Positions 1-64,000 of a DNA stretch of 64,000 nucleotides are shown one piece after another. Within the stretch, counting starts at the first letter, position 1, and each line of letters starts with the position of its first letter. A model generated the notes under the pieces. The model worked only from the letters and a program-made list of their open reading frames with translations, was not told where the DNA came from and ran no database searches. The stretch lies in IMG/VR virus record IMGVR_UViG_3300027985_001318, positions 1-64,000 of that record, one strand, 5' to 3'. The position numbers and the translations under genes are program-made.

Positions 1-2202
1 TTGCACTGTGGCGCTAACCAATGCCATGGTGGTAGCCGGCGACATGTAAAGATCGTCGGCCGATCCAAGAAGGGCTTCTTCTTGGGTGGCCATTGCATAG
101 TTCTGTACGTTACCTAGGCCCAGTTGAATTGCAGTTACACCGTGTGGATTCTCGGTATTGGCTATGTGTTGATCGATGGAGCTGCTAAAACCAGAGATAG
201 CTGCGCTGATAGCTGCATTGGTAGCTAGCGGACTCATGTACAGATCGTCTGCTTCGCCAAGGGTAGCATCATCGGCAGACGCCATTCCATAGTTCTGCAC
301 CAGACCCAAACCGACTTGGACTTTGGTGACACCATGCGGATTATTGGCGGCATTAAGGTGCTCACTGAGAGAATTACCTACCAGCCGAATAATCATGGAG
401 GTTACGCCACCTGGGGTAACAAAGCGGTTGGTGGCACTACCGCTATCAAGTTCACTCTGGTCGGCGGTAGCGAAGTTATCTACGCTACCTAGCCCGACTT
501 GCGTCTTAGTGACGGCGTGCGGGTTGTCGAGATCAGAAACGTGACCGGCGATGGTTTCTGAGCTCAAACGAGAGATCATCTGGCTAACGCCGTAGATCGT
601 AACGTAATGAGCGTTGGAATTTCCAGCCTCGTAGTCTTCGTCAGTACCTATCGGGAGGTTTTGGACATTACCCAAACCCACTTGGGCTTTAGTCACTACG
701 TGAGGATTGGTTTTGTCATTTATGTGGTCAGTGAAAGCAGAACCAATGCGGGACGCGATCAACGAAACCACGCCAGCTACAGTCACGAAGTGGCTGTTGG
801 ATGTGCCTGCTTCAAGTTCAGTATCTCCGGCGGTGGCAAAGTTGGAAACGTTACCCAAGCCTACCTGCGCCTTAGTGGTCGCATGAGGGTTACTCATGGC
901 GTTAAAGTGCGTTATGATCGGCGGCCAGAGATTCTCATCCAAAAGCCGTGTGGTCAAATATGGGGTCATAAATCCCAATTTGTAAAGACCGTCTATTGCT
1001 TGGGCTTCCGTGGCCAACGGATAGTTTGGTACGTTCCCCAAACCGACTTGAGATTGAGTAACTCCGTGCGGGTTTTCATGGTCATCCAGGTGATTCTGAA
1101 TACCTGAAGCGCCTGCTTGAGCGGCGATGGCGAGCTTGGTAAGCTCTGGGGTCATATAGCCATCATTGCCGGTACCACCAACCGCATCGGCTTCTGTGGC
1201 CAAGCCGAGATTCTGCACGTTACCAAGACCTAGCTGCGCTTTAGTAACCCCATGCGGATTGCTGGTGTTTGCCATATGTGCAGTAACGGCATCGGCTATC
1301 CAGTTACTGATTGCCAGCCAAGCTTTTCGTGGGGTAAGGAATTCTGAATCATTCTCCTTATCCAACGCGCTTGTATCGCTAGCTGTAGCAAAGTTATCCA
1401 CGCTACCCAGACCCACTTGTATTTTAGTGACGGCGTGGGGGTTACTTTTATCGGAAACGTGACCGGCCACTGAAGTAGAATTCAGTTTTGCGATCATCTT
1501 GGAAACATGGCCAGGAGAGATATAACGATCCAGACGAACACCCTCCAGAGCTTCTTCCTCTGTGGAGAGGGGGAAGTTGGAAACGTTACCCAAACCGACT
1601 TGCGCCTTGGTGACGGCGTGGGGGTTGGCCTTGTCTTGAATATGAACGTTTATTGCCGGATAAAGGCTATCGGCAGCGGCGAGAATGCGGTCTGCGATCA
1701 GATTCAGGGCATCGGCCAGCTCTTTACCGCCAACCATATCTTGTACGTTAAACAAGTGTTGAATGGGGGTAAAATACCACGGTATATCGGTGATCTTTTC
1801 CCAAGTAGTAACTCGAGGATCGGTTAGTGCATTGGAAAGCAAGGTCAGCAAGGATTGCTCGTCGAGCGTATACTCGCCACCAAGCGTATGGTAATCGTAC
1901 TCAAAAGTACCGGTCAGGGTGTTGTCGAGAATACAGATAGCGCCATATACCGGCTTATAGGTCCGACTGGAAACCAATTCGAACATATAGCCCGGTTCCC
2001 AATCGACACCTTTGGTAAGAACACGGCCAGTCCCCAGATGTCGAACTACAGCCGTATCACCGTAGAAGGGGGCTCCGTTAGGAATGATAAACATGAACGT
2101 ACCGTCTTGGGTGTTACTCAAGACTTTGCGTTCTCCTACGATATCGTTATCGGTATTGGTCCCGTAAGGATCCAGTTCCCACGTAAAAACTTTATTAAGC
2201 AT
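1..2202 (-). CDS. Tail fibre / virion structural protein with NPHxVTKxQVGLGNV repeats (runs off window start)
   Basis: Not in the ORF track because it is open to the window edge. Manual translation: ATG at 2202 preceded by GGAG; MLNKVFTWELDPYGTNTDNDIVGERKV...FIIPNGAPFYG; same frame still open at position 1 (...NPHGVTAIQLGLGNVQNYAMATQEEA...). Nine NPH repeats. Confidence 0.85.
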   Translation of the reverse strand, partial: MLNKVFTWELDPYGTNTDNDIVGERKVLSNTQDGTFMFIIPNGAPFYGDTAVVRHLGTGRVLTKGVDWEPGYMFELVSSRTYKPVYGAICILDNTLTGTFEYDYHTLGGEYTLDEQSLLTLLSNALTDPRVTTWEKITDIPWYFTPIQHLFNVQDMVGGKELADALNLIADRILAAADSLYPAINVHIQDKANPHAVTKAQVGLGNVSNFPLSTEEEALEGVRLDRYISPGHVSKMIAKLNSTSVAGHVSDKSNPHAVTKIQVGLGSVDNFATASDTSALDKENDSEFLTPRKAWLAISNWIADAVTAHMANTSNPHGVTKAQLGLGNVQNLGLATEADAVGGTGNDGYMTPELTKLAIAAQAGASGIQNHLDDHENPHGVTQSQVGLGNVPNYPLATEAQAIDGLYKLGFMTPYLTTRLLDENLWPPIITHFNAMSNPHATTKAQVGLGNVSNFATAGDTELEAGTSNSHFVTVAGVVSLIASRIGSAFTDHINDKTNPHVVTKAQVGLGNVQNLPIGTDEDYEAGNSNAHYVTIYGVSQMISRLSSETIAGHVSDLDNPHAVTKTQVGLGSVDNFATADQSELDSGSATNRFVTPGGVTSMIIRLVGNSLSEHLNAANNPHGVTKVQVGLGLVQNYGMASADDATLGEADDLYMSPLATNAAISAAISGFSSSIDQHIANTENPHGVTAIQLGLGNVQNYAMATQEEALLGSADDLYMSPATTMALVSATVQ
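100..1650 (-). repeat. Nine tandem ~61-aa protein repeats in the tail fibre
   Basis: NPH His codons at + positions 142, 334, 517, 700, 883, 1066, 1252, 1435, 1618. Spacing is 183 nt except 192 and 186. Confidence 0.9.
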
Positions 2203-2299
2203 AGCGCCACTCCATTATTGGCAATTTTATGGCAAACATAGTCCAGGCAGACCTAGAGTCATACCATACTCCGGTCTTTAAACAGTTTTTGAGGTGTAT

Positions 2300-3541
2300 A
2301 TGTACTCTTTAGTAAAAAGTTACGCCCAGCCAGTCGCTGAAGGATCGGAGTGGCTGGAGCCCGAATTGTCTGCGGTGCTTTGCAGTGCCGTTTTTTCAAC
2401 CTATCGTAAGGTTTACTTGGTGCTGAATAATACCTATTTAGATCATCAGGTAACTTTGGATTTGGATTTGGTTCGGAGTACGATACAAGTCCAACAAATC
2501 ACCATAGCTACTTGGCTTTTCAATCTTGGTAACGCTAGTCTCCCTACTGTAGATGGCGTACCGGTAATCAAGAAATCTAAGCTTTACGTTGGTGATGTTT
2601 TCCAAGCAGGTTATCGCGTTATCCCTACTTCTGTTAACGTCCATCCGGATACTCCGCTGAATACTGATCAGCAACACGACATCCTGTTGCTGCGCGACGA
2701 AGCAGACTATTTGTTTATGCAAGAGTACTGCCTTGCGTCAGTGAATGGTTATATTCATCGCAGTAGTAGTTCCGAAGACGGTTTTTATATCCTTAACGGG
2801 GTAGATACTGGTACCAAGACCAGGTCGAACCAGGTCTCGCTTTACAACTTCCAGGAACTAGGTAAAGTAGAACAGTTTAGCATAACTGAGGATATGATCG
2901 TTAAGCCGATCGATGATCTTCCTTTGGTTAAGAAGGTTTGGCTAAAGCTACCTAAGTCGGTGGTAGGCAAAACCGTCGGTCTGGTTATTGCCGGGTTCTT
3001 GCAATTGCTCGATGGGGTAGTTGATAAGGTAGCCGACGATATTGTTGTTTTAAACTTGGCTCGCCTGCCTTGGTTGGAACGCGTAGCCCACATTGGCGCT
3101 TCAATGGACCTTACCGGCTGTCCGACTGAATTCTACGAGGATAGTCGTCGGGTCCTGTCAGAGGTAGAGTCTGACGAGTTCGTGCGTTGGGTTCTGAAGC
3201 TTTCACAGACTTTTCTATTTACCGTAGATAACTCCAACCTCCAAGCAGAACGGATGGTACTGGAAGATATCCCAATCCCCGGCCGTTGGTTAGCTCACGA
3301 GTACCCGGTTGGTTATATCCAGATCTCCGGCGGTTATACACCTAATTGTCTGGTAATCCCTGAAGGAACTCGTTATGGCATCGTCGCCAGACCGCTTTAC
3401 GATCAAGGACGGTTGCGTGAACAGCAACGATTCCGCGACCACATGGTCTACAACGATGCGATCGATGTCTCCAAGTATCGTAAGCCGGCTAGAGCTACTC
3501 TAGTTCGGATTGTATCAACTTCAATTGAAATTAAGGTGTAA
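2300..3541 (+). CDS. Virion structural protein (phiKZ-like)
   Basis: 413-aa ORF; GAGG 5 nt before ATG 2300; divergent from the tail fibre within the structural block. Confidence 0.65.
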   Translation: MYSLVKSYAQPVAEGSEWLEPELSAVLCSAVFSTYRKVYLVLNNTYLDHQVTLDLDLVRSTIQVQQITIATWLFNLGNASLPTVDGVPVIKKSKLYVGDVFQAGYRVIPTSVNVHPDTPLNTDQQHDILLLRDEADYLFMQEYCLASVNGYIHRSSSSEDGFYILNGVDTGTKTRSNQVSLYNFQELGKVEQFSITEDMIVKPIDDLPLVKKVWLKLPKSVVGKTVGLVIAGFLQLLDGVVDKVADDIVVLNLARLPWLERVAHIGASMDLTGCPTEFYEDSRRVLSEVESDEFVRWVLKLSQTFLFTVDNSNLQAERMVLEDIPIPGRWLAHEYPVGYIQISGGYTPNCLVIPEGTRYGIVARPLYDQGRLREQQRFRDHMVYNDAIDVSKYRKPARATLVRIVSTSIEIKV

Positions 3542-3544
3542 GGT

Positions 3545-5590
3545 ATGTCTGATTTGATGGCTGGTTTGATTGAGAAACGTCTGGCGGTTTCTCAGGAAGG
3601 GGTATTGGATTTTCTGTTTGGTAAGAAGTCCAGCAAGAACGAAACTCCTTCTTTGAAGAAGTTGGAACGACTCGAGGAAGAACTCAAGAAAGTAACGTCT
3701 AGGGAAGCTTTGGACGTAGCCAATGGCCGTAGTAAACCGAGCCAGGAGGTTCTTGACAAACTCATGGAGCTAGCGGAGAAACACGCAGCTCCGTCTATGG
3801 TTTACAAGCAAAACCGGCAGCTGTTTGACATCCTTGTAAAGCTGGTAAAGTTGCCGGAACCTAAACCATACTGGGTTTATGAAGAACTCAGCGGAGCCTC
3901 TTCCGCTAGCGAAGCGGAAAAGATCGCCAAGGATTTCATCCGAGTGATGGAACCCCAGGTTAAGCTGATGTCTCAAGCCAAAAACTTGAAGATCTACGAA
4001 GCCAGTGAGGATCAGCTGTTTGCTGACGTTAGTTCGGGGTTTCAGGCAAATCTGAAGTTTGCTGAGAGTTGTCGCTACGACCACCCCACCCCACACGAAA
4101 CTTATTTGGCAGCCTGTTTGGCTCAGGACTTCGGCTATCCGGCCAGTGTGTTCAGCAATCGTGAAGGCGATGGCGTTAGTGAGCTCTTTGAGCAGAACGA
4201 AACGCTGTTTAAGTCACTAGAAAAAGCTCTGGATGAAATAGCCGATGAAGCCGGGGCTTTCGAAATGTGCTGGATGGGTGGCGATCCAGCCAATCGTAAG
4301 CACTTTTATCCTGGTAACGACGATGTCGATTTCCTGGTACGCGGTCGCTGTATTCTGCTCGACTACGTATTGGACTTGAAGATCGCTCAGGAAGATCTGG
4401 ACGGGAATGACGAAGAAGCTGAAAAGCTCTTTGCCGATATCAATACCGCGATGGAGTCACTGGATGATCTGGAACTTCTGGTAAGTAGCATGGAGGCCGC
4501 TCAAGCTGATCCGCATTTTGGTAAGTACAACTTACCTTTGTACAAATCGATGCTGGATCAAACTTGCGCTAAACTCCAGCTTTCCGGCACCGCACTGTCT
4601 GTCGAGTCTTTTGGTCCGCAGAACGTACTTTCCACCGAAGGCGTCAAAGAAGTTATCTCTAAACTCTACGGGGTAATTAAAGAGCTTCTGGCGAGACTCG
4701 TGACTTGGTTCAAGAACACGTTCACTGCAAAGAACGCTGTGATGTTGAGGATAGCTAAAGGTAACGTTAATGCTCTGAGCAAACTGAACAAAACCAGCTG
4801 GAATGGCGATACCTCTGCCAGTTTCAAAAGTAAATCTGTCTGTGGCCTGATTTTTGCAAAAACTTCCGGTCACTGCAAAAACTTCCGTGAGCTGAAAGAT
4901 TTGTTGGATGGTTGGGACAAACAAATCGAGCATTATCAGGTAGATATCTTTGATTCGTTGCAAATCCTCAAATCTGCGGTTAGAAAACAACCAGAAGACC
5001 AGGAAAAACCACTGGGGGATTTAGAGGAAGGGATATTGGGAGGTAAGAACAACCCAGGTTCTTATGTCAATAAAGCCAGGGAGTTTATGCGACTGGCTGG
5101 TAACGAGCAAGACAAGCGACCGAACGAAGAGAAAGATTACGTCGTTCTGGATAGTCTTGGTAGTTTTGAAGACATGAAGCATTTTTGTCAGAAACTAGAG
5201 CACGACAAAAAGGTTCGCTCTATGGATAATGGGTTGCAAGAGATCATAGACACCTGCGATGATCTTATCAAGAAAGTTAATAAAACCTTGAACGACAACC
5301 CAAACTCCGCCAGAATATGCCGTCATGTTCAGAACGCTCTGAGTTCAGCTTATGCTTTTAACCATCTTCGTGCTGAACTATTGTTTCAGACACATCGCGC
5401 CCTGGAAGTTTCTTTACGAGCCGGGGCTGGCGATAAGAATGGTTCTAGCTATAGCGCTTACCAGCACCAGCAAAACGACCAGCAGTTTATGCAGCAGCAT
5501 AACCAAAATCACCACCAAGCAGTCCAACAGCACAATCAAGATATGCTGCACCATCAGCAGATGGTACAGCACCACAACAGCGGTTTCTAA
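3545..5590 (+). CDS. Internal head protein with multiple S/A-x-E processing sites and a Q/H-rich C-terminus
   Basis: 681 aa; VSQE|GVLDFLFG, IAQE, TAME, SSME, LSVE, LSTE|GVKEVISKL...LVTWFK, typical of phiKZ-like inner head paralogs. Confidence 0.65.
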   Translation: MSDLMAGLIEKRLAVSQEGVLDFLFGKKSSKNETPSLKKLERLEEELKKVTSREALDVANGRSKPSQEVLDKLMELAEKHAAPSMVYKQNRQLFDILVKLVKLPEPKPYWVYEELSGASSASEAEKIAKDFIRVMEPQVKLMSQAKNLKIYEASEDQLFADVSSGFQANLKFAESCRYDHPTPHETYLAACLAQDFGYPASVFSNREGDGVSELFEQNETLFKSLEKALDEIADEAGAFEMCWMGGDPANRKHFYPGNDDVDFLVRGRCILLDYVLDLKIAQEDLDGNDEEAEKLFADINTAMESLDDLELLVSSMEAAQADPHFGKYNLPLYKSMLDQTCAKLQLSGTALSVESFGPQNVLSTEGVKEVISKLYGVIKELLARLVTWFKNTFTAKNAVMLRIAKGNVNALSKLNKTSWNGDTSASFKSKSVCGLIFAKTSGHCKNFRELKDLLDGWDKQIEHYQVDIFDSLQILKSAVRKQPEDQEKPLGDLEEGILGGKNNPGSYVNKAREFMRLAGNEQDKRPNEEKDYVVLDSLGSFEDMKHFCQKLEHDKKVRSMDNGLQEIIDTCDDLIKKVNKTLNDNPNSARICRHVQNALSSAYAFNHLRAELLFQTHRALEVSLRAGAGDKNGSSYSAYQHQQNDQQFMQQHNQNHHQAVQQHNQDMLHHQQMVQHHNSGF

Positions 5591-5598
5591 CCGAGACG

Positions 5599-5628
5599 TA
5601 AAAAAGAGGAGGGCTTTCGCCCTCCTCT
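5599..5628 (-). terminator. Intrinsic terminator
   Basis: On the minus strand, AGAGGAGGGC-GAAA-GCCCTCCTCT followed by a T-run. Confidence 0.8.
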
Positions 5629-5630
5629 AT

Positions 5631-5750
5631 GTCACCAATTCCCAATCCCCTTATACCGTCTCACGACGCTACGTGGGCGCTGCGTAATCCAGCAGCCGGA
5701 CCTTGGATCACCCCCTTATGCTGAGCGAATGCTCGGTGTCTATAGAATTT
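5631..5750 (-). ncRNA. Candidate structured ncRNA downstream of sbcC
   Basis: GC-rich, ORF-poor intergenic region. Hairpins GAGC-AUUC-GCUC, GCUGC-N8-GCAGC and CGUC-GUGA-GACG (GNRA loop); closing helix UCCAA..UCC/GGA-UUGGG; ends at a terminator. Confidence 0.4.
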
Positions 5751-5751
5751 A

Positions 5752-8241
5752 TCAGGAAAGTACAACGTGTTTGTTGTACTCCTTCAAAACCGTTACATTA
5801 CTGGCATCAAGGATAGTCAGTTCTGCATCAGACATAGCTGTGTGAGAGCTAGCATAGTGAGAGACGATAAAGACCATACTGGCTTTTCCAGAAGTCACGT
5901 AGTCCTTAACGAACTGCAATATCTTGCGATGGTGCGTTTCGTCAAAGGTGGCTCCTAACTCATCTAGGTAGATGGGCCATTCTGGTCGTCTAAGGTAAAG
6001 TGCAAGTACTAACTTGAAAGCAAAGTCAATCAAGTCTTTCTGACCCCAACTTGCTTCAGAAACATCTGAGGGACGATTCTCCTCGGATATGATTTCAACC
6101 GGGAACTTATAGTTGAGTTCCCCGTTTTCGATACCGCAAGGATAAACTTTGATATCGTAAGTCCAAAACTTACTGATGATCTCGTTCATCTTCCCTACAA
6201 ACTCCGCAATGAAACCAGAGAGCTGTTCTGCAATCAACCCGTCGGTAGGACTTAGCGCTTCCAATAACTGGTCGTAATGTAGTTCAGCCTGTTTCAGTTC
6301 GGCTATCTGCTGGTTCAGGTCTTGCACTAGGGCTTGGTTTACAGTTACTTCGTGAAGTCGATGCGTAATCAAAGCCAGTTGGCGTTGGTGGGTTTCGATA
6401 AGCTGTTCGATCAAGTTATTGCGTTCAAGTTCGATACGAAGCTGGTAAAGTTCGGAGCGCTTAGCAACCATCCCTCTAACGGCTTCCCCTTCGCTTATGA
6501 AACCCTCAACGCGTTCAAGCTTCTTTGACATCATCTCAATGGTTGAGCTAGTCACTCTAGATTGAGCTGTCAGCTTCTCTATCGTCAACTCAAGGGATTT
6601 AGCTTGGGCTGAGATAAGATCTGCTGGGACTGCGCCTACATTTTTGAAATGTTCCAACACCTCCTTTAGTTTCTTTTCCTCACGTTGTAAATCACGGTAC
6701 TTAGAAAGCTCTCCGAGATATCGTTCAAACTGAGAGATCTCTGAAATCATTCGTTGGGTATTTTGTCTAGCAAACGGGATGGTTGCGAAGATACGCCAAA
6801 GCGCTTGCAGTCTTGGGAATTCAACAACAGCTTTACGGAGTCGTTGCAATCCGTCCTCGTAGCTTAGCTGAAGTTGCTCGTCGCTTTCAGCTAACTCAAG
6901 GGATTTATTCAATTCGAAGAGTTCTTCTTCCAACTTGACCACTACCTGCTTCATCTCTTCCAGGTGATGTTCGTGGACGCCAGGTTTAAACTTGTTCTGA
7001 CATCTAGGACATTCAACTTGAGGGACGTATTGGGTTTGTTGGAGGTCTTGCTGGATGAAATCAATTTTGTTCTTGCGCCGCCCGATTTCCTCTCGCAAAG
7101 TTCTTAGTGCGACTCTACGCTGTTCGGCTGCTTCTTTACTAAAGTCCAACTGGTTCAAGGAAGGGTTAGGCATCGATTGCAAGCAATCTACCAGATAACC
7201 CTTAGCGATCTCCAGCTGCTCTATAGCGAGTCCGCTCTCTTGGATATCCGATTGTCTAACTTCTTCACCGAAAGCTCTCAGAAGCCGCTCTAGTTCGTTT
7301 AAACGAGAAGTTACACTCTCCTTACTCATCCCGTCCCGTTCACTGAGCTCCAACAGCATTTCGTTCAACTGCATAAAGTGTTGTTGGTTAGAATCTATCT
7401 CAGCGTTGGTCTTGTTGAGTTCGGCTTGCAGTTCTGAAATAACGGAGCTGATTTGTTTCGGGGTATCGGCTGTCGAGAACACATCGTTTCTACGCAGCAC
7501 CTGAGCGCAAATTCGATTTAGGTCGCTCTCTATCTGTTCTATCTCTCTTTCGACTTGCCTGGGATGTTGTTGTAGTTCTTGTCGAAAGTTTCGCATCAAT
7601 ACTTCTAGCTCGGCTTTCAGTTGATCTGAATCGCGCTGTAAGGCCAGTATCTCGTTCTGGTCGATAAGTTGAGCGGTTATATTAGCCAAGCGCTTCTCTG
7701 CCGTTTTACGAGCTCCTAACGCATGACTGGCTTGTGTTTTCAGTTTCTGGTAGACGCCCAAAGCGTAACTGAGGTCTACTGGGCAAAGTTCGGTGAACAA
7801 TTCTCGCCGACGCATGTACGGCATTCCAGAAAACCGATTAGCATTCAACTTACCGCTCAACACGGATTGAATCAGTGGGGTGATGCCAAAGTAGCGCTGA
7901 ACGAGCTCTCTCTGTACTGTGGCGGTCCCGCCTTGGTTGAGTTCTAGTTCTGAACCATCGGGTTCTATTTGAACGAATGAATGCTCAAAAGCTTTTTTCT
8001 TTAGCAGAGAGCTTAGCCGAAATCTACCAGTAGGTACTTTGATAAGGAGAACCTTACTTCCTCCCGGGGTATAGTCTTTTGGGTCTGGAGGAAGCGGATG
8101 TAATTCGTTCATCAGTCGGGTCTTACCGCAACCATTGGTGCCGGCGATGATTTGGATTGGACTGCCGAACGTAAAATGTAAGTTACTGATATTCGCAAGA
8201 AATGTACCGCGAAATCCCTTAATGATAGCTTCTTCGATCAT
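5752..8241 (-). CDS. sbcC: SbcC/Rad50-like SMC ATPase
   Basis: Walker A GTNGCGKT, long coiled coils, zinc hook CPRC, signature ASWGQ, Walker B IYLDE, D-loop GATFD, H-loop VSH. Confidence 0.92.
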   Translation of the reverse strand: MIEEAIIKGFRGTFLANISNLHFTFGSPIQIIAGTNGCGKTRLMNELHPLPPDPKDYTPGGSKVLLIKVPTGRFRLSSLLKKKAFEHSFVQIEPDGSELELNQGGTATVQRELVQRYFGITPLIQSVLSGKLNANRFSGMPYMRRRELFTELCPVDLSYALGVYQKLKTQASHALGARKTAEKRLANITAQLIDQNEILALQRDSDQLKAELEVLMRNFRQELQQHPRQVEREIEQIESDLNRICAQVLRRNDVFSTADTPKQISSVISELQAELNKTNAEIDSNQQHFMQLNEMLLELSERDGMSKESVTSRLNELERLLRAFGEEVRQSDIQESGLAIEQLEIAKGYLVDCLQSMPNPSLNQLDFSKEAAEQRRVALRTLREEIGRRKNKIDFIQQDLQQTQYVPQVECPRCQNKFKPGVHEHHLEEMKQVVVKLEEELFELNKSLELAESDEQLQLSYEDGLQRLRKAVVEFPRLQALWRIFATIPFARQNTQRMISEISQFERYLGELSKYRDLQREEKKLKEVLEHFKNVGAVPADLISAQAKSLELTIEKLTAQSRVTSSTIEMMSKKLERVEGFISEGEAVRGMVAKRSELYQLRIELERNNLIEQLIETHQRQLALITHRLHEVTVNQALVQDLNQQIAELKQAELHYDQLLEALSPTDGLIAEQLSGFIAEFVGKMNEIISKFWTYDIKVYPCGIENGELNYKFPVEIISEENRPSDVSEASWGQKDLIDFAFKLVLALYLRRPEWPIYLDELGATFDETHHRKILQFVKDYVTSGKASMVFIVSHYASSHTAMSDAELTILDASNVTVLKEYNKHVVLS

Positions 8242-8307
8242 GGTGATATTTTTTTAGTGATCAGTCCCTATACTTTAGTTGAGAACAGTAAAAGATAACT
8301 GAGGTTG

Positions 8308-8724
8308 ATGAAAATGAGCAGAAATTATTTTGACACCCATGCAGATCCTGCATTATGGAAGCAGCACGTATATTGTTCCGATGTACGTAACCTGATAGAA
8401 AACGTTATCAAATACCTTAATGCTGTGCTGGCTAAATCAAGAACGGTTCAGATCGATTCTTTATTTGATAGTACTGAAATGGCTTACCAGGCAGCTAGTT
8501 GGTTTTTTGATCCTGACTCAGAGCGAGAACAATTCCGCATTTTGTTCTTTGGTTTGAAATGTAAGAATACTGGGCTGTTATCCATGACATTTGGCATCAG
8601 AGTCAAATTGAAATGGATCGGTAGTTCTCTCATGCAACACAGTACTAGTCCGTCATTGCAGTTTCTCAGGAAGGTTGAAGAGAAGCATAGTAAGATGGGG
8701 TTATGGTGGGATTATCATGAATAG
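8308..8724 (+). CDS. Hypothetical protein
   Basis: ~138-aa ORF with GAGG upstream; stop overlaps the next start. Confidence 0.55.
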   Translation: MKMSRNYFDTHADPALWKQHVYCSDVRNLIENVIKYLNAVLAKSRTVQIDSLFDSTEMAYQAASWFFDPDSEREQFRILFFGLKCKNTGLLSMTFGIRVKLKWIGSSLMQHSTSPSLQFLRKVEEKHSKMGLWWDYHE

Positions 8725-9631
8725 TAAAGATCTGAATATTTCTGTGTTTCGTCCGGTCTCAACAGCTCAGGTCTTAGAAAATCTGGTTGTTGGCGAGAGG
8801 GTTATTTCAGCCAAGATGATCGAGAGCGATCCATTTACCGATGGTGAGCAAAAAGAAATAGCCGAAGAGCTTGTATGTGATGGGATTGATGAGGAAGGTC
8901 AGAGTTACTCTCTATCAGTTACTGTGTCCAACAGCATCGAAGCAACTTGGCTGCCTCTAGGTAAGACTAACCACGTCGTAGCTCCAAACGTTCGTCGAGG
9001 GGAACGTGTCCAAATTTGGCAAGCGGGCGACGACGACCGTTATTACTGGACGGAGCTTGGCTTAGACAGAAATCTTCGTCGCGGCGAGACGGTAGTTTTG
9101 GCTTTCTCTAATCGTTTCGATAACGATGACTCAGAGCTTTCTTTGGAAGAGTGTTATTTCATCGAGGTCTCCACACACCTTCAACACATCCTGCTACAGA
9201 CCAGTAAAAGTAATGGCGAAGATTTTCTGTATCAGGTGCAGTTGAATACCAAGGACAGCTTCTTTGTTCTGAAAGATGATCAAGAGCAGCATTTCTTTTT
9301 TGATTCCAAGAATAAAATACTCCGCCTACATAACGCCGACGGTAGTTTTGTGGAATTGAATCGGAAGATTATTTCCATGTTTGCTAAAGACAGTATTAAT
9401 GCCGAAGCATTGAAACTGATCAACATGAAAGCCAAAACAGTAAATGTCAAGGCTGACGATTGCAATATCACAGCAGAAACAACCGTGGATGGTAACTGTA
9501 CTGTTACCAAGAAACTCACAGCTGCTACAGTTTCTGCTGGAAGCATCGCTGCCGGCGCTGGCGGTATCTCAAGCGGAGGTAACATAGAAAGCGATGGGGT
9601 TGTCAGAGCTAAAGACTTTGTCCGCACATAG
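8717..9631 (+). CDS. Baseplate central spike protein (gpV/phiKZ gp164-like)
   Basis: OB-fold-type ATWLP...PNVRRGERVQIW...YYW, then a beta-helix-like C-terminus (VNVKADDCNITAETTVDGNCTV); next to sbcC as in phiKZ. Start taken at ATG 8717. Confidence 0.7.
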   Translation: MNSKDLNISVFRPVSTAQVLENLVVGERVISAKMIESDPFTDGEQKEIAEELVCDGIDEEGQSYSLSVTVSNSIEATWLPLGKTNHVVAPNVRRGERVQIWQAGDDDRYYWTELGLDRNLRRGETVVLAFSNRFDNDDSELSLEECYFIEVSTHLQHILLQTSKSNGEDFLYQVQLNTKDSFFVLKDDQEQHFFFDSKNKILRLHNADGSFVELNRKIISMFAKDSINAEALKLINMKAKTVNVKADDCNITAETTVDGNCTVTKKLTAATVSAGSIAAGAGGISSGGNIESDGVVRAKDFVRT

Positions 9632-9634
9632 CCT

Positions 9635-9668
9635 AAAAAAGAAGGAGGGCGAAAGCCCTCCTCTTTTT
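9635..9668. terminator. Bidirectional intrinsic terminator
   Basis: A-run, AGGAGGGC-GAAA-GCCCTCCT, T-run, between convergent genes. Confidence 0.85.
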
Positions 9669-10284
9669 AAAGTATGCCGTTATTGCGAAGCAGTTGTTCG
9701 TAAACAGCCATCTGAGCCTGCAAGGCGGTGACTTGAGTTTGAAGCTTGATACACTGAGCCTTGTAGGTGGTCTGATTGGTAATCTTCGCCAACCGCGCTG
9801 TTTCAATGCGATCATGCTCTTCGCGATCTACCGATTTGGTAAGAGGGGCTTCGTGGATATTGATAACAGCATCAACTCCGATAGTATTAACTACCTGTTC
9901 GCCAAGCTCTTCCAGGAGCCATTCCAGATTCAGACTGTCGGGAATGGCTCCCAGTGAAATACTACACACAACATGACGATAGTTGTAATCGCCCATGTTT
10001 GGATAGCTTTCGATCTGGGTATCTGGAACGTAGATTACAGTACCATCTTCAGTGAATAACGAAACAATTGCTGCTCCAGCAGCACGATCTAACTCCATCT
10101 GCTCTGTAGTAGACCCTACCGGGTCATATACGAGAGAGAAGATATCTAACCCACGAATCTCTAGGTCAGCAAACAACCGCACTGCTTTACATTCGTATAC
10201 CTTAGTAGCGTCGGCTATCCACGGCTGAGTTAAACTGTAAGTGCCAACAGTACCTACTGGCGGTGTGCGACGAACTGTTGCCAT
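9667..10284 (-). CDS. Conserved phiKZ-like protein (probable virion protein)
   Basis: 205 aa; AGGAG SD; C-terminal coiled coil; downstream of the 480-aa structural gene. Confidence 0.6.
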   Translation of the reverse strand: MATVRRTPPVGTVGTYSLTQPWIADATKVYECKAVRLFADLEIRGLDIFSLVYDPVGSTTEQMELDRAAGAAIVSLFTEDGTVIYVPDTQIESYPNMGDYNYRHVVCSISLGAIPDSLNLEWLLEELGEQVVNTIGVDAVINIHEAPLTKSVDREEHDRIETARLAKITNQTTYKAQCIKLQTQVTALQAQMAVYEQLLRNNGIL

Positions 10285-10294
10285 CGGTCACTCC

Positions 10295-11737
10295 TTACAT
10301 GTTATCCAAAGCATTGTAGATATAGTCAGCAGAGTAAGTCTCCACCCAACGACCAGCTTCACGCAACCAGGTTCCGGCAGCATCTACGTCAGTTACACCA
10401 GTGCCGGCATCCCGCCCGAATTTAGTGAGTACCAGGTACTGGACCTTATCGTAAGAGAATGCCAGGTAGATCAGCCCGTTACGTTTCAGTCGGGAGAAGT
10501 CCTGGGGTACATCGCTGTACTCGGTGATAGTTTCAGCATGACGGATAGCGGCGGCGAATAGCAACATCCATTGCTGGGTAGAAGGAGAGATCCGGTTAAA
10601 ATCAACCTCCGTGCTCGACAGAGCCACGTAGTCTTCGAATTTCTCATAAAAGTCGTAAATACCGTCCCGGTTCCGGTTGCCACCGCAAACCACAAAACCA
10701 AGAGACATATACGAATGAGTAGCATACCGTAGATACGAAGTAAGATGAGTATCGGCATAGGTTGGCATCCCTTTCTTAGCTAAGTCCAAACCCTCACTAA
10801 CCTTGAGTGATGGCGAATAAATCCCGGCCTGAAGTGTTTTGTTCGGGATCGCATACTGATCCCAATTAGGGACTATCAGAAATTCCGTTGAAATAAAAAG
10901 ATCTGGAAGGATAGCCTCCCAATCTGCGCGACCATACTCGCTGTTAGCGAGGATATAGTCAACCAGCTCAGAACGAATCACGTCCGGGTTATTACCAGCC
11001 TCACCCCAGATCATCGCCGTCCAGGCAGATGGAGTAGTGAAAGTGGTGTCGGTCCGATCAACCCAGTCATATTCTTCCGCGGAGATGACGTTGTATGGAG
11101 TGTTAGGGGCTACTGTGGTGGCCAAGGTCTCGGCCAGCGACAGAGTCTTACTCAGACTACGAGACGACAGTAACGTGACCACGTCGTCGCGGGAACCGAA
11201 CAGACTGTCGAGGCTTTCTACTGGGATCAGGAAGGCAATATCGTAACCGCTGTACTGGAGACGAAAGCTTGCATCGGAAAACCAAATCTTTACTGGCAGG
11301 CCGGCGGCTAGTTCTCCGTCGATTGTTTCGATACGCGACCAACTAACCCACTCCGGCATAAAAGCACCTGAGTCTTGGAGGATATCGCCACAATTGATGT
11401 TGGTGATGGCGCTACCGTAAGCAGTAGTTAGTGCTGTCAGGAAAGTCTGGCGTTCAGAAGTAATGAAGCCTTGGAGAGATTCTTGGGAAATCCAGTAGGC
11501 GATTTCCAAGACGTGATTGGCGTCCTGTTGACTGTGAGGGTCAGCAACAGGATTGGTTGCTAAACCTCGGTTGCGAAAACTGATGAGTTCTACGCCGGGT
11601 TGCGCATCGTTCCGATATTTGCTAGACTCGATAGCGTAGGAGCGAGAGTCCTCTGAGATCTCGCCGAAAATAGCCACTTTGTCAGTGGTATTATCGACGT
11701 AATTGCCGAGTTGAATAAAACCATAGAGCGGAGTCAT
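10295..11737 (-). CDS. Virion structural protein (phiKZ gp157-like by synteny)
   Basis: 480 aa; AGAGGTG SD; FGEISEDSRSY and WEAILPDLF..TEF..VPNW motifs; position near RNase H. Confidence 0.65.
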   Translation of the reverse strand: MTPLYGFIQLGNYVDNTTDKVAIFGEISEDSRSYAIESSKYRNDAQPGVELISFRNRGLATNPVADPHSQQDANHVLEIAYWISQESLQGFITSERQTFLTALTTAYGSAITNINCGDILQDSGAFMPEWVSWSRIETIDGELAAGLPVKIWFSDASFRLQYSGYDIAFLIPVESLDSLFGSRDDVVTLLSSRSLSKTLSLAETLATTVAPNTPYNVISAEEYDWVDRTDTTFTTPSAWTAMIWGEAGNNPDVIRSELVDYILANSEYGRADWEAILPDLFISTEFLIVPNWDQYAIPNKTLQAGIYSPSLKVSEGLDLAKKGMPTYADTHLTSYLRYATHSYMSLGFVVCGGNRNRDGIYDFYEKFEDYVALSSTEVDFNRISPSTQQWMLLFAAAIRHAETITEYSDVPQDFSRLKRNGLIYLAFSYDKVQYLVLTKFGRDAGTGVTDVDAAGTWLREAGRWVETYSADYIYNALDNM

Positions 11738-11803
11738 CGCACACCTCTGGTAGTTTGTGAATGATTTAAAATATAGGTAAGTCCATAGAATCTGGAATAC
11801 TCT

Positions 11804-12382
11804 ATGACTAATTACATTATTGATACGGATGAGAGTATGTTGAACCTTTCTCTTTTTAAGATCATCCCACTCATCAAACCTTTCTTCAAAGAGATGTTTA
11901 TGGGCGGTTCTGTACCTACTGCAGGCAAGACCCGTAATCGTCTGCTTCCTGTCTTAGGTATTCTATCTATTATCGTAGCTATTAGCTTTGGTGCTCTGGT
12001 AATTAACTGGATATCTAGTTACGATAAAACCGAAGGACTGGAACTTCGTATCGATAAGCTAGAACAGCAACTTAACGAAAGTTCTCGCTTATTAGCTTTA
12101 CGTAACGAGGAAAGTCGTCAGTACATGGTTGAACGTCGCGAGCTCTTATTAGATAAAGAGCATCTGAGTTCTAAGTTGGTGGCTCTAGAAAGGGCCGGTA
12201 AAGAACTACTGGAAAATTATCAAGAAGCTTCCGAGCAACTTCGTGAAAAGGAAAGCAAGCTTTCCGGTTTACAAGTTAAATATCGCGAACTTGAGGAGCA
12301 GCTAGCTAAATCTAAACATCCTCCGGTTAAGAAAAAGAGAAGTCCCAATACGGCTTACGCTGATCTGCTAAAGGAAAATTAA
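11804..12382 (+). CDS. Putative inner-membrane spanin (i-spanin, Rz-like)
   Basis: One TM segment (LLPVLGILSIIVAISFGALVINWI) then a long coiled coil; directly upstream of a lipoprotein gene. True start may be downstream. Confidence 0.6.
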   Translation: MTNYIIDTDESMLNLSLFKIIPLIKPFFKEMFMGGSVPTAGKTRNRLLPVLGILSIIVAISFGALVINWISSYDKTEGLELRIDKLEQQLNESSRLLALRNEESRQYMVERRELLLDKEHLSSKLVALERAGKELLENYQEASEQLREKESKLSGLQVKYRELEEQLAKSKHPPVKKKRSPNTAYADLLKEN

Positions 12383-12383
12383 A

Positions 12384-12836
12384 ATGAAAAAGATTATCTT
12401 GTTTGTATTTGCGTGCCTGCTACTAGGTGGTTGTAGCCAGAGCTTCGTAAAGAGATCAGAAGCATTACCTCCACCTACAGTATCCGAGGGCGAGATTAAT
12501 GAAGAGTTCTACCAGGAGCTGGTAAGTTATAATGCGTACGTAGATGCCGAGTTAGCTTACGTAGCCACACGGTTACGTAAACCAGTAAAGGAGGAACTTC
12601 GCACAGCTACCGTTACTGAATCCATTGACGAACCAGGCTGTGAGATGGTCTTTGAACTCCCGGAAGAAAAACCGATGCCGAAGATACCGGTAGTCGATCC
12701 TAATGATCCCGACGCTATTGCAAGCGCTTTGGCGCATTATATCACTGAGATCAGGAAACATCGACGGGACTATCAGAGTCAATTGCAAGATAACTATCGA
12801 CGTTACCGCAGCGGTTGTCGGTCTAAGAAAACGTAA
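12384..12836 (+). CDS. Putative outer-membrane lipoprotein spanin (o-spanin, Rz1-like)
   Basis: Signal peptide II MKKIILFVFACLLLGG-C; Pro-rich segments; additional Cys residues. Confidence 0.65.
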   Translation: MKKIILFVFACLLLGGCSQSFVKRSEALPPPTVSEGEINEEFYQELVSYNAYVDAELAYVATRLRKPVKEELRTATVTESIDEPGCEMVFELPEEKPMPKIPVVDPNDPDAIASALAHYITEIRKHRRDYQSQLQDNYRRYRSGCRSKKT

Positions 12837-12875
12837 GATAGTTTTTTATAGGTACTTTGACAGGACAGTTAACAA

Positions 12876-14396
12876 ATGACCGAGATTATCAAGAACAAAC
12901 ACATGGTGGCATATCCGGACGGCGGATGTCGAGGTAATGAGCGTAGCGCAGGTAGCGGAGCTCATTGTTTTATCTGGGAAGATGAAGACGAACCGGTTTC
13001 TATCAAGGACGGCAAAAATCTTCGCAAAGGGCTACCGACTAGCCACGGTTATATCGATGACAATAACTTAGGTTTTCTCGAACAATCCGACGCCTTGGTA
13101 GTGACTCCAGTTACCTTCATCGATTACCATCACGGACTGCCGTTCTCCACCAATAACATCGCTGAACTTGAAGGGGCTATTTTCTCACTCACTAAAGCTC
13201 TTGAGCTTAAAGTGAAGTCCTTTGTGATGATCCCCGACTCCGAGTATGTTATTAATGGGGCCACTAAATGGCTACCTGGTTGGATCAAGAACAATTGGGT
13301 TAGTGGTTCTGGAGCCCCGGTGAAAAACCAAGAGCTTTGGATACAAGTAGCCGATCTAATCAAACAGTTACGCGATAACGGTACTACCATTACCATTTTC
13401 TGGGTAAATGGTCATTCTGGTAATTTGGGTAACGACGAAGCTGACCGCCTGGCCACTAAGGGTGTGATACTTGCTTCCAAGGGCCTTGAAGAGAAGATGG
13501 TAGAAGAAAAGCCAGCTCGAGGCTATTGGAATTACAAGGCCCCTTATAACCGGATGTTCTTCCAGCCACATTGGTACTTCGCCACTCAAACCAACCGTAG
13601 TGCTCGTACTCCAGATGGTCGATCCATCTACTACGCCGGACATCACTCGAAAGAAGATGACTTTTTCATGAAGCGTAGTTCCGATGCTTACGTATCGGTC
13701 CTGTTTTTGAAAGACCCCGAACCGGTATTGGATACTATTGCCGCCTACCAGGAAGCAGCCGAGGTTGGTAATTATGGGGCCGTTTATATTGGCTATCTCA
13801 ACAACATTTTCAACTCTCGGACTTACAGCGAGATGTCGGATACTAAGGATCTGTATCTGACTGCCAGCGAGCCCAAAAAGAACATTTCCTACATCGATTC
13901 TATGTTGACTAGAGCAATGCGTCCAGCCTTGATGTCATGGTGTGCCGATACTGCATTCAGTTCCCTGCAGGGAATTCTGAACGAAGTTGAAGTCGGCCTG
14001 GCCAACGGCAATGAAGCGCCAGTAGTTCACGAAGATGGTCGTTATGAGGTCTGTATTACTGATCTCACTGACGCTATTTTTGAAGTCGACAGTAGCAAGA
14101 AAAAGGAGGTGTATAAACTCAAGCCAGATATTAGTCAAATCACGAAATCCATTAACGTGGAACTGGACCATAACGTAACAGGTAAGTTGGAGAAAACCAA
14201 GGTGATTCTCACTTTGGGTCTCGATATGCCGAACAGGAATTCTCTGTCGGCTATTGCTGGGCCTGATGCGCGCTTTTATGGCGTGACGTGGCGTGAGTCT
14301 AGTCACGGTTTCCGTTATGCAACTGTTGTACGAGCAGCTGGTGATACTTGCATTACAGCAGCTATGTACGCCAACTTAATCGCAATCGCTAAATAA
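12876..14396 (+). CDS. rnhA: Ribonuclease HI with C-terminal extension (phiKZ gp155-like)
   Basis: YPDGGCRG, STNNIAELEGA, DSEYV, WIKNNW..PVKNQELW, WVNGHSGNLGNDEADRLA. Confidence 0.92.
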   Translation: MTEIIKNKHMVAYPDGGCRGNERSAGSGAHCFIWEDEDEPVSIKDGKNLRKGLPTSHGYIDDNNLGFLEQSDALVVTPVTFIDYHHGLPFSTNNIAELEGAIFSLTKALELKVKSFVMIPDSEYVINGATKWLPGWIKNNWVSGSGAPVKNQELWIQVADLIKQLRDNGTTITIFWVNGHSGNLGNDEADRLATKGVILASKGLEEKMVEEKPARGYWNYKAPYNRMFFQPHWYFATQTNRSARTPDGRSIYYAGHHSKEDDFFMKRSSDAYVSVLFLKDPEPVLDTIAAYQEAAEVGNYGAVYIGYLNNIFNSRTYSEMSDTKDLYLTASEPKKNISYIDSMLTRAMRPALMSWCADTAFSSLQGILNEVEVGLANGNEAPVVHEDGRYEVCITDLTDAIFEVDSSKKKEVYKLKPDISQITKSINVELDHNVTGKLEKTKVILTLGLDMPNRNSLSAIAGPDARFYGVTWRESSHGFRYATVVRAAGDTCITAAMYANLIAIAK

Positions 14397-14409
14397 GCTG
14401 GGTGTTAAG

Positions 14410-14784
14410 ATGTCAGTATTTGAAACCGGTATTGTGACGGCGATGATGAACCGCATGCCTGCCAGAACCAAACGTTCGATTTTTATCACTTCCCTTTACA
14501 TGGAATGTTGTGAGAAACCGAATCTGGATGAGCTGAACAACTCTCTGTCTCTGGTTAAGGATATCGCAGCCTTGGATCTTCCGGCCTTTTTACATCGCTG
14601 GATTTGGAGACGAGGTAACGTAGCGGTGGCCGCACTTAAGACCGAACTGGGGGCGTCTCGGCGAGAAAATACAAACCGAGAACCTTTAGTTCGTGCAGCT
14701 CCGGCCTGGATGGTTTATGCGAGTCAGCAAGAAATGGCTCGTGACATCGATAAACTTCTTTCCATAATCCGGAATGGTCGTTAG
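14410..14784 (+). CDS. Hypothetical protein
   Basis: 124-aa ORF between RNase H and a terminator. Confidence 0.65.
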   Translation: MSVFETGIVTAMMNRMPARTKRSIFITSLYMECCEKPNLDELNNSLSLVKDIAALDLPAFLHRWIWRRGNVAVAALKTELGASRRENTNREPLVRAAPAWMVYASQQEMARDIDKLLSIIRNGR

Positions 14785-14792
14785 GTCGTTTG

Positions 14793-14826
14793 AAAAAAAT
14801 AAGAGAGGGCAATGCCCTCTCTTATT
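14793..14826. terminator. Bidirectional intrinsic terminator
   Basis: AATAAGAGAGGGC-AAT-GCCCTCTCTTATT between convergent genes. Confidence 0.8.
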
Positions 14827-14834
14827 CGGTTTTC

Positions 14835-16115
14835 TTACTTAACGTTTTTCGCGAACTTGGTCAGTTTAGTAGCAGAGTCGTCGATCGCCACCATCAAGGT
14901 ACGGAGTACGTTGGTGAAAGCTGCATAAAACTCAACCAACTGAGCGGCGTGGAAGCACCAGTCAGCCAGAACTTCAAGGTTCTGCTTACTAGCGATCTCT
15001 TCGCCATTCATAGTGGAACGATAGATGTTGTCAAGATTGGCAGTGACGCCATCTACCATGGCTTTAACTGACTTAGGAGGGCAGCTGTCGTACAAGTCCA
15101 GGAGCTTGTCACAACCGGTCTTGATTTCAGACCAGTCAGTGTTTCGTTCAACCATCAGACTGTAAGGTACGTTGGTGGTAGAAGAGTTCCCGAAACACTT
15201 GGCTAGATTGCTCTTCATTTTGCCGATATCGACACTGGGGGTTCCCAATACCTTACGCGCTCCGGAGAGGGCCTGTGGATTGTTTACCAGATAACCGATA
15301 GCCGAGATAAACGCTTTGAGGTCCGTCTCGATCGAATCGATCGAGTTCTTACCTACCAGCTGGAGGGTGTCCAACAGATTCAGGTAAGGTACAGTTTGAC
15401 CGGGAGCGCAATACACGCCGAAATCCACCAGCAGACTGTAAGGCACGTTTTGGATATTACCGGCCAGCTTCCGTACCTTGATTCCGTCATAGTTAAAGTT
15501 CTTGACTCGAACTATGTTGTTGGAATAAGCACTGAAAGCGTTGGTTACTTGCTGAAACTTGGACTTTACCGCCAACATAAAACCCTGAACGGTAGTATCG
15601 ATGGCTCTGAATTCCAAAGCGAGCTCGTGAATCCTGTCCGGATCTACGTCGTAACCGAGAAGATTGTTTTCATCTACTCTCAGGTTATTTTCGGCCAGGT
15701 ACTGTTTGGCTCTGGCCTCGATTTCATCTTCCGTACAGAATGCTTCAGAAGAGACCTCGACGTCTTGCCATTGCGGGTTGTAAATATCGCGAAGGAAATT
15801 ATCCAGATCAGTACCGGTCTTCATTGGCTCGCAGAGATTTTCTTTGAGCAGGAAACTTTCTTTCTCAACTATTGCCATCGCCGAACGAATATCGCCACCA
15901 AAGCAGTCCACCCAACCAGTATGAGACTCGTCGTCTCTCCAGCGGCGGGTTTGGATTACACTGGAGCCATCTGAGAAAACCACCTTAAGGCGCTGCACGC
16001 CTTCCTCGTAGTTTTGTTCAGAAAGTTCAACTACATCTTCGATCGTTTTGGTGTCTTTCAAGGTGTTCACCCAATCGTAAGAAGTAAGAGATTGAAGTGA
16101 AGTTTCTGTCGTCAT
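14835..16115 (-). CDS. Head/virion structural protein (phiKZ gp153-like by synteny)
   Basis: Start reassigned to ATG 16115 (GGAG SD; removes the overlap with uvsX); 426 aa; VSSE and LALE candidate processing sites. Confidence 0.65.
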   Translation of the reverse strand: MTTETSLQSLTSYDWVNTLKDTKTIEDVVELSEQNYEEGVQRLKVVFSDGSSVIQTRRWRDDESHTGWVDCFGGDIRSAMAIVEKESFLLKENLCEPMKTGTDLDNFLRDIYNPQWQDVEVSSEAFCTEDEIEARAKQYLAENNLRVDENNLLGYDVDPDRIHELALEFRAIDTTVQGFMLAVKSKFQQVTNAFSAYSNNIVRVKNFNYDGIKVRKLAGNIQNVPYSLLVDFGVYCAPGQTVPYLNLLDTLQLVGKNSIDSIETDLKAFISAIGYLVNNPQALSGARKVLGTPSVDIGKMKSNLAKCFGNSSTTNVPYSLMVERNTDWSEIKTGCDKLLDLYDSCPPKSVKAMVDGVTANLDNIYRSTMNGEEIASKQNLEVLADWCFHAAQLVEFYAAFTNVLRTLMVAIDDSATKLTKFAKNVK

Positions 16116-16260
16116 AATGGTTCTCCAGAGGCGGTAACAGCGGTAATCAGAGTCATAGCATGTACATCGGTGAAAATAAACAGTTGCTGCTGATGGTATG
16201 CGTACTAGATCCGTTTTGTACAAAATATTTTTCAGAAACCATTTGTAATGGGAGTCTAAG

Positions 16261-17766
16261 ATGTTTGACAAGTTTCCACGGGCGCCGAGTATGCGTCCAT
16301 TTTTGAACATAGGTTTTCCTTTTGATATCCAGACCGGCAAGTACTACACGGGTAAAGATGGCGAGAGTATCTTGAATGGTGGCTTGCAGCATGTTACTGG
16401 AATTGGTGGTGGCGGTAACCTCTACAAGTCCACCGTACTGCACTACATGCATCTGATTGCCCTGGAGCGTTACGGTGCGGCTTGTGGGATGGTCTACGAT
16501 ACCGAGCCGCCTAGCTGTAACTATCCGCGTTTTGAACAACTCTCCAAACGCATGCTGCGACTCACTGAGGGTAGTTTGCGCGATCGACTACTGCTGACCG
16601 ACTCCACAGTAATCGTCGGTAACAAGTGGTTTAAGCAGTTAAAAGAAGCGATCGACTTCAAGCTGAAGTCAGGCAAAGACGGTTATGCTGAAACTCCCTT
16701 CTTGGATGAAAAGGGCAATAAGATCAAAACTCTGTTGCCCAATCTGATCTCTATCGACTCGATGAGTATGTTCACTTCTGACAACGTACAGGACATCCTC
16801 GATGAGAACGAAATCGGGGCTTCTGGTGCCAACATTGAAGCTATGCGTGGCCAGGGCGCTAAGACTCAGATGTTGGTGCAGCTACCCGACATGGCTACTG
16901 GTTCCAATACGTTTATCATGATGACCGCGCACGCCGGTAAGCAATACCAGATGGATCCTCGGACCCCGCTGCAGAAACAACTTACGTTCCTGAAGCAGGA
17001 CGTTAAGTTCAAGAACGTACCTGAGAAGTTTTTGTTCCTGACTAACAACCTTTGGTACGCGGTAGCGGCTTCTCCGATGATTAACCGCACTACTAAGGCG
17101 CCTGAGTATCCTCGCAACAGCAATGACGATCTCTCCGGCAATACCGACCTGATGCTCGTTACGTTCTCTAACCTGCGGGCTAAGAATGGTCCTTCCGGTA
17201 TGCCTTTCGAACTGATCATTTCTCAATCGGAAGGCTATCTGCGCGAACTCAGCGCTCTGCACTATCTGAAGAACAGTGATCGTTTTGGTTTGGGTGGTCA
17301 CGACCGCGCCTATTTCTGTCATCTGCGTCCAGATGTTTCTCTCCAACGCACCACCGTGCGTAGCAAAATCGACGGGGATGCTAAGCTGGGGCGTGCTATC
17401 GAAATCTGCGCAGAACTCTGTCAGATTACCAACCTCTGGCTCGACACGCCAGCCAGTGTTCTTTGTACCCCTGAAGAACTCTACCGCGACATCGCTGCGA
17501 TGGGCTATGATTGGGAAGAGTTGTTGGACACGCGTGGTTTCTGGGTTTACGAGAACGACAAACATCCGCAGAATTTCCTTTCCACTAAGGACTTGCTGAT
17601 GATGCGTGTTGGTAAATACCAGCCGAAATGGGCTACGCGCAAAGCTTCAGTCAGTCCATCGACTGTTACCAAGGAAGAAGTTGGGGTGGATTCAACGACT
17701 AACGTGGTAGAGCTTAAACCGAAACATCTGGTTAAGGCTTCTTTGGGCGAAGCTACTGCCGCCTAA
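16261..17766 (+). CDS. uvsX: UvsX/RecA-like recombinase (phiKZ gp152-like)
   Basis: P-loop GGGGNLYKST, YDTE, Walker B ISIDS, MTAH, RAKNGPSG. Confidence 0.85.
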   Translation: MFDKFPRAPSMRPFLNIGFPFDIQTGKYYTGKDGESILNGGLQHVTGIGGGGNLYKSTVLHYMHLIALERYGAACGMVYDTEPPSCNYPRFEQLSKRMLRLTEGSLRDRLLLTDSTVIVGNKWFKQLKEAIDFKLKSGKDGYAETPFLDEKGNKIKTLLPNLISIDSMSMFTSDNVQDILDENEIGASGANIEAMRGQGAKTQMLVQLPDMATGSNTFIMMTAHAGKQYQMDPRTPLQKQLTFLKQDVKFKNVPEKFLFLTNNLWYAVAASPMINRTTKAPEYPRNSNDDLSGNTDLMLVTFSNLRAKNGPSGMPFELIISQSEGYLRELSALHYLKNSDRFGLGGHDRAYFCHLRPDVSLQRTTVRSKIDGDAKLGRAIEICAELCQITNLWLDTPASVLCTPEELYRDIAAMGYDWEELLDTRGFWVYENDKHPQNFLSTKDLLMMRVGKYQPKWATRKASVSPSTVTKEEVGVDSTTNVVELKPKHLVKASLGEATAA

Positions 17767-17775
17767 TTAAACAGT

Positions 17776-17799
17776 TAGGGAGAGCTTCGGCTCTCCCTA
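17776..17799 (+). other. Stable UUCG hairpin abutting the next SD
   Basis: TAGGGAGAGC-TTCG-GCTCTCCCTA then GGAGG; no U-tract. Confidence 0.6.
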
Positions 17800-17809
17800 G
17801 GAGGGTTTT

Positions 17810-18208
17810 ATGACTTTGGTAAAAATAGATCTCTGCGAACGCGTTATTTCTGATAAAGCTTTAGAAGAAATCAAGGAACGTAAGGTAGTCTATGGCGAAG
17901 ATCAAGATCTACTACGTCAAGACCTGGATCTTTGCGCGACTCCAGAAGAACGCTATAAACGGTTTTGTTTAGTGAATCCCGATAAGATCAGTTTTGTCGC
18001 TGATAACTTCGAGATCGATCAGAACGGTAGTCTCACTGCAGATATTCGTCCTCTTGATCCTGATGTAAACAATTTGTTAGATAAAGGACATTTTGGGATC
18101 CGTGCGCTGGTTTCTAATGTACCCAACGCCAATGGTGAAATTATTCCATCCATCGATAAAGTAATCTCTATCGATTGGATATCGAATACTGTTTCCCTGC
18201 CGGAATAA
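17810..18208 (+). CDS. Degenerate paralog of the prohead protease
   Basis: Collinear similarity to 42031-42819: YGE/RGE, DKISF/DCVSH, LTADIRP/IIADVKP, FGIRAL/FSIRSL, KVISIDWI/TIITWDYV. Confidence 0.6.
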   Translation: MTLVKIDLCERVISDKALEEIKERKVVYGEDQDLLRQDLDLCATPEERYKRFCLVNPDKISFVADNFEIDQNGSLTADIRPLDPDVNNLLDKGHFGIRALVSNVPNANGEIIPSIDKVISIDWISNTVSLPE

Positions 18209-18212
18209 ATCC

Positions 18213-18734
18213 ATGGAACAGAAACCTATTACCGTCATAGTCGCCGGTACTCGCGATTTTATCGATAAAGAGTACCTCTTTAAAGTACTGGATAGATATT
18301 TAGGTAAGCGTAATCCAAAGACTATCACAATCCTGGACGGCAAGGCTCGAGGCCCTGATCGCTTCGGTGGTGAGTACGGGGAAGCTAAGGGGATCCGGGT
18401 ACTGCCGTATCCGGCCGACTGGGATAAACACGGAAAAGCTGCTGGTTTTATACGTAACGAGGAAATGGCTTGTGCTGGTAGCCATTTGATCGCTTTCTGG
18501 GACGGAGTGTCTAACGGCACTAAAGATATGATTGAGAGAGCCACCGCACATGGCTTGATGGTTGTAGTGATTAAGATTAAGCCGGAACAAATCGATAGTT
18601 CCTGGAAAGAACGTTACAAAACCAGAGGGGAACAAAATAATGTCCAGAGAAAAAGCAACCAAGTTTATGCTCGATCTAATCGAAACGCTCGTCCCTGGGA
18701 CGCCAAACAAAGAGCTGACCAAAAAGCGGCTTGA
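18213..18734 (+). CDS. SLOG-family (YspA/DUF2493-like) protein
   Basis: IVAGTRDF, GKARGPD, YPADWDKHGKAAGFIRNEEM, AFWDGVSNGTKDMI. Confidence 0.85.
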   Translation: MEQKPITVIVAGTRDFIDKEYLFKVLDRYLGKRNPKTITILDGKARGPDRFGGEYGEAKGIRVLPYPADWDKHGKAAGFIRNEEMACAGSHLIAFWDGVSNGTKDMIERATAHGLMVVVIKIKPEQIDSSWKERYKTRGEQNNVQRKSNQVYARSNRNARPWDAKQRADQKAA

Positions 18735-19302
18735 GCGACTTTCTGACGAGCAGTTTGCGGAGCTTATGGATCGGTTCGAAAAAGGCACCGACTATATCCA
18801 GATCATCATTCCTCCGTCGATGAGCAATAAGTTCACTATGGAAAATATCGACGCGGCGGCGGCCAAGGTAAACATCCGTTTGTTTCAGCGGTTGTGGCTT
18901 ACGGATCAGACCACAGGGTTACTTAGTCTCACTCCTAAACCAGCTCTGGTACTCACTCTGCCTGATCGGCGGCAATCTCAAACCCGTTTGAAGAAGTCCT
19001 CAAACGCCCATGACAACAACCATATCGACGAACTGACCGGCCAGCCGACTGGCGATTCTAAAGCCAGTAGTATTTCTAACCCCCAGTTTTTGATTCTGCT
19101 TTCGCGTTCTCTCAATAACACCATGGAAGAATTCGCAAAAGTACGTGGTGGCGATAACAAAGCGTTCAACTACTCAAACAAGGTCATTCACCAGCGTGGG
19201 AACGTAACGCTGGCAGAACTACGCGAACTGGGTAGCCGAGCCAAGTCTAGTGAGACTCTCTCTAGTTACTGGACGGCCCAACACTTAGGGAATAACATGT
19301 GA
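18640..19302 (+). CDS. Virion RNA polymerase beta-like subunit, C-terminal part (phiKZ gp149-like)
   Basis: DELTGQPTGDSKASSIS and EEFAKVRGGD resemble the RpoB C-terminal TQQPLGGKA and QEMLTVKSDD motifs. Confidence 0.8.
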   Translation: MSREKATKFMLDLIETLVPGTPNKELTKKRLERLSDEQFAELMDRFEKGTDYIQIIIPPSMSNKFTMENIDAAAAKVNIRLFQRLWLTDQTTGLLSLTPKPALVLTLPDRRQSQTRLKKSSNAHDNNHIDELTGQPTGDSKASSISNPQFLILLSRSLNNTMEEFAKVRGGDNKAFNYSNKVIHQRGNVTLAELRELGSRAKSSETLSSYWTAQHLGNNM

Positions 19303-19793
19303 TGGAAAAAGTAGGTTATTACAACATTTCCGAACTGGTGGAACGCGTACGCACTGTTGGTAATGAGATTATCATTCGCAGACACAACTCCCTCGCAAGC
19401 GTCAGTGTGGAAAAAGCTGAGGAGTTCATTTCTGCTTGGGTGAGGTTGTCCGCCGGCCTTGCCGATTATCAGCTATTCTCAGAACAGTCGATAAACAGGG
19501 TCTACCGTTCGTTTATGACCGGGGATGGTAAAAAGGACTTCCTACAGATCATCCTAGGCACTTATGCTGAGTTGCGGGCCAGGGTTTTTAACAACCAGGA
19601 TGATTGGGTGAATTTCGTCGGTCATCTAGCCGTAGCCTATAGTTCAGCTAACGATACTTTGTCGGTAATTGAGAAGCAGATCATCAGCGCTTTACATACC
19701 GAACAGGCGATATCCAAAAGTATTTTCGCCAACCCATGGATTATCGTTATCTGGGTTATGTCTCTGGAAGAAGTGCGGATTCGTAAGCGTTAA
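19299..19793 (+). CDS. Hypothetical protein
   Basis: 164-aa ORF overlapping the previous stop. Confidence 0.65.
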   Translation: MMEKVGYYNISELVERVRTVGNEIIIRRHNSLASVSVEKAEEFISAWVRLSAGLADYQLFSEQSINRVYRSFMTGDGKKDFLQIILGTYAELRARVFNNQDDWVNFVGHLAVAYSSANDTLSVIEKQIISALHTEQAISKSIFANPWIIVIWVMSLEEVRIRKR

Positions 19794-19805
19794 CTAGGAG
19801 CCATT

Positions 19806-20522
19806 ATGGCTAGCAAACATTTCTATATCGACCTGGACTTCATATTCGATACTAGGATTTCGGTACTCCATAAGCTGGACCCTAACTATCTAAAAAAGGA
19901 GTTCGACCAGAAAAAATATCGTAATCGTACCAACGATCGCTTTGCCACGGAGACGACACCGTTTACTCACCAGGAATGGCTTGATGCTTGGAATAAACGC
20001 GATCTGGAAATCCTACAGAATTCCATCGTCACTAATGGCGTTAAGACCTTACACGAAACCATCGCTTCCATTGATTGGGGTATCGATCCTTCAGATATCT
20101 CGAAGAAAGTAACCGTGACGGTCAACTGCTGGCCTTATAAGGAACTTTCTGATGGAGCCAAGCAAGAAATCTGTAACTGTATCCGTAGACTCTGTCCGAT
20201 GGACATTACGGTAGGTAGTTGCTATGTTCCTCCAGAGCATTTGTTTCTTAAAGAAGCATCTGATCAGTACGATCTGATGTTCCATTACAATCCTTTTGCC
20301 TGGTTGAGGTTTCACGAAAAGGACTTGGAACAACACGATATGGTTTCTCTTTGGATTGTCGCACCTGCGTTGCTCTGGGGAGACGAGTCAACGGAGATCA
20401 ATAATCCCTTACTGAAAAACTACGACCCGTTTACACTCACTGAGATGTTCTGTTCCTCTAAGTTCACTCTCCGCTATATCCCCGTTAGCGATGTTTGTTT
20501 GCTCAAACCAAAAGGGGAATAA
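19806..20522 (+). CDS. Conserved phiKZ-like hypothetical protein
   Basis: 238 aa; AGGAG SD; YIDLDFIFDTR N-terminus, VNCWPY. Confidence 0.7.
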   Translation: MASKHFYIDLDFIFDTRISVLHKLDPNYLKKEFDQKKYRNRTNDRFATETTPFTHQEWLDAWNKRDLEILQNSIVTNGVKTLHETIASIDWGIDPSDISKKVTVTVNCWPYKELSDGAKQEICNCIRRLCPMDITVGSCYVPPEHLFLKEASDQYDLMFHYNPFAWLRFHEKDLEQHDMVSLWIVAPALLWGDESTEINNPLLKNYDPFTLTEMFCSSKFTLRYIPVSDVCLLKPKGE

Positions 20523-20547
20523 GAGGAGGGCTTTCGCCCTCCTCTTT
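20521..20547. terminator. Bidirectional intrinsic terminator
   Basis: AAGAGGAGGGC-TTTC-GCCCTCCTCTT between convergent genes. Confidence 0.75.
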
Positions 20548-20965
20548 AATTCTCGACACGGCCAAGGAACTCAGTCATGTTATCGTTAGCGATGCCAACT
20601 GTAGTCTCTCCGTCAACCATTTCTATATCGGCGAGATCCCCGTCTGAGATTACTTGTCGTTCCGGCAACCCTTGACCGTTTCCGCGAATTTCGCTAGGGT
20701 TCTGCTGTACCCCGCGATTGATCATCGCGATTCGCTCAGCGATAGCTCGATCGTCTGCAGAGTTCTTGTCGTCTTGTTTCAGTCGAGCATGCTGGAGGGT
20801 TTGTTTGTCCATATCGCCCAGAGCAGCCAGCAATGTGATGCGACTGTCTTTATCTTGAGGTACTTGACCTCCCTGACACATATTGTCTACCAGACTTTTA
20901 CGAATGCTCTGGGTGTACTGCAGGGCTTCGTCTTGGTCTTTAAATACTTTGTCTTCTACCGACAT
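20546..20965 (-). CDS. Hypothetical protein
   Basis: 139 aa; GGAG SD. Confidence 0.7.
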   Translation of the reverse strand: MSVEDKVFKDQDEALQYTQSIRKSLVDNMCQGGQVPQDKDSRITLLAALGDMDKQTLQHARLKQDDKNSADDRAIAERIAMINRGVQQNPSEIRGNGQGLPERQVISDGDLADIEMVDGETTVGIANDNMTEFLGRVEN

Positions 20966-20984
20966 ATCAGTCTCCGATTCAATA

Positions 20985-21011
20985 AAAAATTACCCCTATA
21001 TCATTTTAGTG
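20985..21011 (+). promoter_or_regulatory. Putative early (vRNAP) promoter
   Basis: AAAATTACCCCTATATCATTTTAGTG fits the A-N3-CTATAT-N9-G motif; upstream of 21035. Confidence 0.45.
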
Positions 21012-21034
21012 CAATACACCCATAAGGAACCCCT

Positions 21035-21613
21035 ATGCGATTAATAACTAGTTGGATTAAAGCAAGGGCTAAAGAACGAGCTCAACAGAAGTCAAAGAAA
21101 CTACTGCTAACTTTCGCTGAGAGAGATGACGTCGAGTTAAAAGATCTGAGAGTAACTATAACCGAACTGATCAGCGGTTATAGTGCGCTTTTTGATCTGG
21201 ATGAAGATGCCATAGACTCTCTGGTTAGTTATGGCGGTATGACTGAATTGCGTACGTTTTTTAATGCCCCTGATTTACTTTCTGAAAGTAGTAAAATGAT
21301 TAACTGCATTGTTCTCGATACGAGTCCCGGATTTCCTATAGATACTCGGAAGGCGGTCTCGCCTTCTGACACTTTACTGGATTTCTTCACCGATAAATCA
21401 AAACTGATAGATGTCCGGTGGTATCTGGTTGAGGTACTGAGGTTTCTGAGACAGTTCAATGACCGTTTGAACGAGGTTGCTCTATGTCGTAAAGATTTTC
21501 TGGCATATTGGCTAAGGGTCTGTTACCCAATTATCGGCGACTATTACTCACTGATGTTATCCATGGCTAAGAACTACCGTAACGTCTGTAACTCTAAAGG
21601 CGGTGGATCATGA
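21035..21613 (+). CDS. Hypothetical protein
   Basis: 192 aa; AAGGA SD. Confidence 0.7.
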   Translation: MRLITSWIKARAKERAQQKSKKLLLTFAERDDVELKDLRVTITELISGYSALFDLDEDAIDSLVSYGGMTELRTFFNAPDLLSESSKMINCIVLDTSPGFPIDTRKAVSPSDTLLDFFTDKSKLIDVRWYLVEVLRFLRQFNDRLNEVALCRKDFLAYWLRVCYPIIGDYYSLMLSMAKNYRNVCNSKGGGS

Positions 21614-22137
21614 GCGACCGTAAGAGAATCCTTAGCGAACCAGATAAAGGTCTCAGCCAATCGAAAGATGTTTTAACGCGGTTCTTTCGTGGGATCCTTG
21701 ACGATGGTAATGTCGGTCCTGGGTTGTGGTCGAATCTGATGGGTAAGTACTTGAGGGATCCGATGAATGGGATCCGTCAGGATACTAAAACCATCTCCTC
21801 CGAGTCCGGTAATCTCTGTAAGGCTCTGCTTAATGCAGACACCATGACTTGGAGAACTTTCACCAAGGGAATTCGACTGCTTTCTTATCTCACAGTTTAC
21901 GTGAGATTGGAGCTGCACTATAAGCTGTTTGGTAAACCGGCTGTAGTTAGCAAAATAACTTTGGTGAACAAGCAAAAAGAAATCGACTTCACCAAAGAAG
22001 TTAGCGACAATGCCGAACCTGACGTGCAGGATTTCGAGGACGAAATTAGCAGACTTAAAGCTCGGGTGCTTGAGCTGGAAACAGAACTGGCTGAACGAGA
22101 TAAGAAGGCTACCAATACCCCGAAGCTTTGGGGTTAG
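21610..22137 (+). CDS. Conserved phiKZ-like hypothetical protein
   Basis: 175 aa; ATGA overlap; GNLCKAL...MTWRTFTKG; C-terminal coiled coil. Confidence 0.7.
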   Translation: MSDRKRILSEPDKGLSQSKDVLTRFFRGILDDGNVGPGLWSNLMGKYLRDPMNGIRQDTKTISSESGNLCKALLNADTMTWRTFTKGIRLLSYLTVYVRLELHYKLFGKPAVVSKITLVNKQKEIDFTKEVSDNAEPDVQDFEDEISRLKARVLELETELAERDKKATNTPKLWG

Positions 22138-22145
22138 AAAAATAT

Positions 22146-22175
22146 AAAAAAGAAGGCTTGCGCCTTCTTTTTTTT
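22146..22175 (+). terminator. Intrinsic terminator
   Basis: AAAAAGAAGGC-TTGC-GCCTTCTTTTT plus T-run. Confidence 0.85.
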
Positions 22176-22223
22176 GCCCTTCGTTTAGATTTTATAGCAG
22201 ATTAGAAACCCTTCGGAGGTTTT

Positions 22224-23249
22224 ATGAGTAGTAAAAGCACACCGTTCACTGCCCCGTTCTGGAGCGGTGGTACTAAGAACGAAGACTTGGTAGTAGCTGA
22301 CGTCTATAATGGACAACAAACCGAAACCAAGACAGTTTCTGCATTTAAGAGCGTAGCCTCGGACATTAAAAGTAGCGTAATTAGTTCCGTTAAGGGTTCT
22401 AAGCTTACTGATCTAACTAAGATAGTTAAAACTGGTACTAGCCTAAGTGTTGATAAAGATCAGTTGATGTCTCGTTTGGAGAGTCTGACTGGAGTAAAGT
22501 TCAGTACCACGGAAGGCGTTATTGGCGAGTTGTCAGATGGCGCTCTCTCGAAGATCTCTAACAGTGTCGGAATTGATTCTAAACGTATCATAACCGATGG
22601 TGGTGAGTTTATCAATCTCGCCAAAGGCGCATCTTTCAAAGACGCTAAAGATTACACTAACTTCGTTAGCGAGGTTTTTGACACTCAGATCGGTAGAAGC
22701 ATAGTAGACAACTACGCTCAAGTAGCTATGTTCGGGTCTTTGGTTGCCCTCTCAGTTAAATTAGGTTTACCTGACGCTATCGATAATTTTGTCGATAAGA
22801 TGACCGACGTCAAGGAAGCAAAGAAAGCCTTGATTGAATCCTTAGAGACCGCTGCCAGAAACGGAGACATCGCCACCCTTAAGAAAATCAAAGACCATAT
22901 TGGTCCTGCAGCGATGCGCTCCAAGCTTCCCAATATAGTTCAGTTGGTTTTACAGGGTTATGATTTCCCTACGGTCTACGATGAAGTTACTAACCCAAAC
23001 TACGCTTCCATCTACAACACATTCGTGGAGTTCTTTAATGAAGTAGATCCAGATTGGGTTGCCGATCAGAGAGCTGGACGTTCTTGTAGTAAACTGACCG
23101 TATTTGGTACTGCCAGTAAAGACAGTATTACTGTATTCAGTAACTACGGGGATTATGTAACAGAAGCGTTAATTGCCGGTGACTATTTGGCTAAATCCGT
23201 TCAGGACCTTAGCCGTAAGCAGTTTTCCTATACCTACATAAGCAGTTAA
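22224..23249 (+). CDS. Probable virion structural protein
   Basis: 341 aa; GGAGG SD; convergent on the tail genes. Confidence 0.6.
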   Translation: MSSKSTPFTAPFWSGGTKNEDLVVADVYNGQQTETKTVSAFKSVASDIKSSVISSVKGSKLTDLTKIVKTGTSLSVDKDQLMSRLESLTGVKFSTTEGVIGELSDGALSKISNSVGIDSKRIITDGGEFINLAKGASFKDAKDYTNFVSEVFDTQIGRSIVDNYAQVAMFGSLVALSVKLGLPDAIDNFVDKMTDVKEAKKALIESLETAARNGDIATLKKIKDHIGPAAMRSKLPNIVQLVLQGYDFPTVYDEVTNPNYASIYNTFVEFFNEVDPDWVADQRAGRSCSKLTVFGTASKDSITVFSNYGDYVTEALIAGDYLAKSVQDLSRKQFSYTYISS

Positions 23250-23286
23250 AAGAGAGAGGGCTTGCGCCCTCTCTCTTTTTTTTTTT
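23248..23286. terminator. Bidirectional intrinsic terminator
   Basis: AAAAGAGAGAGGGC-TTGC-GCCCTCTCTCTTTT plus long T-run. Confidence 0.85.
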
Positions 23287-23288
23287 GG

Positions 23289-25241
23289 TCAGATACGTTC
23301 AGTTCCTTTGAGAAACGCTGACCAGATCTTACCGGGCACTGTGCCAGCAAAGTAGTTAGTCGTATGACTCACACTAAACCAGCTGTTGAAGTCAGCCACG
23401 CCTCTGGTCAGATTTCGTACCAGTTTAGGGATCTGGTAAATCTGACTGGAAAGCGACATACTTGACATCACTGCAATATAGTCGTGATATGGCGTATCTT
23501 CAGCGAACAGTTTGGCAGAGAAACTCTTAGCACCGTCCAGGATATCTAACGGAGAGAAACCTGGGGCGATCGGTACGTAAATCAAATTGCTAAGATCGAC
23601 AACTGAGAAGTTGATATCTACCCCTAGATGTTTACGATCTTTGTTCCAACCCAAAGTACCGACACCTCGAGTTATCGACAAACTATCGATAATACCTAAA
23701 CGAATCTGGGCCGCACCTCGCGAATATACTTCGCAAAGAAACGGGGACCGATAAGAAGCATTGCCGGTAGCTAGCGGTAACGCTCCAGCTAATAGCATTG
23801 CCGGTACGATAAACAGTCTTTGGAAACGAGTAATGTCGTTCCCGGACCAGGTACGTAACTGGATAGTGTAGTCGGCTCTAGGTAGGTTGGCTGAACTAGC
23901 ATCCCAGTGTTTGGGAAAATCGGCGAAAGCATTACCGGCCAGAGCCGCTATACCGTCGATCCCAACACCTTTAGCGAAACCTACTGCAAAGTCTTTTACC
24001 GTACCCATTACTTTCTCTAAGGTACCTAGTATTATACCGTCACCGACGTTACCATCAGCAAAGCTATAACGACTATTTCTAGCGCTAGAGGACGCCCCAT
24101 TAAACGTTCCTGAAATATCCGGGTCCTTAACCGAGTTGTTAAAACTCTCGGAAGCAGTTCCTTGGTGGTCAACGCGAAGGGAAATAAACTGAGCCCCATC
24201 GCGAAGTTCCGACATTAAGAAATCAGTACCGTTCGATAACCAAGAACCAAATCGTTCGAAAATTCCCATAGCCTCCTTGGCGCCGGAAGTTGTTGTTTCG
24301 TCAGTGCCTTCCGTAGTTGATTCTTCTTGAACGACTTTAGCAGCATCTGTGTTCTGCCAGTAGTCTTTCAGATACTCTTGTAAACGCCGACCGCGTTCAA
24401 GCTTCAGGTCAGTTTTGGACAATGCTTCGAAACGAGCTTTCAAGTCCTTGGAGTTCTCAGCATCTTCCATTGCTTTAAGGATTAGTTCGTTCCACTTGGC
24501 TGACAAACGCTGAGCTCTGGTGGCTACGGCATAGATATCGATCCCACCGTCACCACGCATGATATCTGGTAAGAGTCGGTTGAGTTGACCAATCTCTTCT
24601 CTGGTAAGGCTTTGGTTGTTGAACACGGCCTGCTTGGATTGGTCGTAGTCGCTTTGCACCAGCGGGGCTATCAGACCCATGTTGGTAGCGATCTCGTTCA
24701 AGATACCATTTACAGTATTCCAATACAGAGGCATTGCCGGCTTCAGGTAATAGAAACGAGATATTGGTTTGTTCAACATAAACCGCACTGCGTGTCCTAC
24801 CAAAATTGCTATATGCAAAGGCCAGCCGAACGACAACCCGAGAATCTTACCGAAGTTAAAAAACAGTCCGGAAGTTCGACCAGTACCGGCCAATCTGCCA
24901 AGGTCGGCGTCGTAGAAGTTAGTAAAGAAATTGGTAAGGGAGTTAAACTCCGGCACACCAAAACGCATGTTTACTACTTGGTTGTTCATGTCATAAGCTT
25001 CGTAATAATAACGACCGGTACCTTTACAACCGGCTAGTTTTCTACGTTGCTTAGGATCTGCGTGTCTGGTGAATTGCGGCAATGGATTGATTACCATGTT
25101 ACCGCCCAGGGTTGTGTCAGTGAAACTATTGGAAACTTCCGAGTAAGTTCTACGAATAGCGTCGAGAGTATCCAACTCTCCGGCAGGTAACAGAAACGAC
25201 TGTCGTACCCATTCGGCGTCATCTGTAAGTATATAAGCCAT
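23289..25241 (-). CDS. Baseplate/tail structural protein (phiKZ gp182-like)
   Basis: 650 aa; FTDTTLGGNMVINPLPQFTRHAD, SPFLCEVYSRG, GIIDSLSITRG; directly downstream of the large tail protein. Confidence 0.75.
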   Translation of the reverse strand: MAYILTDDAEWVRQSFLLPAGELDTLDAIRRTYSEVSNSFTDTTLGGNMVINPLPQFTRHADPKQRRKLAGCKGTGRYYYEAYDMNNQVVNMRFGVPEFNSLTNFFTNFYDADLGRLAGTGRTSGLFFNFGKILGLSFGWPLHIAILVGHAVRFMLNKPISRFYYLKPAMPLYWNTVNGILNEIATNMGLIAPLVQSDYDQSKQAVFNNQSLTREEIGQLNRLLPDIMRGDGGIDIYAVATRAQRLSAKWNELILKAMEDAENSKDLKARFEALSKTDLKLERGRRLQEYLKDYWQNTDAAKVVQEESTTEGTDETTTSGAKEAMGIFERFGSWLSNGTDFLMSELRDGAQFISLRVDHQGTASESFNNSVKDPDISGTFNGASSSARNSRYSFADGNVGDGIILGTLEKVMGTVKDFAVGFAKGVGIDGIAALAGNAFADFPKHWDASSANLPRADYTIQLRTWSGNDITRFQRLFIVPAMLLAGALPLATGNASYRSPFLCEVYSRGAAQIRLGIIDSLSITRGVGTLGWNKDRKHLGVDINFSVVDLSNLIYVPIAPGFSPLDILDGAKSFSAKLFAEDTPYHDYIAVMSSMSLSSQIYQIPKLVRNLTRGVADFNSWFSVSHTTNYFAGTVPGKIWSAFLKGTERI

Positions 25242-25277
25242 CTTTTTGCTCCGACTACTTAAACTATAGGATGAGAT

Positions 25278-25306
25278 AAAAAGAGAGGGCTTTCGCCCTC
25301 TCTTTT
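25278..25306 (-). terminator. Intrinsic terminator
   Basis: On the minus strand, AAAAGAGAGGGC-GAAA-GCCCTCTCTTTTT. Confidence 0.8.
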
Positions 25307-25309
25307 GAG

Positions 25310-28300
25310 TTAATGTCTGAAGCCCATTTCTACTGGCAGTTCCTTACGGTCCTTCTCTCTAGTCGACTTACCGCCGGACTGCTTATCGGATGGTTTATTT
25401 TCCGCTGGCTTACCAGAGCGCTCCTCTCGGATACCCCGGATTTCTTTCAAGAGTTCAGTCAAAGTGACATCCATTGACTTACTTACTTCCAGATGTTCGG
25501 CAGTTATGTCTTTGAGTTCAGTCAATCCGCGACCTGTTTCTTTCGAAACAGAAGATCTTTGGATTTCACTAACCGCCTGCTGATTAACAACAGCAGTTTG
25601 ACCTCTATCGATTACACGATCCTGTCCTTTACTAACAGAGTTGTTAAAGGCAGTTCTTGAAACGGTATTGGTCTCGGTAGTGGCCGTAGTGCTCTGGCTT
25701 TGAGTATCTCCTCTAGGAGCTCTGAAAACCAGATCTGTCTCTTGCGCTGGCGGTGTACTAGTAACTGGTACATCGGCCATCGGGTTAGCACTGCCCCAAC
25801 TAGACGATGGACTGTCTGCTGAAGCTGTGCTGGAAGCCGCAGCGATAGCCGATGGGGCTTGACTATCGTTGTTTTTCACTGTATTGCTTTCAGTGGGTTC
25901 CGGTACTTTGGAAACATCGGCTTCTTTGCCAGTAGCAGCCATCTCCTTAGCAGCCATTCCGTATTTCTGACCGTGTCCGCTAACAAGACCATCGATATGC
26001 TGATAGACCTGAGCTACGGTACGAGGAACTTTGGATGGGGTGTAGAAGATGTTTTCGTTGTTTCTCGCTGCTTTAGGGAACAGCTCGACCGCGTTAGCAG
26101 TAGGTGAGGCCTTTAAGAGCTGGACCGCACCCTCACCGCCGAGGAAGTGTGCCAAATAGATATCGTCGTCGGTAGGCTCTCTACCAATACGGCTTCTCAA
26201 GTAGTTGAGGTTCTGCTTGAGATATTCGGCACCCATTAACGCGTTAGCGCGTGGATCTGTAGCAGGGGTATTAGGATCGATACCGTACTTAGCTCCGTAT
26301 TTCTGCAGCATCTCTGTCCAAGTACCGCTAATGAACTGGTAAAGTCCAACAGCAGAACCCTTCTTGGGACGGGCAGTCACCCTGAAGTTAGATTCGATGC
26401 TTGCCATCGTAGCCATCAGTCCAGGATCAACTCCAGCCATCTGAGCAGCGGCCATGATCAGGTCGCGAACCTTAGCCCAACCGTCTCCGCTAGGGATAGG
26501 TAGGGAGTTGATGTCGCCACCGGTACCGTTACCTGGATGGGTGACTGATCTACCACCACCCATGGTCTGATCACCACTAGTGTCTGGAGTAGCTCCGCCA
26601 CCAAACAGATTACCCCAGAAACCGCCCTTAGTAGAAACAGGCAGTGAGGAGTTTCCGTTGGCTGCTGGATTATAACCGGTATTACCGTAACCAGTACTAA
26701 TTGGACGTGAGAGATTGTACTGTCCGTAGTTGAGGCTGGTAGCTGACGGTTTTGCTACACCGGTTTTGCTATCGATGTTGAGTTCTTTGATTTTGTCTTC
26801 GTCAAGTTTCCCACGTAAAGCAGACATCAAAGGACTTACTGAGGACTGGTCAGTGTTTGGTTCTTGATCTGGGAACGGTGAAGCAGCCACCGACCAAACG
26901 GAAACTTCGTCTCCATTGATCTTAGCCACACTACCTACGATAACTTTGGCAACATCAACCAGGGCGGTTGGCTTCAGTTTCTCGTAAGCATTACCTGGAG
27001 TGGCATACTTATCTGCTTTTCTAATAGCCGAGCAGAAGTTCAACCACACCGGAGTAAACCGGTTAACAAACCAATACAACCAAACCGTACGGTGTTGCTC
27101 GTTGTTAGGATCGCAGTTGAAGTTAGTCGCGAACTTAGTGAACAGAGCAACCGGCTCTACATCCATACTTGCGTTATCAAACCAGCTATACTCCACCTTA
27201 TCAGTAAGGTATTGTTCGAGAGCTAAGGTGGCATTAACGTCCAGTACTTTAAGATCTGATAGACCATAAGCTCTGAGACGAATCCCTGCCAGGTCATCGA
27301 TCTTACGGTTTTGACCGCTCTGCCAGATGAATTCGCCGGAGGCGAATTTCAAACCCTTCGCTTTAGCTCGTTTAATTTCGGTTTCTGAATAGTAGGAAAG
27401 ATCTACGTCAGCCTTTTCGTCTTTCTTTACCCCCAGAGGTTTGGTGGCGTCTTGAGCAGCTGAAGCACCAGGGCGATAAATGCCCTTGGAATCAATCATG
27501 CTGTACTTGGCAGCCACCTTAGTGGATTTGTTAGGGAACTGCTTCACTATCTCGGCGATCTTGTTAGAGATCATCTGCTCCGTGATAGTAATTGGCGTGG
27601 TGGGGAACGGTGATGTAAAGATATCGTAAGCACCACCGCAGTCGCGAACCTTGGTTGCGAACTCACCCTTGAATTTGTCATCGATGCGATCAACGCGTTC
27701 AAGTTTGAGAGAAGGATCAAATGACTTCAGTGTTGCCACTGATTTCAGATAAACTGGTTTGAAACGCTGCGCAAACCAACCAGTCCAAGAACGTACTTGA
27801 TCCTGGTTTTTCGGGTCAACCCCGAACGGTTCTAACAGATCAGCGTATTCCAAATCGTCATCTAATGTCACCTCTCCTTTAGGGGAGATCTTGGTGTGAT
27901 CTTCCAGAGCCGACTCCAGGTTACGAATGACACTGACCTGATCCGACGAAGGATCGAAACCATATTGCATCATTCGAAGCTCGGTTAGCGGACCACCTCG
28001 CGATTGCCACCACTGATAACCCTTATAAGCACCGTAACCCACTGCAGCAACAGCAGCAGTGCCTAAGATCACCATACCTGCGGTGGTACCGGCAGCAGCC
28101 AAAGCGCCACCAGCCAAACTGACGAGAGCTCCTCGAATCACGTTAGTGAGTAAGAAACGACCGCCGGTAGCTACGACGCTCTCACCAATACCAGCCTCGC
28201 CTAACCCAAGTGCGGTTCTACCCCAACTAAAGGCAGTGCGTGCAGTCTGTGAGTTCTTCAACCAAGTAGCGGCTTGTCCAAAACCAGCCTTGGACTTTGA

Positions 28301-31300
28301 GAGTCCTTGCTTAGCAAGTTCTACAGCACCCTTACCGGTTTTGGAATTACCGAAACGATCCCAGAGTTTTTTCGCGTATTGCCCGAATCTGCCGAACTTA
28401 CCGCGAGCTCTAGGACCTCTACCTCTACCTCTACCTCTACCGCGCCCCCTACCTCTTCCTCGATCTTTGCGATCCGTATCGATATCGACATCGTCCATGA
28501 GATCGCCGGCGTCGTCGAGAAGATCAGATCCACCCTTGAGCTTCTTCAGCCACTCAAGCGGATTCAACCATTTCTTTAGGCCACCAACCAAACTCATAAT
28601 CCCACCGAGCACACCGCCAAGCATCCAGCCTAGCCAGGACTTCTCCTTATCCTTCGGTTCGTCTTTCTTCCCTCCCTTGAGACGGTCTTTAAGCTTAGCC
28701 GCTCGTTGACGTAAGATGTCAGCAACGGAGTTGTCTCGCACGCCATCGCCATTACTGTCAAACATACGCTTCTTGCCAGGCAAACGGTTATCGAGCAGGC
28801 TATGGATACGCTTCAGCCAGAAATTCGTTTTACCGGTACCGAACAGAGGCTCTTTGTCGCCGTCCTGCTTTTTCTTGAAGAGAGCTCCAAGACCTTCGAA
28901 AGGAACATCCTTGAGACGACCCAGAAAACCCATACCGGTATCGAGAACTTTCTTACCTACCCGCTTACCTGCTCTAAAAGCCGATGTAGCCAACCCAGCT
29001 AACTTGCGCACACCCCAAGTAGCCAACCCTACCAATCTAGCAGGCAGATTAGCCAAACGCCCACCAAAGCGATTTACAAGGCCGGCCTTGATATCTTCCA
29101 AAGTCAGAACAACATTACCAGCAGCATCAACTACCGGACCATCAATATCGGAATAACCCTTTATGACCTTACCAGTAGTTTTTGAGAAATACTGACCAGA
29201 AAGAATCAACCGAGCTAACAGTTTGGGGGTGCTCATGTCGCTCTTCGAATAAACGTCAAACGGCACGGTAAGTTTGTTGTAGACTCCCTTGATAGCGGAA
29301 ATAGCAAAACGACCTGGGGCGGTAACGATGCTTCTACCTACCCCGACCAACGAACCGGTTGCTTTCAGTATCTTGGCAATCATTCCAGTCCTGATACGCT
29401 TACCATTGACGTCAAATAACCCTTCTTTCAGCTGTTCGGCTGTGAGTAACAGGTTGCCGCTATGGTCACAAACAGGTCCCGAGATGTCATCGACGTAATC
29501 GATAACTTTACGGCTTTGGAAATCCAAGTACTCTCCGGCGCGGAAACCTGCGGCTGTAAGTACAGGTTCCTTTCTATCACGGATATAAACGTCCATTACT
29601 CGGGATTTCTTGTACAAGCTCTCGAACAGTGTCCGTTTCTTACCGAAAAAGAGCATGGCTTGCTCTTTTCTCTTTTTGAACTCTTTGTTCAAATTGCCGT
29701 TACTGAAAACTTTACCGTATCGATCGACGACGTCTTTCTTAAGTTCATCGTACTTGACAACAACATTGCCCTTTGCGTCGAGCACGTCTGAACTAATATC
29801 ATCCCAGGACTTAAGGACTTTGTTAGTAGCTGAGTCGTAATACTCTCCAGCTCGTAACTTAGCCAGTTCCAGAACAGGACTATTAATACCTTTCCTGTAC
29901 AGATCACCGACCCCGGCCTTAATTAAACCAGCCTTTTGACGCAGGTAGTCGATACCGCCACCAACACCACGGAACGGGGCAGCTATTACACCGCCTGCCA
30001 AACGACCCGCCAGTTTGGTAGTACCCCAACCGAATCTACCGGCTTGTTTGCCCAGCCACCAGCCAGCTTTACTGGTACCAATGCCAGTACGCCAACCGAG
30101 CTTTCCGACACCAGCGCCGAGAGAAAGAGCTGAGTCAGTCAGCCAGCCAACCGCACCACCAAAGCTACGCTTATGGCCTTGTCCGGAGGAGGGGATCCCC
30201 CCTCCGGTATTATCTTGTTTCTTTTGGAGAAATGAGAAAATTTCCCCTACCAGTTTATTTGTCTCTTCAACCCTACTGCTAGATGAGTTAGCCTTGATGG
30301 CTTCGACCAATCTGCTGGTACTTTCGTTGAGCGTGTCTTCAAAGCGGTCGCCAAGACCAGCCTCCAACCTTACTTGTCCGGCTTCTTGCTTTGGAGCCGG
30401 AGTAGGCGAAGGGGTAGACGGATCACGATCACCACCAGAGAGACGATTGCTAACGAGAGGAGGCATAGGCCCATTACGGCTACCCTGCTCGTTGCTTTCA
30501 GTTCTTCCGTCACTGCTATTTTCTCCAGTATTACCGGCAACACCAGTATAACGTTTTAAGAGGTATCGAGAATCCACCAAATCGTTGGTACGATCTTTAT
30601 ACAACAGCCCAAGGTCGCGCAACACGTCGCGATGACCCGTATTTGCGTACTTGTTAACACTTTCACCTACGTTAGGCAGATAGCGCGACAGGGCAGTAAA
30701 GAGTGCGTCGTCGCGATTACGATTGGTTTGGGCTCGCTCGCCCTTACCCATCTTACCATCCCAATCGATTTCATAACGATCTTGGAACAGTGCCCGTAGT
30801 TCTTGTCGCACCTCCTCGTCTACGTCAGGACCCCAGAACTCGTCTGAGGCATATTTCTCCGGGTCGTACCGACCACCATCGATGCTGTGTTGCAAGAGAC
30901 GCTCTTTAAGAGCTTTGTTGGCCGAGGCCGACAATTTGTCTTGCCCGCCAGCTAAGTGGTCTGAGAGACGCTGTAAAGACTCATCAGTGTACTTAAGAGA
31001 ACCCTGGGAAAGAATTTTGTTACCGACGTCTTCTTTTAACTGATCATAGCCAGTGAATTCTTGACGTTCGGCATTCCATACGAGTCTCTGACCCAACGTA
31101 CCGGTACGAAGCCCCTCTAGAGACTGCAACTGGCGCGATAACAGGCCGGGAATGATTTCGTTGATGGATTGATGGGTTTGATTATCGAACCTTGCTGATT
31201 CGAAAGCTTTGTTGACCCCGTTGTTCTCGACCAGTGTCTGGTTGCGATAAGTTGGCAGGTTCCACTTAAGCATGTCTACTAAAGCGGCACCGGGTCTACT

Positions 31301-32521
31301 CCAGTCAGTATCTGACTTGGCGAATTCGTCAATGTACCCGGCCTTATTACGGATAGCGTAAGCTAACTTCTGTCCGTTAGCTACTATCGTTGGGTTGTTG
31401 TCGGTGAACTTTCTGACATGTTTTCCAACCTTAGAACCAAGCCAGTCAGCCAGGTAACCGCCAGCCATGCGACCAGCCATAGTGCGACGCATGTCGTTGG
31501 GATCTTGACCCATATCGGCAGCCATTTCTTCAGCTGACTGCATGTCTTCGAAGAACTGACCAGCACTAGACAAATTATCGGAGAAACCCTGCGCCGCATC
31601 TAGTGTGCTTTCCCGGATGTTTTCAAAGATACGTTCCAGGAAATTACCAGACCATTGACTGAAGCTTTCGCCAACTTTACCTATCATCTTGTCACGCAGA
31701 TACTTCTTACCTTCTTCGGTAGTGTTCTGCTTGACGTATTCTGGCAAGCCGGTGTTTTTAGCAATGGCTGCCAGGTTTTCGATGACAGTCTTAGAGCTAT
31801 TACCTAGCAAATCATAGGTATCTCGTTGGACGAAGTAACTACGATACTGGAGCTCCAGGGACTTGCGTTGATATTTGTAAACGATGTTGTCACGGAAACC
31901 AGCGGCTCGGTTTTCCAGATCTGCTATTTGTTGCAGTAAGGTAATCGTGCCGGTGTGACGTTTGTCTTCTTTGGTTTCGCGGATCGAAGCCTCAGCAGAT
32001 TGTCGCTCAGCGACATAAGCCTGTTGTTCAATCTGGGTTTCAAAGACATCTTTCAAACTATCATTTATTGTGGCTTCGTCCTGGGCGCGCTGGCTTTTAA
32101 CCCGGCTTTCTTCAGGATCTTCACCAAGTTCCTTAAGCTTATTTACGACGCTATCAGGAAGGTATTTCTCCACTTTCGGTAATAGGCTCTTTGTCGCGCG
32201 AGCAAAGTCGCGCATACCGGGCTTGATTACCTGAGTGGCTTCATTGTATAGACTACGGCTTTTGCCGTAGATATTTGCACTTAATTCGACAGCATCGCCG
32301 TACCCATCGGGTAGGGCTGCGCGGACAAAGTTTTTAACGAACTTGGAGTCCGTAACTGTGTCTTTAGCGCCCTCCAGCACTGCGTCCTTTACCTTAGTGG
32401 TTGGGGTACGATCATCAGCTGGCGGGTCTGTGTCGAACGAATCGAAGTCATCGAAATTATCGAAGTCTTGATTGTCATCGTCGAGTTCGAACTCGTCTGA
32501 ATTGTTACCTTTATTAGCCAT
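25310..32521 (-). CDS. Tail tape-measure-like protein with SLT lytic transglycosylase domain (phiKZ gp181-like)
   Basis: ~2403 aa from ATG 32521 (AAGGGTG SD); SLT motifs IESNF, AVGLYQFISGTW, YLAHFLG near the C-terminus; divergent from vRNAP beta'. Confidence 0.88.
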   Translation of the reverse strand: MANKGNNSDEFELDDDNQDFDNFDDFDSFDTDPPADDRTPTTKVKDAVLEGAKDTVTDSKFVKNFVRAALPDGYGDAVELSANIYGKSRSLYNEATQVIKPGMRDFARATKSLLPKVEKYLPDSVVNKLKELGEDPEESRVKSQRAQDEATINDSLKDVFETQIEQQAYVAERQSAEASIRETKEDKRHTGTITLLQQIADLENRAAGFRDNIVYKYQRKSLELQYRSYFVQRDTYDLLGNSSKTVIENLAAIAKNTGLPEYVKQNTTEEGKKYLRDKMIGKVGESFSQWSGNFLERIFENIRESTLDAAQGFSDNLSSAGQFFEDMQSAEEMAADMGQDPNDMRRTMAGRMAGGYLADWLGSKVGKHVRKFTDNNPTIVANGQKLAYAIRNKAGYIDEFAKSDTDWSRPGAALVDMLKWNLPTYRNQTLVENNGVNKAFESARFDNQTHQSINEIIPGLLSRQLQSLEGLRTGTLGQRLVWNAERQEFTGYDQLKEDVGNKILSQGSLKYTDESLQRLSDHLAGGQDKLSASANKALKERLLQHSIDGGRYDPEKYASDEFWGPDVDEEVRQELRALFQDRYEIDWDGKMGKGERAQTNRNRDDALFTALSRYLPNVGESVNKYANTGHRDVLRDLGLLYKDRTNDLVDSRYLLKRYTGVAGNTGENSSDGRTESNEQGSRNGPMPPLVSNRLSGGDRDPSTPSPTPAPKQEAGQVRLEAGLGDRFEDTLNESTSRLVEAIKANSSSSRVEETNKLVGEIFSFLQKKQDNTGGGIPSSGQGHKRSFGGAVGWLTDSALSLGAGVGKLGWRTGIGTSKAGWWLGKQAGRFGWGTTKLAGRLAGGVIAAPFRGVGGGIDYLRQKAGLIKAGVGDLYRKGINSPVLELAKLRAGEYYDSATNKVLKSWDDISSDVLDAKGNVVVKYDELKKDVVDRYGKVFSNGNLNKEFKKRKEQAMLFFGKKRTLFESLYKKSRVMDVYIRDRKEPVLTAAGFRAGEYLDFQSRKVIDYVDDISGPVCDHSGNLLLTAEQLKEGLFDVNGKRIRTGMIAKILKATGSLVGVGRSIVTAPGRFAISAIKGVYNKLTVPFDVYSKSDMSTPKLLARLILSGQYFSKTTGKVIKGYSDIDGPVVDAAGNVVLTLEDIKAGLVNRFGGRLANLPARLVGLATWGVRKLAGLATSAFRAGKRVGKKVLDTGMGFLGRLKDVPFEGLGALFKKKQDGDKEPLFGTGKTNFWLKRIHSLLDNRLPGKKRMFDSNGDGVRDNSVADILRQRAAKLKDRLKGGKKDEPKDKEKSWLGWMLGGVLGGIMSLVGGLKKWLNPLEWLKKLKGGSDLLDDAGDLMDDVDIDTDRKDRGRGRGRGRGRGRGRGPRARGKFGRFGQYAKKLWDRFGNSKTGKGAVELAKQGLSKSKAGFGQAATWLKNSQTARTAFSWGRTALGLGEAGIGESVVATGGRFLLTNVIRGALVSLAGGALAAAGTTAGMVILGTAAVAAVGYGAYKGYQWWQSRGGPLTELRMMQYGFDPSSDQVSVIRNLESALEDHTKISPKGEVTLDDDLEYADLLEPFGVDPKNQDQVRSWTGWFAQRFKPVYLKSVATLKSFDPSLKLERVDRIDDKFKGEFATKVRDCGGAYDIFTSPFPTTPITITEQMISNKIAEIVKQFPNKSTKVAAKYSMIDSKGIYRPGASAAQDATKPLGVKKDEKADVDLSYYSETEIKRAKAKGLKFASGEFIWQSGQNRKIDDLAGIRLRAYGLSDLKVLDVNATLALEQYLTDKVEYSWFDNASMDVEPVALFTKFATNFNCDPNNEQHRTVWLYWFVNRFTPVWLNFCSAIRKADKYATPGNAYEKLKPTALVDVAKVIVGSVAKINGDEVSVWSVAASPFPDQEPNTDQSSVSPLMSALRGKLDEDKIKELNIDSKTGVAKPSATSLNYGQYNLSRPISTGYGNTGYNPAANGNSSLPVSTKGGFWGNLFGGGATPDTSGDQTMGGGRSVTHPGNGTGGDINSLPIPSGDGWAKVRDLIMAAAQMAGVDPGLMATMASIESNFRVTARPKKGSAVGLYQFISGTWTEMLQKYGAKYGIDPNTPATDPRANALMGAEYLKQNLNYLRSRIGREPTDDDIYLAHFLGGEGAVQLLKASPTANAVELFPKAARNNENIFYTPSKVPRTVAQVYQHIDGLVSGHGQKYGMAAKEMAATGKEADVSKVPEPTESNTVKNNDSQAPSAIAAASSTASADSPSSSWGSANPMADVPVTSTPPAQETDLVFRAPRGDTQSQSTTATTETNTVSRTAFNNSVSKGQDRVIDRGQTAVVNQQAVSEIQRSSVSKETGRGLTELKDITAEHLEVSKSMDVTLTELLKEIRGIREERSGKPAENKPSDKQSGGKSTREKDRKELPVEMGFRH
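28400..28462 (-). repeat. Hexamer repeat (AGAGGT)n encoding an RG dipeptide tract
   Basis: + strand acctct x4; protein DRGRGRGRGRGRGRGPRARG. Confidence 0.85.
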
Positions 32522-32587
32522 TTTTTGCACCCTTGCAAATAAGATAAGGCTGAATCTACTCATACCTTTTATCGAGTTGAGGCTACC

Positions 32588-34222
32588 ATGGCAAATCGTC
32601 CACCACTTAATCTCTCGATACTGAAACCCACAAAAGAGATGTTGCAGACTTTACGTCCAGTAAAAGTTTCCGATATTTTCGATGGGATGTCCACTAACTT
32701 CCATGAAGATGGGCTTTTCAGTGTCTCTACTTTTGGCCGGGTCGGCTCTGACGAACGAGATAAACGTTTCGGCTTTATCAACATCAAGGTACCGATTTTT
32801 CACCCGCTCCTTTACAAGCGCCTGATGTCATTAAAGGCGCTTTATAGCACTGTTATTTCGGGCAAGAGCTTTGCGAAATGGGACCCGATATCTAACGATC
32901 TGGTACTAGCCAGACCAGATGACGAGGGAGCCGGTACCGGCTTTGGGTTCTTTGTAGAGCACTGGGAGAAGATTCGTTTCCATACTACTCAGTCTCTGCA
33001 GCGACAGATGAAGATCGAAGTTATTGAACGGAATCGTCATAAGGCATTGACCGACAAGATCTTGGTGTTACCTGCTGGCTTGCGAGACATTGAGATCGAT
33101 GCCGATGGTCGGAAAGTCGAGGACGAACTTAACAATCCGTATCGTCGTTTGATAGCCGTTTCTAATACCATACCCGATAGTATTTCTGATTTCAACGCTC
33201 CATTCCTGGACAGTTCCAAGCGTAGCTTGCAAACCTCTTTTGGTTTGGTCTACGAAATGATCAACCAGATCCTTTACGGGAAGAAAGGCTTTATCCAAGC
33301 CAAATGGGCAAGTCGTCGAATCTTCAATGGTACTCGTAACGTTATTAGTACCATGGAAACTGCATCTGAAGTTTTCGATGGGCCGCGAAGTGCTGACTTG
33401 CAAGACACTCAGATTGGTTTGTTGCAGACCATGAAATCCGCATTGCCGGTAGCTGTGCACTGCTTAATGACCGGATGGCTGTCTCAGGTGTTTGGTAACG
33501 CCGATCAGAGCGCGGTGTTGGTTAATCCGAAAACCTGGCACGCCGAATACGTAGATGTGGACGTCGATACTATCGATCGTTGGACTACTGCCGAAGGTCT
33601 CGAGAAAGCTATTGAGCGTTTCAGCGAAACCAAGATCCGTCAAAGACCTCTTCGCATCGATGGGTACTATGTTGGATTGGTTTATGTAGATGAAAAGCAC
33701 TTCAGGATCTTCAACGACATTGATCAGCTTCCGAAACATCTAGATAAAAAGAACGTACATCCGATGACTATGACTGAGTTGATGTATCTGTCAGGTTATC
33801 GGCGCTGGTATGAGCTTTACACTTTCGGTACTCGATTCCCTGTAGCTGAATTAGGTAGTATGTACCCGTCTCGGGTGTATACTCGGACTACAGTCATAGC
33901 CTCTGCTAAAGAAGAGTTGGATGAAAACTGGGAACCGAAGGGCAAAGAATTCGTTGCAAAGGAGTTTCCTGTATCCGATCTCACCGCTCCTTTCATGGAC
34001 TCGCAAGCACCACATCCAAGTAACCTGAAGAACTTACAAGGTGACCACGACGGCGATACAATGTCTTGCGATACCGTCTATATCCAGGAGTCTATCGAGG
34101 AAGTTAAGAACTATCTCAACAGTTTGGCATCGATCATGACGCCGTCTGGTAAAATCTATACTCCGGCCAATACCGACACCATCGAACTGGTGTTGCGTAA
34201 CATATTGAGAACTCCGAAATGA
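32588..34222 (+). CDS. Virion RNA polymerase beta'-like catalytic subunit (phiKZ gp180-like)
   Basis: DGLFSVSTFG, VLPAGLRD, GKKGFIQ..RRIFNGTRNVI, RFP, catalytic loop GDHDGD. Confidence 0.92.
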   Translation: MANRPPLNLSILKPTKEMLQTLRPVKVSDIFDGMSTNFHEDGLFSVSTFGRVGSDERDKRFGFINIKVPIFHPLLYKRLMSLKALYSTVISGKSFAKWDPISNDLVLARPDDEGAGTGFGFFVEHWEKIRFHTTQSLQRQMKIEVIERNRHKALTDKILVLPAGLRDIEIDADGRKVEDELNNPYRRLIAVSNTIPDSISDFNAPFLDSSKRSLQTSFGLVYEMINQILYGKKGFIQAKWASRRIFNGTRNVISTMETASEVFDGPRSADLQDTQIGLLQTMKSALPVAVHCLMTGWLSQVFGNADQSAVLVNPKTWHAEYVDVDVDTIDRWTTAEGLEKAIERFSETKIRQRPLRIDGYYVGLVYVDEKHFRIFNDIDQLPKHLDKKNVHPMTMTELMYLSGYRRWYELYTFGTRFPVAELGSMYPSRVYTRTTVIASAKEELDENWEPKGKEFVAKEFPVSDLTAPFMDSQAPHPSNLKNLQGDHDGDTMSCDTVYIQESIEEVKNYLNSLASIMTPSGKIYTPANTDTIELVLRNILRTPK

Positions 34223-37200
34223 TTACTTATCAGCAGTTTTATCGTCGTTATGGGGTAAGAAAGCTGGAAGAGTTGTTGGTATTCAAACAGAAACCCCTGC
34301 GTGGGTGTTTGCTACCGAATCGTCCGGTTATTCATTTACTCCCGAGCAATCTACAAGAAACCAAAGTAGACATGAATGACTACTTCATTTCTTCGCAGAA
34401 GGGACTGACTTACTGCATTCATCAAACTGAGCTGAAATCGGAAATTGGTAACCCGGTCAGAAACTCTGTAAACGCTCAGGGTCTTGTACGTCAGCTGGAG
34501 AAAACACAGCGCAGCTTGCGGCGAGTTCGACAATTCGAAACCGTTAATCGCGATCAGCGGGCGGCTTTGATTGTTAACTATTCGCCATTGCAAGCACTCT
34601 ATCGTTATCGAATTAGTTTCCTTACCAGCTGGCAGCGTTGGGCAAATATTTTCGCAACAATGACTGCTAACATCAGCGAGCTCTCCAAAGAGACAGACCG
34701 TCATCACTATCTGCGTTTTGACATTCCTGAGTTTCTCCCTTCTATTTCTGCTCTGCGGATGGGTGCTCGTGGGATGTCTAAAATGGTGGTGGAAACACTC
34801 CGTACACCGGAGGCGTTCTTTTTGCTGGAGTTGTGGAAGTGGTCTATTCGTGAACCTTCTTTGTTTGACGGTTTGCCGAAAGAACATCTCGACAAGTTTA
34901 CTCTGCTGATAGTCGACGGCGATCGTTTTGGTAGCCTCAACTTTGGTCAGTTGTCTGAGTGGCGCGAAGCTGGTACCCGGGTAGATGAAAACGGAGAAGT
35001 GCGTTCAGTAGGTAACTTTTCTCGTCAACTGCTCTATCTGTTCGTACAGTTCGTTAAAGGGCGTACCGCAGATCCAGCAACGAACGATCTCAAAGAGACA
35101 CCAGCAGAAACCAAGGAGCTTGAAGATACGCTCAACCATCTCTCTGGCGACGATGAGAGCGATAACCAAGCCGCAGAAGAAATCATGGAAGAAGATGCTG
35201 AGCAGGCTGAAGAAGATCTCGATAAACTGGTAGAAGAGATCAACGAGCAAGCTAGCGAATTAGATAATGATTTCGATATCGAAGACGATTCTGTTTTCGA
35301 AACAGCCGGGCCGGTAAAGAAGGAAACTAGCAACACCAGTAATGGCGGTAGCCTTGATGTAACAAAGGCTCCGGAGACTGGAGTTCAGCGAAAAGTCGAA
35401 GAACTCAGTAAAACAGGGATTCTTTCGGCGGCTGAACAAAAGCGGTATCATAAGCTATCGGAAACTTACTTGCGGCTACCTAACCCTTACGGAAAGGGTA
35501 CGATTGCCGAAGCGATCGCTTACGACCCGATGGAAACCAAGATAGATCCGGCAGCTACCAGGTTGGAAGATATCGAAGGCGTGCTTGATAAAAGTATGCT
35601 CAACGATACCCTCACTGTGTTTGATGAGGAATATATCACGAAAGTATTGCATCGCGATATACTTCGCTCAGTAATGGCTTTCCAACGCGATGGTACTTCA
35701 ATTACCGACATCAAAGTAACTCGTGTAGTCGATGCCGTAAACAAGTATGATGTTATCACTCTGAGACTTCAACCGGTGAACGGTAAGCCAACCACTCTGA
35801 ACATTAAAGTTCAAGTGATCGAGAAGGACGGTACTTGGGTAGCTGATGGTGTTAACTATCGACTGCGGAAACAACGTCGCGAATACCCCATCGTAAAAAC
35901 GGCTCCGGATCAAGTAGCTCTTTCCAGCTATCTTGGTAAGTTGTTCATTAGTCGTAGCAGTAAGGTAGTACATGACTTTGACCGCTGGATGCAGGCGCAA
36001 ATCATCGGAGCAGTAATGGCTGGTGATAGCCAAATCAGTTCTATCAGCTATCGAGCACATCGCAGTAAAGCAGTTATCCCCCCGCTACCTAGGATTTATA
36101 CTGGGCTAGCCAAGCGTTTTAACGCTTTCACCGCTAACGGTTATCGTGTCTTTATTGACTATGTAAACCGTAATGAGTTCTTTACCGAAAAAGAGCTTTC
36201 AGTGGAACAGGCCAATCCTGGATTGGTATTGTTCGCTAAAGGCGTAGATGCTGGAATCAAGGATCAGTTATTGTTGGTTGACGATAACGGTACGATTTAC
36301 TCTGTCGGTAAGGCCGGTCTTGCGGTTTATGGAGATATCAGCACTTTAACTGGTATTGATCTATCCAAGGCTCCGCTGCAGCAAGACGTGATCAAATTGC
36401 TCGGTAAGAATGTTCCACTCGGGGCAGTAATTTGCTACTACTTTGGTTTGGATCAAGCCATTACCAAACTTGGCGCTAAAGTACGTCGCGTCCAACGTGG
36501 TAGCAAAATAGAATTGGAATCCGATGAATACGCCATTCGATTCCAAGACCAAGTTCTGGTCTTCTCTAAGCAAGACCGTGCCGCCAGTTTGTTGTTTGCT
36601 GGTTTCAACACGTTTGCTAGACAGATCAACTGTTATCCTGTTGCCGAGTACAACAAGAAAGATATCTACCTGAACCTCTTCGAGAGTATCGGGTTAGGTG
36701 TCCGCTATCTTCGTGAGCTCGATCATCTGGATCGTTATTTCATCGATCCCATGACTCTGAAGATTCTTGTTGAACATAACGAACCTACTGACTTTGTTGG
36801 TTTGTTGTTAAAGGCCAATGAGTTGCTGACTACGGATTACGTGGAGAAGAAACGTCGGATGTTGAAGGGCTATGAACGGGTTGCTGCTGCGGTCTATCGC
36901 GAAGTGGCTCAGTCTAGCCGTAACTACAACTCGCGGCCGACGTCTCCCCGCTATGGCGTTGATCTTAAGCCTACGGCGATCTGGCAGGCTATCCAACAGG
37001 ACCCGAGTATCTCTCAGGTACAGAACATCAACCCGATCCACAACCTTAAGGAACAGGAAGCAGTTACTGAAGGCGGTACTGGTGGTCGTAGTAGTCGAAC
37101 TGTGACAGCTGAACATCGGGCTTACGATAAGGACGACTTTGGGGTTATCTCAGAGGCAACTGTCGATAGTTCCGAAGTGGCCATCTCTACTTCCACTTCA

Positions 37201-37320
37201 GCCGATCCAAACTTAATATCTCTGACTGGCGAGACGCGCGAGTTCGATAAAGACAACGATGGGATTGTTTCCATTATGTCTACGTCAGCCAACGCGTCGC
37301 CATGTGCGTTGCACGATGAT
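34219..37320 (+). CDS. Virion RNA polymerase beta-like subunit (phiKZ gp178-like), exon 1
   Basis: NPIHNLKEQEAVT..GTGGR, GVISEATVDSS; ends at ALHDD, the RpoB HDDxxR motif; 1034 codons. Confidence 0.9.
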
Positions 37321-37716
37321 CAAATTCGGGTCCGGTTGGTGAGTAATTACCAACTGAGCGCTTCTTAATTGACGGGAACCCAATTGTAATCTAAAGCCTT
37401 GTACACCAACCCAATCAGGGAAACCTATTGGCGGCTGAACTAATCACTCAGGTATGGTAACAGAGACAAGGATGAGGCTATTTGGCCGAAATGGGGAATC
37501 ACGCAGCAAAGCTCCTAAGGTTCTACGGAATACGGAGTGGGTCCAACGACTATGGGAGTTCATCGCCCATACACGAGCAAGTGCCGTGGAAATAGAAGCC
37601 CCCTCTAGTGAGGGTGAAGATATAGTCTGAACATCCAAGGAAAACTTGGAGCAGTCCTTTACTGTCGGGAGACAGCGAGGGGCGGGGTGGCTTAACGACC
37701 CATCCGAACAAAATTG
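37321..37716 (+). mobile_element. Group I self-splicing intron (IA2-like, no homing endonuclease ORF)
   Basis: P AATTGACGGGAAC 37367-79; Q AATCACGCAGC 37497-507; R GTCCAACGACTATG 37541-54; S AAGATATAGTCT 37617-28. P3 GCTTCT/AGAAGC, P7 GACTA/TAGTC. Exon-terminal U pairs with G in P1; terminal G at 37716. Confidence 0.93.
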
Positions 37717-38844
37717 CCTAAACGCGTAAACTTTATCAGCATTCAGCATAGCTCTGGGATTGCTGCGGTCGGTTATCAGCACCAACCGATTCGTACTGGC
37801 TACGATCAGGTCATACCTCAGAGAGTTACCGATCTCTATGCTTTTGCTGCGCGTAAGGCCGGGGTGGTTAAGGAGATATCTTCTACTCACCTTTTGGTCG
37901 AGTACGAAGACGGTGAGTTGGTTGGGGTAGAGTTAGGTCGACGGTTTGGTACAGCTGAAGGTAGCGTGTTCCCGCATCTGGTAGTGAGCGATGCTGTTGT
38001 AGGTCAGTCTTTCAAGCGCGGTCACGTACTAGCTTGGAACGATGGTTGGTTTGTGCGAGATTTCTTCGATGAGACCCAAGTACTTTGGAAGAATGCGTGT
38101 TTGATGAACGTAGCGTTGATGGATGTCCCTGAAACATACGAAGACTCTCATGCTATCTCGAAGAAAGCTTCGGCTAAGATGCTGTCATATGCCACTAAGA
38201 TCAAGACGATACACCTGAAGTTTTCACAGAAGGTTACTCAATTGGTCAGAGAGGGCGAGGACGTTGATGCTGAACAGATTCTTTGCATGATTGAGGATGC
38301 TCTGACTGCCGATAACGGGCTGTTCACAGACGACAACCTAGATGCTCTGAAGATGTTGTCAGCTCAAACGCCGCGTTCTGGAGTTACTGGTAAAGTAGAG
38401 AAAATTGAGGTGCTTTACCGTGGCGACAAGGAAGATATGTCAGAATCTCTGCAGCAAATCTCTGGGTTATATGACAGGAAGCGCGCTCTACAGGTTCGTC
38501 GCCTGCGTAACGAAGGGGCAACCACTGGTCGAGTTTTGGACTCCGTTCGCGTCGATGGTACCATCCTCGAACAAGACAGTGTCGCTATCCGGATTTTCAT
38601 TACCTATCCGGTGGAATTCGGCGTTGCTGATAAGTCGGTGTTTGGTTTGCAGTTGAAGACCGTAAATGGGCAAGTGTTTGAAGGCGAGAACATGACTGAA
38701 GATGGTGAAGAAATTGACGCCAAGTTCAGTAATATGTCTGTCTTTAACCGTATCGTCGACTCAGCTTACCGCATCGGTTGCGGTACTCGAGTTCTATTGG
38801 CTGGATCAAAACTTACTGCGAAGATTTACAGAGGGGAAGTGTAA
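37717..38844 (+). CDS. Virion RNA polymerase beta-like subunit, exon 2
   Basis: PKRVNFISIQHS continues HDD in frame; TYEDSHAIS, ADKSVFGLQLKTV, IDAKFSNMSVFNR. The TTG start in the ORF track lacks an SD and is the intron end. Confidence 0.9.
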   Translation, partial: PKRVNFISIQHSSGIAAVGYQHQPIRTGYDQVIPQRVTDLYAFAARKAGVVKEISSTHLLVEYEDGELVGVELGRRFGTAEGSVFPHLVVSDAVVGQSFKRGHVLAWNDGWFVRDFFDETQVLWKNACLMNVALMDVPETYEDSHAISKKASAKMLSYATKIKTIHLKFSQKVTQLVREGEDVDAEQILCMIEDALTADNGLFTDDNLDALKMLSAQTPRSGVTGKVEKIEVLYRGDKEDMSESLQQISGLYDRKRALQVRRLRNEGATTGRVLDSVRVDGTILEQDSVAIRIFITYPVEFGVADKSVFGLQLKTVNGQVFEGENMTEDGEEIDAKFSNMSVFNRIVDSAYRIGCGTRVLLAGSKLTAKIYRGEV

Positions 38845-38845
38845 C

Positions 38846-39037
38846 ATGTTTGATAATCCGCTAGCACTTACCGCCGTTACTACGGCGAATTTGATTTCCA
38901 TCGCCACTGGGGTGATGCGAAAGTATGGTAGCGATGTGGAAGCCGTTCCTGAGGAGATTTCCGAAATGGAGCGCGAGACCGGCATCGAATCTTTGGTTGC
39001 AGCCAAGCTGCAAGCTAAACTGGCTTATCTGGGTTAA
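38846..39037 (+). CDS. Small hypothetical protein (63 aa)
   Basis: ATG 38846 just after the exon 2 stop, GAGGGG upstream; MFDNPLALTAVTTANL... Confidence 0.6.
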   Translation: MFDNPLALTAVTTANLISIATGVMRKYGSDVEAVPEEISEMERETGIESLVAAKLQAKLAYLG

Positions 39038-39046
39038 GGGGGCGGT

Positions 39047-40486
39047 ATGTTGCGTGTTCAATCTATTGCCTGTGGCAAGGATCTTGGTTATCTCATCGGG
39101 GAAAAGGGTTTTGTACTTACCCCCAAAGCCGGTACTCCGTTGAAGATCATGTTCGACTGTAGTACCAAAGGTAATCAACTCATCACCGCCGGCGAGGGCT
39201 TCACTGAATTCGACCAGGTGGTGGCTCTGACTAACTCGGAACTGGGGGAGGAAACTCCCCACGACCTGGCTCAGAAACAAGCCGTGACCGCTGCTTACCA
39301 GAGCTGCTCTAACGCCATTGCGTTTTCTCGCAATACCGTGAACCCGGCCATCAAAGCAATTCACGAAGCCGTTGGTAACGCAGCTAATGAACTGGTTGAC
39401 CCAGATCGCATGGCTGTCGCTCCGTTCTACTACGACGAACTGTTCGATCTGACTGTCTGGTCTGCAATGATCAGTAAGCACGAAGAAATCCCGGTAGCGT
39501 CTGTTCGTATCGATACTGGGACCTATCCGGACCCGGATCCTTTGTATCTGGCAGAAGTTATCAAGTCTGGTTCTGACAAGATCGACGAGCGCATCTCCGC
39601 GTTCATCAGTTCTCAGTCCGATGGTTACTTGGCTTCCGTTTACTCGGCTATGTTCAACGGTAACCTGGCCGCCAATGGTCGGCTTCAGCTCTTCAGTCGC
39701 ACTCAGAACGGGGAACTCACCTTTGCTCCGAACCGACTGAACGTGCACCACTGCGCGGTAGCCTACCTGCTCGCTAAGGGGATGATTAACAAGTCTCCTG
39801 AAGGCGTACGTATGAGCCAGAAGGATTACGAGTATCAGGTATCTACCTTGATCGCCCAAGCTGGTCGTCGTCTCTGTCGCGCTATCGAGATGCGTAAGGA
39901 AGACCTTCGCACCGGTTTTCTGATACTGGACCCTGCCGTTGGCAATCGAACAGTGATCGTAGTAAACGGTGACGTTTACGATAAATTCCTGCGCGATGGC
40001 GGCACGCCTGAAATCGTTATCGGTACCGTCCAGATGGATGGCGACAATTTCTTGCCTGGGGTCGTTGCACGTGCTGAAGAGGCCTTGCGGACTTACCGGA
40101 AGTATGAAGCTGAGCTCATCGAGCGTCATGACGCCAGCTTCGTGAGCCGGATTAAATCGGCACTGAATCACCAGATCATGGAACTGGTTCGCAACACCCC
40201 TGACGAAGAACTGTCTCGTTCTCGTCAGGAATGCGTACAGGAGCTTCGCGAACACCTCCGTCTCGTTGGCCGACAAGAACTCGATAACCTCTGGGTGCTG
40301 ATTCGTCGGTTGGTTTGCCATATCCTCTACCCGCACAGCGATGCGCTGAAGATACTAACCTCTTTCGACGAGGTTGCCGGCCGACTGCCTGACGCAAACT
40401 CCAATCTGGTAGAGTACCACGTACTGCTCAACTATGTACTTGACTATCTGGTCGACTGCTTGGAAGTGCGCGATATGCCGTGCTAA
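39047..40486 (+). CDS. Head-associated protein (phiKZ gp177-like by synteny)
   Basis: 479 aa; VNGDVYDKFLRDGGTPE; lies between vRNAP beta and the protease; strong codon bias. Confidence 0.65.
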   Translation: MLRVQSIACGKDLGYLIGEKGFVLTPKAGTPLKIMFDCSTKGNQLITAGEGFTEFDQVVALTNSELGEETPHDLAQKQAVTAAYQSCSNAIAFSRNTVNPAIKAIHEAVGNAANELVDPDRMAVAPFYYDELFDLTVWSAMISKHEEIPVASVRIDTGTYPDPDPLYLAEVIKSGSDKIDERISAFISSQSDGYLASVYSAMFNGNLAANGRLQLFSRTQNGELTFAPNRLNVHHCAVAYLLAKGMINKSPEGVRMSQKDYEYQVSTLIAQAGRRLCRAIEMRKEDLRTGFLILDPAVGNRTVIVVNGDVYDKFLRDGGTPEIVIGTVQMDGDNFLPGVVARAEEALRTYRKYEAELIERHDASFVSRIKSALNHQIMELVRNTPDEELSRSRQECVQELREHLRLVGRQELDNLWVLIRRLVCHILYPHSDALKILTSFDEVAGRLPDANSNLVEYHVLLNYVLDYLVDCLEVRDMPC

Positions 40487-40488
40487 TT

Positions 40489-40511
40489 AAGGGTGGCTTC
40501 GGCCACCCTTT
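40489..40511 (+). terminator. Intrinsic terminator (UUCG loop)
   Basis: AAGGGTGGC-TTCG-GCCACCCTT-T. Confidence 0.7.
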
Positions 40512-40532
40512 AACTAGTTAAAGGATAAGTTG

Positions 40533-41300
40533 ATGGAAATCGAACTCATTTCTGGTAAGTCGAGGAAGAACCAGCTCGGTATGTTCAAGAACATGCAGAG
40601 AAGTTCCTCACTCACCCATCAGGACTGGATTGAACTACCTGACGGTTCTATCATTACGAAAGAAGGTTGTAAAGTTTATTTCCCTGTTAGCTGGACTGAG
40701 TGCGGTTTGGCTTCCGTTGGCGACGACATCCAAGTACTCGGCTTCTTCACCGCAGTGTACGGTAGTCGCTTCACGGTAGGATCGGCTATGTCCATGGTGC
40801 GGTTAAGTCCGGCTATCGTGAACATCGTTAAGGGTTTTGACGAAGACTATTACGAGCTAACTTTCGACCAAGGCGGCTTGGTTATGGAAACCTCCGCGAT
40901 AGTTATCGACGATACTCTTTCTTACCGGGTTTACAAACGTTTCGTGGAAATGGGAAAAGTCCCTATTTACATGGATTCGTTGGATATCATCACGATGTTC
41001 AAGAACGTACGTTATTGCTGCGGCAGTAAGCTAGGCGATGGAGAGTCTGTATTGACAGCTATTAGTTGTTCGATACTTCGAGACCCACAGGATCTCAGCA
41101 GACCCCTTAGTTTGTCCAAAGAAGGTCCTTTCTCGCATGGCGACTATGATTTCGTGATTGTTCCGTTCAGAGATGTTCAATTCGGTGCCAGCAACGTTAC
41201 GGCGAAAGTTAGCGGTAGTTACGCCGACATTGCTATCAACTCAGCCCTAGTGAACCCAAGTGATCGCTCAGAGGCTATGGAAGACGGATTACGGCTATGA
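40533..41300 (+). CDS. Conserved virion protein (phiKZ gp176-like by synteny; possibly vRNAP-associated)
   Basis: 255 aa; C-terminal TAKVSGSY..AINSALVNPS faintly resembles the RpoC C-terminus. Confidence 0.6.
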   Translation: MEIELISGKSRKNQLGMFKNMQRSSSLTHQDWIELPDGSIITKEGCKVYFPVSWTECGLASVGDDIQVLGFFTAVYGSRFTVGSAMSMVRLSPAIVNIVKGFDEDYYELTFDQGGLVMETSAIVIDDTLSYRVYKRFVEMGKVPIYMDSLDIITMFKNVRYCCGSKLGDGESVLTAISCSILRDPQDLSRPLSLSKEGPFSHGDYDFVIVPFRDVQFGASNVTAKVSGSYADIAINSALVNPSDRSEAMEDGLRL

Positions 41301-42034
41301 CCATTGATGCTGAAGAACGTAAAGAATTTGATCGTGCAATTGAATTGCTTCCTGACTCTGTCTCCAAAGGCCTTAAGGTTGTTTCACCGTCTGACTTACC
41401 GGCCGGTACTTTGTACCATATTTCAACCAATCATAACATCCCGACTTTTATCCCTTGCGTTTCTAAGCGCACTATGGAAGGAGAGGATCGTACCGTACCG
41501 AGGGTTTGTGTTAGTCCGGACGTATTGAAGGCCATGCTTGGCTACGGCGCTGTTTACAGCGATTTCCAGGATTGGGACGAAAAGAAACAGCGTTTGAAGA
41601 ACAACGCTTATTGGATGATCTATCGCTTCGATTTCGACTTGGCGATTCGTCCAGTTAAACGCCTGCTACCGGATCAACGTGATACCGATGAACACTGGTT
41701 AATCACTTACTCCAAAAAGACTCGCGAGTATAAACCCACTAAAATCGGCAAGCTGAAGATGGTTGGTTACAGTACTCAGTACAAGAATGGTCAGATGGTT
41801 GATCGCCTGGAATTGGTGATCGAAGTCACTGGCTCAGAAATCCTTTTCTCTGACGGCGTGCTGTTAACTAAGGGGTTTTATAAACTTTGTCTTTCTAACT
41901 GGAAAGTAAGTAACCGAAAACATACAGAGATTTCGGTTACAAGCACTGCTATCAAGAAAGACGAGTACGACGCTTACATGAGAGAACGGGTTTCTCTTGA
42001 ACATTTACCACCATCTGCTTCCTGGGGGTCATGA
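41297..42034 (+). CDS. Putative ADP-ribosyltransferase-fold virion protein
   Basis: LYHIS...FIP...GEDRTVPRVCVSPD...DTDEHWL gives an H / S / E pattern; C-terminal VSLE-HL-PPSASW. Confidence 0.45.
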   Translation: MTIDAEERKEFDRAIELLPDSVSKGLKVVSPSDLPAGTLYHISTNHNIPTFIPCVSKRTMEGEDRTVPRVCVSPDVLKAMLGYGAVYSDFQDWDEKKQRLKNNAYWMIYRFDFDLAIRPVKRLLPDQRDTDEHWLITYSKKTREYKPTKIGKLKMVGYSTQYKNGQMVDRLELVIEVTGSEILFSDGVLLTKGFYKLCLSNWKVSNRKHTEISVTSTAIKKDEYDAYMRERVSLEHLPPSASWGS

Positions 42035-42819
42035 TGGCTACTGCTACTTTGATCTACGCTGGCGATCCATTGGCCGGCACTAACAAGGCCGGTAAGCTCA
42101 AAGTCAACGATGAAGGTTATTACCTGGACGTTGTTTTGGGCGCACTGGATGTTTTCAATTCGGCTGGCGCTATGTATGTTTCTGAACCGGCTTTGCCGTT
42201 GTTCAAAGACAATACTAACCTTCAACGTCAAGCCCAGACACGGAATCTCCGTGGCGAGTACGGCCATCCAAAACGCCTGCCGAACCAATCCATCCAGGAT
42301 TTCGTTCGCCGCTGCTGTACTATCTACGAAGACTGTGTTTCTCACCACATGACTAACTTGCGTTTGATGCCTACCAATCAGCCTGGCGCTAAAGGCAAGA
42401 AGGTTATCCTGATTATCGCTGACGTCAAGCCCTGCGGTCCTCACGGAGCGGTTCTGAAAGCTCAGCTCGATAACCCGAACGAAAACGTCTGCTTCAGCAT
42501 TCGTTCTCTGACCGAAGACGTGATGGTTGGTGGGGTGATCGAGAAACGTCTCCGCACCATCATCACCTGGGATTACGTGAACGAGCCTGGGATCAGTTAC
42601 GCAAACAAGTTCCAAAGTCCTTCTCTGGAATGCGTGTATGGTGATGATGTGATTATCACGGCCGATATCGTTCGTTCGTTGCAGTCTGACTACGAAGCTT
42701 CTGGCATGGGCAATGAGAGTTACGGCCTGGCACTGGAAAGCGTGGTGGCTGCTTTCGGACTTGCTGAGCTCGAGCACAAGCAGAAAGAATTCGCTGTTCC
42801 TCCTAGCGCCAGCTGGTAA
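42031..42819 (+). CDS. Prohead maturation serine protease (phiKZ gp175 / T4 gp21-like)
   Basis: LRGEYGHP, VSHH, FSIRS, TWDYVNEPG; C-terminal SLE and ALE candidate autocleavage sites. Confidence 0.88.
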   Translation: MMATATLIYAGDPLAGTNKAGKLKVNDEGYYLDVVLGALDVFNSAGAMYVSEPALPLFKDNTNLQRQAQTRNLRGEYGHPKRLPNQSIQDFVRRCCTIYEDCVSHHMTNLRLMPTNQPGAKGKKVILIIADVKPCGPHGAVLKAQLDNPNENVCFSIRSLTEDVMVGGVIEKRLRTIITWDYVNEPGISYANKFQSPSLECVYGDDVIITADIVRSLQSDYEASGMGNESYGLALESVVAAFGLAELEHKQKEFAVPPSASW

Positions 42820-42822
42820 CCG

Positions 42823-42855
42823 AATAAGAGAGGGCAAGTGCCCTCTCTTATTTTT
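42823..42855 (+). terminator. Intrinsic terminator
   Basis: AATAAGAGAGGGCA-AG-TGCCCTCTCTTATTTTT. Confidence 0.85.
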
Positions 42856-42867
42856 ACGGTTTAAAAA

Positions 42868-42893
42868 TATTTGAGACCTATATCCTTTAGGTG
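42868..42893 (+). promoter_or_regulatory. Putative early (vRNAP) promoter
   Basis: TATTTGAGACCTATATCCTTTAGGTG, just after a terminator at the start of an accessory operon. Confidence 0.65.
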
Positions 42894-42953
42894 ATATAAA
42901 TAACCTCGCCTGCGAGCGCTGTACAAACTTTACTACTTTTAAGGGATTAGAAA

Positions 42954-43082
42954 ATGGACTATGTAAATCGCCTTGGCTGCAACCGCAAAGAAAAGCACAG
43001 CACTCTGGAAACTGTGCTGTCTGTAGTACTTTTCAACCTGGCTTGGGTTGGGATCGTTGCATGGAGTTACTTCACTCTGTAA
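42954..43082 (+). CDS. 42-aa single-TM small protein (below ORF-track cutoff)
   Basis: AAGGGA SD; MDYVNRLGCNRKEKHSTLETVLSVVLFNLAWVGIVAWSYFTL*. Confidence 0.6.
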   Translation: MDYVNRLGCNRKEKHSTLETVLSVVLFNLAWVGIVAWSYFTL

Positions 43083-43103
43083 GGTTTAGGGAGTCTATGA
43101 CTC

Positions 43104-43149
43104 CCCTCCTCTAAGACATCGCTGGCATCTAGGATGTTTTAGAGGAGGG
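43104..43149. repeat. 17-bp inverted repeat
   Basis: CCCTCCTCTAAGACATC-N12-GATGTTTTAGAGGAGGG (one G-U pair). Confidence 0.8.
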
Positions 43150-43238
43150 TCGTATAAAAATACAGCTTTCCTTTTTGTGTGAAACGTCGACGATTCATAC
43201 AGCATTTTTCTCAATAACTCAATCTAAGGAAACAGACT

Positions 43239-43721
43239 ATGTCTGATCAAATCGTTCTGAAAGAAATCACTCAAGCCACTTCTGATGCCGCCAAGGGCAA
43301 GTTCACCATCGGCTCCGCCGGTGTTACCAACTTCGATGCTGCCGGCAGCTTCGAGCAATACCTGACCACCAACGAAGTGGGTCTGACCCCCGCCCAGGTT
43401 TCCACTGCCTATCAAGCCATGACCGACTGGTCCGCCGGGACCAGCCACGCCTTCGGCCAAGCTTCCCTGGAAGCCATGATCGCAGATCCCTCGCTGGCCA
43501 GCACTGAGCTCAAAGCTAACGTCGTCAAGGGCGTCGACTACTCCGCCACCTTCCGTCGCGAAACCATGGTCTCCAACGGTGACATGAACAACCCGCAACG
43601 CGTGCCGGCCTACGGCCGTCTGAACGCCGAGATCGTTGTCAACGCCTGTGCCAACAAGGGCGAGTTCGGCAAGGTACGCAAGAGCCTGGCTGCCGCAGCC
43701 CGCGAAGCCTTCGGCAGCTAA
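43239..43721 (+). CDS. Hypothetical protein, probably highly expressed
   Basis: 160 aa; AAGGA SD; strongly C-ending codons. Confidence 0.8.
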   Translation: MSDQIVLKEITQATSDAAKGKFTIGSAGVTNFDAAGSFEQYLTTNEVGLTPAQVSTAYQAMTDWSAGTSHAFGQASLEAMIADPSLASTELKANVVKGVDYSATFRRETMVSNGDMNNPQRVPAYGRLNAEIVVNACANKGEFGKVRKSLAAAAREAFGS

Positions 43722-43724
43722 CTA

Positions 43725-43952
43725 GTGACCAAGGTAACCAGAGTAGTTAACGAAAATTCTCCGCTGGCCGGTAAATGGTCACGTCCTTGTAGTGTGAAGT
43801 TTGAGTTCCACGACATCGATCATGCTAACAAGTTTGCCGAAGTCATGTCTGACCTTCTAACCAAGGCTAGTGGTGGCGGAGATTTCGAACTCAACGGACT
43901 TACTGTTGGACACGACGTTAACTGCTTGGGAATCGTAGTTGAAGCTCCTTGA
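43725..43952 (+). CDS. Hypothetical protein
   Basis: 75-aa ORF followed by a terminator. Confidence 0.5.
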   Translation: MTKVTRVVNENSPLAGKWSRPCSVKFEFHDIDHANKFAEVMSDLLTKASGGGDFELNGLTVGHDVNCLGIVVEAP

Positions 43953-43964
43953 GCTATTAAACTT

Positions 43965-43991
43965 AAAGGAGGGCACTGCCCTCCTTTTTTT
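43965..43991 (+). terminator. Intrinsic terminator
   Basis: AAAGGAGGGC-ACT-GCCCTCCTTT plus T-run. Confidence 0.85.
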
Positions 43992-44038
43992 ATTCTTCAT
44001 AACGACCGTAAATAACCAACAACCAAATGAGGTAAAGT

Positions 44039-44713
44039 ATGAATACCAACGTAACTTATCTAGCCCGCTTGATCGAATTCATGCGTAAACATTTTCCCGT
44101 ACGAGGCCCTCTTCGTATCGATGATTTGAGCCCTGACATCGAAACTATGTTGAGCGAAAACTGGGCTATCTGGCGCAATCTCTTGCTCATTCTGCGGACG
44201 ACAAGTGAACTCGAGCGGCTCATTGGCGCTAAAGTACCGGAAGCGCCAATTGTGGACGATATCTTGGATGATGGTATTGTCGTAGTTAGAAAACCACAGC
44301 CGATGTCCAGCTTGTTTGTCTTTAGCATGATCGTTACAAATCTCGAAAACTTCGACGCTTTGGGTTTGGCAGACCAAGCAAGAAGCCGGGTTTTTATGAA
44401 GGACGTGTTTGCTTGTTTGCAAACCGTGATTAATCAACAGTCGTTGGAAGTGATGAAGAAGGTCTGGGAAATCAAATTTCCTTCATCATCTGGATTTGGT
44501 TTTAATCAACAGGGTCTGCAAAACGACCAGCCTCTCCATCGCGGAGCTCAAAACGTTTTCCAACAGGCCCATCAACCTATCTTTTACCCGATGAGCGAAG
44601 TCATTAAGCCAATAACTGATGGTAAGTTGACTTATGTTTCCGAGCTGATCGCTCAGGTAACTGAGATGCTGGTAGTGAGACCCTCAGGAACAGTAGCTCA
44701 ATCTAACTCCTAA
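44039..44713 (+). CDS. Hypothetical protein
   Basis: 224 aa; GAGGT SD. Confidence 0.7.
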   Translation: MNTNVTYLARLIEFMRKHFPVRGPLRIDDLSPDIETMLSENWAIWRNLLLILRTTSELERLIGAKVPEAPIVDDILDDGIVVVRKPQPMSSLFVFSMIVTNLENFDALGLADQARSRVFMKDVFACLQTVINQQSLEVMKKVWEIKFPSSSGFGFNQQGLQNDQPLHRGAQNVFQQAHQPIFYPMSEVIKPITDGKLTYVSELIAQVTEMLVVRPSGTVAQSNS

Positions 44714-44730
44714 ACTTGGTTGTAAAACCT

Positions 44731-44763
44731 ATGGGGAGCACCTCGCTCCCCATTTCTTTTTTT
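44731..44763 (+). terminator. Intrinsic terminator
   Basis: ATGGGGAGC-ACCTC-GCTCCCCAT plus T-run. Confidence 0.75.
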
Positions 44764-44775
44764 AACGAGGTGTAC

Positions 44776-45069
44776 ATGGAACTGTCAAAAACCACGCTCA
44801 GCACACTACAGTCTTTCTACGGCCGTAAAACTCTGGCCCGGAACGACTACCATCACGCCGTAGATATTGCTTCTTCTATCAAACGGGACTCTAAGTTTCT
44901 CGATCGTTTTGGCGAAAACTTTCGTGAATACCTGTCTCGCTGTCAGGCTTTGAAAATCAGTCCGCTGAGTCGTCAGCGTTACACGACTCTCGCCAAGACG
45001 CTCTATCGCGACAATACCGGTATGCGCGATGAGCTGATCGCGTACTGGAGTGAAGTATTGATTCGTTAG
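44776..45069 (+). CDS. Hypothetical protein
   Basis: 97 aa from ATG 44776 with GAGGT SD. Confidence 0.65.
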   Translation: MELSKTTLSTLQSFYGRKTLARNDYHHAVDIASSIKRDSKFLDRFGENFREYLSRCQALKISPLSRQRYTTLAKTLYRDNTGMRDELIAYWSEVLIR

Positions 45070-45225
45070 TGCAGCCAAGGCTTCTGCGAAGCGTTTTAAG
45101 CGATAGTGGAAAGAAACATAGGCCGACGCCTCAAAGCGTCGGCCTTATGTCCCAAAATCGATTTAAAGAGCTTTAAACGAGTTATTTTTATAAATACGTA
45201 ACAGACCAGTATCTTGAGGTGCATT

Positions 45226-45588
45226 ATGGACATATACACTATCCAGATTGGTAAATGGCGAAAAGCTAAAGCCTTGGGTTTTGAGGTCTTGAACATTACG
45301 GTAATGAATGGTGAAAAGCGACTAGCTCCGACGTGGGATTTACTTAGAGCTTGGCAGAAAGGCGAGGTCACAGAAGAAGAGTATCGCACAGAGTATTTTT
45401 GGTTGATGCGAGAAAGCCTTAAAGCTAACCTGGAGTTCTGGCTAGATCTTTCTAAGAAAGAAACTCTAGTACTTGGTTGTTATTGCGCCCCTGGCTTATT
45501 CTGTCATCGTCGCTTGCTCGTAGAAATTTTTACCATGTTCTTTGCTAGTCGTGGAATTATCGCTGAGTACAAAGGGGAGATTGAATGA
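45226..45588 (+). CDS. DUF488-like protein
   Basis: LAPTWDLL, EEEY...Y, LGCYCAPGLFCHR; GAGGT SD before ATG 45226. Confidence 0.65.
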   Translation: MDIYTIQIGKWRKAKALGFEVLNITVMNGEKRLAPTWDLLRAWQKGEVTEEEYRTEYFWLMRESLKANLEFWLDLSKKETLVLGCYCAPGLFCHRRLLVEIFTMFFASRGIIAEYKGEIE

Positions 45589-46109
45589 ATCCGAAAGAAG
45601 ATGGTGTTACTCACATCAACGTCTACTCAAAAGCAGCCACAAAACTAGGTTGTTTTCTGTCCAACTTTTATCCGGTTGATCTTGAAATCTCTGGCGAACA
45701 TTATCGCAGTATCGAAGCTTATTGGTATTCGCTTTGGGCTGAGTCGGTAGTAGATGAAAAAACCGCATCAGGCGGAGCTTATCGTAATCTTCAGAGTAAA
45801 GTCAAAGGTTCGTATGGTTATCAGGCAAAGATGCTTGGTAAGAACCTGATGAAATTAGCTTTTGGCGGGGAGATTCCGGAAGGTAGTCTACCGGATACTA
45901 ATTTCCAGAAGAAGATAATCTCGGCGATTCGTCAGAAGCTCTGGAAATATCCGGAATACTTAGAGCTCTTTAAAGAGTCGCGTTTGCCTTTTGCTCACTA
46001 CTACTTTTTCGGTACCGTAGATAACGCAACGGTAGTGGACGCCAATAGACATCCGTGGTTGATTAATGGATTAGAGAATCTTCGATTCGAACTTAAGGAC
46101 CTGAGATGA
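45585..46109 (+). CDS. NADAR-like protein
   Basis: HINVYSK...LSNF...YRSIEAYWY...AKMLGK...AIRQKL follows the NADAR (YbiA / T4 gp30.3) motif order. Confidence 0.55.
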   Translation: MNPKEDGVTHINVYSKAATKLGCFLSNFYPVDLEISGEHYRSIEAYWYSLWAESVVDEKTASGGAYRNLQSKVKGSYGYQAKMLGKNLMKLAFGGEIPEGSLPDTNFQKKIISAIRQKLWKYPEYLELFKESRLPFAHYYFFGTVDNATVVDANRHPWLINGLENLRFELKDLR

Positions 46110-46291
46110 AAGTAGCTTTAGTCGGTAGTTCACTATGTTTTGAAATGGCCCGTGAATTGGCCAGTAAAGGTATCGAAGTCGAAGTGGTTAGTAAGATACC
46201 GACTGAGGTAAGTATCAACGAGTCCCCAGTTAGTAAGTTTAAGCCACAGCATGAATATAATCGTGTTCCCCCACGTAAACTTTCTAAGTGA
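46106..46291 (+). CDS. Small hypothetical protein
   Basis: 61 aa with overlapping start and stop codons on both sides. Confidence 0.55.
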   Translation: MKVALVGSSLCFEMARELASKGIEVEVVSKIPTEVSINESPVSKFKPQHEYNRVPPRKLSK

Positions 46292-47046
46292 GTGATTCTG
46301 CAATGATTGAAAGAGTTGAGATAGGGAGTGTTTATCTTTCTAGTTCCGGGATCAAATTCCGTGTAGATGACGTTAGAAAGCATGGTCAGGATTGTAGTCT
46401 GGCTATGGTCTGTTATACAAACCTGGAGCCCACTAAAGATTCGCCTACTGGAACCGGTTGGGTAATTAGTGAGTCGTTATTTCTTAAGTTGTTTGATGAG
46501 TGTTCTGAACCTGAACGAGTTGTCTTCTTGGACTTCGACGGGGTCTTCACTATTACCTCAGATGGTGTTTTCTGTAAAGATTACGTTAATCGTCGAGCTA
46601 TTAGTCTACTTAACTCAGTTTTCGAGAAAACTAAAGCCAAGATCGTAGTAAGTAGTTCTTGGCGAGTTGGCGAAGATCGCGTAAGGTTGAATGCCTATTT
46701 AGATCTGGCTGGAATTCGAGGTAAATTACACTTGGATTTTAAGACGACGAGCAAAGGAAGTGGTTTTCGTGGCGAACAGGTCAAGGAGTGGCTTTCGAGA
46801 CATCCTGAGGTCGAGCAATACGCCATTGTTGATGACGAAACAGATTTCTTCGACGATCAATTAAAGAACCTTGTTCATGTCGATATGTACGAAGGTTTTG
46901 GTGGTAGGGATTGCGCTCGGCTACTGTCGGTATTTGGTTTGGCTGTAGATAAGGATTCGCTACGTCCTTTTAAGACTAGGGGCGTTGGTGGCGACCTTAA
47001 GCCGTACTATGACGAATATTTGGAAAGTTTAGAAAAGGGCGGTTAG
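46288..47046 (+). CDS. DUF1653-like domain fused to a HAD (Swiss-army-knife type) phosphatase domain
   Basis: N-terminal V.KH.QD...VCYTNL...WV; HAD motifs FLDFDGV, IVVSSSWR, RG..V..WL, AIVDD. Confidence 0.7.
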   Translation: MSDSAMIERVEIGSVYLSSSGIKFRVDDVRKHGQDCSLAMVCYTNLEPTKDSPTGTGWVISESLFLKLFDECSEPERVVFLDFDGVFTITSDGVFCKDYVNRRAISLLNSVFEKTKAKIVVSSSWRVGEDRVRLNAYLDLAGIRGKLHLDFKTTSKGSGFRGEQVKEWLSRHPEVEQYAIVDDETDFFDDQLKNLVHVDMYEGFGGRDCARLLSVFGLAVDKDSLRPFKTRGVGGDLKPYYDEYLESLEKGG

Positions 47047-47139
47047 TCCTTTTCTTTTTTAGGTTTTGTTACCACCAATTGATTTATTCGCCTAAAGCTG
47101 AAAGCAAAGGATTCGTTGGAGAGAAATTGAATCCCAACG

Positions 47140-47165
47140 AATCTCAGACCTATATGTCTAAAGTG
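47140..47165 (+). promoter_or_regulatory. Putative early (vRNAP) promoter
   Basis: AATCTCAGACCTATATGTCTAAAGTG; 17 nt identical to the site at 58962. Confidence 0.7.
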
Positions 47166-47226
47166 GTAATAGAGAAAAGAATGGATGGTCCATTCTCTCT
47201 AGCCAATACACTTAGAGAGGTGAGCT

Positions 47227-47478
47227 ATGAATTGGGTAAATATCGATAAGGCCGAAGGCCTGGCTTTGCTGCAAGCTAACGGTTACTGGCTGAAGGGTAC
47301 TTCAGCCAAGCCGCTGAAACGTCTGGAAGGGACCAAGAAAGTGGTCTGGTTTCAGCCGCAGCGGAAGCTGGTGGTCTTGATTGACCATCACCTACCGATC
47401 GGTCATAATGGCCACAACAAGGTTTTGTTGGAGAATTGCAGTTCTCCGGTGTGGGAAGAAATTCAACTGGAGGTTTAA
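47227..47478 (+). CDS. Hypothetical early protein
   Basis: 83 aa; GAGGTG SD. Confidence 0.7.
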   Translation: MNWVNIDKAEGLALLQANGYWLKGTSAKPLKRLEGTKKVVWFQPQRKLVVLIDHHLPIGHNGHNKVLLENCSSPVWEEIQLEV

Positions 47479-47479
47479 T

Positions 47480-47647
47480 ATGGAAAACGAAGAAAAGCGA
47501 ACAGCGGCGCAAAGCCGTAATGAGGAGATGGTTTCCATCTCCTACGACGCTGGCAAAAAGGCCGGTGAAGTCGAGTCCTTTAACAAAGGTTTCGTGACAG
47601 GTATTCTGTTCACCTGTCTGATAGGTTGGCTCTTCAAAGGGAAGTAA
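47480..47647 (+). CDS. Small membrane protein (55 aa)
   Basis: GGAGG SD before ATG 47480; C-terminal hydrophobic FVTGILFTCLIGWLF. Confidence 0.65.
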   Translation: MENEEKRTAAQSRNEEMVSISYDAGKKAGEVESFNKGFVTGILFTCLIGWLFKGK

Positions 47648-47650
47648 CGG

Positions 47651-47899
47651 ATGGCCGTAAAGAAAACATACCAGGGAAAGAAATACAAACTTTCCTTGGT
47701 TGAATATCCGAAGACTCGTCGTTATGAGATCCACGGGTTCGATAACGAGGACGGAGTCTGGATCTGCAATACTAAGACCAAACTCCGGACTTATGACTAT
47801 TACGCAGCCAACGAACAGTTCATGTCGGAAGTTCGTGAACTGGAGCGTGATGGCGTAGAGTTCTCCGAGGTCTATCTCGGCGGACATAACTGGCTGTAA
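47651..47899 (+). CDS. Hypothetical early protein
   Basis: 82-aa ORF in the same operon. Confidence 0.65.
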   Translation: MAVKKTYQGKKYKLSLVEYPKTRRYEIHGFDNEDGVWICNTKTKLRTYDYYAANEQFMSEVRELERDGVEFSEVYLGGHNWL

Positions 47900-47901
47900 G
47901 T

Positions 47902-47931
47902 AGAGGGAGGCTTACGCCTCCCTCTGTTTTT
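47902..47931 (+). terminator. Intrinsic terminator
   Basis: AGAGGGAGGC-TTAC-GCCTCCCTCT-GTTTTT. Confidence 0.8.
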
Positions 47932-47952
47932 ATTCTCTCAAGGAGCAATGAA

Positions 47953-48375
47953 ATGACTTTTACTGAAATCCTGTCTCTGATCAACGCAAACGCGCTTAGC
48001 GCCGATAAACAAAATAATACCGTACCTGAACGGGCGATAGTTTACGCCGTGGAGCGTAAACTGGTGTCCGATCTCACCGGCAATGTTCTCATCAGCGCCA
48101 ATGATAAAATGGTAAGAAATGCGATGCGTGGGATTTCATTGGAAGATATAGTGCTCTTCCAGGAAGTAGATTCCTTTGTCATGCGCCTTTTCAGAATGGT
48201 CGATGAGCTGGCTACTGCGGAGGAAGAGGTCGCAAAGGCCATGGCTGAACCTGAGCCGGACAAGAAGTTGGTAGCTGAGCATGATCGCCGAGCGATGAGT
48301 CGGCGTAGCTCAATTAAAGATCTGATTGGACTCATTAACGGCGAAGTTCATAGCTTCGCAAAAAATAAAAGCTGA
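47953..48375 (+). CDS. Hypothetical protein
   Basis: 140 aa; AAGGAG SD. Confidence 0.7.
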   Translation: MTFTEILSLINANALSADKQNNTVPERAIVYAVERKLVSDLTGNVLISANDKMVRNAMRGISLEDIVLFQEVDSFVMRLFRMVDELATAEEEVAKAMAEPEPDKKLVAEHDRRAMSRRSSIKDLIGLINGEVHSFAKNKS

Positions 48376-48399
48376 GCCGGACCAGTGCCGAGTAAGCGT

Positions 48400-48432
48400 A
48401 AAAAAGGAGGGCTTTCGCCCTCCTTTTTTTTT
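48400..48432. terminator. Bidirectional intrinsic terminator
   Basis: AAAAAAGGAGGGC-TTTC-GCCCTCCTTTTTT between convergent genes. Confidence 0.88.
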
Positions 48433-48434
48433 GC

Positions 48435-49301
48435 TTACAGCTTCAGGAAGGAGCTGTTGGCTTCCTCGATCTGCTCGGCATAACCGTTACCGTGCTGAAC
48501 ATCAGCATCGATACTATCGGCGAATGCCGGGGCCAGGTTCGGGTTAACGCCAGACATGTTCAGTGAATCGAGCACGGTCTGGGCGTAATTACGAACACCG
48601 TAACCGTACTGAGTGATGGCGGAGAAAGTCACGGAGACTTCTACGTTCTCACCACCGGCGGAGATGTCACGAGAACCTTCGATCGGACCGGAGGTGTTCG
48701 GCATCATGTTGGTGCACAGCCAGGCTTCAACAACTTCCCGGTGCGTCACGTCCGGTTCGATGAACAGAACGGTCATGCCGGTGTATTGCGGAGTGGGGTT
48801 GATCTTCTTGGTCAGGCCACGAGTGACGACCATGGGGATCTTGTTGGTCGGATCACCCAGAAGGTTGAGGATCCAACCTTCCATGGTGTTCTTGACCGGC
48901 TTACCGCGCTTTTCTGGCCAGGTAAAGGCAGGTTCGGAACGTTCACGAGTAACGTTCCCGACGTCTTGTTGCATTTCACCGGCGCCGTTCAGCGTGGTTT
49001 CCACCCACTCAACGTTCAGGGTACTACGCAGACCTTCGATCCGAGTAGCGTGACGTTCGACCAGAGCCTTCAGGGCGTCTACCCACAAGGTGGGATCCGG
49101 CAGATCCTGGAAGCCCTCGGGAGCTTGCAACAGAATTGCGATGAGGTTCTTGCGAACGTAGTTTTGGTTACCGGCCAGGTTGTTCAGATCGGGCATATAG
49201 CCCTGCTGGCCACCGTCGATGATATTGGCTGCTGTTGCAAAACGATCGACTTGCATCCCACGCTTGGGATCCAGCACCAACTTAGTTACTGCACTAGCCA
49301 T
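48435..49301 (-). CDS. Tail tube / major virion structural protein (phiKZ gp30-like)
   Basis: 288 aa downstream of the sheath; YVRKNLIAILLQAP, VLFIEPD, AWLCTNMMP; strong codon bias. Confidence 0.85.
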   Translation of the reverse strand: MASAVTKLVLDPKRGMQVDRFATAANIIDGGQQGYMPDLNNLAGNQNYVRKNLIAILLQAPEGFQDLPDPTLWVDALKALVERHATRIEGLRSTLNVEWVETTLNGAGEMQQDVGNVTRERSEPAFTWPEKRGKPVKNTMEGWILNLLGDPTNKIPMVVTRGLTKKINPTPQYTGMTVLFIEPDVTHREVVEAWLCTNMMPNTSGPIEGSRDISAGGENVEVSVTFSAITQYGYGVRNYAQTVLDSLNMSGVNPNLAPAFADSIDADVQHGNGYAEQIEEANSSFLKL

Positions 49302-51354
49302 TGATCAGATCCTCCATCCGATGCGCTTCAACAGTGAAGGACGAGGCCGTCTGCATGTTGTTCGCATACATGTGAATGGTTGCGTGGTTGGAGTACCCGC
49401 GCTGTTCATCCTGGGTAGTGTAGTAGGTTTCCGGAACGATCTGCACGCGGTTGTCGAAACGACCGGTGGTGTTCTCGGTAATCGTCTGATCCGACCGCTG
49501 ACGATATTGTTCGCGAGTCAGGTCGGTACGACCCACCAGGGTACGCCAGGTACGGAAGCAAACCTTTTGGCACTCTACGGCGATCATGACGTTCAACAGA
49601 CTGTTCAGTACTGAGGTGTCGTCGTCGTAGACGGTTTGCATGGCCGGGATGAAGAAAGAACGAGTAGAATAGGACTGAGCCCAGATCAACCCGTTATCCC
49701 AGTCACGGTTACGTACACTGGATTCCTTGAACGTACAGTTCAGGTCACGCAGCATAGTAACGTGGTTGTTTGGATCTACGTCGGGAGCGTATGCGCCGCG
49801 CAGAATACCATCACCGGCACCAGCGTAACGCGACAGCATGGCGGCGATTTCGATGGTCATCGGAACCAGTTTCTTCCACGCGGAGTTGATCAGCTTACCA
49901 GCATGACCGACGATGGCGATACGAGTAACGCCAGTACCGTACAGGACAGATTCCGGTGACAGCTCTGCTGCGGTACGCAACATAACAGCCATAGAGGACT
50001 CGGTTACTGCGTCATTGATCGACAGTGCCACGTCCTGGGTAGAAACGGCAACCCAGAGGTCCTTACGTACAGCGGTAACACCCATCAACGCCCGCTTGGT
50101 TTCGGCATCGAAACCGGTGTCGTAGATAACGCTCTGCGGGAACACAGCGACGTCCTTGAACTTATTGGTGAGATCACCGTAGTTCAGGAACTCGTTACGA
50201 CACATCTCGTTATAAGCTGTGTCGCCCATGGTACCATCAGCACCGCCACCGGCGTAGAAGGTGGAATTCTCGGTAAAGCTCAGGCCACCAGACAGAACAT
50301 CTGCCACCGCAAAGGTGTGGTAGGGACGACCATCGATGTCCACTGCGGTCAGCAGGTTCATCAGGTACTCGCCACCATCGACCAGATCGGGATTGGCCTT
50401 CTGTTCTTCAGCGTAGATCAGACCCAGGACTTCAGCGATTTGGTCATGGTAGAAGTGCGCGGCACCGAAGGGTGCATATACCGGAGCCAGGCCAGTGGTG
50501 GGATCGTCATCAACGTAGTTGGCGTCGAAGGCTTCATCGATGAAGTACTCGGTACTGGTACGGTCATCGAAAGAACCGGGCTTCAGACTGAAGTTGATGT
50601 AACGAGCACTGTAGATGGTCTCGGTTACGTTCGGGGTGGAACGAGCGTTGGGACGCTCCACCAGCTGCATCCGGTACACGAAAGCGTTGATGGCGTTAAC
50701 CAGACGTTCGTCTTGCGGAGTAGCGGAATCGGTGGTCGGCGACCACATACGCAGCCCTACGTTGTCACCGAACTTACCGAAGTCGTTCAGTTCACCGTCA
50801 AAGAACGGGTAGAGCGTGGACTGGGTGCCCAGGTCAGCATCGGTTTGGGTACCGATCTTGGATTGAGCTGCCCCAATGGCGTGGGTGGGGGCGTTGTCGT
50901 AGACGAACTTGGCCAGGTAACCATCGATGGTAGAACCGGTGTCGATAGCTTGGCCGTTAGCGTCCAGAACCAGATCACCGGAAGCATTGCGCTGGTATAC
51001 CGGCAGTTTGGTTTTCAGCAGATCCAGGTAAATGCTTACACGAGACTTTTTGGCATCGGCGGGGATCAGACGTTGGTAAACGGTCTGGTTAGCTTCGGCC
51101 GCAAAAACCTCGACCATGAACGGAGTAGCATGGGTAGCGTACTCGCTCCGGTAATTGAAAGACTCAGCTCCGTAAATGCCAGTAGCATCAGCCGGATTCA
51201 GAAAAGTTGCCTTATCAGAACCACGTTGAGCAAAGAACATTACGTGAGGAGTATGAATCGGAAGTGTCTCAACTCCCGGGTCCACCCTGCGTGCTGAAGA
51301 GTCTTTGATACCCTCCAATTTAAACTGCGGGGCGGCGTTCAAGAATTCTGACAT
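49294..51354 (-). CDS. Contractile tail sheath protein (phiKZ gp29-like)
   Basis: 686 aa; NAAPQ...GIKDSS, FAQRG, YDTGF...K, PESVLYGT, TVYDDDTSVL; AAGGAG SD. Confidence 0.9.
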   Translation of the reverse strand: MSEFLNAAPQFKLEGIKDSSARRVDPGVETLPIHTPHVMFFAQRGSDKATFLNPADATGIYGAESFNYRSEYATHATPFMVEVFAAEANQTVYQRLIPADAKKSRVSIYLDLLKTKLPVYQRNASGDLVLDANGQAIDTGSTIDGYLAKFVYDNAPTHAIGAAQSKIGTQTDADLGTQSTLYPFFDGELNDFGKFGDNVGLRMWSPTTDSATPQDERLVNAINAFVYRMQLVERPNARSTPNVTETIYSARYINFSLKPGSFDDRTSTEYFIDEAFDANYVDDDPTTGLAPVYAPFGAAHFYHDQIAEVLGLIYAEEQKANPDLVDGGEYLMNLLTAVDIDGRPYHTFAVADVLSGGLSFTENSTFYAGGGADGTMGDTAYNEMCRNEFLNYGDLTNKFKDVAVFPQSVIYDTGFDAETKRALMGVTAVRKDLWVAVSTQDVALSINDAVTESSMAVMLRTAAELSPESVLYGTGVTRIAIVGHAGKLINSAWKKLVPMTIEIAAMLSRYAGAGDGILRGAYAPDVDPNNHVTMLRDLNCTFKESSVRNRDWDNGLIWAQSYSTRSFFIPAMQTVYDDDTSVLNSLLNVMIAVECQKVCFRTWRTLVGRTDLTREQYRQRSDQTITENTTGRFDNRVQIVPETYYTTQDEQRGYSNHATIHMYANNMQTASSFTVEAHRMEDLING

Positions 51355-51503
51355 CTTGATCTCCTTGGCAATTATACTTTAGTCGACTAAATCGTATGGC
51401 AATGTAGCATCCTAAAAAGAAACCACACTTCATAGTGATAGCCAGTTTCTATAGTGGATGTGTATTTTTTAACGTTCTTTATTAAAGAAAGAGGTCTATA
51501 GCA

Positions 51504-52430
51504 ATGTTTAAAACCCCTTATGAAACCACAGTGGCTCGCCACTCCGCAATGAACTCTATCACGTCAAGTCTGGCGGTTGCTTTTTCCAACCAAGAACTAG
51601 GTTATGCTGGTATCTCAGGCAACGTTCTGGTTTTGACTGGTTTGAAAAACAGTGCCGTCCGTGTTCCTCCTTTTACTCATCCGGTTGTTTTTGAAGATGC
51701 TTACAAAAATAAGCAGATCGCCATCGATGCGCGTAGCTGTGTGGCGGTACGTAATAATGGTGGTGAGGTGATCAATCCGCGCAATCTTCCAGAGTTCGCT
51801 TTGCTGGCTTATCGAGCCGTTACGCAGAAATGCTGGATGGCTGGCAACTACAATGACATCAAAAACATTTCTCCGATTATTGGCGGTATCTACAGTCGCT
51901 GGATTTCCGAAACCATCACCCGGCAATTCCAGCTGGCCCCGGACGTGCAATTGAAGCTGGCGATTCTTTCTGCTTTCTTCTATATCTGTCAGTTCATTCC
52001 CAAAGACGCGTTCGATCCCAAGGAGGACCTGAAGCACGCCGCCCAAGTGGCTCGTTACACTGGGGTGTCTGTAGACTTCGCGAAGAACTCACTGGAAGGC
52101 ATTGGCCATATTGAAGATCTGAAGGAATTCTCAGACCTGGTTCGTTCTCTGAAGCTTTCAGTTCGCCTGGATAAATTCGACCACGCCATCATGCTCACCA
52201 TACTGACCAATTATTGGCTCAGTAATCGTGATCGTGAAATGGTTGCTGTGGCACTCGAGTACCCGCCGACCTTTGTAACTTTGGTTTATCAGGCCATTGC
52301 CGAGCGCGGATATCAGAAAACCAGACTCGCTGATCTGATCCTGCGTAACTTCGACAAAGGCGATAACCTGAAGCAGTTGGCTATGAATTTCAAACAGCTG
52401 GTAAATGTCTGGAAAGAATCTCAGCTGTAG
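51504..52430 (+). CDS. Conserved phiKZ-like protein (gp28-like by synteny)
   Basis: 308 aa; PYETT, PPFTHP, VALEYPPTF; divergent from the sheath. Confidence 0.75.
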   Translation: MFKTPYETTVARHSAMNSITSSLAVAFSNQELGYAGISGNVLVLTGLKNSAVRVPPFTHPVVFEDAYKNKQIAIDARSCVAVRNNGGEVINPRNLPEFALLAYRAVTQKCWMAGNYNDIKNISPIIGGIYSRWISETITRQFQLAPDVQLKLAILSAFFYICQFIPKDAFDPKEDLKHAAQVARYTGVSVDFAKNSLEGIGHIEDLKEFSDLVRSLKLSVRLDKFDHAIMLTILTNYWLSNRDREMVAVALEYPPTFVTLVYQAIAERGYQKTRLADLILRNFDKGDNLKQLAMNFKQLVNVWKESQL

Positions 52431-52449
52431 TACTTAACGGGAGTTTAAC

Positions 52450-54993
52450 ATGCACCCTTTGATAGAACACGCCGTGAAGAACATTTGGTGCTCACCACGG
52501 CAAGATCTTCCGTCACTGCTTGCTCTCACAAGAATTACCCCTAAGCTAGGGGCTTTTATCTCCTATCGGGTAGGTTGGGAGACGCTAGCGCTTCCTGACA
52601 GCAAAAACAGCTACCATATCTACCAGATCGGTCATAACCTTCCGAGCTCTTTTGGGCTTAGCAACACTTCTGGTAAATGGCTACGTCTTAGCGATGTCTG
52701 TGCCAACGAGTTGCTATTGGTAGATCTCTACTTGGATAACGGTTTGCAGTTTCCTCGTAGCGAAGCCTACATGTGTTCAGCTAAAAATCAGAACCTTCTG
52801 ATCGCCGTTCGAGTCCAGCCTAAAATAGCCGAGCTGGACCAACACCAACTCTATATGCGCTGCTATTCAAACGCATATTTCGGCACCAAATACAGCGACG
52901 TAAGTAAAGACGAAATCGCTGTACAGGGCGGGGTGATCACCACAGTCCAACAACTTGTTGCTTTGCAGCAGAACTTTATCAACTATAAAGCCAAAGGCTA
53001 CGGCCACGCCTATGCTTTCCACAACGGGAAGTTCGTTGACCAGTTTTCCCCACTCACCGTACAAATTGGCGATGTGGTAGAATTCGTCTTTGATAGTAGT
53101 ATCTACAAAGTGCTGGACTTCACGATAGCTGATCTCGATACTTTCAATTCCATCAAAGATGGCAAGGCTAAGTATCTGATACATCAGCCGAAAGCTGGGG
53201 TTAAGTTTATCGACTATCGCGACGATCTGGAGATCTTTTTCTGGAGAGCCGAGGCCAACGGTCGTAAGGTAGGAACCTACTATAACCGTAATGCAGAAGA
53301 CTCTGTACGGATGGTCACCCATGCAGACTGGTCAGTGCCTGTCGATTACGTGATGTCTTATGCTAATTCTGCTAGCGGCTGGGACTCTATGGTTGAGTCT
53401 GTCATGCGTATCCATGTACGCCATGGTGGTTACGAGCGTCCGTTGGTATTTGAACAGCATCGCATCCATGAGCTTTATAAGCTCGATGATGAGAAAATAG
53501 TTCAGGCTATGATCGGTTCGCACGCCACCTTGTCAGAATGGCAAGCGGCTAACTTGGAGCTGAGCAAATACCCAACTGTGATGCGGACCATGTACGAAGA
53601 TCTTACTCTCGATATGGTAGTTGAAGCCTATGGCTATAATAGCATGTCGCAGATCGTTGGCGACACGCCACAAAAGGTAGAGAATGGTCGCGTCCTACTG
53701 CCGCTTGGAATGCGGGATAGTTGCACGGTCTACGAACACGATTCTGCCGGTAAGCTGTTGGGGGTTGTCTATCATCAGTCGGGCGATTACTACGAGCCGT
53801 ATAATCCGGCTACCGCAATGATCGAAACGATTTATGGTCGTGGGGGTCGTACGTTAGACGCGGCTATCACTAAGCAGATGCTGCAGATAGATACTGATGC
53901 TGAATACCGTGTCTATCGGACCCCGGACGGCTATCCTGCAGGGATGCGTGTCTGGGAAGACATTACCGGTACTGATCGTTACACTGTAGACGCCGACGGC
54001 TTTCTTCACTGGAACTATCCTGAAAGTGCTTACACTTACATGGTTGTTTCAGATAACCGTTTTATCACCTACAACCTTACCTTGAACTACCGGGATCATC
54101 TACTGAAGTTCTCTCTGCAATGGAGACCTGACGGGTTTACCGACAGTGTGCAGGAAGTGCCGCCTGGTAGAGTAGATCTGTGGCTGAATGGCCGTCCGCT
54201 GATTGAAGGGTTGGATTACTTTATTGATTTTCCTCAAGTAGTGATCTGCAATAAAGAGTATCTTGATCAAACGGCTCCGTTCAACCAAAAGATTACGGTG
54301 CGTTGTACTGGCTTCTGTGATTCAGAAATGAAAATGGAAGAGCTGGTCGATTTTGGCTACGTTAAACATCGTCGGCTATCTGAAGACAATCAGTTCGATC
54401 TTCGCGATGACAAAGTAGTTCGTTGTATTGTCGACGGTGCCCTGTACCAGAGAACGGATCTTGGTTTCGCTGAACAAGATAGTTCTGTTATCGTTCCAGA
54501 TTCGGTTCGCGAGGGTGCTCCATATCTCGTTAGAGACATGATCACACCGATCCCTGATGTCAGCCAATATCAACATTTGATACTTCGCACTGAGGCACAA
54601 GACATTGACGAGCGGGTAAGTGGCTACATGACCAACTACTTGCCGGAATACCAGTCTGACGGGGTGGTTGCAATATCTAAGCTCTATTGGCTCTATAGTC
54701 CGTTTTTGGCTAAGGTATTGTGGGATATTAAAAATGATATCTTCGATGCCAATGCAGACTTTGTATCGGATAAATCAATCCTTGATGCAATGAGCGATTA
54801 CGAATATCTGCTGGAATACGATCCTTGTTTGAAGGATATCGATAGCAATTTCGTGACTATACACCCTCACGACAAAATCACCACAGTGGAAGTTACGGTA
54901 AATGAGTACAGTTTCCTTGCCAGAGTGATTAAACTATATCTGCGCAACAAGGTTTCTTTGTCTCATTTCCTTACCATCAAGTTAGGAGCCTAA
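52450..54993 (+). CDS. Virion structural protein (phiKZ gp27-like)
   Basis: 847 aa; NIWCSPRQD, RMVTHADW, WLNGRPLIEGLDY. Confidence 0.8.
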   Translation: MHPLIEHAVKNIWCSPRQDLPSLLALTRITPKLGAFISYRVGWETLALPDSKNSYHIYQIGHNLPSSFGLSNTSGKWLRLSDVCANELLLVDLYLDNGLQFPRSEAYMCSAKNQNLLIAVRVQPKIAELDQHQLYMRCYSNAYFGTKYSDVSKDEIAVQGGVITTVQQLVALQQNFINYKAKGYGHAYAFHNGKFVDQFSPLTVQIGDVVEFVFDSSIYKVLDFTIADLDTFNSIKDGKAKYLIHQPKAGVKFIDYRDDLEIFFWRAEANGRKVGTYYNRNAEDSVRMVTHADWSVPVDYVMSYANSASGWDSMVESVMRIHVRHGGYERPLVFEQHRIHELYKLDDEKIVQAMIGSHATLSEWQAANLELSKYPTVMRTMYEDLTLDMVVEAYGYNSMSQIVGDTPQKVENGRVLLPLGMRDSCTVYEHDSAGKLLGVVYHQSGDYYEPYNPATAMIETIYGRGGRTLDAAITKQMLQIDTDAEYRVYRTPDGYPAGMRVWEDITGTDRYTVDADGFLHWNYPESAYTYMVVSDNRFITYNLTLNYRDHLLKFSLQWRPDGFTDSVQEVPPGRVDLWLNGRPLIEGLDYFIDFPQVVICNKEYLDQTAPFNQKITVRCTGFCDSEMKMEELVDFGYVKHRRLSEDNQFDLRDDKVVRCIVDGALYQRTDLGFAEQDSSVIVPDSVREGAPYLVRDMITPIPDVSQYQHLILRTEAQDIDERVSGYMTNYLPEYQSDGVVAISKLYWLYSPFLAKVLWDIKNDIFDANADFVSDKSILDAMSDYEYLLEYDPCLKDIDSNFVTIHPHDKITTVEVTVNEYSFLARVIKLYLRNKVSLSHFLTIKLGA

Positions 54994-54994
54994 G

Positions 54995-56656
54995 ATGGCC
55001 GAAAGTACTTACGTGGTCCCGCTCTATCAGCCGGACCTCCCTTATCGAGAGCTGTTGCTTTCGCAAGTTTACACTGGACCGAGCGGTAAAGGTCGGCTGG
55101 TTCCTAATGTCGACGATAAAGTATTCGATTGGAGTTCTGGCACCACCTATCGGGTCACTGAAGTAGATACCACCACGTACCTCTCAAAGTTGGTTCCTTG
55201 GGTTGCTCCCGAAACCTCCGTTGACGTCGATACTATCGATATACTCTACGGTGTAGGTCCCTGGTATCCGTTCGAGTCGGCGTTTTGCTACATCGATACT
55301 TCTGTACTGCCGTACCGTTTGGCTGTGGACGATCGTTTGTTTTTGAAACATCGTTCAACTCAGTACGCCAAGATCTTTCTTGGCTATGACACCAGCGAAG
55401 ATACTGGGGTTGTGATCTCTAAGGTTTATGACTCCGCCGGTAACTTTGTTGGCGAGAACATACCTCTGGATCTGGTGGCTATGCCGAATGCCGAAAACTA
55501 CAGCATTCGTACTTTACGTCCAGGTCATACCACACACAAACTGAATGATGGCGACGTGGTGACCGTAGTTACCTATAACGACGCCGGTGGCGCGCTGTCC
55601 AGAACCCTGCTGACGGTAGCCAACACCTCATTCATTCGCAGTGTTGAGGCTAACCAGCGTTATATCCAGAGCATTGAGATCCTCTCTCCGTTCCGGAGCA
55701 AAACCGATCCGTTTGTGATCGAGTTTCCGCTTAACGTTACTCTCGATTCCGTCACGGTAATGGGCCGCGTCAATTATAGCGACGGCTACAAAGACTTGGC
55801 TATCGATGGCGCTAAGTTCTCTCTCTTGGGGCTGGATAGCTATGTCTCTACGATCAACGGTCAAGTACATCCGCTGACCTTGCGTTATGAAGTAGGTGAC
55901 GATGAAACTGCTTACTCAAACGCGGTGGTTGGTAATCGGTCGGTGATGGCGGCTTATAAAGCCAAGACTACGGAAGTCGATGGCGCTTACAGCGTTAAGT
56001 TGTTCGGCTTCCCATGTTGGGATCCGGGTTTGCTGCAGTACGAACTGCATTGGTTCCTCTACAACCTCGATCGCGCCACCTGGTATTACGTCGACGATTA
56101 TATCGAACTGGGCGTAAACTCAGCACCGTTCAAGCCGCGTCTATACGGTACCCAACAAGACATGGATTTCGTTATCGATCTTTCCAAGGTTGATGGACGC
56201 TTCGCTAAGGTACGTATTCCTCAGCACCTGACACTTACTTTGCTGGCTCCACCAGATAACGGTAATGATCTCTGGGGCGTTACTTATGACGCCGCTTACG
56301 ACCATCCGTTTGGTTTGGACGTATATGCTAACCTCACGCATATTTCTGGTACTAATTACAGTTGTGTGCTGAATGACGAGCATAAATACCAGGATATCTG
56401 GCTGAAGCGTTTCTACTACGACGCTTATCCTTTGATTAGCGAACGGCTCGAAACCGTACCGCCTGTACCTACCCACTTTGTGATCAACAGCAACGGTATT
56501 GAACAAGAATACCCGCTTTCTGCTTGGAACACCGAACTGGTAATCCCGGTAGCAATGGCAACTGGTCGCAATATCTACATTCATTGGATTCGCCGTGATG
56601 GTGAAAATGATCTTCATCTGGCGGTATCGGCAATCCCTGTTCGTAACGTCGGTTAA
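54995..56656 (+). CDS. Virion structural protein (phiKZ gp26-like)
   Basis: 553 aa; VYTGPSG.GR.VPNVDD, AYSVKLFGFP.W; upstream of the terminase. Confidence 0.8.
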   Translation: MAESTYVVPLYQPDLPYRELLLSQVYTGPSGKGRLVPNVDDKVFDWSSGTTYRVTEVDTTTYLSKLVPWVAPETSVDVDTIDILYGVGPWYPFESAFCYIDTSVLPYRLAVDDRLFLKHRSTQYAKIFLGYDTSEDTGVVISKVYDSAGNFVGENIPLDLVAMPNAENYSIRTLRPGHTTHKLNDGDVVTVVTYNDAGGALSRTLLTVANTSFIRSVEANQRYIQSIEILSPFRSKTDPFVIEFPLNVTLDSVTVMGRVNYSDGYKDLAIDGAKFSLLGLDSYVSTINGQVHPLTLRYEVGDDETAYSNAVVGNRSVMAAYKAKTTEVDGAYSVKLFGFPCWDPGLLQYELHWFLYNLDRATWYYVDDYIELGVNSAPFKPRLYGTQQDMDFVIDLSKVDGRFAKVRIPQHLTLTLLAPPDNGNDLWGVTYDAAYDHPFGLDVYANLTHISGTNYSCVLNDEHKYQDIWLKRFYYDAYPLISERLETVPPVPTHFVINSNGIEQEYPLSAWNTELVIPVAMATGRNIYIHWIRRDGENDLHLAVSAIPVRNVG

Positions 56657-56661
56657 TTAGC

Positions 56662-56694
56662 CAGGAGTAGGTGGGTTCTGCCCACCTACTCCTG
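56662..56694 (+). other. 14-bp hairpin immediately before the terminase SD
   Basis: CAGGAGTAGGTGGG-TTCTG-CCCACCTACTCCTG then AGGAGG; no U-tract. Confidence 0.7.
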
Positions 56695-56705
56695 AGGAGG
56701 CTCCT

Positions 56706-58901
56706 ATGATTCGTTTTTTAGACGACTGGAGACGCTTCCCAACAGCTACCGTCCATTTGGCTACGAAAAACGAGTCTTTTAAACGACTCGCTGCTTTGTA
56801 CAAAAAAATGGGCGTAAAGAATTATTACTTTATCTTGGCGTTGGAAGATCCAGATCTCACTTATGTAGATCCTCATGATAGCGAGAATCTTACTGAAGAC
56901 ATCAAAGAAAAAATTGCTATCGAAGCTAAGTTTAATGTTTGGTATTTTCTTCGAGAAGTTATACGTATACCGCCAGCTACCGGTAACGTACCTGTAAGTT
57001 ATCGGGCAAATAGAGGTAATATCGCGTTAACTTGGGCTTTCGTTACAAACGTAGATATTGCCTTGATTCAGCCACGTCAAACCGGTAAGTCGGTTTCTAC
57101 TGACTCATTGATGATTTGGTTGTTGTTCTTTGGTTTGAACAACACTACTATCTCACTGATCACTAAGGACGATAAACTGCGGGTTGCGAACATCGAGCGT
57201 CTCAAGAAAATCCGTGACCTATTGCCAGCATATCTCTGGGTTCATGATAAACTCGACGCCAATAACCAGACTGAAGTCACCTATCGTTGTTTGTCTAACA
57301 AGTACATTACTTCAGTAGCACAAAACTCGGAAACGGCAGCAAACAACGTAGCTCGTGGTAATACCGTACCTATCACTCACAACGACGAAGGTCCGTTCAT
57401 TAACTTCATCGATCAAACTTTACCAGCGGCCTTGGCGGCAGGTACTGCGGTACGTGAAGAAGCTGAACGGAACGGCACGCCGTATGGGAACATATTCACC
57501 ACCACTGCCGGTAAGAAGGACGACCGTTCCGGTGCCTTTATGTACGACTTGATTCACGGTGGGGCTCCGTGGGATGAGAAGTTCTTCGATGCTGAGAACC
57601 GAGAAGATCTCTGGCGTATTGTTAAGGCTAACTGTCGCAATCGTAAGATGATCATTAACTGCACGATGTCCCATCGGCAACTCGGTTATAGTGACGAATG
57701 GCTCTATGCGGCTATCTCCAACGTTGGTGGTACAGAGGAACAGATCAACCGTGACTTCTTCAACGTTTGGACTAGTGGTTCTGAAGGCTCTCCGCTGAGC
57801 GCTAAACTCAACGAAATCATTGCCAAGTCAGCCATTGCTCCGTTACATCAGGAAATATCAAGCGAAGGCTTTATCACGCGTTGGTATGTTCCGGAGCAGC
57901 ACATCGAAGCCGTGATGAATAGTTCCAAGTTTATCATCGGGCTCGACCCCAGCGAAGCGATAGGTCGAGATGATATCGCTATGGTAGTTATCGATATCCG
58001 GACTATGGGAGTTATTGCATCTGGTGTCTTCAACGATACTACGATTATTAACTTCAGTCACTATCTCGGTAAGTTCATGACTAAGTATAAAAACACCATA
58101 CTGGTTATCGAGCGGAAGTCCACAGGTAGTGCTATCACTGGACATCTTTGCATGATGTTGCCAGAACATGGTATCGATCCATTCCGTCGCATCTATAACC
58201 ACGTAGTCGATAATCAACACGAACGAGTTGAGGATTATCGTGCCGCCTGTAGCGATATGGCTCGTCGCGGAACTTATTTCTACGACCGTTATGTCAAGGA
58301 TTTCGGTTTCGTCACCACCGGTGATCGACGAACCCATCTGTATAGTCAGGTATTGCAAAACGCCGCGAAGAAGTCTGGCCATTTGATCAAGGACAAACTT
58401 CTGATCGGCCAGATTGCTGGCCTGGTTGTTAAGAAAGGGCGTATCGATCACTCTAGCGGCGAACATGACGACTTGGTCATTGCCTGGCTGTTGGCTTGTT
58501 GGTTCCTTACCGATGCTAAACACATCGAACACTACGGTATCGATGTCAGACAGGTCATGGCTATGGTTAGCGAAGAAACTCGTACGCTTACACCTGAGGA
58601 ACTACGTGAACGTGAGGAGCAGAAACTCATTAAGGCAGAAGTAGATAGTCTGCTTGAGAAACTGGCGATCATGAACGACGAACTGATGGTTGCTCGCGTA
58701 GAACATCGCTTGAGATACTTAGTAGATAAGCTGAAATCAAATGACGAGGCTCCTCTGAGTATTTCTGACATGTTGGCGGCAGCGGCCGATAAACGACGGA
58801 TGCGGTTTAAGCTCCGTTCTCTCGATCGCCGTGACCAGCAACGACCAGCTAATCGTTATAGTCTCGGTGCTGACGTACACACCTATCGTATCGCAGCCTA
58901 A
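56706..58901 (+). CDS. terL: Terminase large subunit (phiKZ gp25-like)
   Basis: Walker A QPRQTGKS, Walker B THNDE, coupling motif TTTAG, nuclease GLDPS and HDDLVIAW. Confidence 0.93.
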   Translation: MIRFLDDWRRFPTATVHLATKNESFKRLAALYKKMGVKNYYFILALEDPDLTYVDPHDSENLTEDIKEKIAIEAKFNVWYFLREVIRIPPATGNVPVSYRANRGNIALTWAFVTNVDIALIQPRQTGKSVSTDSLMIWLLFFGLNNTTISLITKDDKLRVANIERLKKIRDLLPAYLWVHDKLDANNQTEVTYRCLSNKYITSVAQNSETAANNVARGNTVPITHNDEGPFINFIDQTLPAALAAGTAVREEAERNGTPYGNIFTTTAGKKDDRSGAFMYDLIHGGAPWDEKFFDAENREDLWRIVKANCRNRKMIINCTMSHRQLGYSDEWLYAAISNVGGTEEQINRDFFNVWTSGSEGSPLSAKLNEIIAKSAIAPLHQEISSEGFITRWYVPEQHIEAVMNSSKFIIGLDPSEAIGRDDIAMVVIDIRTMGVIASGVFNDTTIINFSHYLGKFMTKYKNTILVIERKSTGSAITGHLCMMLPEHGIDPFRRIYNHVVDNQHERVEDYRAACSDMARRGTYFYDRYVKDFGFVTTGDRRTHLYSQVLQNAAKKSGHLIKDKLLIGQIAGLVVKKGRIDHSSGEHDDLVIAWLLACWFLTDAKHIEHYGIDVRQVMAMVSEETRTLTPEELREREEQKLIKAEVDSLLEKLAIMNDELMVARVEHRLRYLVDKLKSNDEAPLSISDMLAAAADKRRMRFKLRSLDRRDQQRPANRYSLGADVHTYRIAA

Positions 58902-58933
58902 AAAGAGGAGGGCGAAAGCCCTCCTCTTTTTTT
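58900..58933 (+). terminator. Intrinsic terminator
   Basis: AAAAGAGGAGGGC-GAAA-GCCCTCCTCTTTT plus T-run. Confidence 0.88.
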
Positions 58934-58961
58934 CCCTAAGCAATAAAACTTAAAATAAATA

Positions 58962-58987
58962 AATCTCAGACCTATATGCCTTAGATG
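58962..58987 (+). promoter_or_regulatory. Putative early (vRNAP) promoter
   Basis: AATCTCAGACCTATATGCCTTAGATG after an AT-rich tract. Confidence 0.7.
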
Positions 58988-59038
58988 AAGTAAAGGGAAA
59001 TAGATGGTCTATTTCTTACTCTAACTGAGGATACAAAA

Positions 59039-59452
59039 ATGAATATACGTCTTGTTCGTGAGGCATACCTGGTTGCTTCCAGAGACCCGCAATACTTCCT
59101 GCTCGTTAGCATGCTGACAGGAGAGTCAGCGAAGATTTTTAAACACCTCGAGCTGGTAGGGCTAGGGGACAATAGTTGGGATCGGGAGCTCAAACTGCGT
59201 AGAGCAGTAAAAGAGAAAATGGGATTCAGTTGGGATTCCGATGCAGAAAGATTTATCGAAAGGATCCTCTGTCCCAACTTGCTCAACTGGCTCCGTCGAT
59301 GGGCATTTGATAGAACGATCAGTAGTGGTCAGGTCTTCGACCTGACAGGTTTTGAACCCCGCCCTGCAGTACTGATGTCCTCACGCACTGCACATGAAGA
59401 AGCTGCGATTGCTTCTGCTCTGGCCAATTTGCACCGCGCTACTCGCGGTTAG
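59039..59452 (+). CDS. Hypothetical early protein
   Basis: 137 aa; GAGG SD. Confidence 0.7.
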   Translation: MNIRLVREAYLVASRDPQYFLLVSMLTGESAKIFKHLELVGLGDNSWDRELKLRRAVKEKMGFSWDSDAERFIERILCPNLLNWLRRWAFDRTISSGQVFDLTGFEPRPAVLMSSRTAHEEAAIASALANLHRATRG

Positions 59453-59461
59453 GAGACAACA

Positions 59462-60001
59462 ATGAATATTAAAGTAGAACTTGAGTCACTGGTAAAAGCT
59501 ATTGCTTTTACCACCAATACGTCTGGTCTGAATGAGACCAGCATCCGCTGGATGCCTGACTGGCAAACCTTCATCGGGGTCAATGACTCCGTCCATGGAA
59601 TTGGGGTAGGGATTAATTTCCCTACCAAAGGCCGGATGGTACTTTTCCACAAACTGTTGGTAATCGATTACCAACTCGCAGGGGAACTTGGATTAGTAAA
59701 CGGTGAGTTCTCTTACTGGAAGGATTGTTTCTTCCAGATCTTTGTAGAGCTGCTCGCCAAGGTACACGCCGTCGGCTGGGACGAAGACAAGCTGGTGAGC
59801 GAATTTAAGGTTCGCTTCACAGAAAGTCGTGAGCTGGCCCTCAAGACCCGTAGCGATCGCCATATGAAACTGACGTCTATAGATCTTGGCTTGGAAAGCG
59901 TCAAGCACCGACGCTCCATGAACTCAATCTGTTCTACTGGGATTATGTTCACGGTCTTCGCATTTACGTTGGGCTCTGTGATTGCAGAAGCCCGCGGCTA
60001 A
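59462..60001 (+). CDS. Hypothetical early protein with hydrophobic C-terminus
   Basis: 179 aa; AGGAG SD. Confidence 0.7.
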   Translation: MNIKVELESLVKAIAFTTNTSGLNETSIRWMPDWQTFIGVNDSVHGIGVGINFPTKGRMVLFHKLLVIDYQLAGELGLVNGEFSYWKDCFFQIFVELLAKVHAVGWDEDKLVSEFKVRFTESRELALKTRSDRHMKLTSIDLGLESVKHRRSMNSICSTGIMFTVFAFTLGSVIAEARG

Positions 60002-60029
60002 GAGGAGGGCGAAAGCCCTCCTCTTTTTT
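60000..60029 (+). terminator. Intrinsic terminator
   Basis: AAGAGGAGGGC-GAAA-GCCCTCCTCTTTTT. Confidence 0.85.
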
Positions 60030-60056
60030 AGGTCTTTTTACTTTTGGGGATAAAAA

Positions 60057-60338
60057 ATGAGAGCGCTGGTAAAGGAATATCTTGTCGTTCATGAAATCTA
60101 TTCTGAAAGACTTCGTTCTTTTGGTTTGCCGGCACCAAAGCCATATCCAAAAGAACTACTACTCACAATGAGCACCGTCGAAGCTATAAAGCTAGACGAT
60201 GAAATCAAAAGAATGAAAAAATCTTTAACTACAATTAAGAAAGAATGTCATGTTTGTCGTATGGTGGCGAAGTATTTCTTTCTGCCTATCGTAGTTATTG
60301 GTGGTCTGCTAGTTCTTTTGAACGTAATGGCTCAATAG
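60057..60338 (+). CDS. Hypothetical membrane protein
   Basis: 93 aa; CHVC motif then a C-terminal TM segment. Confidence 0.6.
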   Translation: MRALVKEYLVVHEIYSERLRSFGLPAPKPYPKELLLTMSTVEAIKLDDEIKRMKKSLTTIKKECHVCRMVAKYFFLPIVVIGGLLVLLNVMAQ

Positions 60339-60410
60339 AGTGGGATTAGATATCCCACTCTTTTTTTCGAAAAAAGCAGCATAGGGGAGGAGCCGAAGCC
60401 CCTCCCGCTA
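60337..60410. terminator. Back-to-back terminators for convergent genes
   Basis: + strand AGAGTGGGAT-TAGAT-ATCCCACTCT plus T-run; a minus-strand UUCG hairpin at 60384-60406 with a T-run nearby. Confidence 0.7.
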
Positions 60411-60414
60411 TACG

Positions 60415-61791
60415 TCATTTCGACGTATAGTAATTACGTGTCAAAGCTCGCAACAAAACATACAGTAGTACAGATGTTCTCACACCGGCTTTTACTGAGT
60501 CGTTCTTACTGGAAACTGATTTTTCCACCAACTTTTCACCTAGTTCACGCATTTTCAAAACAGCTGGATCGCTACTACGTGAGGCGGTATAGATAGCCTT
60601 CAGTTTGGAAATAATCAACGCCAAGTCGTTGACCAAGATTCCTCTGCGTTGGAGATACTCGAAAGCGTGAAGTAAAACTTCATCTACGAGGTCAGCCACG
60701 AAAGGTGTGCTGCTGTCGTTGTAGTGTTTCGACATGTACGTCAACGCTTCAGTGATAGCGTTTGTCGGAGCACCAGACATTGCATTGGATACTATCTTCA
60801 CAAGTTGCGGTTTGATAAAGCTGTTGATATCACCTACTACTGTCTGTATGTAACGGCGGTAGATCGTGAAAGCTTTGACTCGGTCGCGAATGACCTTCTC
60901 ACCTTCCAACTCCATAGTTGAAGTAGATGTTCCGATTCTTGCATTCTTCTCATGGATCTCCATGAACTCACGAGTTAGAGCTTTGATAAGCTCTCGAATA
61001 CGAGACTGGATATCGTTGACCATGTAAACGATGGCGCGATCATCTGAGTATCTTACATAAGTATTAAAGTGGATTCCGGTCTTTGCGATAATTGATTCGG
61101 CACGAGCGCGAATCAGAGCCGACCAGCTCCCGTATTGCTTGATGTCAAACTTCTTGGAAAGGCTACTGTAAGCAGCCAACGCTACTTCTCGGTCTGCCGG
61201 GTATTTGAAATACCAAGCGATCAGCGAGGTTATGAACTTGTAGTGCATGATCGAGATCAGCGCTATTTTGGTATCAAGAATAACCTGAGTGGAGAGCTTG
61301 CTGGAGGTATGGAATTTGTGCAGCAACCAGATGAAGGAATGGTTCATGGCGTCGCCAGAAACCATGAATTCTGGGTTGATCGTCGGTACTGAATGCAGAC
61401 TGTTGGTCAAAGAGATTTCATCTACATCCAGGACGTCATCAAACCATGCCAACCGATCGTCATCGGTAAAACGAACTTTGTGAACACCGATAAGAATACT
61501 GCCGAAGAACTGGATGTGTTCATCGTTCTTGGTAACGAAAGCCATAGCGTAGCGCTGGATAGCTTTGGCGAGTTTCATATCGATTTTTAGATTTGAACAC
61601 TCCGACTCAAAAACCTGGCTAATGTAATCGCCATTGGCTTTCGGATCAAAAGCTTCCAACGACAGCCACCGATGATCTTCTAAACCAAGATTATTGGAAG
61701 AAAAATCCATACTGAAGTCTTCGAGACTTAGTCCGTAATTTACCGGAGTTCTTCCGTAGGAAATTTCTCTATCAAGCGTTGCTTGTACCAT
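60415..61791 (-). CDS. Conserved phiKZ-like protein (gp32-like)
   Basis: 458 aa; NDEHIQFFGSILIGVH, FKYPAD..A.A.Y..LSKKF.IKQYGSW, VNDIQSRIR. Confidence 0.75.
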   Translation of the reverse strand: MVQATLDREISYGRTPVNYGLSLEDFSMDFSSNNLGLEDHRWLSLEAFDPKANGDYISQVFESECSNLKIDMKLAKAIQRYAMAFVTKNDEHIQFFGSILIGVHKVRFTDDDRLAWFDDVLDVDEISLTNSLHSVPTINPEFMVSGDAMNHSFIWLLHKFHTSSKLSTQVILDTKIALISIMHYKFITSLIAWYFKYPADREVALAAYSSLSKKFDIKQYGSWSALIRARAESIIAKTGIHFNTYVRYSDDRAIVYMVNDIQSRIRELIKALTREFMEIHEKNARIGTSTSTMELEGEKVIRDRVKAFTIYRRYIQTVVGDINSFIKPQLVKIVSNAMSGAPTNAITEALTYMSKHYNDSSTPFVADLVDEVLLHAFEYLQRRGILVNDLALIISKLKAIYTASRSSDPAVLKMRELGEKLVEKSVSSKNDSVKAGVRTSVLLYVLLRALTRNYYTSK

Positions 61792-61811
61792 AGTTGTTAC
61801 CGCCTGGTAAA

Positions 61812-61838
61812 AAATTACACGTCTATATCATCGAACCG
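61812..61838 (+). promoter_or_regulatory. Putative early (vRNAP) promoter
   Basis: AATTACACGTCTATATCATCGAACCG fits A-N3-CTATAT-N9-G. Confidence 0.5.
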
Positions 61839-61865
61839 GTAAAAGGGTTTAAAAGGATAACGGAA

Positions 61866-62747
61866 ATGATCAAACCATTCTACGATTTGGTCCCTTATTC
61901 CGAATTTCCGCTCCTAAAACAGCCTTTTGAGGGCATTGTTAGATGCTGCCCAATCTTTAAGGGTTTCTTTCTGCACATTGTAAAACGTGATGGAAAGTAT
62001 CGTTTCCGGTATAACAAAAATGACTGGGAAACTGAGACTAGTAAATTTGCCGATGGTCTCTGGGAGTGGTTTTCTGAGAAAGGGTGTTTCATAGAGGAGA
62101 TCTCTTTGACGTTAGAGCACAAAGTGCTCGACCAACATGAGATCATGAATTCAACCATCGATTCTCTAACAAGAGATCAGCCGCTGCGCTGGGACGATTA
62201 TCGATTAAACGTTTATTTCATCACCGGGTACGGAAAAGGGATTAAGAATTTCCGGTTTCAGCATTACGAACCTAAGAACTACTGGGAGTTAGACGAGTAC
62301 TACAGTGAAATGTCCGCTACTGGACTTTACAATGGCATTTATGTTTCCATGAAGCAACCCGATGGGTTTTGGAAACACTATGTCTATGAATTTAACTGGC
62401 TACTTACTTTCACGATCAGTAGCTTCAATAGAACCCAGGGGATTAATGGGGGAGTTACAGCTGACGGTAAAATGGTGAGAATGATTACCAAGAAAGGATC
62501 TAACTGGACCCTTGATCTTTTTGGTAATTCGCCAAAGAAAGAAATAATCGGTAAAGAAATAACAATAGTTTATCAATCATCATCCGAACACCCGTTCTTT
62601 AGTAACGGCGATGAATATACAATTTTGGTTTTATTGAACACAAGACAGGCTACTGAAGAAGAGATTGAACATACCCGCTTAAAACGCGCTATGAAGAATT
62701 TCGACACAGAGCTTAGGAAAGGTCTTCTTATCTATCAAGGAAACTGA
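61866..62747 (+). CDS. Hypothetical protein, possibly a degenerate ATP-dependent DNA ligase fold
   Basis: Start reassigned to ATG 61866 (AAGGA SD); 293 aa; ligase-like motif order but no KxDG. Confidence 0.6.
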   Translation: MIKPFYDLVPYSEFPLLKQPFEGIVRCCPIFKGFFLHIVKRDGKYRFRYNKNDWETETSKFADGLWEWFSEKGCFIEEISLTLEHKVLDQHEIMNSTIDSLTRDQPLRWDDYRLNVYFITGYGKGIKNFRFQHYEPKNYWELDEYYSEMSATGLYNGIYVSMKQPDGFWKHYVYEFNWLLTFTISSFNRTQGINGGVTADGKMVRMITKKGSNWTLDLFGNSPKKEIIGKEITIVYQSSSEHPFFSNGDEYTILVLLNTRQATEEEIEHTRLKRAMKNFDTELRKGLLIYQGN

Positions 62748-62748
62748 T

Positions 62749-63180
62749 ATGCAAGCTTCTATGGACTTTAAAGAACGTACTGGCAATTACCGACCTGGCT
62801 TCGGCGACGCCAAAATGGATGACTGGGATCGTCAGGATTCTCCAGTGATGATTTCAACCTCACGTGAAATGGATCGCGTCATCCAAAACAACGGCTTGGA
62901 ACTTCCTGATCAATTACTAGTAGTGCGAGCTTTGGCTATGATCGAGGAAGATCCTTTGTTAGTCGCCCAGGACTTTTTCTTGCTGGCTAAGATCCACCAT
63001 TTGCCGATGCTGGAACGGATTGGTCGACATTTGCTACCCAATGGCGGCCGCTGCCTCAAACCGCGCTTCGATATCTTTGAACGCAACGGCTATATGGTTT
63101 TCAAGAACACAGTTACTGGAAACTGGCACATCCGAACCAAGAAAGGTGATCTGATCTTTTTCCCCTATTACGGAGAATAG
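62749..63180 (+). CDS. Hypothetical protein
   Basis: 143 aa; AAGGA SD. Confidence 0.7.
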   Translation: MQASMDFKERTGNYRPGFGDAKMDDWDRQDSPVMISTSREMDRVIQNNGLELPDQLLVVRALAMIEEDPLLVAQDFFLLAKIHHLPMLERIGRHLLPNGGRCLKPRFDIFERNGYMVFKNTVTGNWHIRTKKGDLIFFPYYGE

Positions 63181-63683
63181 TGATGAGCAATGTACTTGAA
63201 CAAATTAAATTGATCGGGCTGCGCGATAAACTCTTTACCGGCAAGATATCTCTAGAAGAATTCATGGCCAGCGATCTCCGTATGGTCGAACTCGAAATCG
63301 ACAATAAGTTTTGGATGGAAGTCTGTATGATAAATACCTCTGGTTTTCACGCACTGGTTACTTGCTGGCGTGGTTGGTTAGGCCGTAAATTGCGTGAAAA
63401 GGTTTTGGGTAAATCTTTATCCATTAGCTGGGATATGAAATACCATATCTCCACCGATGAATTCCTGATCATTTTCCTGGTCTCTGGTTTGGATGGTCAT
63501 TACGACCACCAGCTTGAGTTTTTACTGGATGGTACTCCGGTCACCAATGAAGCTTTTGTAATAGACGCCAAAGAACGCGAGATCCTCATTCGTGAGCTCG
63601 CTGATTACAACGCTCTGCACAGATTATGCAGAGCTAATTTTACCTGGCCAGAGCCAACTGTGAAATTAACCGACTTTTCATAA
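63180..63683 (+). CDS. Hypothetical protein
   Basis: 167 aa; GGAG SD. Confidence 0.65.
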   Translation: MMSNVLEQIKLIGLRDKLFTGKISLEEFMASDLRMVELEIDNKFWMEVCMINTSGFHALVTCWRGWLGRKLREKVLGKSLSISWDMKYHISTDEFLIIFLVSGLDGHYDHQLEFLLDGTPVTNEAFVIDAKEREILIRELADYNALHRLCRANFTWPEPTVKLTDFS

Positions 63684-63694
63684 TCGAGCCTATC

Positions 63695-64000
63695 ATGAAC
63701 GACATCAACGTAATGCCGCTTTTGCAATGCTTACATTTAGGTACTCCGGTATTTGCTGCTCACGATATTTCTGAGCGGCACCTCGGACTAAATCGGTTTG
63801 AACCGCCAATGACGGCTTTGGTAACTGACACCTTTCTGTTCACGCAAGTTCTTCCGCAGGATCTTTTCAACGAAATGATCCATTACGGTTTCTACCTGAT
63901 TAACCGCTTAGATATCCCAGGAGAAGGTCAGGTAATTACCGCATGTAGTCTGTTGAACAACACTCTGCATTTTTTGATAGAGCTTCCTAAGGGAACTCCT
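63695..64000 (+). CDS. Hypothetical protein (runs off window end)
   Basis: ATG 63695; MNDINVMPLLQCLHLG... open for 102 codons to the edge. Confidence 0.55.
   Translation, partial: MNDINVMPLLQCLHLGTPVFAAHDISERHLGLNRFEPPMTALVTDTFLFTQVLPQDLFNEMIHYGFYLINRLDIPGEGQVITACSLLNNTLHFLIELPKGTP

What the first reader, a model, noticed from the sequence alone, without database searches (positions are those of the whole stretch)
5631..5750. Candidate structured ncRNA between sbcC and its terminator
Seen: in a genome with mostly tiny AT-rich spacers, this ~120-nt gap is GC-rich and has no convincing ORF. On the minus strand it folds as GAGC-AUUC-GCUC, then a multibranch closed by UCCAA-gg-UCC/GGA-UUGGG that contains GCUGC-UGGAUUAC-GCAGC and CGUC-GUGA-GACG (GNRA loop). 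AUAAGGGG occurs twice around the core, and a strong terminator follows. It is not a tRNA, hammerhead or group II D5 that I can recognise. Inference: a possibly undescribed jumbo-phage RNA (structural, packaging or decoy).
Basis: partly seen in the sequence, partly recalled or inferred. Interest (0 to 1): 0.62.

Follow-up and report, generated by a model that had tools for sequence, protein, structure and literature searches.

The report
Conserved ribosome-docking RNA after sbcC
Behind the sbcC repair gene of an uncultured giant phage lies a short, conserved, folded, non-coding RNA stretch that carries the strongest possible match to the ribosome's mRNA-docking tail but has nothing to translate, which hints at an undescribed way for a virus to hold or use ribosomes.

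Summary
The gap is real. It is 161 nt between convergent genes (sbcC-like 5752-8241, minus; head-protein-like 3545-5590, plus), with GC 0.53 against a 52-nt median spacer. It matches no Rfam family or tRNA and has no conserved ORF.

The only relatives are one sister phage lineage from sewage and other metagenome assemblies (SbcC 64% identical). They keep an 83-nt core (window 5639-5721, minus strand) at 73-86% identity, while four-fold sites in sbcC are saturated at 32%. A 1-nt indel between near-identical strains excludes coding.

One hairpin (5648-5677, GUGA loop) keeps all 10 pairs through three double and three one-sided changes. Its G.U pairs fix the strand as sbcC-sense.

The core opens with a 13-16-nt complement of the 16S rRNA 3' tail (-25 kcal/mol; phage gene starts: median -6.7, best -16.2). 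It is the only such site in 224 kb, no start codon follows it, and an invariant loop can mask it.

Best reading: a 3'-UTR or 3'-derived RNA that docks 30S subunits without translation. Its purpose (stabiliser, ribosome delivery or sponge) is untested, and there are no expression data. It is a new RNA motif with a narrow distribution.

The parts
5752..8241 (-). sbcC-like ATPase gene (829 aa). Its leader lacks a Shine-Dalgarno sequence, and a TATAGG promoter-like motif starts at 8272.
   Evidence: ORF list; Pfam SMC_N and AAA_23 below threshold; tblastn to phiKZ-like phage SbcC at 25-30% identity; leader sequences; TATAGG at 8272 conserved in L018.
5740..5754 (-). sbcC stop TGA plus two further in-frame stops (TAA, TAG). 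TATAG (5740-5744) is conserved in both lineages and may be a weak phage promoter core.
   Evidence: Sequence and alignment A5. TATAGG is enriched 6-fold in spacers, but TATAG followed by A, C or T only about 2-fold, so a promoter here is doubtful.
5723..5734 (-). Hairpin GAGC-AUUC-GCUC. It occurs only in the window and is not part of the conserved element.
   Evidence: A 12-nt deletion covers it in all sister-lineage sequences.
5703..5718 (-). Anti-anti-SD arm: a 16-nt complement of the 16S rRNA 3' tail with one G.U (13-15 nt, all Watson-Crick, in the sister lineage).
   Evidence: It is the only 14/14 site on either strand of the 223,650-bp genome. Duplex energy is -25.4 kcal/mol, against a median of -6.65 and a best of -16.2 for 204 gene starts. 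It is invariant except for one A/G change that keeps pairing.
5697..5700 (-). 5' strand of the junction-closing helix P0 (UCCG), pairing with 5640-5643.
   Evidence: Three of four pairs are invariant and one is broken in the window, so P0 is predicted only.
5679..5696 (-). Hairpin Pa: a 5-bp stem with the invariant loop UGGAUUAC (5684-5691). This loop is complementary to GUGAUCCA of the arm, which gives an alternative masking helix.
   Evidence: The closing pair alternates G-C and G.U and the rest is invariant. The alternative 8-bp helix is the predicted MFE in the window, L018 and L021; pairing probabilities for window, L009, L018 and L028 show the arm largely paired.
5648..5677 (-). Hairpin Pb: 3+3+4 bp with two internal loops and a GUGA (GNRA) tetraloop at 5661-5664. 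This is the part proven by covariation.
   Evidence: All 10 pairs are 100% paired in 6 sequences: 3 pairs changed on both sides and 3 on one side through G.U. One more compensated change lies inside the sister lineage, in L028. Energy is -11 to -14 kcal/mol in the minus sense against -3 to -11 in the plus sense.
5639..5650 (-). Conserved G-rich tail (GGG, a 3-4 nt spacer, GGGAA). It supplies the 3' strands of the Pb base and of P0 and marks the 3' edge of the conserved module.
   Evidence: Alignments A5 and A6. The blastn match to the sister lineage ends at 5639, and a recombination breakpoint lies at the same place.
5599..5628 (-). Intrinsic terminator: a 10-bp hairpin plus U6, unidirectional for the sbcC-sense strand. 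It belongs to a hairpin family repeated about 30 times in the genome.
   Evidence: Terminator scan; genome-wide copies. In the sister lineage the hairpin is exchanged and has no U-run.
3545..5590 (+). Convergent neighbour: a 681-aa protein with a weak phiKZ internal-head-protein match. It is not part of the element.
   Evidence: Pfam PF12699 at 20.8 bits, below the 27-bit cutoff. In the sister lineage this gene is a divergent allele beyond the breakpoint.

Best explanation
The 83-nt core (window 5639-5721, minus strand) is a selected, non-coding, structured RNA that travels with sbcC. It is most likely the 3' UTR of the sbcC mRNA, or a small RNA processed from it. It has three parts: (i) a 5' arm that is a full-length complement of the single-stranded 3' tail of 16S rRNA; (ii) a hairpin whose invariant loop imitates part of that tail and can mask the arm in cis; and (iii) a three-way junction that starts 3-4 nt after the arm and contains a GNRA-capped hairpin.

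I propose that the exposed 5' half of the arm nucleates pairing with the anti-SD tail of a 30S subunit, and that the much stronger arm-tail duplex then displaces the masking loop. The ribosome would be held without initiating, because no start codon follows and the junction sits where the P-site codon would lie. The most likely consequence is protection or stabilisation of the transcript, or retention of ribosomes on an mRNA whose own start site has no SD.

Shown: conservation, non-coding status, strand, hairpin Pb, and the uniqueness and strength of the complementarity. Inferred: transcript boundaries, 30S binding, the switch, and the physiological effect.
For: - Selection: the core is 73% identical (86% from the arm through Pa) between lineages whose sbcC four-fold sites are 32% identical.
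- Non-coding: a 1-nt indel lies in the core between strains with 99% identical SbcC, and no start codon is conserved.
- RNA and strand: Pb keeps 10 of 10 pairs with 3 double and 3 single compensations. On the whole structure, 5/500 shuffles reach the covariation score and 6/500 reach its count of double-changed pairs, and slid controls fall to 35-55% paired. The plus-sense fold is weak.
- 16S complementarity: this is the only full-length site in the genome. Its energy is -25.4/-25.8 kcal/mol in both lineages, against a best of -16.2 for any gene start. The one A-to-G difference keeps pairing with the tail (G.U) but destroys a GGA motif.
- Host ribosomes read SDs: the phage's genes carry AGGAG at -12 to -7.
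- Masking helix: it is predicted in the ensemble, with the 5' toehold left free.
- Linkage to sbcC: a recombination breakpoint sits exactly at the 3' edge of the element.
- sbcC lacks an SD in both lineages.
- Precedent: STAB-SD, an SD-like sequence that binds 30S without translation and stabilises mRNA (PMC4113751).
Against: - There is no RNA evidence at all. No listed run holding the stretch is on record as RNA, and the runs that were laid were contigs.
- Only two lineages exist, so the covariation rests on few independent events, and Pa, P0 and the masking helix are invariant and untestable.
- The arm is predicted to be largely paired in isolation.
- Known SD stabilisers act at 5' ends against 5'-3' decay, not in 3' UTRs.
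- The sister lineage has no U-run after its hairpin, so the 3' end there is unclear.
- The core's folding energy is not better than shuffles.
- The host is unknown, so its 16S tail is assumed to be the canonical one.
Confidence: 0.4

Rival explanations
1. It is a protein-binding regulatory RNA. The purine-rich arm, the invariant UGGAUUAC loop and the GNRA hairpin would be the operator or sponge for a phage or host RNA-binding protein (a CsrA/RsmA-type GGA binder, a translational repressor or a nuclease), and the likeness to an SD would be a by-product.
For: An invariant 8-nt loop with GGA sits on a short stem, and further GGA motifs lie in the G-rich tail. A weak whole-length alignment to PrrB_RsmZ was found (15 bits, E 0.41). 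Absolute invariance of unpaired bases is typical of protein contacts.
Against: The RsmZ score is far below the 44-bit gathering threshold. The window's arm has lost GGA (AAGGGGG) while keeping pairing to 16S. A 13-16-nt exact complement of the rRNA tail is far more than a GGA binder needs, and it is unique in the genome.
Confidence: 0.2
2. It is a trans-acting base-pairing small RNA, either transcribed from the conserved TATAG just after the sbcC stop or cut from the 3' UTR. Its arm would pair with C/U-rich, anti-SD-like sequences in host or phage RNAs rather than with ribosomes.
For: TATAG is conserved in both lineages 8 nt after the stop, and TATAG-type motifs precede many genes by 20-30 nt. 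The window has a terminator with U6, like Hfq-type sRNAs. phiKZ late promoters are a comparably short motif at the start site (PMC7598289).
Against: Both copies lack the G of TATAGG, the version that is enriched. No second complementary site exists in the phage genome. The sister lineage has no U tail. The only known cellular RNA with this complement is 16S itself.
Confidence: 0.15
3. It is a translation start region of a tiny or unconventional ORF: a super-SD with a cis anti-SD, as in riboswitch or thermometer expression platforms.
For: The SD-plus-masking-helix layout is that of a regulated ribosome-binding site. A frame starting at the GUG inside the arm is open for 12-19 codons (sequences).
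Against: No AUG, GUG or UUG lies 5-10 nt after the SD core. The 1-nt indel shifts the frame between strains that are 99% identical. The 3-codon mini-ORF before the terminator starts with UUU in L009 and AUA in L028.
Confidence: 0.05
4. It is a DNA-level element (a protein-binding site, a replication or recombination signal, or a hairpin substrate related to SbcCD) or a neutral remnant of a lost gene.
For: It lies next to a recombination breakpoint, beside a DNA-repair gene and 5.6 kb from the genome end.
Against: Compensatory changes through G.U pairs are strand-specific and point to RNA. A neutral remnant cannot stay 73-86% identical when four-fold sites are saturated.
Confidence: 0.08

Closest known systems
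STAB-SD 5' mRNA stabiliser (Bacillus thuringiensis cry3A; PMC4113751)
   Same: It is an SD-like sequence that does not direct initiation, pairs with the 3' end of 16S rRNA, and acts by holding a 30S subunit on the RNA.
   Different: STAB-SD sits near the 5' end and blocks the 5'-3' exonuclease RNase J1 in Gram-positive bacteria. This element lies after the ORF, has a much longer complement (13-16 nt), and is coupled to a masking loop and a three-way junction. 30S binding is untested here.
icaR-type 3' UTR control (Staphylococcus aureus; PMC3868564)
   Same: It is a functional element in a bacterial-type 3' UTR that plays on SD/anti-SD complementarity.
   Different: The icaR 3' UTR carries an anti-SD motif that pairs with its own 5' SD. 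Here the 3' UTR carries the SD itself, sbcC has no 5' SD, and 5'-3' pairing is no better than shuffled controls.
SD-masking expression platforms (translational riboswitches, RNA thermometers; own knowledge)
   Same: An SD faces a cis anti-SD-like strand, with two mutually exclusive helices.
   Different: Those elements gate a start codon immediately downstream. No start codon or conserved frame exists here.
Ribosome 'entrapment' by folded mRNAs on the 30S platform (rpsO/S15, thrS; own knowledge) and ribosome-associated ncRNAs (e.g. Haloferax, PMC6104027)
   Same: An RNA is held on the small subunit in a non-initiating state, or a non-coding RNA acts directly on the ribosome.
   Different: Entrapment operators precede their own gene and need a repressor protein. 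Known ribosome-associated ncRNAs are not built around a full anti-SD complement. No binding data exist here.
CsrB/RsmZ protein sponges (Rfam RF00166)
   Same: GGA-containing loops and a terminal hairpin.
   Different: The score is 15 bits against a 44-bit threshold. There is only one GGA hairpin loop, and the GGA in the arm is not conserved.

Membership tests
Any Rfam 15 family | Covariance-model score at or above the family's gathering threshold | tested here: not met
   The best hit over the core is PrrB_RsmZ at 15 bits against 44. The higher-scoring miRNA-type hits cover only the terminator hairpin. The sister-lineage copy also matches nothing.
tRNA / tmRNA | Cloverleaf detected by ARAGORN | tested here: not met
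   No genes were found in the whole 64-kb window.
Protein-coding small gene | Reading frame and start codon conserved among relatives | tested here: not met
   A 1-nt indel (UCC[U]AAG) separates L009/L022 from L018/L021/L025/L028, whose SbcC proteins are about 99% identical. No canonical start lies at SD spacing, and Pfam finds nothing for the 31- and 34-aa ORFs.
STAB-SD-type stabiliser | SD-like sequence complementary to the 16S 3' end that is not used for initiation | tested here: met
   Complementarity is 13-16 nt at -25 kcal/mol, unique in the genome, with no start codon behind it.
STAB-SD-type stabiliser | Position close to the 5' end of the stabilised transcript | tested here: inconclusive
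   The arm lies 34 nt after the sbcC stop (33-37 nt across lineages). It would be 5'-proximal only if the conserved TATAG (5740-5744) is a promoter, which the motif statistics do not support well.
STAB-SD-type stabiliser | 30S binding that lengthens RNA half-life | not testable with these tools
   This needs 30S binding or toeprint assays and decay assays.
Translational riboswitch / thermometer platform | SD alternately masked by a cis-complementary strand | tested here: inconclusive
   An 8-bp helix GUGAUCCA/UGGAUUAC is predicted and competes with Pa. Both strands are invariant, so no covariation test is possible.
Translational riboswitch / thermometer platform | Regulated ORF starting just downstream | tested here: not met
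   There is no start codon or conserved frame, and the next feature is the terminator.
CsrA/RsmA sponge RNA | Several conserved GGA motifs presented in hairpin loops | tested here: not met
   Only the Pa loop qualifies. The arm's GGA is lost in the window, and the Rfam score is sub-threshold.
icaR-like 5'-3' UTR pairing | 3' UTR pairs with the mRNA's own translation start region better than chance | tested here: not met
   Duplex energy is -22.1 kcal/mol in the window (39% of shuffles are as good) and -14.0 in L018 (93% as good).
Intrinsic terminator | GC-rich hairpin followed by a U-run on the transcribed strand | tested here: met
   In the window: 5628-5605 plus T6 on the minus strand. This is not met in the sister lineage, where the hairpin lacks a U-run.

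The most novel reading that the evidence does not exclude
The element would be a phage counterpart of the 3' cap-independent translation enhancers of plant viruses. A 3'-UTR module captures 30S subunits through a maximal SD:anti-SD duplex and hands them to, or keeps them on, an mRNA whose own start site has no SD. Alternatively, if abundant, it would act as a switchable sponge for the anti-SD tail of host ribosomes during infection.
Probability: 0.12. Interest if true: 0.85.

Novelty: new variant of a known kind. Interest (0 to 1): 0.6.

Why it matters
Non-initiating ribosome docking by an SD-like sequence is known from a few 5' leaders. A conserved, structured 3'-UTR module in a nucleus-forming-type giant phage, built around the longest possible anti-SD complement and a built-in mask, has no match in Rfam 15 and did not turn up in my four literature searches. 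If it binds 30S subunits, it would be a compact natural RNA that captures ribosomes without translation. That would bear on how phage mRNAs made behind a nuclear shell compete for host ribosomes. It would also be useful as an RNA stabiliser or ribosome-recruiting part, and it opens a search for 'orphan super-SDs' in other phages; one candidate was seen in coliphage Goslar.

Tried and rejected
1. Rfam at permissive E-values on both lineages gave no family, and ARAGORN found none.

2. Coding was rejected by the 1-nt indel and the lack of starts. This covers the +1-frame extension of sbcC, the plus-strand 31-aa ORF, the CUG-started frame and the 3-codon mini-ORF before the terminator. The last one starts with UUU in L009 and AUA in L028.

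3. Pairing between the sbcC 5' UTR and the element is no better than shuffled controls.

4. Searches for relatives:
- GenBank phages by DNA gave nothing.
- IMG/VR by protein and by three DNA patterns gave only chance coding hits.
- JGI metagenomes by a pattern that lets the Pa stem vary gave three more sister-lineage copies plus three chance hits.
- Bacterial genomes gave none.
- Model R1 found a single copy in the phage's own genome. It found nothing in three GenBank jumbo phages, nothing beyond a marginal 10-bit match to the Goslar spacer, and nothing in four contigs of more distant SbcC relatives.

5. A word search with the SbcC C-terminus, meant to catch fragments, found only sister-lineage or distant fragments.

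6. Laying wastewater runs showed a contig about 96% identical over 5591-5741, but its six differences were not listed. No run is on record as RNA, so there is no expression evidence either way.

7. An own promoter at TATAG remains open but is weakly supported.

8. The Goslar orphan SD is not homologous by the model (10 bits) and has no relatives, so its conservation cannot be tested.

9. A PCR-primer or assembly artefact was considered, because the arm equals a universal 16S reverse primer site. It was rejected because the same sequence with conserved flanks occurs in independent assemblies from several studies.

Full report
**Setting.** The window is the first 64 kb of a 223,650-bp IMG/VR virus record with direct terminal repeats. 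It is a phiKZ-like jumbo phage. The 681-aa product of 3545-5590 (+) has a weak phiKZ internal-head-protein match. The 829-aa product of 5752-8241 (-) is an SMC/SbcC-type ATPase, 25-30% identical to the SbcC of many phiKZ-like phages. The two genes converge. Between them lie 161 nt (5591-5751) with GC 0.53, in a genome with 47% GC, a 52-nt median spacer and mostly AT-rich gaps.

**The observation.** A 10-bp hairpin plus T6 (5628-5599) is a textbook terminator for the sbcC-sense strand only. ARAGORN and Rfam 15, run at permissive E-values, give nothing for the core. Folding energy alone does not set the core apart from shuffles (z -1.25). The z of -3.1 for the whole stretch comes from the terminator.

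**Relatives.**
- GenBank phages have no DNA match, and SbcC identity is at most 30%.
- In eight such phages and contigs, sbcC is followed by about 5-60 nt or by an overlapping gene, so the long spacer is lineage-specific.
- A word search of 5.8 billion proteins found a single closer lineage, with SbcC 64% identical. It is present in many sewage and other metagenome assemblies as strains about 99% identical to each other.
- A DNA pattern scan of JGI metagenomes added three more copies, one of them (L028) with a variant hairpin.
- The locus is syntenic between the lineages.
- Runs labelled wastewater hold contigs about 96% identical to the window.

**It is selected and non-coding.** Between the two lineages, four-fold degenerate sites of sbcC are 32% identical, which means they are saturated. 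The 84-column core is 73% identical, and the stretch from the arm through hairpin Pa is 86% identical, matching the best-conserved 5% of sbcC windows. The blastn match runs from sbcC through the spacer and stops at 5639. Inside the sister lineage a 1-nt indel lies in the middle of the core between strains with 99% identical SbcC. No frame or start codon is conserved on either strand.

**It is RNA, in the sbcC sense.** The hairpin at 5648-5677 (3+3+4 bp, GUGA tetraloop) has the same architecture in all six distinct sequences.
- All 10 pairs are kept: three changed on both sides and three on one side through G.U.
- L028 adds a further compensated change within the sister lineage.
- On the whole structure, 5 of 500 column shuffles reach the observed covariation score and 6 of 500 reach its count of double-changed pairs. 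Sliding the partners drops pairing from 99% to 35-55%.
- Because up to five of the 19 pairs are G.U, the plus-sense fold is much weaker: Pb is -3 to -11 against -11 to -14 kcal/mol.
- The 5-bp hairpin Pa (5679-5696) and the 4-bp junction helix P0 are almost invariant, so they are only predicted.

**The key feature.** The core opens with a complement of the 3' tail of 16S rRNA. It is 16 nt in the window (5703-5718, one G.U) and 13-15 nt, all Watson-Crick, in the sister lineage.
- It is the only full-length match on either strand of the genome.
- Its duplex energy with the canonical tail is -25.4 (window) and -25.8 (L018) kcal/mol, against a median of -6.65 and a best of -16.2 for 204 gene starts.
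- The phage's genes use ordinary AGGAG-type SDs at -12 to -7, so the host ribosome reads SDs.
- The single difference between lineages (A/G) keeps pairing with the tail but removes a GGA motif. This argues for RNA pairing rather than a GGA-binding protein.
- No AUG, GUG or UUG lies at initiation distance. P0 begins 3-4 nt after the arm, where a P-site codon would sit.
- The invariant Pa loop UGGAUUAC is complementary to GUGAUCCA of the arm. This 8-bp helix excludes Pa and dominates the predicted ensemble, while the 5' AAG(G) of the arm stays free.

**Mechanism proposed (inference).** The free 5' part of the arm acts as a toehold for the anti-SD tail. The far stronger arm-tail duplex then displaces the masking loop, and Pa and P0 form. 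A 30S subunit is held without initiating. The precedent is STAB-SD, an untranslated SD that binds 30S and stabilises cry3A mRNA (PMC4113751). The differences are the position after the ORF, the length of the complement and the attached fold.

Two observations tie the element to sbcC. A recombination breakpoint between sister strains falls exactly at its 3' edge: 98.6% identity up to there, then a different terminator and a divergent neighbour gene. The sbcC leader has no SD in either lineage. Whether the effect is stabilisation, ribosome retention or delivery, or titration cannot be told from sequence.

**Transcript boundaries.** A TATAGG motif about 25 nt before start codons is enriched 6-fold in spacers, and it precedes sbcC in both lineages. 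It recalls the short TATG start-site motif of phiKZ late promoters (PMC7598289). A conserved TATAG sits 8 nt after the sbcC stop, but it lacks the final G, and that class is enriched only about 2-fold. It also forms the third in-frame stop. I therefore favour a 3' UTR over an independent sRNA, roughly 60:40.

**Rivals and rejected ideas.** A protein operator or sponge, a trans-acting sRNA, a micro-ORF and a DNA element are weighed in the Rival explanations section. Pairing between the 5' and 3' UTRs, as in icaR (PMC3868564), is no better than shuffles.

**Limits.**
- Only two lineages are known, so few independent substitutions underlie the covariation.
- There are no RNA data.
- The host is unknown.
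- The sister lineage's hairpin lacks a U-run.

Noticed in passing
window 5605-5628 and about 30 other places in G000 (e.g. 58904-58932, 60001-60034, 9643-9668, 20518-20545, 48397-48424): One terminator hairpin family (GAGGAGGGC-GAAA-GCCCUCCUC and near variants) is reused about 30 times in both orientations. The same family occurs in the sister lineage (L018 8916-8959).
   Followed up: partly
window 8272(-), 58976(-), 47154(-), 42882(-); G000 96549, 136438, 152076, 183797, 201458 (all -): A promoter-like TATAGG motif is enriched 6-fold in spacers. A long, nearly identical version (TAAGGCATATAGGTCTGAGATT) heads several AT-rich spacers, and the copy before sbcC is conserved in the sister lineage. 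These are probably promoters of the phage's own RNA polymerase.
   Followed up: partly
window 8242-8272 (-); L018 9971-10000: sbcC has no Shine-Dalgarno sequence. Both lineages have an A-rich leader (AAAAAAAUAUCA[C/U]CAUG).
   Followed up: partly
window 5740-5754 (-): Three in-frame stop codons end sbcC in both lineages (TGA TAA .. .. TAG in the window, TAG TGA .. .. TAG in the sister lineage).
   Followed up: no
L044 1028-1040 (= Escherichia phage Goslar MK327938.1 87361-87373, minus strand): An orphan UAGGAGGUGAUCC lies in a 213-nt spacer, 40 nt after the stop of Goslar_00077 and about 160 nt before Goslar_00076. All three frames are closed, and the sequence is followed by its own anti-SD-like CUCC run. 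It is not homologous by model R1 and has no relatives in GenBank phages. It may be a second case of the same theme, or chance.
   Followed up: partly
L009 4069/4070 = L018 12594/12595 (window equivalent about 5639): There is a recombination breakpoint between strains about 99% identical. Upstream identity is 98.6%. Downstream lie a different terminator hairpin and a divergent allele of the head-protein-like gene.
   Followed up: yes
G000 482-525, 1398-1443, 1587-1626 (window) and 220311-220357, 221424-221485, 221821-221866: A family of 40-60-nt repeats clusters near both genome ends and matches L018 17347-17408. It may be related to the terminal repeats or to packaging.
   Followed up: no
window 5470-5590 (+): The C-terminus of the 681-aa head-protein-like gene is a Gln/His-rich low-complexity tail. 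Its antisense strand gives long spurious open frames.
   Followed up: no
window 5300-6300: The best DNA holders are labelled 'hydrothermal vent metagenome' and 'metagenome'. Contigs about 96-97% identical occur in several wastewater runs, and the sister lineage comes from global sewage assemblies. The habitat label of the source sample may therefore be misleading.
   Followed up: partly

What the first reader, a model, noticed from the sequence alone, without database searches (positions are those of the whole stretch)
17810..18208. Probable catalytically dead paralog of the prohead protease
Seen: the 132-aa ORF aligns collinearly with the protease at 42031-42819: VYGE/LRGE, KRFCLVNPDKISF/RRCCTIYEDCVSH, LTADIRP/IIADVKP, FGIRAL/FSIRSL, KVISIDWI/TIITWDYV. 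The presumed catalytic His (VSH) is Phe and the presumed catalytic Ser (FSIR) is Gly. It also lacks the C-terminal PPSASW tail. Inference: a pseudoprotease that could regulate head maturation, poison the protease oligomer of a competing phage, or decoy host sensors of phage proteases.
Basis: partly seen in the sequence, partly recalled or inferred. Interest (0 to 1): 0.6.

Follow-up and report, generated by a model that had tools for sequence, protein, structure and literature searches.

The report
Dead mini-copy of phage head protease
A small gene in a giant (phiKZ-like) phage genome encodes a shrunken copy of the phage's own head-maturation protease that has lost its catalytic serine and histidine; inactive protease copies of this kind were already described in related giant phages in 2017, so this is a very diverged new example, not a new kind of thing.

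Summary
The 132-aa ORF at 17810-18208 (+) is real. It has a strong ribosome-binding site, is tightly packed between genes, and uses codons typical of the genome. A related phage in an independent wastewater metagenome carries it too.

It becomes significant against a profile that also holds the known diverged protease paralogs of giant phages. That profile gives 22.6 bits and E 2.5e-6 over all 923 genome ORFs, rank 2 after the protease, and 0 of 20,000 shuffles reach the score. The published paralog SPN3US gp117 scores the same in a leave-out control. The ESM Atlas features and the ESMFold model (TM 0.74) also point to S80/S77 proteases.

The protein covers only the protease core (about residues 86-185). 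It has Gly96 at the catalytic Ser and no His at either conserved His position. It keeps the conserved Arg51, Arg98 and Asp122, and it lacks the C-terminal targeting tail.

The conclusion "inactive" still holds. The function is unknown. My best guess is a non-catalytic binding module.

Truncated, presumably inactive protease paralogs were described by Ali et al. 2017, so this is a new member of a known kind.

The parts
17810..18208 (+). ORF132: 132-aa coding sequence (stop included), a minimal inactive homologue of the S80 prohead protease core
   Evidence: ORF list. In-frame codon-usage score is 0.231 bits/codon against a genome reference of 0.274 +/- 0.099; the other frames score lower, four of five below zero. 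A relative in wastewater run X4 carries it. Profile HMM gives 22.6 bits, E 2.5e-6.
17936..18190 (+). Protease-homology core, residues 43-127, aligned to about residues 86-185 of the protease (helix, two beta-hairpins and the helix between them)
   Evidence: HMM alignments. The order of secondary-structure elements in the ORF model matches the protease model in this register. ESM Atlas structure match has TM 0.74 over 123-124 residues.
18095..18097 (+). Codon GGG = Gly96, at the position of the catalytic Ser (protease S156; SPN3US gp245 S153)
   Evidence: Alignments, residue mapping and the S153A mutant that abolishes autocleavage (PMC7411985).
18173..18175 (+). Codon GAT = Asp122, the retained counterpart of the third triad residue (protease D181; gp245 D178)
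   Evidence: Invariant column in the 15-row alignment and mapping. No change is listed at this codon in the wastewater relative, though that list is incomplete.
17799..17804 (+). Shine-Dalgarno AGGAGG, 5 nt upstream of the ATG
   Evidence: Read directly from the sequence.
17776..17799 (+). 10-bp stem-loop with a TTCG loop between the UvsX-like gene and ORF132, abutting the SD. Its role is unknown (RNA stability or a weak terminator).
   Evidence: Sequence and the terminator scan.
42031..42819 (+). The phage's full-length S80 prohead protease (262 aa), with H79, S156, D181 and the C-terminal P-P-S-A-S-W tail. This is the reference for the comparison.
   Evidence: PF20034 7.7e-69, phrog_3014 3.1e-68, AF2 model matching T4 gp21 5JBL at probability 1.00, and catalytic mapping to SPN3US gp245.

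Best explanation
ORF132 is a real gene of a phiKZ-like (nucleus-forming type) jumbo phage; the record is 223,650 bp with direct terminal repeats. It encodes a minimal, catalytically inactive homologue of the phage's S80 (phiKZ gp175 / T4 gp21-like) prohead protease. It keeps only the central core of the fold, about residues 86-185 of the protease. The N-terminal strands, the GHP loop with the catalytic His, the Ser nucleophile (now Gly96) and the C-terminal propeptide with its Trp-ended tail are all gone. In SPN3US that propeptide is thought to take the enzyme into the prohead. ORF132 belongs to the class of truncated or diverged protease paralogs already seen in giant phages (SPN3US gp117, PhiPA3 gp142/gp143, 201phi2-1 gp206, Xoo-sp14 gp75), and it is the most degenerate one I saw. 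So far this is shown: homology, loss of the catalytic residues, truncation, and presence in a second sample. The mechanism is inferred, at about 0.3 probability. Every paralog type, ORF132 included, keeps Arg51, Arg98 (the Arg of the FSIR motif) and Asp122 while losing Ser and/or His. From this I infer that the protein still binds something the protease binds, namely the Glu-ended cleavage motifs of head proteins or the protease itself, without cutting. It would then act in the cytoplasm, not inside the prohead, because it has no targeting tail. It evolves fast: 12 nonsynonymous against 7 synonymous codon changes relative to the wastewater relative, where the neighbouring UvsX-like gene shows 1 against 14. 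That pattern fits an accessory role, not a core one.
For: Gene reality: ORF and strong SD, coding-frame codon signal, and a relative in an independent wastewater run with net in-frame indels (3+1+2 nt). Homology: a 21-sequence profile without ORF132 gives 22.6 bits, E 2.5e-6 over 923 genome ORFs, rank 2, with 0 of 20,000 shuffles reaching it; the published paralog gp117 scores 22.4 bits in a leave-out control. Smaller mixed profiles give 13.0 and 17.8 bits, also rank 2. ESM Atlas: the nearest named clusters are Peptidase_S77/S80 (0.94-0.95). With those excluded, the nearest are YonD_N, DUF2213 and Mu-like_Pro. The ESMFold model (pTM 0.69) matches S80 clusters at TM 0.74 over 123-124 of 132 residues. 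The secondary-structure order matches in register. Inactivity: G96 sits at S156; there is no His at H79 or H106 and the only His is H94; the mapping H79/S156/D181 = gp245 H77/S153/D178 is verified; S153A kills gp245 autocleavage (PMC7411985). Class precedent: Ali et al. 2017. Every paralog I aligned lacks at least one catalytic residue, and several have Gly at the Ser position, as here.
Against: Standard tests see nothing. Pfam and PHROG scans give no hit. phrog_7478, the short-paralog family, does not match. A pure S80 profile and hhalign are marginal (P about 0.01-0.02). Profiles built from a single paralog group do not match. The single-sequence AlphaFold2 model is poor (pLDDT 51) and finds no protease in BFVD, PDB or the Atlas. 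I tried seven profiles, so some multiple testing applies, although the margin is large. No homologue exists among 1.84 billion representative proteins, so no covariation or deep alignment is available. The binding mechanism is pure inference: no expression, localisation or interaction data exist.
Confidence: 0.8

Rival explanations
1. Same identity, but no function: ORF132 is a decaying remnant of a duplicated or recombined protease gene (the 'cryptic protease' of Ali et al. 2017), still open by chance and drifting.
For: It is an ORFan in all databases. The ratio of nonsynonymous to synonymous changes against the wastewater relative is high, 12:7, compared with 1:14 in the neighbouring UvsX-like gene. 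GC and GC3 are low. It sits in a slot that varies among 30 relatives. It has lost the N-terminal strands, both His residues and the Ser.
Against: The frame is intact in two samples, and the three small indels sum to a multiple of three. It has a consensus SD and tight gene packing. The substitutions listed in the core are conservative (V>I, I>L, Y>F). The residues invariant across all proteases and paralogs (R51, R98, D122) are retained. Inactive paralogs persist in several distinct, highly diverged forms across phage lineages, which argues for selection on some non-catalytic role.
Confidence: 0.3
2. Chance resemblance: ORF132 is an unrelated small alpha+beta protein, and the protease similarity is an artefact of a common helix-plus-meander-sheet arrangement.
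Against: The mixed profile gives E 2.5e-6 genome-wide and no shuffle comes near. All aligners agree on the register. In the ESM feature search 16 of the 30 nearest clusters carry S77, S80, YonD_N or DUF2213. The domain boundaries are the same as in known short paralogs.
Confidence: 0.06
3. ORF132 is an active protease that uses unconventional residues, for example His94 two residues before the old Ser position, together with Ser61 or Asp122.
For: His94 lies at position -2 from Gly96, which on a beta-strand would put it on the same face (my inference). An 'HFG.R' motif is shared with the paralogs of IMG/VR relatives G005 and G007. Asp122 and Arg98 are kept.
Against: The nucleophile is Gly. The fold is truncated by about half. 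In SPN3US gp245 the S153A change alone abolishes activity. No paralog of this class has been shown to be active.
Confidence: 0.03

Closest known systems
[quoted passage not shown] 2017, PMC5694885), including 201phi2-1 gp206 (145 aa) and PhiPA3 gp143 (136 aa); PHROG phrog_7478
   Same: It is a short protein (130-170 aa) encoded away from the head-protease gene, in a genome that also has a full-length S80 protease. It is homologous to the protease core. It ends just after the Asp motif, so it lacks the C-terminal propeptide, and at least one catalytic residue is missing. ORF132 scores 22.6 bits against the mixed profile, and gp117 scores 22.4 bits in a leave-out control. PhiPA3 gp143 and its PS119XW homologue also have Gly at the Ser position (LGVRGL against FGIRAL).
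   Different: ORF132 does not match phrog_7478 or any single paralog group. It lacks both the Ser and the GHP His, whereas gp117 keeps Ser and Asp and gp143 keeps His. Its first 42 residues align to nothing. It sits next to the UvsX-like recombinase gene, not near the capsid genes as in PhiPA3.
Xanthomonas phage Xoo-sp14 gp75 (151 aa) and three metagenomic relatives (P0123-P0125)
   Same: This is a short S80 paralog in one of the nearest sequenced phages. It covers the same part of the protease (hhalign against S80: 98.5%, E 2.3e-15, protease residues 62-185). It lies in an accessory region with no counterpart in this genome.
   Different: It is readily recognised by Pfam and PHROG. It keeps the Ser in 3 of 4 members and loses only the GHP His. 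It shows no detectable direct similarity to ORF132.
Peptidase family S80 (phiKZ gp175, SPN3US gp245) and S77 (T4 gp21, PDB 5JBL): active prohead proteases with the herpesvirus-assemblin-like fold
   Same: They share the core fold elements and conserved non-catalytic residues: the Arg of F-S-I-R, the P-x-x-P turn, and the Asp of W-D-Y-V. ESMFold-based TM is 0.74 to S80 clusters.
   Different: ORF132 has no Ser nucleophile, no catalytic His, no N-terminal beta-strands (the DGYY..VVLGAL region), and no C-terminal propeptide or Trp-ended tail. It falls below every curated family threshold.
Longer S80 paralogs (194-273 aa) in IMG/VR relatives G005-G008
   Same: They are inactive-looking copies. The GHP His is replaced, and the Ser is replaced by Gly or Arg (FGIR, FGMR, FGLR, FRMR). 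Two of them share the H-F-G-x-R motif with ORF132.
   Different: They keep the N-terminal part of the protease domain and carry a C-terminal extension of roughly 90-110 residues after the protease-like region. They are detected by Pfam at 1e-13 to 1e-15. A profile of these five alone does not pick up ORF132.

Membership tests
Peptidase S80 (active prohead protease, Pfam PF20034) | Matches the family HMM above the gathering score | tested here: not met
   No Pfam family at E <= 1. The PF20034 search of the whole genome finds only 42067-42723. A profile of 36 S80 proteases gives 1.4 bits.
Peptidase S80 (active prohead protease, Pfam PF20034) | Catalytic Ser in the F-S-I-R motif (gp245 S153; S156 here) | tested here: not met
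   Gly96 occupies this column in all alignments.
Peptidase S80 (active prohead protease, Pfam PF20034) | Catalytic His in the G-H-P motif (gp245 H77; H79 here) | tested here: not met
   The motif region is absent or unaligned. The only His in ORF132 is H94. Phe62 sits at the second invariant His, H106.
Peptidase S80 (active prohead protease, Pfam PF20034) | Third triad residue, Asp in W-D-Y-V (gp245 D178; D181 here) | tested here: met
   Asp122 is aligned, in a column invariant across the 15 rows.
Peptidase S80 (active prohead protease, Pfam PF20034) | C-terminal propeptide ending in P-x-S-x-[RK/S]-W | tested here: not met
   ORF132 ends 10 residues after the Asp motif. The tail is present in most of the 36 proteases, and the final or penultimate Trp is present in all of them.
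Truncated/diverged S80 protease paralogs of giant phages (Ali et al. 2017; phrog_7478 and kin) | Significant homology to the protease core in profile searches | tested here: met
   22.6 bits, E 2.5e-6 over 923 ORFs, rank 2, with 0 of 20,000 shuffles reaching it; this equals gp117's leave-out score.
Truncated/diverged S80 protease paralogs of giant phages (Ali et al. 2017; phrog_7478 and kin) | Matches the PHROG model of the short paralogs (phrog_7478) | tested here: not met
   No hit at E <= 1. The genome search with phrog_7478 finds only the true protease.
Truncated/diverged S80 protease paralogs of giant phages (Ali et al. 2017; phrog_7478 and kin) | Coexists with a full-length S80 protease in the same genome and is encoded elsewhere | tested here: met
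   The protease is at 42031-42819 and ORF132 at 17810-18208 in one complete record with terminal repeats.
Truncated/diverged S80 protease paralogs of giant phages (Ali et al. 2017; phrog_7478 and kin) | Lacks the C-terminal propeptide and at least one catalytic residue | tested here: met
   See the table of catalytic columns and the alignment.
Truncated/diverged S80 protease paralogs of giant phages (Ali et al. 2017; phrog_7478 and kin) | Adopts the T4 gp21 / assemblin-like fold | tested here: inconclusive
   The ESM Atlas's own ESMFold model (pTM 0.69) matches S80 clusters at TM 0.74. My AlphaFold2 single-sequence model (pLDDT 51) matches nothing meaningful.
Truncated/diverged S80 protease paralogs of giant phages (Ali et al. 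2017; phrog_7478 and kin) | Absence of proteolytic activity, and a defined non-catalytic role | not testable with these tools
   This needs purified protein and substrates. No member of the class has been assayed, to my knowledge; only PMC5694885 discusses them.

The most novel reading that the evidence does not exclude
The recurrent, fast-evolving, catalytically dead protease copies of giant phages, with ORF132 as the minimal form, may be substrate-groove 'readers'. They keep the Arg/Arg/Asp set and bind Glu-ended S/A/G-X-E motifs. The phage would use them outside the capsid, for example to shield propeptides from premature cleavage or to block the head protease of a co-infecting rival jumbo phage. 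That would make them a family of pseudoenzyme regulators or competition factors, not gene debris.
Probability: 0.12. Interest if true: 0.55.

Novelty: new member of a known kind. Interest (0 to 1): 0.3.

Why it matters
The finding adds an extreme data point to a little-studied pattern. Giant phiKZ-like phages repeatedly keep extra copies of their head protease that have lost catalytic residues in different combinations, while retaining the same few core residues. If these copies have a function, they would be pseudoenzymes derived from the assemblin-like protease fold, which would bear on how the proteolytic maturation of very large capsids is controlled. On the practical side, the case shows that a profile including known degenerate paralogs can annotate an ORFan that every standard family library misses. 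On its own, this gene is an ordinary accessory gene of unknown role.

Tried and rejected
- **Searches for homologues of ORF132:**
  - tblastn against 50,697 phage records found none.
  - The word-indexed search of 5.8 billion proteins found only ORF132 itself.
  - Exhaustive phmmer over 1.84 billion representatives found ORF132 itself plus P0122. P0122 is a 1202-aa translated tandem repeat whose score is summed over 9 repeats, so I rejected it as spurious.
  - The IMG/VR scan found none.
- **Family libraries:** Pfam, PHROGs, NCBIfam and PADLOC gave nothing usable. The PDB sequence search gave nothing.
- **Synteny:** the gene after UvsX in Xoo-sp14, RP12, Eowyn and 30 IMG/VR relatives is different each time and is unrelated to ORF132 or to S80.
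- **Single-group profiles:** the Xoo-sp14-type group and the IMG/VR long paralogs do not detect ORF132.
- **Complex prediction** of protease 1-200 with ORF132 returned 'no answer' (score 0.01, mark 0.34). It is no evidence either way.
- **A weak third-ranked ORF** in the profile searches (genome 149013-149879) belongs to an unrelated family, phrog_3315, and was dropped.
- **RNA evidence:** no RNA run holds the stretch.

Full report
**Context.** The window is the first 64 kb of a complete virus record of 223,650 bp with direct terminal repeats. It encodes a Peptidase_S80 prohead protease at 42031-42819 (PF20034 7.7e-69, phrog_3014 3.1e-68). Its AlphaFold2 model matches T4 gp21 (5JBL) at probability 1.00. 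It also encodes a UvsX-like recombinase at 16261-17766 (phrog_97). The nearest sequenced phages are jumbo phages of Xanthomonas, Ralstonia, Pseudomonas and Klebsiella, at only 40-50% protein identity. The DNA is held whole by two metagenome runs, one labelled hydrothermal vent, and either may be the source of the record.

**The observation.** ORF132 (17810-18208, +) exists as described.
- It starts 44 nt after the UvsX-like stop.
- A 10-bp stem-loop with a TTCG loop (17776-17799) precedes it, and a consensus AGGAGG sits 5 nt before the ATG.
- It ends 5 nt before the next gene, a YspA/SLOG-domain protein.
- Its in-frame codon score (0.231 bits/codon) is within the range of the genome's long ORFs (0.274 +/- 0.099) and beats the five other frames.
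- Its GC is low: 40.7% against 47.3% for the genome, and GC3 35% against 53%.

**An independent second occurrence.** Short contigs of a related phage in a wastewater metagenome (run X4) cover codons 1-81 and 107-132 at 89-92% nucleotide identity. The adjacent UvsX part is 96% identical. Three small deletions (3+1+2 nt at codons 57-60) sum to a multiple of three. Among the listed differences, ORF132 has 12 nonsynonymous and 7 synonymous codon changes, while UvsX has 1 and 14. The gene is therefore real, present in a second sample, and evolving fast.

**Is the similarity more than chance?** Taken alone, barely.
- BLASTP gives 20.8 bits and E 0.011 for the single comparison, and spurious ORFs in the same genome score as high.
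- hhalign against 36 S80 proteases gives P 0.018 and probability 2.6%.
- An HMM of those 36 gives 1.4 bits; 44 of 5000 shuffles reach it, and the ORF ranks 9 of 923.
- No homologue exists in any database searched. The one extra hit, P0122, is a translated tandem repeat.

**Independent evidence from the ESM Atlas.**
- By language-model features, the nearest named clusters are Peptidase_S77/S80 (0.94-0.95).
- With those two families excluded, the nearest are YonD_N, DUF2213 and Mu-like_Pro.
- The Atlas's ESMFold model (pTM 0.69) superposes on S80 clusters at TM 0.74 over 123-124 of 132 residues.
- The order of secondary-structure elements in my weak AF2 model is H45-55, E62-69, E74-81, H84-89, E94-105, E111-124. 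It matches the protease model (H88-95, E103-118, E124-134, H139-147, E154-166, E169-183) in the register of the sequence alignment.

**The literature and the decisive test.** Ali et al. [quoted passage not shown] They described it as truncated and presumably inactive. I collected such paralogs:
- PhiPA3 gp143 and the neighbouring gp142, and PS119XW gp146.
- Xoo-sp14 gp75 with three metagenomic relatives (positive control against S80 at E 2.3e-15).
- Five longer paralogs from IMG/VR relatives G005-G008.
- SPN3US gp117 itself.

Profiles of full proteases plus these paralogs, aligned without ORF132, detect ORF132 with rising strength:

| Profile | Score | E over 923 genome ORFs | Rank |
|---|---|---|---|
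| 14 sequences | 13.0 bits | 0.0025 | 2 |
| 19 sequences | 17.8 bits | 8.3e-5 | 2 |
| 21 sequences | 22.6 bits | 2.5e-6 | 2 |

For the 21-sequence profile the next ORF scores 3.1 bits, and none of 20,000 shuffles exceeds 9.2. In a leave-out control the published gp117 scores 22.4 bits, so ORF132 is as well supported as the founding member. I tried seven profiles in all. That multiple testing does not touch a conditional E of 3e-9.

**Anatomy.** The aligned core is ORF132 residues 43-127 against about residues 86-185 of the protease. My alignment reproduces the published mapping: our H79/S156/D181 correspond to gp245 H77/S153/D178, and gp117 aligns at S126/D144.
- ORF132 has Gly96 at the Ser.
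- It has Phe62 at the second invariant His (H106).
- Nothing aligns to the GHP loop, and its only His is H94.
- It keeps Arg51, Pro81, Pro84, Phe95, Arg98 and Asp122. R94, R158 and D181 are the only columns invariant across proteases, paralogs and ORF132.
- It lacks the C-terminal propeptide.

Every paralog I aligned has lost at least one catalytic residue, in different combinations, and Ser-to-Gly recurs.

**Genomic setting.** The slot after UvsX differs in every relative examined and never holds an S80-like gene. Other phages carry their paralogs elsewhere, and the Xoo-sp14 paralog region has no counterpart here. ORF132 is thus a lineage-specific accessory gene. Whether it arose by duplication within this genome or came in by recombination cannot be told.

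**Mechanism.** What is shown is homology, loss of the catalytic residues, truncation, and loss of the tail. The rest is inference. Without the tail, the protein is unlikely to be packaged the way the protease is. The retained Arg/Arg/Asp set suggests that it still binds a ligand of the protease, either Glu-ended cleavage motifs or the protease itself, so I favour a non-catalytic binding or regulatory role at about 0.3. The main rival is that it is functionless debris, also at about 0.3. A complex prediction with the protease gave no verdict (listed under Tried and rejected only).

**Verdict.** This is a new, extremely diverged member of a known kind, of modest interest.

Noticed in passing
window 41297-42034 and 42031-42819; L008 (Klebsiella phage Eowyn): The 245-aa protein encoded just upstream of the protease (phrog_5043) ends in LPPSASWGS, and the protease ends in VPPSASW. 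The six shared residues use different codons, so this is not a recent DNA duplication. Eowyn has the same extra gene, and there too its tail (RGSELW) resembles its own protease's tail (IGSQLW). A P-x-S-x-[RK]-W end is common in S80 proteases. The tails seem to co-vary within a phage, as a shared docking peptide for the prohead would.
   Followed up: partly
window 17205-18337, seen in sequencing run X4 (wastewater metagenome): A related phage occurs in a wastewater sample. Its UvsX part differs almost only at synonymous sites (14 against 1), whereas ORF132 has 12 nonsynonymous and 7 synonymous codon changes plus net in-frame indels at codons 57-60.
   Followed up: partly
IMG/VR relatives G005-G008 (loci L048-L051): Four relatives carry longer (194-273 aa) S80 paralogs, with two in tandem in G006. 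All lack the GHP His and have Gly or Arg at the Ser position, and each carries a C-terminal extension of unknown nature after the protease-like region. PhiPA3 likewise has two tandem paralogs, gp142 and gp143.
   Followed up: partly
window 18089-18103 (residues 94-98, HFGIR): ORF132's only His sits two residues before the lost Ser position, where proteases have a nearly invariant Cys. The same H-F-G-x-R motif occurs in the paralogs of G005 and G007. Its meaning is unknown.
   Followed up: no
window 17776-17799: A perfect 10-bp stem with a TTCG tetraloop lies directly between the UvsX-like stop and the Shine-Dalgarno of ORF132. The 3' arm abuts the SD, so folding could affect translation start or RNA stability.
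   Followed up: no
window 18213-18734 and 18640-19302: The gene downstream of ORF132 encodes a YspA/SLOG-domain protein (PF10686 1.3e-13; homologous to Xoo-sp14 gp162, E 1e-15). Its basic C-terminal tail overlaps the next ORF by 95 nt as listed (the lister takes the first possible start codon, so the next gene may begin later). The UvsX-to-gp149-like interval holds different small genes in different relatives.
   Followed up: partly
window 17750-18350: There is a local GC dip to about 41% over ORF132, against 47-52% in the flanking genes. This fits a recently acquired or fast-evolving accessory gene.
   Followed up: partly

What the first reader, a model, noticed from the sequence alone, without database searches (positions are those of the whole stretch)
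37321..37716. ORF-less group I intron splits the virion RNAP beta gene inside the HDDxxR motif
Seen: P, Q, R and S elements; P1 exon GAU with GUC 37330-32 (U-G at the splice site); P10 GG 37328-29 with exon 2 CC; P2 37333-56 with a GUAA loop; P3; P7; extra P7.1 and P7.2 hairpins (IA2-like); P8 CCCUC/GAGGG; P9 UCCAAG/CUUGGA; terminal G. Removing 396 nt joins ALHDD to PKRVNFISIQ and gives 1409 aa. The unspliced mRNA stops at 37368, so splicing is obligatory. Established: phiKZ-like RNAP genes can carry group I introns, usually with homing endonucleases that can act in phage competition. Inference: this endonuclease-free intron may persist because it destroys a target site (immunity), because it is mobilised in trans, or as a splicing checkpoint on vRNAP supply. 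ORF callers will annotate two false genes here.
Basis: partly seen in the sequence, partly recalled or inferred. Interest (0 to 1): 0.8.

Follow-up and report, generated by a model that had tools for sequence, protein, structure and literature searches.

The report
ORF-less intron in phage RNA polymerase
A 396-base self-splicing-type (group I) intron with no gene of its own interrupts an essential virion RNA polymerase gene of an uncultured giant phage; it sits at the codon boundary already known to hold such introns in cultured relatives, so it is a new example of a known thing, and copies in other phages suggest it moves between genomes.

Summary
Window 37321-37716 matches the Rfam group I intron model above threshold (56.4 bits, cut-off 50). 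Removing it joins exon 1 (phage RNAP-beta profile positions 1-1050) to exon 2 (positions 1051-1423), giving ...HDD|PKR... and 1409 aa. A hand-drawn P1-P10 structure is 99.3% canonical across five close homologues, with 19 compensatory pairs. No endonuclease gene is in the intron, and none was found in the 64-kb window.

It is not a new kind of thing. PhiPA3 carries its gp210-HNH intron at the same codon boundary. 201phi2-1 (gp273/274, spliced reads published) and EL (gp186/187) carry ORF-less introns there. Many metagenomic relatives have a separate exon-2-sized gene call starting near this site.

First, a related phage (L018) has this intron at 95.9% identity while the flanking exons are about 76% identical (dS about 2.5), and the switch is sharp at both splice sites. 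Another pair shows the opposite imbalance. Intron and gene histories therefore look decoupled, by horizontal spread or intron-limited gene conversion. Second, the same genome has another group I intron, HNH-bearing, in its DNA polymerase gene, and it shares the 3' P9 domain.

Splicing was not observed here. Verdict: real, almost certainly functional, a new member of a known kind.

The parts
34219..37320 (+). Exon 1 of the virion RNAP beta-subunit gene (phiKZ gp178 / PhiPA3 gp211 homologue), 1034 aa, ending ...ALHDD.
   Evidence: phrog_3148 profile 1-1050, E 2e-283. tblastn against phiKZ-like phages ends exactly at this residue.
37321..37716 (+). Group I intron, 396 nt, with no endonuclease ORF.
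   Evidence: RF00028 at 56.4 bits. Homologues lie at the same site in L018, L008-L012, EL, 201phi2-1 and PhiPA3. Internal ORFs are 58 aa or shorter with no Pfam hit.
37717..38844 (+). Exon 2 (375 aa plus stop), starting PKRVNFISIQ.
   Evidence: phrog_3148 profile 1051-1423. tblastn pieces abut exon 1 without a gap in uninterrupted relatives.
37366..37368 (+). In-frame TAA that ends translation of the unspliced mRNA. It lies in the P3/J3-4 region.
   Evidence: ORF 34219..37368; sequence.
37318..37332 (+). P1 hairpin. Exon GAU (37318-20) plus C37321 pairs with G37329 and GUC (37330-32). U37320.G37330 is at the 5' splice site. G37328-29 can also pair with exon-2 C37717-18 to form P10.
   Evidence: Read from the sequence. 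All five close homologues keep these pairs. RNAalifold also pairs 37328-29 with 37717-18. The bases are invariant, so there is no covariation.
37333..37356 (+). P2, 10 bp with a GUAA tetraloop.
   Evidence: Two pairs show compensatory change in the close set and seven in the wide set.
37360..37365 (+). P3 5' strand (GCUUCU). It pairs with 37594-37599.
   Evidence: Rfam alignment. Five of six pairs covary across EL, L016, 201phi2-1, PhiPA3, L013 and L015.
37370..37505 (+). P4 (37370-76 with 37499-505; the P and Q elements) encloses P5 (37379-82 with 37492-95). P5 carries a 104-nt extension: P5a 37397-402/37466-71, the GAAA-loop hairpin P5b 37406-34, P5c 37435-51 and P5d 37476-87.
   Evidence: Rfam alignment for P4 and P5. 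P5b has 4 compensatory pairs and P5d has 2 in the close set. P5a has 6 of 6 in the wide set.
37506..37542 (+). P6, P6a and P6b. P6b is capped by a UACG loop, which is UUCG in L008 and L011.
   Evidence: P6a has 4 of 4 pairs covarying in the wide set.
37548..37552 (+). P7 5' strand (GACUA, in the R element GUCCAACGACUA). It pairs with 37623-37627 (UAGUC, in the S element GAAGAUAUAGUCU).
   Evidence: Sequence. Invariant in all nine family members.
37553..37588 (+). P7.1 (37553-69) and P7.2 (37572-88), the extra hairpins between P7 and the 3' strand of P3 that mark subgroup IA.
   Evidence: P7.1 changes UGGG/CCCA to UGAG/CUCA in L018. In the wider family the P7.1 stems read AGGC/GCCU and ACCG/CGGU, and the P7.2 stems vary around a conserved CAAGUG loop.
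37594..37599 (+). P3 3' strand (AGAAGC).
37601..37614 (+). P8 (CCCUC UAGU GAGGG).
   Evidence: The stems differ and stay paired in L016, 201phi2-1, L013 and L015.
37623..37627 (+). P7 3' strand (UAGUC), within the S element.
37634..37650 (+). P9 (UCCAAG GAAAA CUUGGA).
   Evidence: Four of six pairs are compensatory in the close set.
37654..37705 (+). 3' peripheral domain: P9.1 (37654-60/37677-83), P9.1a (37662-66/37671-75) and P9.2 (37685-90/37700-05). P9.2 has the conserved loop CUUAACGAC.
   Evidence: P9.1 and P9.1a have 3 compensatory pairs each. The P9.2 stem covaries around a conserved UUAACGA loop in PhiPA3, 201phi2-1, L013, L015 and L016. The domain is 85% identical to the 3' end of the DNA-polymerase intron of the same genome.
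37716..37716 (+). Terminal (omega) G of the intron.
   Evidence: Sequence. It is conserved as the last intron base in L018, L008, L012, L016, PhiPA3, L013, L015, 201phi2-1 and EL.

Best explanation
Window 37321-37716 is a self-splicing group I intron of subgroup IA (IA2-like, with P7.1 and P7.2) that carries no homing-endonuclease gene.

It interrupts the beta-subunit gene of the virion-packaged multisubunit RNA polymerase (phiKZ gp178 family) of an uncultured phiKZ-like jumbo phage. The split falls between the second Asp and the next codon of the conserved HDD|xKR active-site motif.

Inferred from the anatomy: the pre-mRNA folds so that exon GAU pairs with the guide GUC (U.G at the splice site). 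Guanosine attacks after U37320. The freed exon then attacks after G37716 and joins GATGAT to CCTAAA. Only the spliced mRNA encodes the 1409-aa subunit, because the unspliced frame stops at 37368.

The intron belongs to one family that occupies this same codon boundary in many chimalliviruses. Some members carry a gp210-type HNH endonuclease in loop L1 (PhiPA3). Others are ORF-less (201phi2-1, EL, this one).

Inferred from divergence patterns: the ORF-less intron does not simply descend with its host gene. It is exchanged between co-infecting phages. The route may be homing driven by an endonuclease supplied in trans, or gene conversion confined to the intron.

Inferred from published PhiPA3 work: by occupying the site, the intron removes the target of gp210-type endonucleases.
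For: Shown here:
- Rfam score above threshold.
- Seamless junction on the protein family profile, 1050|1051.
- Uninterrupted relatives are contiguous at exactly this point.
- 109 hand-assigned pairs are 99.3% canonical in five homologues, with 19 compensatory pairs. RNAalifold independently finds 19 compensatory pairs among 114.
- P3, P5a, P6a and P2 covary across EL, 201phi2-1, PhiPA3 and metagenomic members.
- Nearly all window-versus-L018 differences are compensatory or lie in loops.
- Same site in PhiPA3 (1352 nt, gp210 ORF), 201phi2-1 (336 nt) and EL (415 nt).
- 115 exon-2-sized gene calls exist in public data, and 54 start within -3 to +15 residues of the junction.
- Decoupling: window versus L018 has the intron at 95.9% and exon 2 at 76.4% (third codon positions 46.7%, dS about 2.5). 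L008 versus L011 has identical exon-2 proteins (dS 0.12) but 5% intron divergence. The intron/dS ratio spans 0.017 to 0.42.
- Intron 31-mers occur in at least 18 wastewater, freshwater and aquatic runs that hold none of the sampled exon words. Contigs there show the same pattern, with the intron about 98% and the exons about 80% identical.

From the literature:
- Proteomics and two spliced long reads for the 201phi2-1 intron (PMC11512511).
- gp210 nicks the intron-less site (PMC11620839).
Against: - No spliced RNA was seen for this phage. The one metatranscriptome contig that spans intron and exon 2 is unspliced and may be DNA or pre-mRNA.
- P1 is short (3 exon bp plus 1). P1, P4, P7 and P10 are invariant, so covariation does not support them.
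- The single-sequence fold is not better than shuffles (z = -1.83).
- The intron and exon trees of the five close sequences have the same topology. The horizontal-exchange claim therefore rests on branch-length disproportion, and only one lineage pair shows the strong excess of intron identity.
- No endonuclease that could mobilise the intron was found in the window. No exon co-conversion tract is visible at either boundary, which classical endonuclease-driven homing would usually leave.
Confidence: 0.85

Rival explanations
1. The intron is real and splices, but it is inherited strictly vertically. Its high identity between diverged phages reflects only strong purifying selection on a compact ribozyme with few freely evolving sites.
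For: Intron and exon distances give the same five-taxon topology. Most substitutions are compensatory or in loops, so constraint is strong. Intron distance plateaus near 0.12-0.14 between the two clades, as expected if the few free sites saturate.
Against: A single constraint level cannot fit both pairs. L008/L011 differ by 22 of 437 intron bases at dS 0.12, whereas window/L018 differ by 16 of 393 at dS about 2.5. The window/L018 intron is more conserved than second codon positions of the enzyme (95.9% against 93.1%), and this includes a 104-nt peripheral P5 extension that is 100% identical. L011 combines P2 and P9.1a variants seen in other lineages.
Confidence: 0.25
2. The intron is a dead relic. 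The gene is expressed as two separate polypeptides, as happens naturally for other split jumbo-phage RNAP subunits.
For: Jumbo-phage RNAP beta and beta' are naturally split elsewhere (PMC7598289). A TTG lies one codon before exon 2 (ORF 37714..38844). No spliced RNA was seen here.
Against: - The ribozyme core is intact and maintained by compensatory change.
- No Shine-Dalgarno-like sequence precedes 37714, and the last intron triplet is not a conserved start in relatives: TTG, ATG, ACG or AGG.
- The break falls inside a contiguous catalytic motif.
- The 201phi2-1 homologue is annotated as one joined CDS, with proteomic support and spliced reads.
Confidence: 0.04
3. The interruption is an assembly artefact, that is, a chimeric contig that joins an intron from another organism into the gene.
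For: The intron words are abundant in many unrelated runs. Other group I introns in those runs match short core stretches at very high depth.
Against: Two DNA runs hold 99-100% of the words across 2 kb, although they may be the source sample filed twice. Independent assemblies from other samples (L018, L008-L012, the X8 and X15 contigs) show the same intron joined to homologous exons at the same base.
Confidence: 0.01

Closest known systems
PhiPA3 vRNAP intron carrying the HNH homing endonuclease gp210 (Birkholz et al. 2024, PMC11620839)
   Same: - Same gene, and the same codon boundary immediately after the two conserved Asp codons (NDD|MKR against HDD|PKR).
- Same ribozyme family: GUC guide directly before P2, P7.1 and P7.2, and a P9.2 hairpin with the UUAACGA loop.
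- About 74% identity over the P7-P9 core.
   Different: PhiPA3's intron is 1352 nt, with a 330-aa HNH/NUMOD ORF filling loop L1. Here L1 is 7-9 nt and there is no ORF. The P5 extension differs. The host phages share only about 36-45% protein identity in this gene.
ORF-less introns of Pseudomonas phages 201phi2-1 (gp273/274) and EL (gp186/gp187)
   Same: - ORF-less group I introns at the identical HDD|xKR boundary (336 nt and 415 nt).
- The 201phi2-1 CDS is annotated as joined. Proteomics and two spliced long reads are published (PMC11512511).
- EL shares the GUAA-capped P2 and a similar P5 extension (ACCAA...GGAAACC...GGUAA...AAGGAU) with the window intron.
   Different: Sequence identity to the window intron is low outside the core. 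The 201phi2-1 intron is essentially PhiPA3's with the ORF absent and lacks the long P5 extension. EL annotates two genes, and its intron did not reach the Rfam threshold in the scan.
Phage T4 td / nrdB / sunY type introns (subgroup IA2)
   Same: Phage protein-coding host gene, an insertion in a catalytic motif, and the IA hallmark P7.1/P7.2 between P7 and P3' (own knowledge of Michel and Westhof's classes; the features are listed in PMC3984707).
   Different: The T4 introns carry (or carried) GIY-YIG or HNH ORFs in P6 or P9 loops. Here there is no ORF, and in this family the ORF sits in L1. No subgroup-specific model was available to test IA2 against IA1.
Collaborative homing: an ORF-less intron plus a free-standing endonuclease that cuts the intron insertion site (cyanophage S-PM2 psbA / F-CphI; T4 mobE / I-TevIII trans homing; PMC3984707, PMC2790892)
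   Same: An ORF-less intron sits at a conserved site that endonucleases of relatives are known to target. There are signs that the intron spreads without encoding its own enzyme.
   Different: No free-standing endonuclease lies next to the gene: the two RNAP genes overlap at 34219-34222. None was found in the window. The only gp210-family enzyme found in the genome is inside a DNA-polymerase intron. No co-conversion tract was seen.

Membership tests
Group I intron (Rfam RF00028) | Scores above the curated gathering threshold of the covariance model. | tested here: met
   56.4 bits against 50, E 1.2e-11, full model 1-253.
Group I intron (Rfam RF00028) | Conserved core helices P3-P9 with the P/Q/R/S sequence elements, supported by covariation. 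| tested here: met
   - P (AAUUGaCGGGAAC), Q (AAUCaCGCAGC), R (GUCCAACGACUA) and S (GAAGAUAUAGUCU) are present.
- 99.3% canonical cells and 19 compensatory pairs in the close set.
- P3 5/6, P5a 6/6 and P6a 4/4 pairs covary in the wide set.
- P4 and P7 are invariant, so they are uninformative.
Group I intron (Rfam RF00028) | U.G pair at the 5' splice site in P1, a terminal G, and exact restoration of the host reading frame. | tested here: met
   U37320.G37330; G37716; profile junction 1050|1051; the same boundary in eleven distinct homologous introns.
Group I intron (Rfam RF00028) | Guanosine-dependent self-splicing. | not testable with these tools
   No spliced joint appears in the RNA-library contigs laid on the region. 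The only support is by homology: two spliced reads and proteomics for 201phi2-1 (PMC11512511).
Subgroup IA2 | Extra hairpins P7.1 and P7.2 between P7 and the 3' strand of P3. | tested here: met
   P7.1 is 37553-69, with compensatory change in L018 and different paired stems across the family. P7.2 is 37572-88, with a conserved CAAGUG loop.
Subgroup IA2 | Assignment to IA2 rather than IA1 or IA3 by subgroup-specific criteria. | not testable with these tools
   No subgroup models were available. 'IA2-like' rests on resemblance to phage introns from memory.
Mobile (endonuclease-encoding) group I intron, PhiPA3 gp210 type | Occupies the gp210 homing site in the vRNAP beta gene. | tested here: met
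   Identical codon boundary after the DD codons.
Mobile (endonuclease-encoding) group I intron, PhiPA3 gp210 type | Encodes a homing endonuclease within the intron. | tested here: not met
   The longest internal ORFs are 58 aa (+) and 53 aa (-), with no Pfam family. tblastn with five gp210-family proteins finds nothing in the window (best E 0.28).
Collaborative-homing pair (ORF-less intron plus free-standing endonuclease for the same site) | A free-standing endonuclease gene in the same genome whose target is the intron insertion site. | tested here: inconclusive
   There is none in the 64-kb window. One gp210-family HNH (33% identity) lies elsewhere in the genome, but it is intron-encoded in the DNA polymerase gene, and its own insertion site resembles the vRNAP site only in the GAT that ends the 5' exon. 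About 150 kb of the genome could not be scanned, and cleavage was not testable.
phiKZ-type virion RNAP beta subunit (gp178 family) | Full-length homology and conserved gene neighbourhood. | tested here: met
   - phrog_3148 across both exons.
- tblastn to the gp178, gp209/211 and gp273/274 loci.
- Flanked by a gp180-like RNAP gene (phrog_2986) and a gp177-like gene (phrog_3841), as in 201phi2-1 and EL.
- phiKZ-specific Pfam families occur elsewhere in the window.
- Virion packaging itself is inferred from phiKZ (PMC11620839).

The most novel reading that the evidence does not exclude
The endonuclease-free ribozyme is itself the unit that moves. It spreads between phages whose genomes differ by about 25% and leaves no co-converted exon sequence. 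That would point to a route other than classical endonuclease-driven homing. One candidate is gene conversion confined to the intron between intron-bearing co-infecting genomes. The other is reverse splicing into GAU-ending sites followed by cDNA recombination.

Two observations fit modular, site-hopping introns. The same genome has a second intron in its DNA polymerase gene that also follows a GAU codon and uses a GUC guide. That intron shares only the 3' P9 domain with the vRNAP intron family: 85% identity to this genome's own vRNAP intron and 92% to that of another phage.
Probability: 0.2. Interest if true: 0.7.

Novelty: new member of a known kind. Interest (0 to 1): 0.4.

Why it matters
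Annotation: this essential gene will be called as two ORFs (1049 and 376 aa) unless the intron is recognised. Public collections hold many such half-genes.

Biology: the DD|xKR site of the virion RNAP gene is where PhiPA3 uses an intron endonuclease against phiKZ. The data here show that the site is occupied in many uncultured chimalliviruses, by both armed (HNH-bearing) and unarmed (ORF-less) versions of one intron family. An unarmed copy is almost identical in phages with strongly diverged genes. This makes it possible to ask whether unarmed introns act as immunity cassettes against armed ones, and how they spread without an enzyme of their own. EL and 201phi2-1 are cultured systems in which this could be tested.

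Tried and rejected
- Megablast of the region against 50,697 phage records gave no match. The phage is new at the DNA level.
- Pfam on the two exons found nothing useful, because the RNAP domains are too diverged. PHROGs resolved them.
- Single-sequence MFE folding had z = -1.83 and is not informative for a pseudoknotted ribozyme. RNAalifold mis-pairs the invariant P4 5' strand with the P7.2 3' strand and the adjacent J7.2/3 bases, so I kept the canonical P4 from the Rfam alignment.
- Two exact-pattern scans of metagenome contigs with intron 23- and 26-mers gave 0 hits. The same patterns in viral contigs returned only the source contig.
- Read laying showed no splice joint. The three joints listed are 37068>37429, 37464>37609 and 37203>37328 (with 121 letters between). 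They reflect short-sided matches of other introns or a diverged exon stretch, not splicing.
- L008 and L012, clear homologues of the intron, did not reach the Rfam gathering score in the multi-locus scan, probably because of their 42-nt P5 insertions.
- A search for a free-standing endonuclease in the window, using Pfam and PHROGs on 57 ORFs and tblastn with five gp210-family proteins, was negative.
- I considered that the 31-mer sharing with wastewater runs might come only from introns in other genes. This was rejected for at least X8 and X15, whose contigs join the intron to homologous exons. X15's exon 2 is close to L018's, so it is not a fully independent lineage.
- I did not hand-type a dot-bracket string into the count of structure pairs. 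Pair counts were computed in a script instead.
Full report
**1. Observation**

A scan of all 64 kb against Rfam gives a single hit, the group I intron model RF00028. It lies at 37311-37651 on the + strand, scores 56.4 bits (gathering 50, E 1.2e-11) and covers the full model. A permissive scan up to E 0.1 adds nothing.

The ORF list shows 34219..37368 (1049 aa) and 37714..38844 (376 aa) in different frames, with no ORF of 60 aa or more on the + strand between them.

Against PHROGs, 34219-37320 matches the 'RNA polymerase beta subunit' family phrog_3148 over profile positions 1-1050. Segment 37717-38841 matches positions 1051-1423 of 1424. Removing exactly 396 nt therefore restores one uninterrupted 1409-aa protein reading ...ALHDD|PKRVNFISIQ...

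tblastn against 50,697 phage genomes gives the same answer. In RP12, RP31, LucasX, Xoo-sp14, the phiKZ-type phages and others, the pieces homologous to the exon-1 tail and to exon 2 abut with no gap.

**2. Context**

The window is the first 64 kb of IMG/VR contig IMGVR_UViG_3300027985_001318 (223,650 nt), from a hydrothermal-vent metagenome.

It is a phiKZ-like jumbo phage. PhiKZ_VTX, phiKZ_gp29PR, phiKZ_IP, tail sheath and further RNAP subunits are present. It has no close DNA relative among sequenced phages. The best protein identities for this gene are about 45%, to Ralstonia, Burkholderia, Xanthomonas and Pseudomonas jumbo phages.

The gene is the homologue of phiKZ gp178, PhiPA3 gp211+209 and 201phi2-1 gp273/274. 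It has the same neighbours: a gp180-like RNAP gene upstream and a gp177-like gene downstream. In phiKZ this protein is a subunit of the virion-packaged RNAP (PMC11620839).

**3. Structure**

I combined the Rfam alignment, a five-sequence alignment of close homologues (A2), RNAalifold and my own pair table. The helices are:

- P1: 37318-21 with 37329-32, U37320.G37330 at the splice site.
- P10: G37328-29 with C37717-18.
- P2: 37333-56, 10 bp, GUAA loop.
- P3: 37360-65 with 37594-99.
- P4: 37370-76 with 37499-505.
- P5: 37379-82 with 37492-95, carrying a 104-nt extension (P5a-d, including a GAAA-capped hairpin).
- P6, P6a and P6b: 37506-42, with a UACG loop.
- P7: 37548-52 with 37623-27.
- P7.1: 37553-69. 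P7.2: 37572-88.
- P8: 37601-14.
- P9: 37634-50.
- P9.1 and P9.1a: 37654-83.
- P9.2: 37685-705.
- Terminal G: 37716.

Of 109 pairs, 99.3% of cells are canonical in the five sequences, and 19 pairs show changes on both sides. These lie in P2, P5b, P5d, P7.1, P9, P9.1 and P9.1a.

The wider alignment adds EL, 201phi2-1, PhiPA3 and three metagenomic introns. There P3 (5 of 6 pairs), P5a (6 of 6), P6a (4 of 4) and P2 (7 of 10) also covary. Read directly from the alignment, P7.1, P7.2, P8, P9 and P9.2 keep pairing with different sequences.

P1, P4, P7 and P10 never vary, so they are compatible with the structure but untested by covariation.

P7.1 and P7.2 between P7 and P3' place the intron in subgroup IA. 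'IA2-like' is a resemblance that I could not test further.

**4. The site in relatives**

PhiPA3 has a 1352-nt intron at the identical codon boundary (L001 2146-3497; NDD|MKR). Its 330-aa HNH/NUMOD endonuclease gp210 sits between the 5' splice site and the GUC guide, that is, in loop L1. [quoted passage not shown]

201phi2-1 has a 336-nt ORF-less intron at the same place. It is in effect PhiPA3's intron without the ORF. The CDS is annotated as joined, and proteomics plus two spliced long reads are published (PMC11512511).

EL has a 415-nt ORF-less intron there, annotated as two genes (gp186 and gp187). Its P2 and P5 extension resemble the window's.

In public protein collections, 115 ORFs of about 350-390 aa match exon 2. 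Of these, 54 begin within -3 to +15 residues of the junction, and many others begin at the first Met downstream.

All seven distinct contig types that I fetched are split exactly after DD:
- Four are ORF-less: L008-L012 type 437 nt, L016 311 nt, L017 about 410 nt, L018 394 nt.
- Three carry gp210-family HNH genes: L013, L014 and L015, at 31-47% identity to gp210 and to one another.

The site is therefore a widely used home for one intron family, in armed and unarmed forms.

**5. Intron and exon histories differ**

L018, a JGI metagenome contig, carries the intron at 95.9% identity (377 of 393). Exon 2 is 76.4% identical (codon positions 89.6, 93.1 and 46.7%; protein 85.6%; dN 0.093; dS about 2.5). 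The last 100 nt of exon 1 are 74% identical, and the next gene downstream 64.6%.

The change is abrupt at both splice sites. Differences occur at -4 and +3, so no co-conversion tract is visible.

Contigs in freshwater and aquatic runs show the same pattern, with the intron about 98% and the exons about 80% identical. X15's exon 2 is close to L018's, so it represents the same lineage. Intron 31-mers are present in at least 18 runs that hold none of the sampled exon words.

The opposite imbalance also exists. L008 and L011 encode identical exon-2 proteins (dS 0.12), yet their introns differ at 22 of 437 positions, including three compensatory pairs in P9.1a. L011 combines helix variants seen in other lineages.

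The ratio of intron distance to dS therefore ranges from 0.017 to 0.42. No single level of constraint fits both pairs. The five-taxon topologies agree, however, so the case rests on branch lengths.

I read this as exchange of the intron between phage lineages, independent of the flanking gene, with a probability of about 0.65.

**6. Endonucleases**

The intron's largest internal ORFs (58 and 53 aa) have no Pfam match. None of 57 window ORFs matches an HNH, GIY-YIG, LAGLIDADG or NUMOD family. tblastn with five gp210-family proteins finds nothing.

The two RNAP genes overlap by four bases. There is thus no free-standing endonuclease between them, unlike phiKZ with gp179.

Outside the window, the same genome encodes one gp210-family HNH (33% identity). 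It lies inside a second group I intron that splits the DNA polymerase gene at ...HVGD|IDV... (L030). That intron also follows a GAU codon and has a GUC guide. Its last 100 nt or so (S element to P9.2) are 85% identical to the window intron and 92% to L012's. The rest is not detectably similar.

**7. Mechanism and rivals**

Most likely this is a working self-splicing intron, and its removal is required to make the vRNAP beta subunit. This rests on the intact, covarying core, the exact frame restoration and the documented homologues. Splicing itself is inferred.

Persistence and spread are inferences. By occupying the site, the intron destroys the target of gp210-type enzymes. The divergence pattern suggests that it is copied between co-infecting phages. 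The route could be an endonuclease supplied in trans or conversion limited to the intron, which is an island of similarity in otherwise diverged genomes. The absence of co-conversion tracts is not what classical homing usually leaves, and it remains unexplained.

The rivals are strict vertical descent under strong constraint (0.25 against the exchange claim), a dead intron with two polypeptides (0.04), and an assembly artefact (0.01).

**8. Verdict**

The feature is a new member of a known kind. Group I introns at this exact site, with and without an endonuclease gene, are already known from PhiPA3, 201phi2-1 and (unrecognised in annotation) EL.

The added value here has three parts:
- The breadth of occupancy of this site in uncultured phages.
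- The near-identity of an unarmed intron across diverged hosts, with sharp boundaries.
- The modular relationship to a second, armed intron in the same genome.

Interest is 0.4.

Noticed in passing
L030 (IMGVR_UViG_3300027985_001318, contig 102383-111057, reversed), about 1922-5460: The same phage genome has a second group I intron outside the window, splitting its DNA polymerase gene at ...HVGD|IDVAAAY. Exon 1 matches phrog_3011 positions 3-495 and exon 2 matches 492-572. A 358-aa gp210-family HNH ORF (3683-4759) lies in the 5' part. The ribozyme core at 4747-5149 scores 28.3 bits, below the Rfam threshold. The 5' exon also ends in GAU, with a GUC guide.
   Followed up: partly
L030 5120-5220 against window 37616-37716: The 3' 100 nt of the DNA-polymerase intron (S element, P9, P9.1, P9.2) are 85% identical to the window's vRNAP intron and 92% to the vRNAP intron of another phage (L012). 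The rest of the two introns is not detectably similar. This suggests shuffling of intron modules.
   Followed up: partly
L020 (phage EL) 14893-16533: An above-threshold Rfam group I hit (16161-16533, 51.1 bits) begins at the 3' end of the gp185 HNH endonuclease gene, between RNAP genes gp184 and gp186. gp185 therefore looks intron-encoded rather than free-standing, and the annotated start of gp186 may be wrong.
   Followed up: no
L015 1644-2135; L013 820-1278; protein list: Many relatives have a second interruption of exon 1, about 480-500 codons upstream of the DD site. [quoted passage not shown] The window's gene is uninterrupted there.
   Followed up: partly
window 37433-37473 and 37609-37659: Many unrelated contigs in wastewater, freshwater and aquatic runs match only these two short stretches (part of the P5 extension and the S/P9 region), with summed depth up to about 3000. 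Their flanks have variable hairpins in the same places, so they look like other members of this intron class, which seem abundant in those samples.
   Followed up: no
L001 2175-2211; L013 and L015 just upstream of their HNH ORFs: In the endonuclease-bearing introns, the GGAGG ribosome-binding sequence of the HNH gene sits in the 3' arm of a hairpin (CUCCAA...UUGGAG type). This may tie endonuclease translation to RNA folding.
   Followed up: no
L008 5552-5988 against L011 1952-2388: Two contigs that encode the identical exon-2 protein have introns differing at 22 of 437 positions, including a fully swapped P9.1a stem (UUACC/GGUAA against CUGUC/GACAG).
   Followed up: partly
window 38861-40336 (-) against 39047-40486 (+): A 491-aa ORF on the minus strand almost completely overlaps the 479-aa gp177-like gene (phrog_3841) on the plus strand. 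It is probably a spurious shadow ORF.
   Followed up: no
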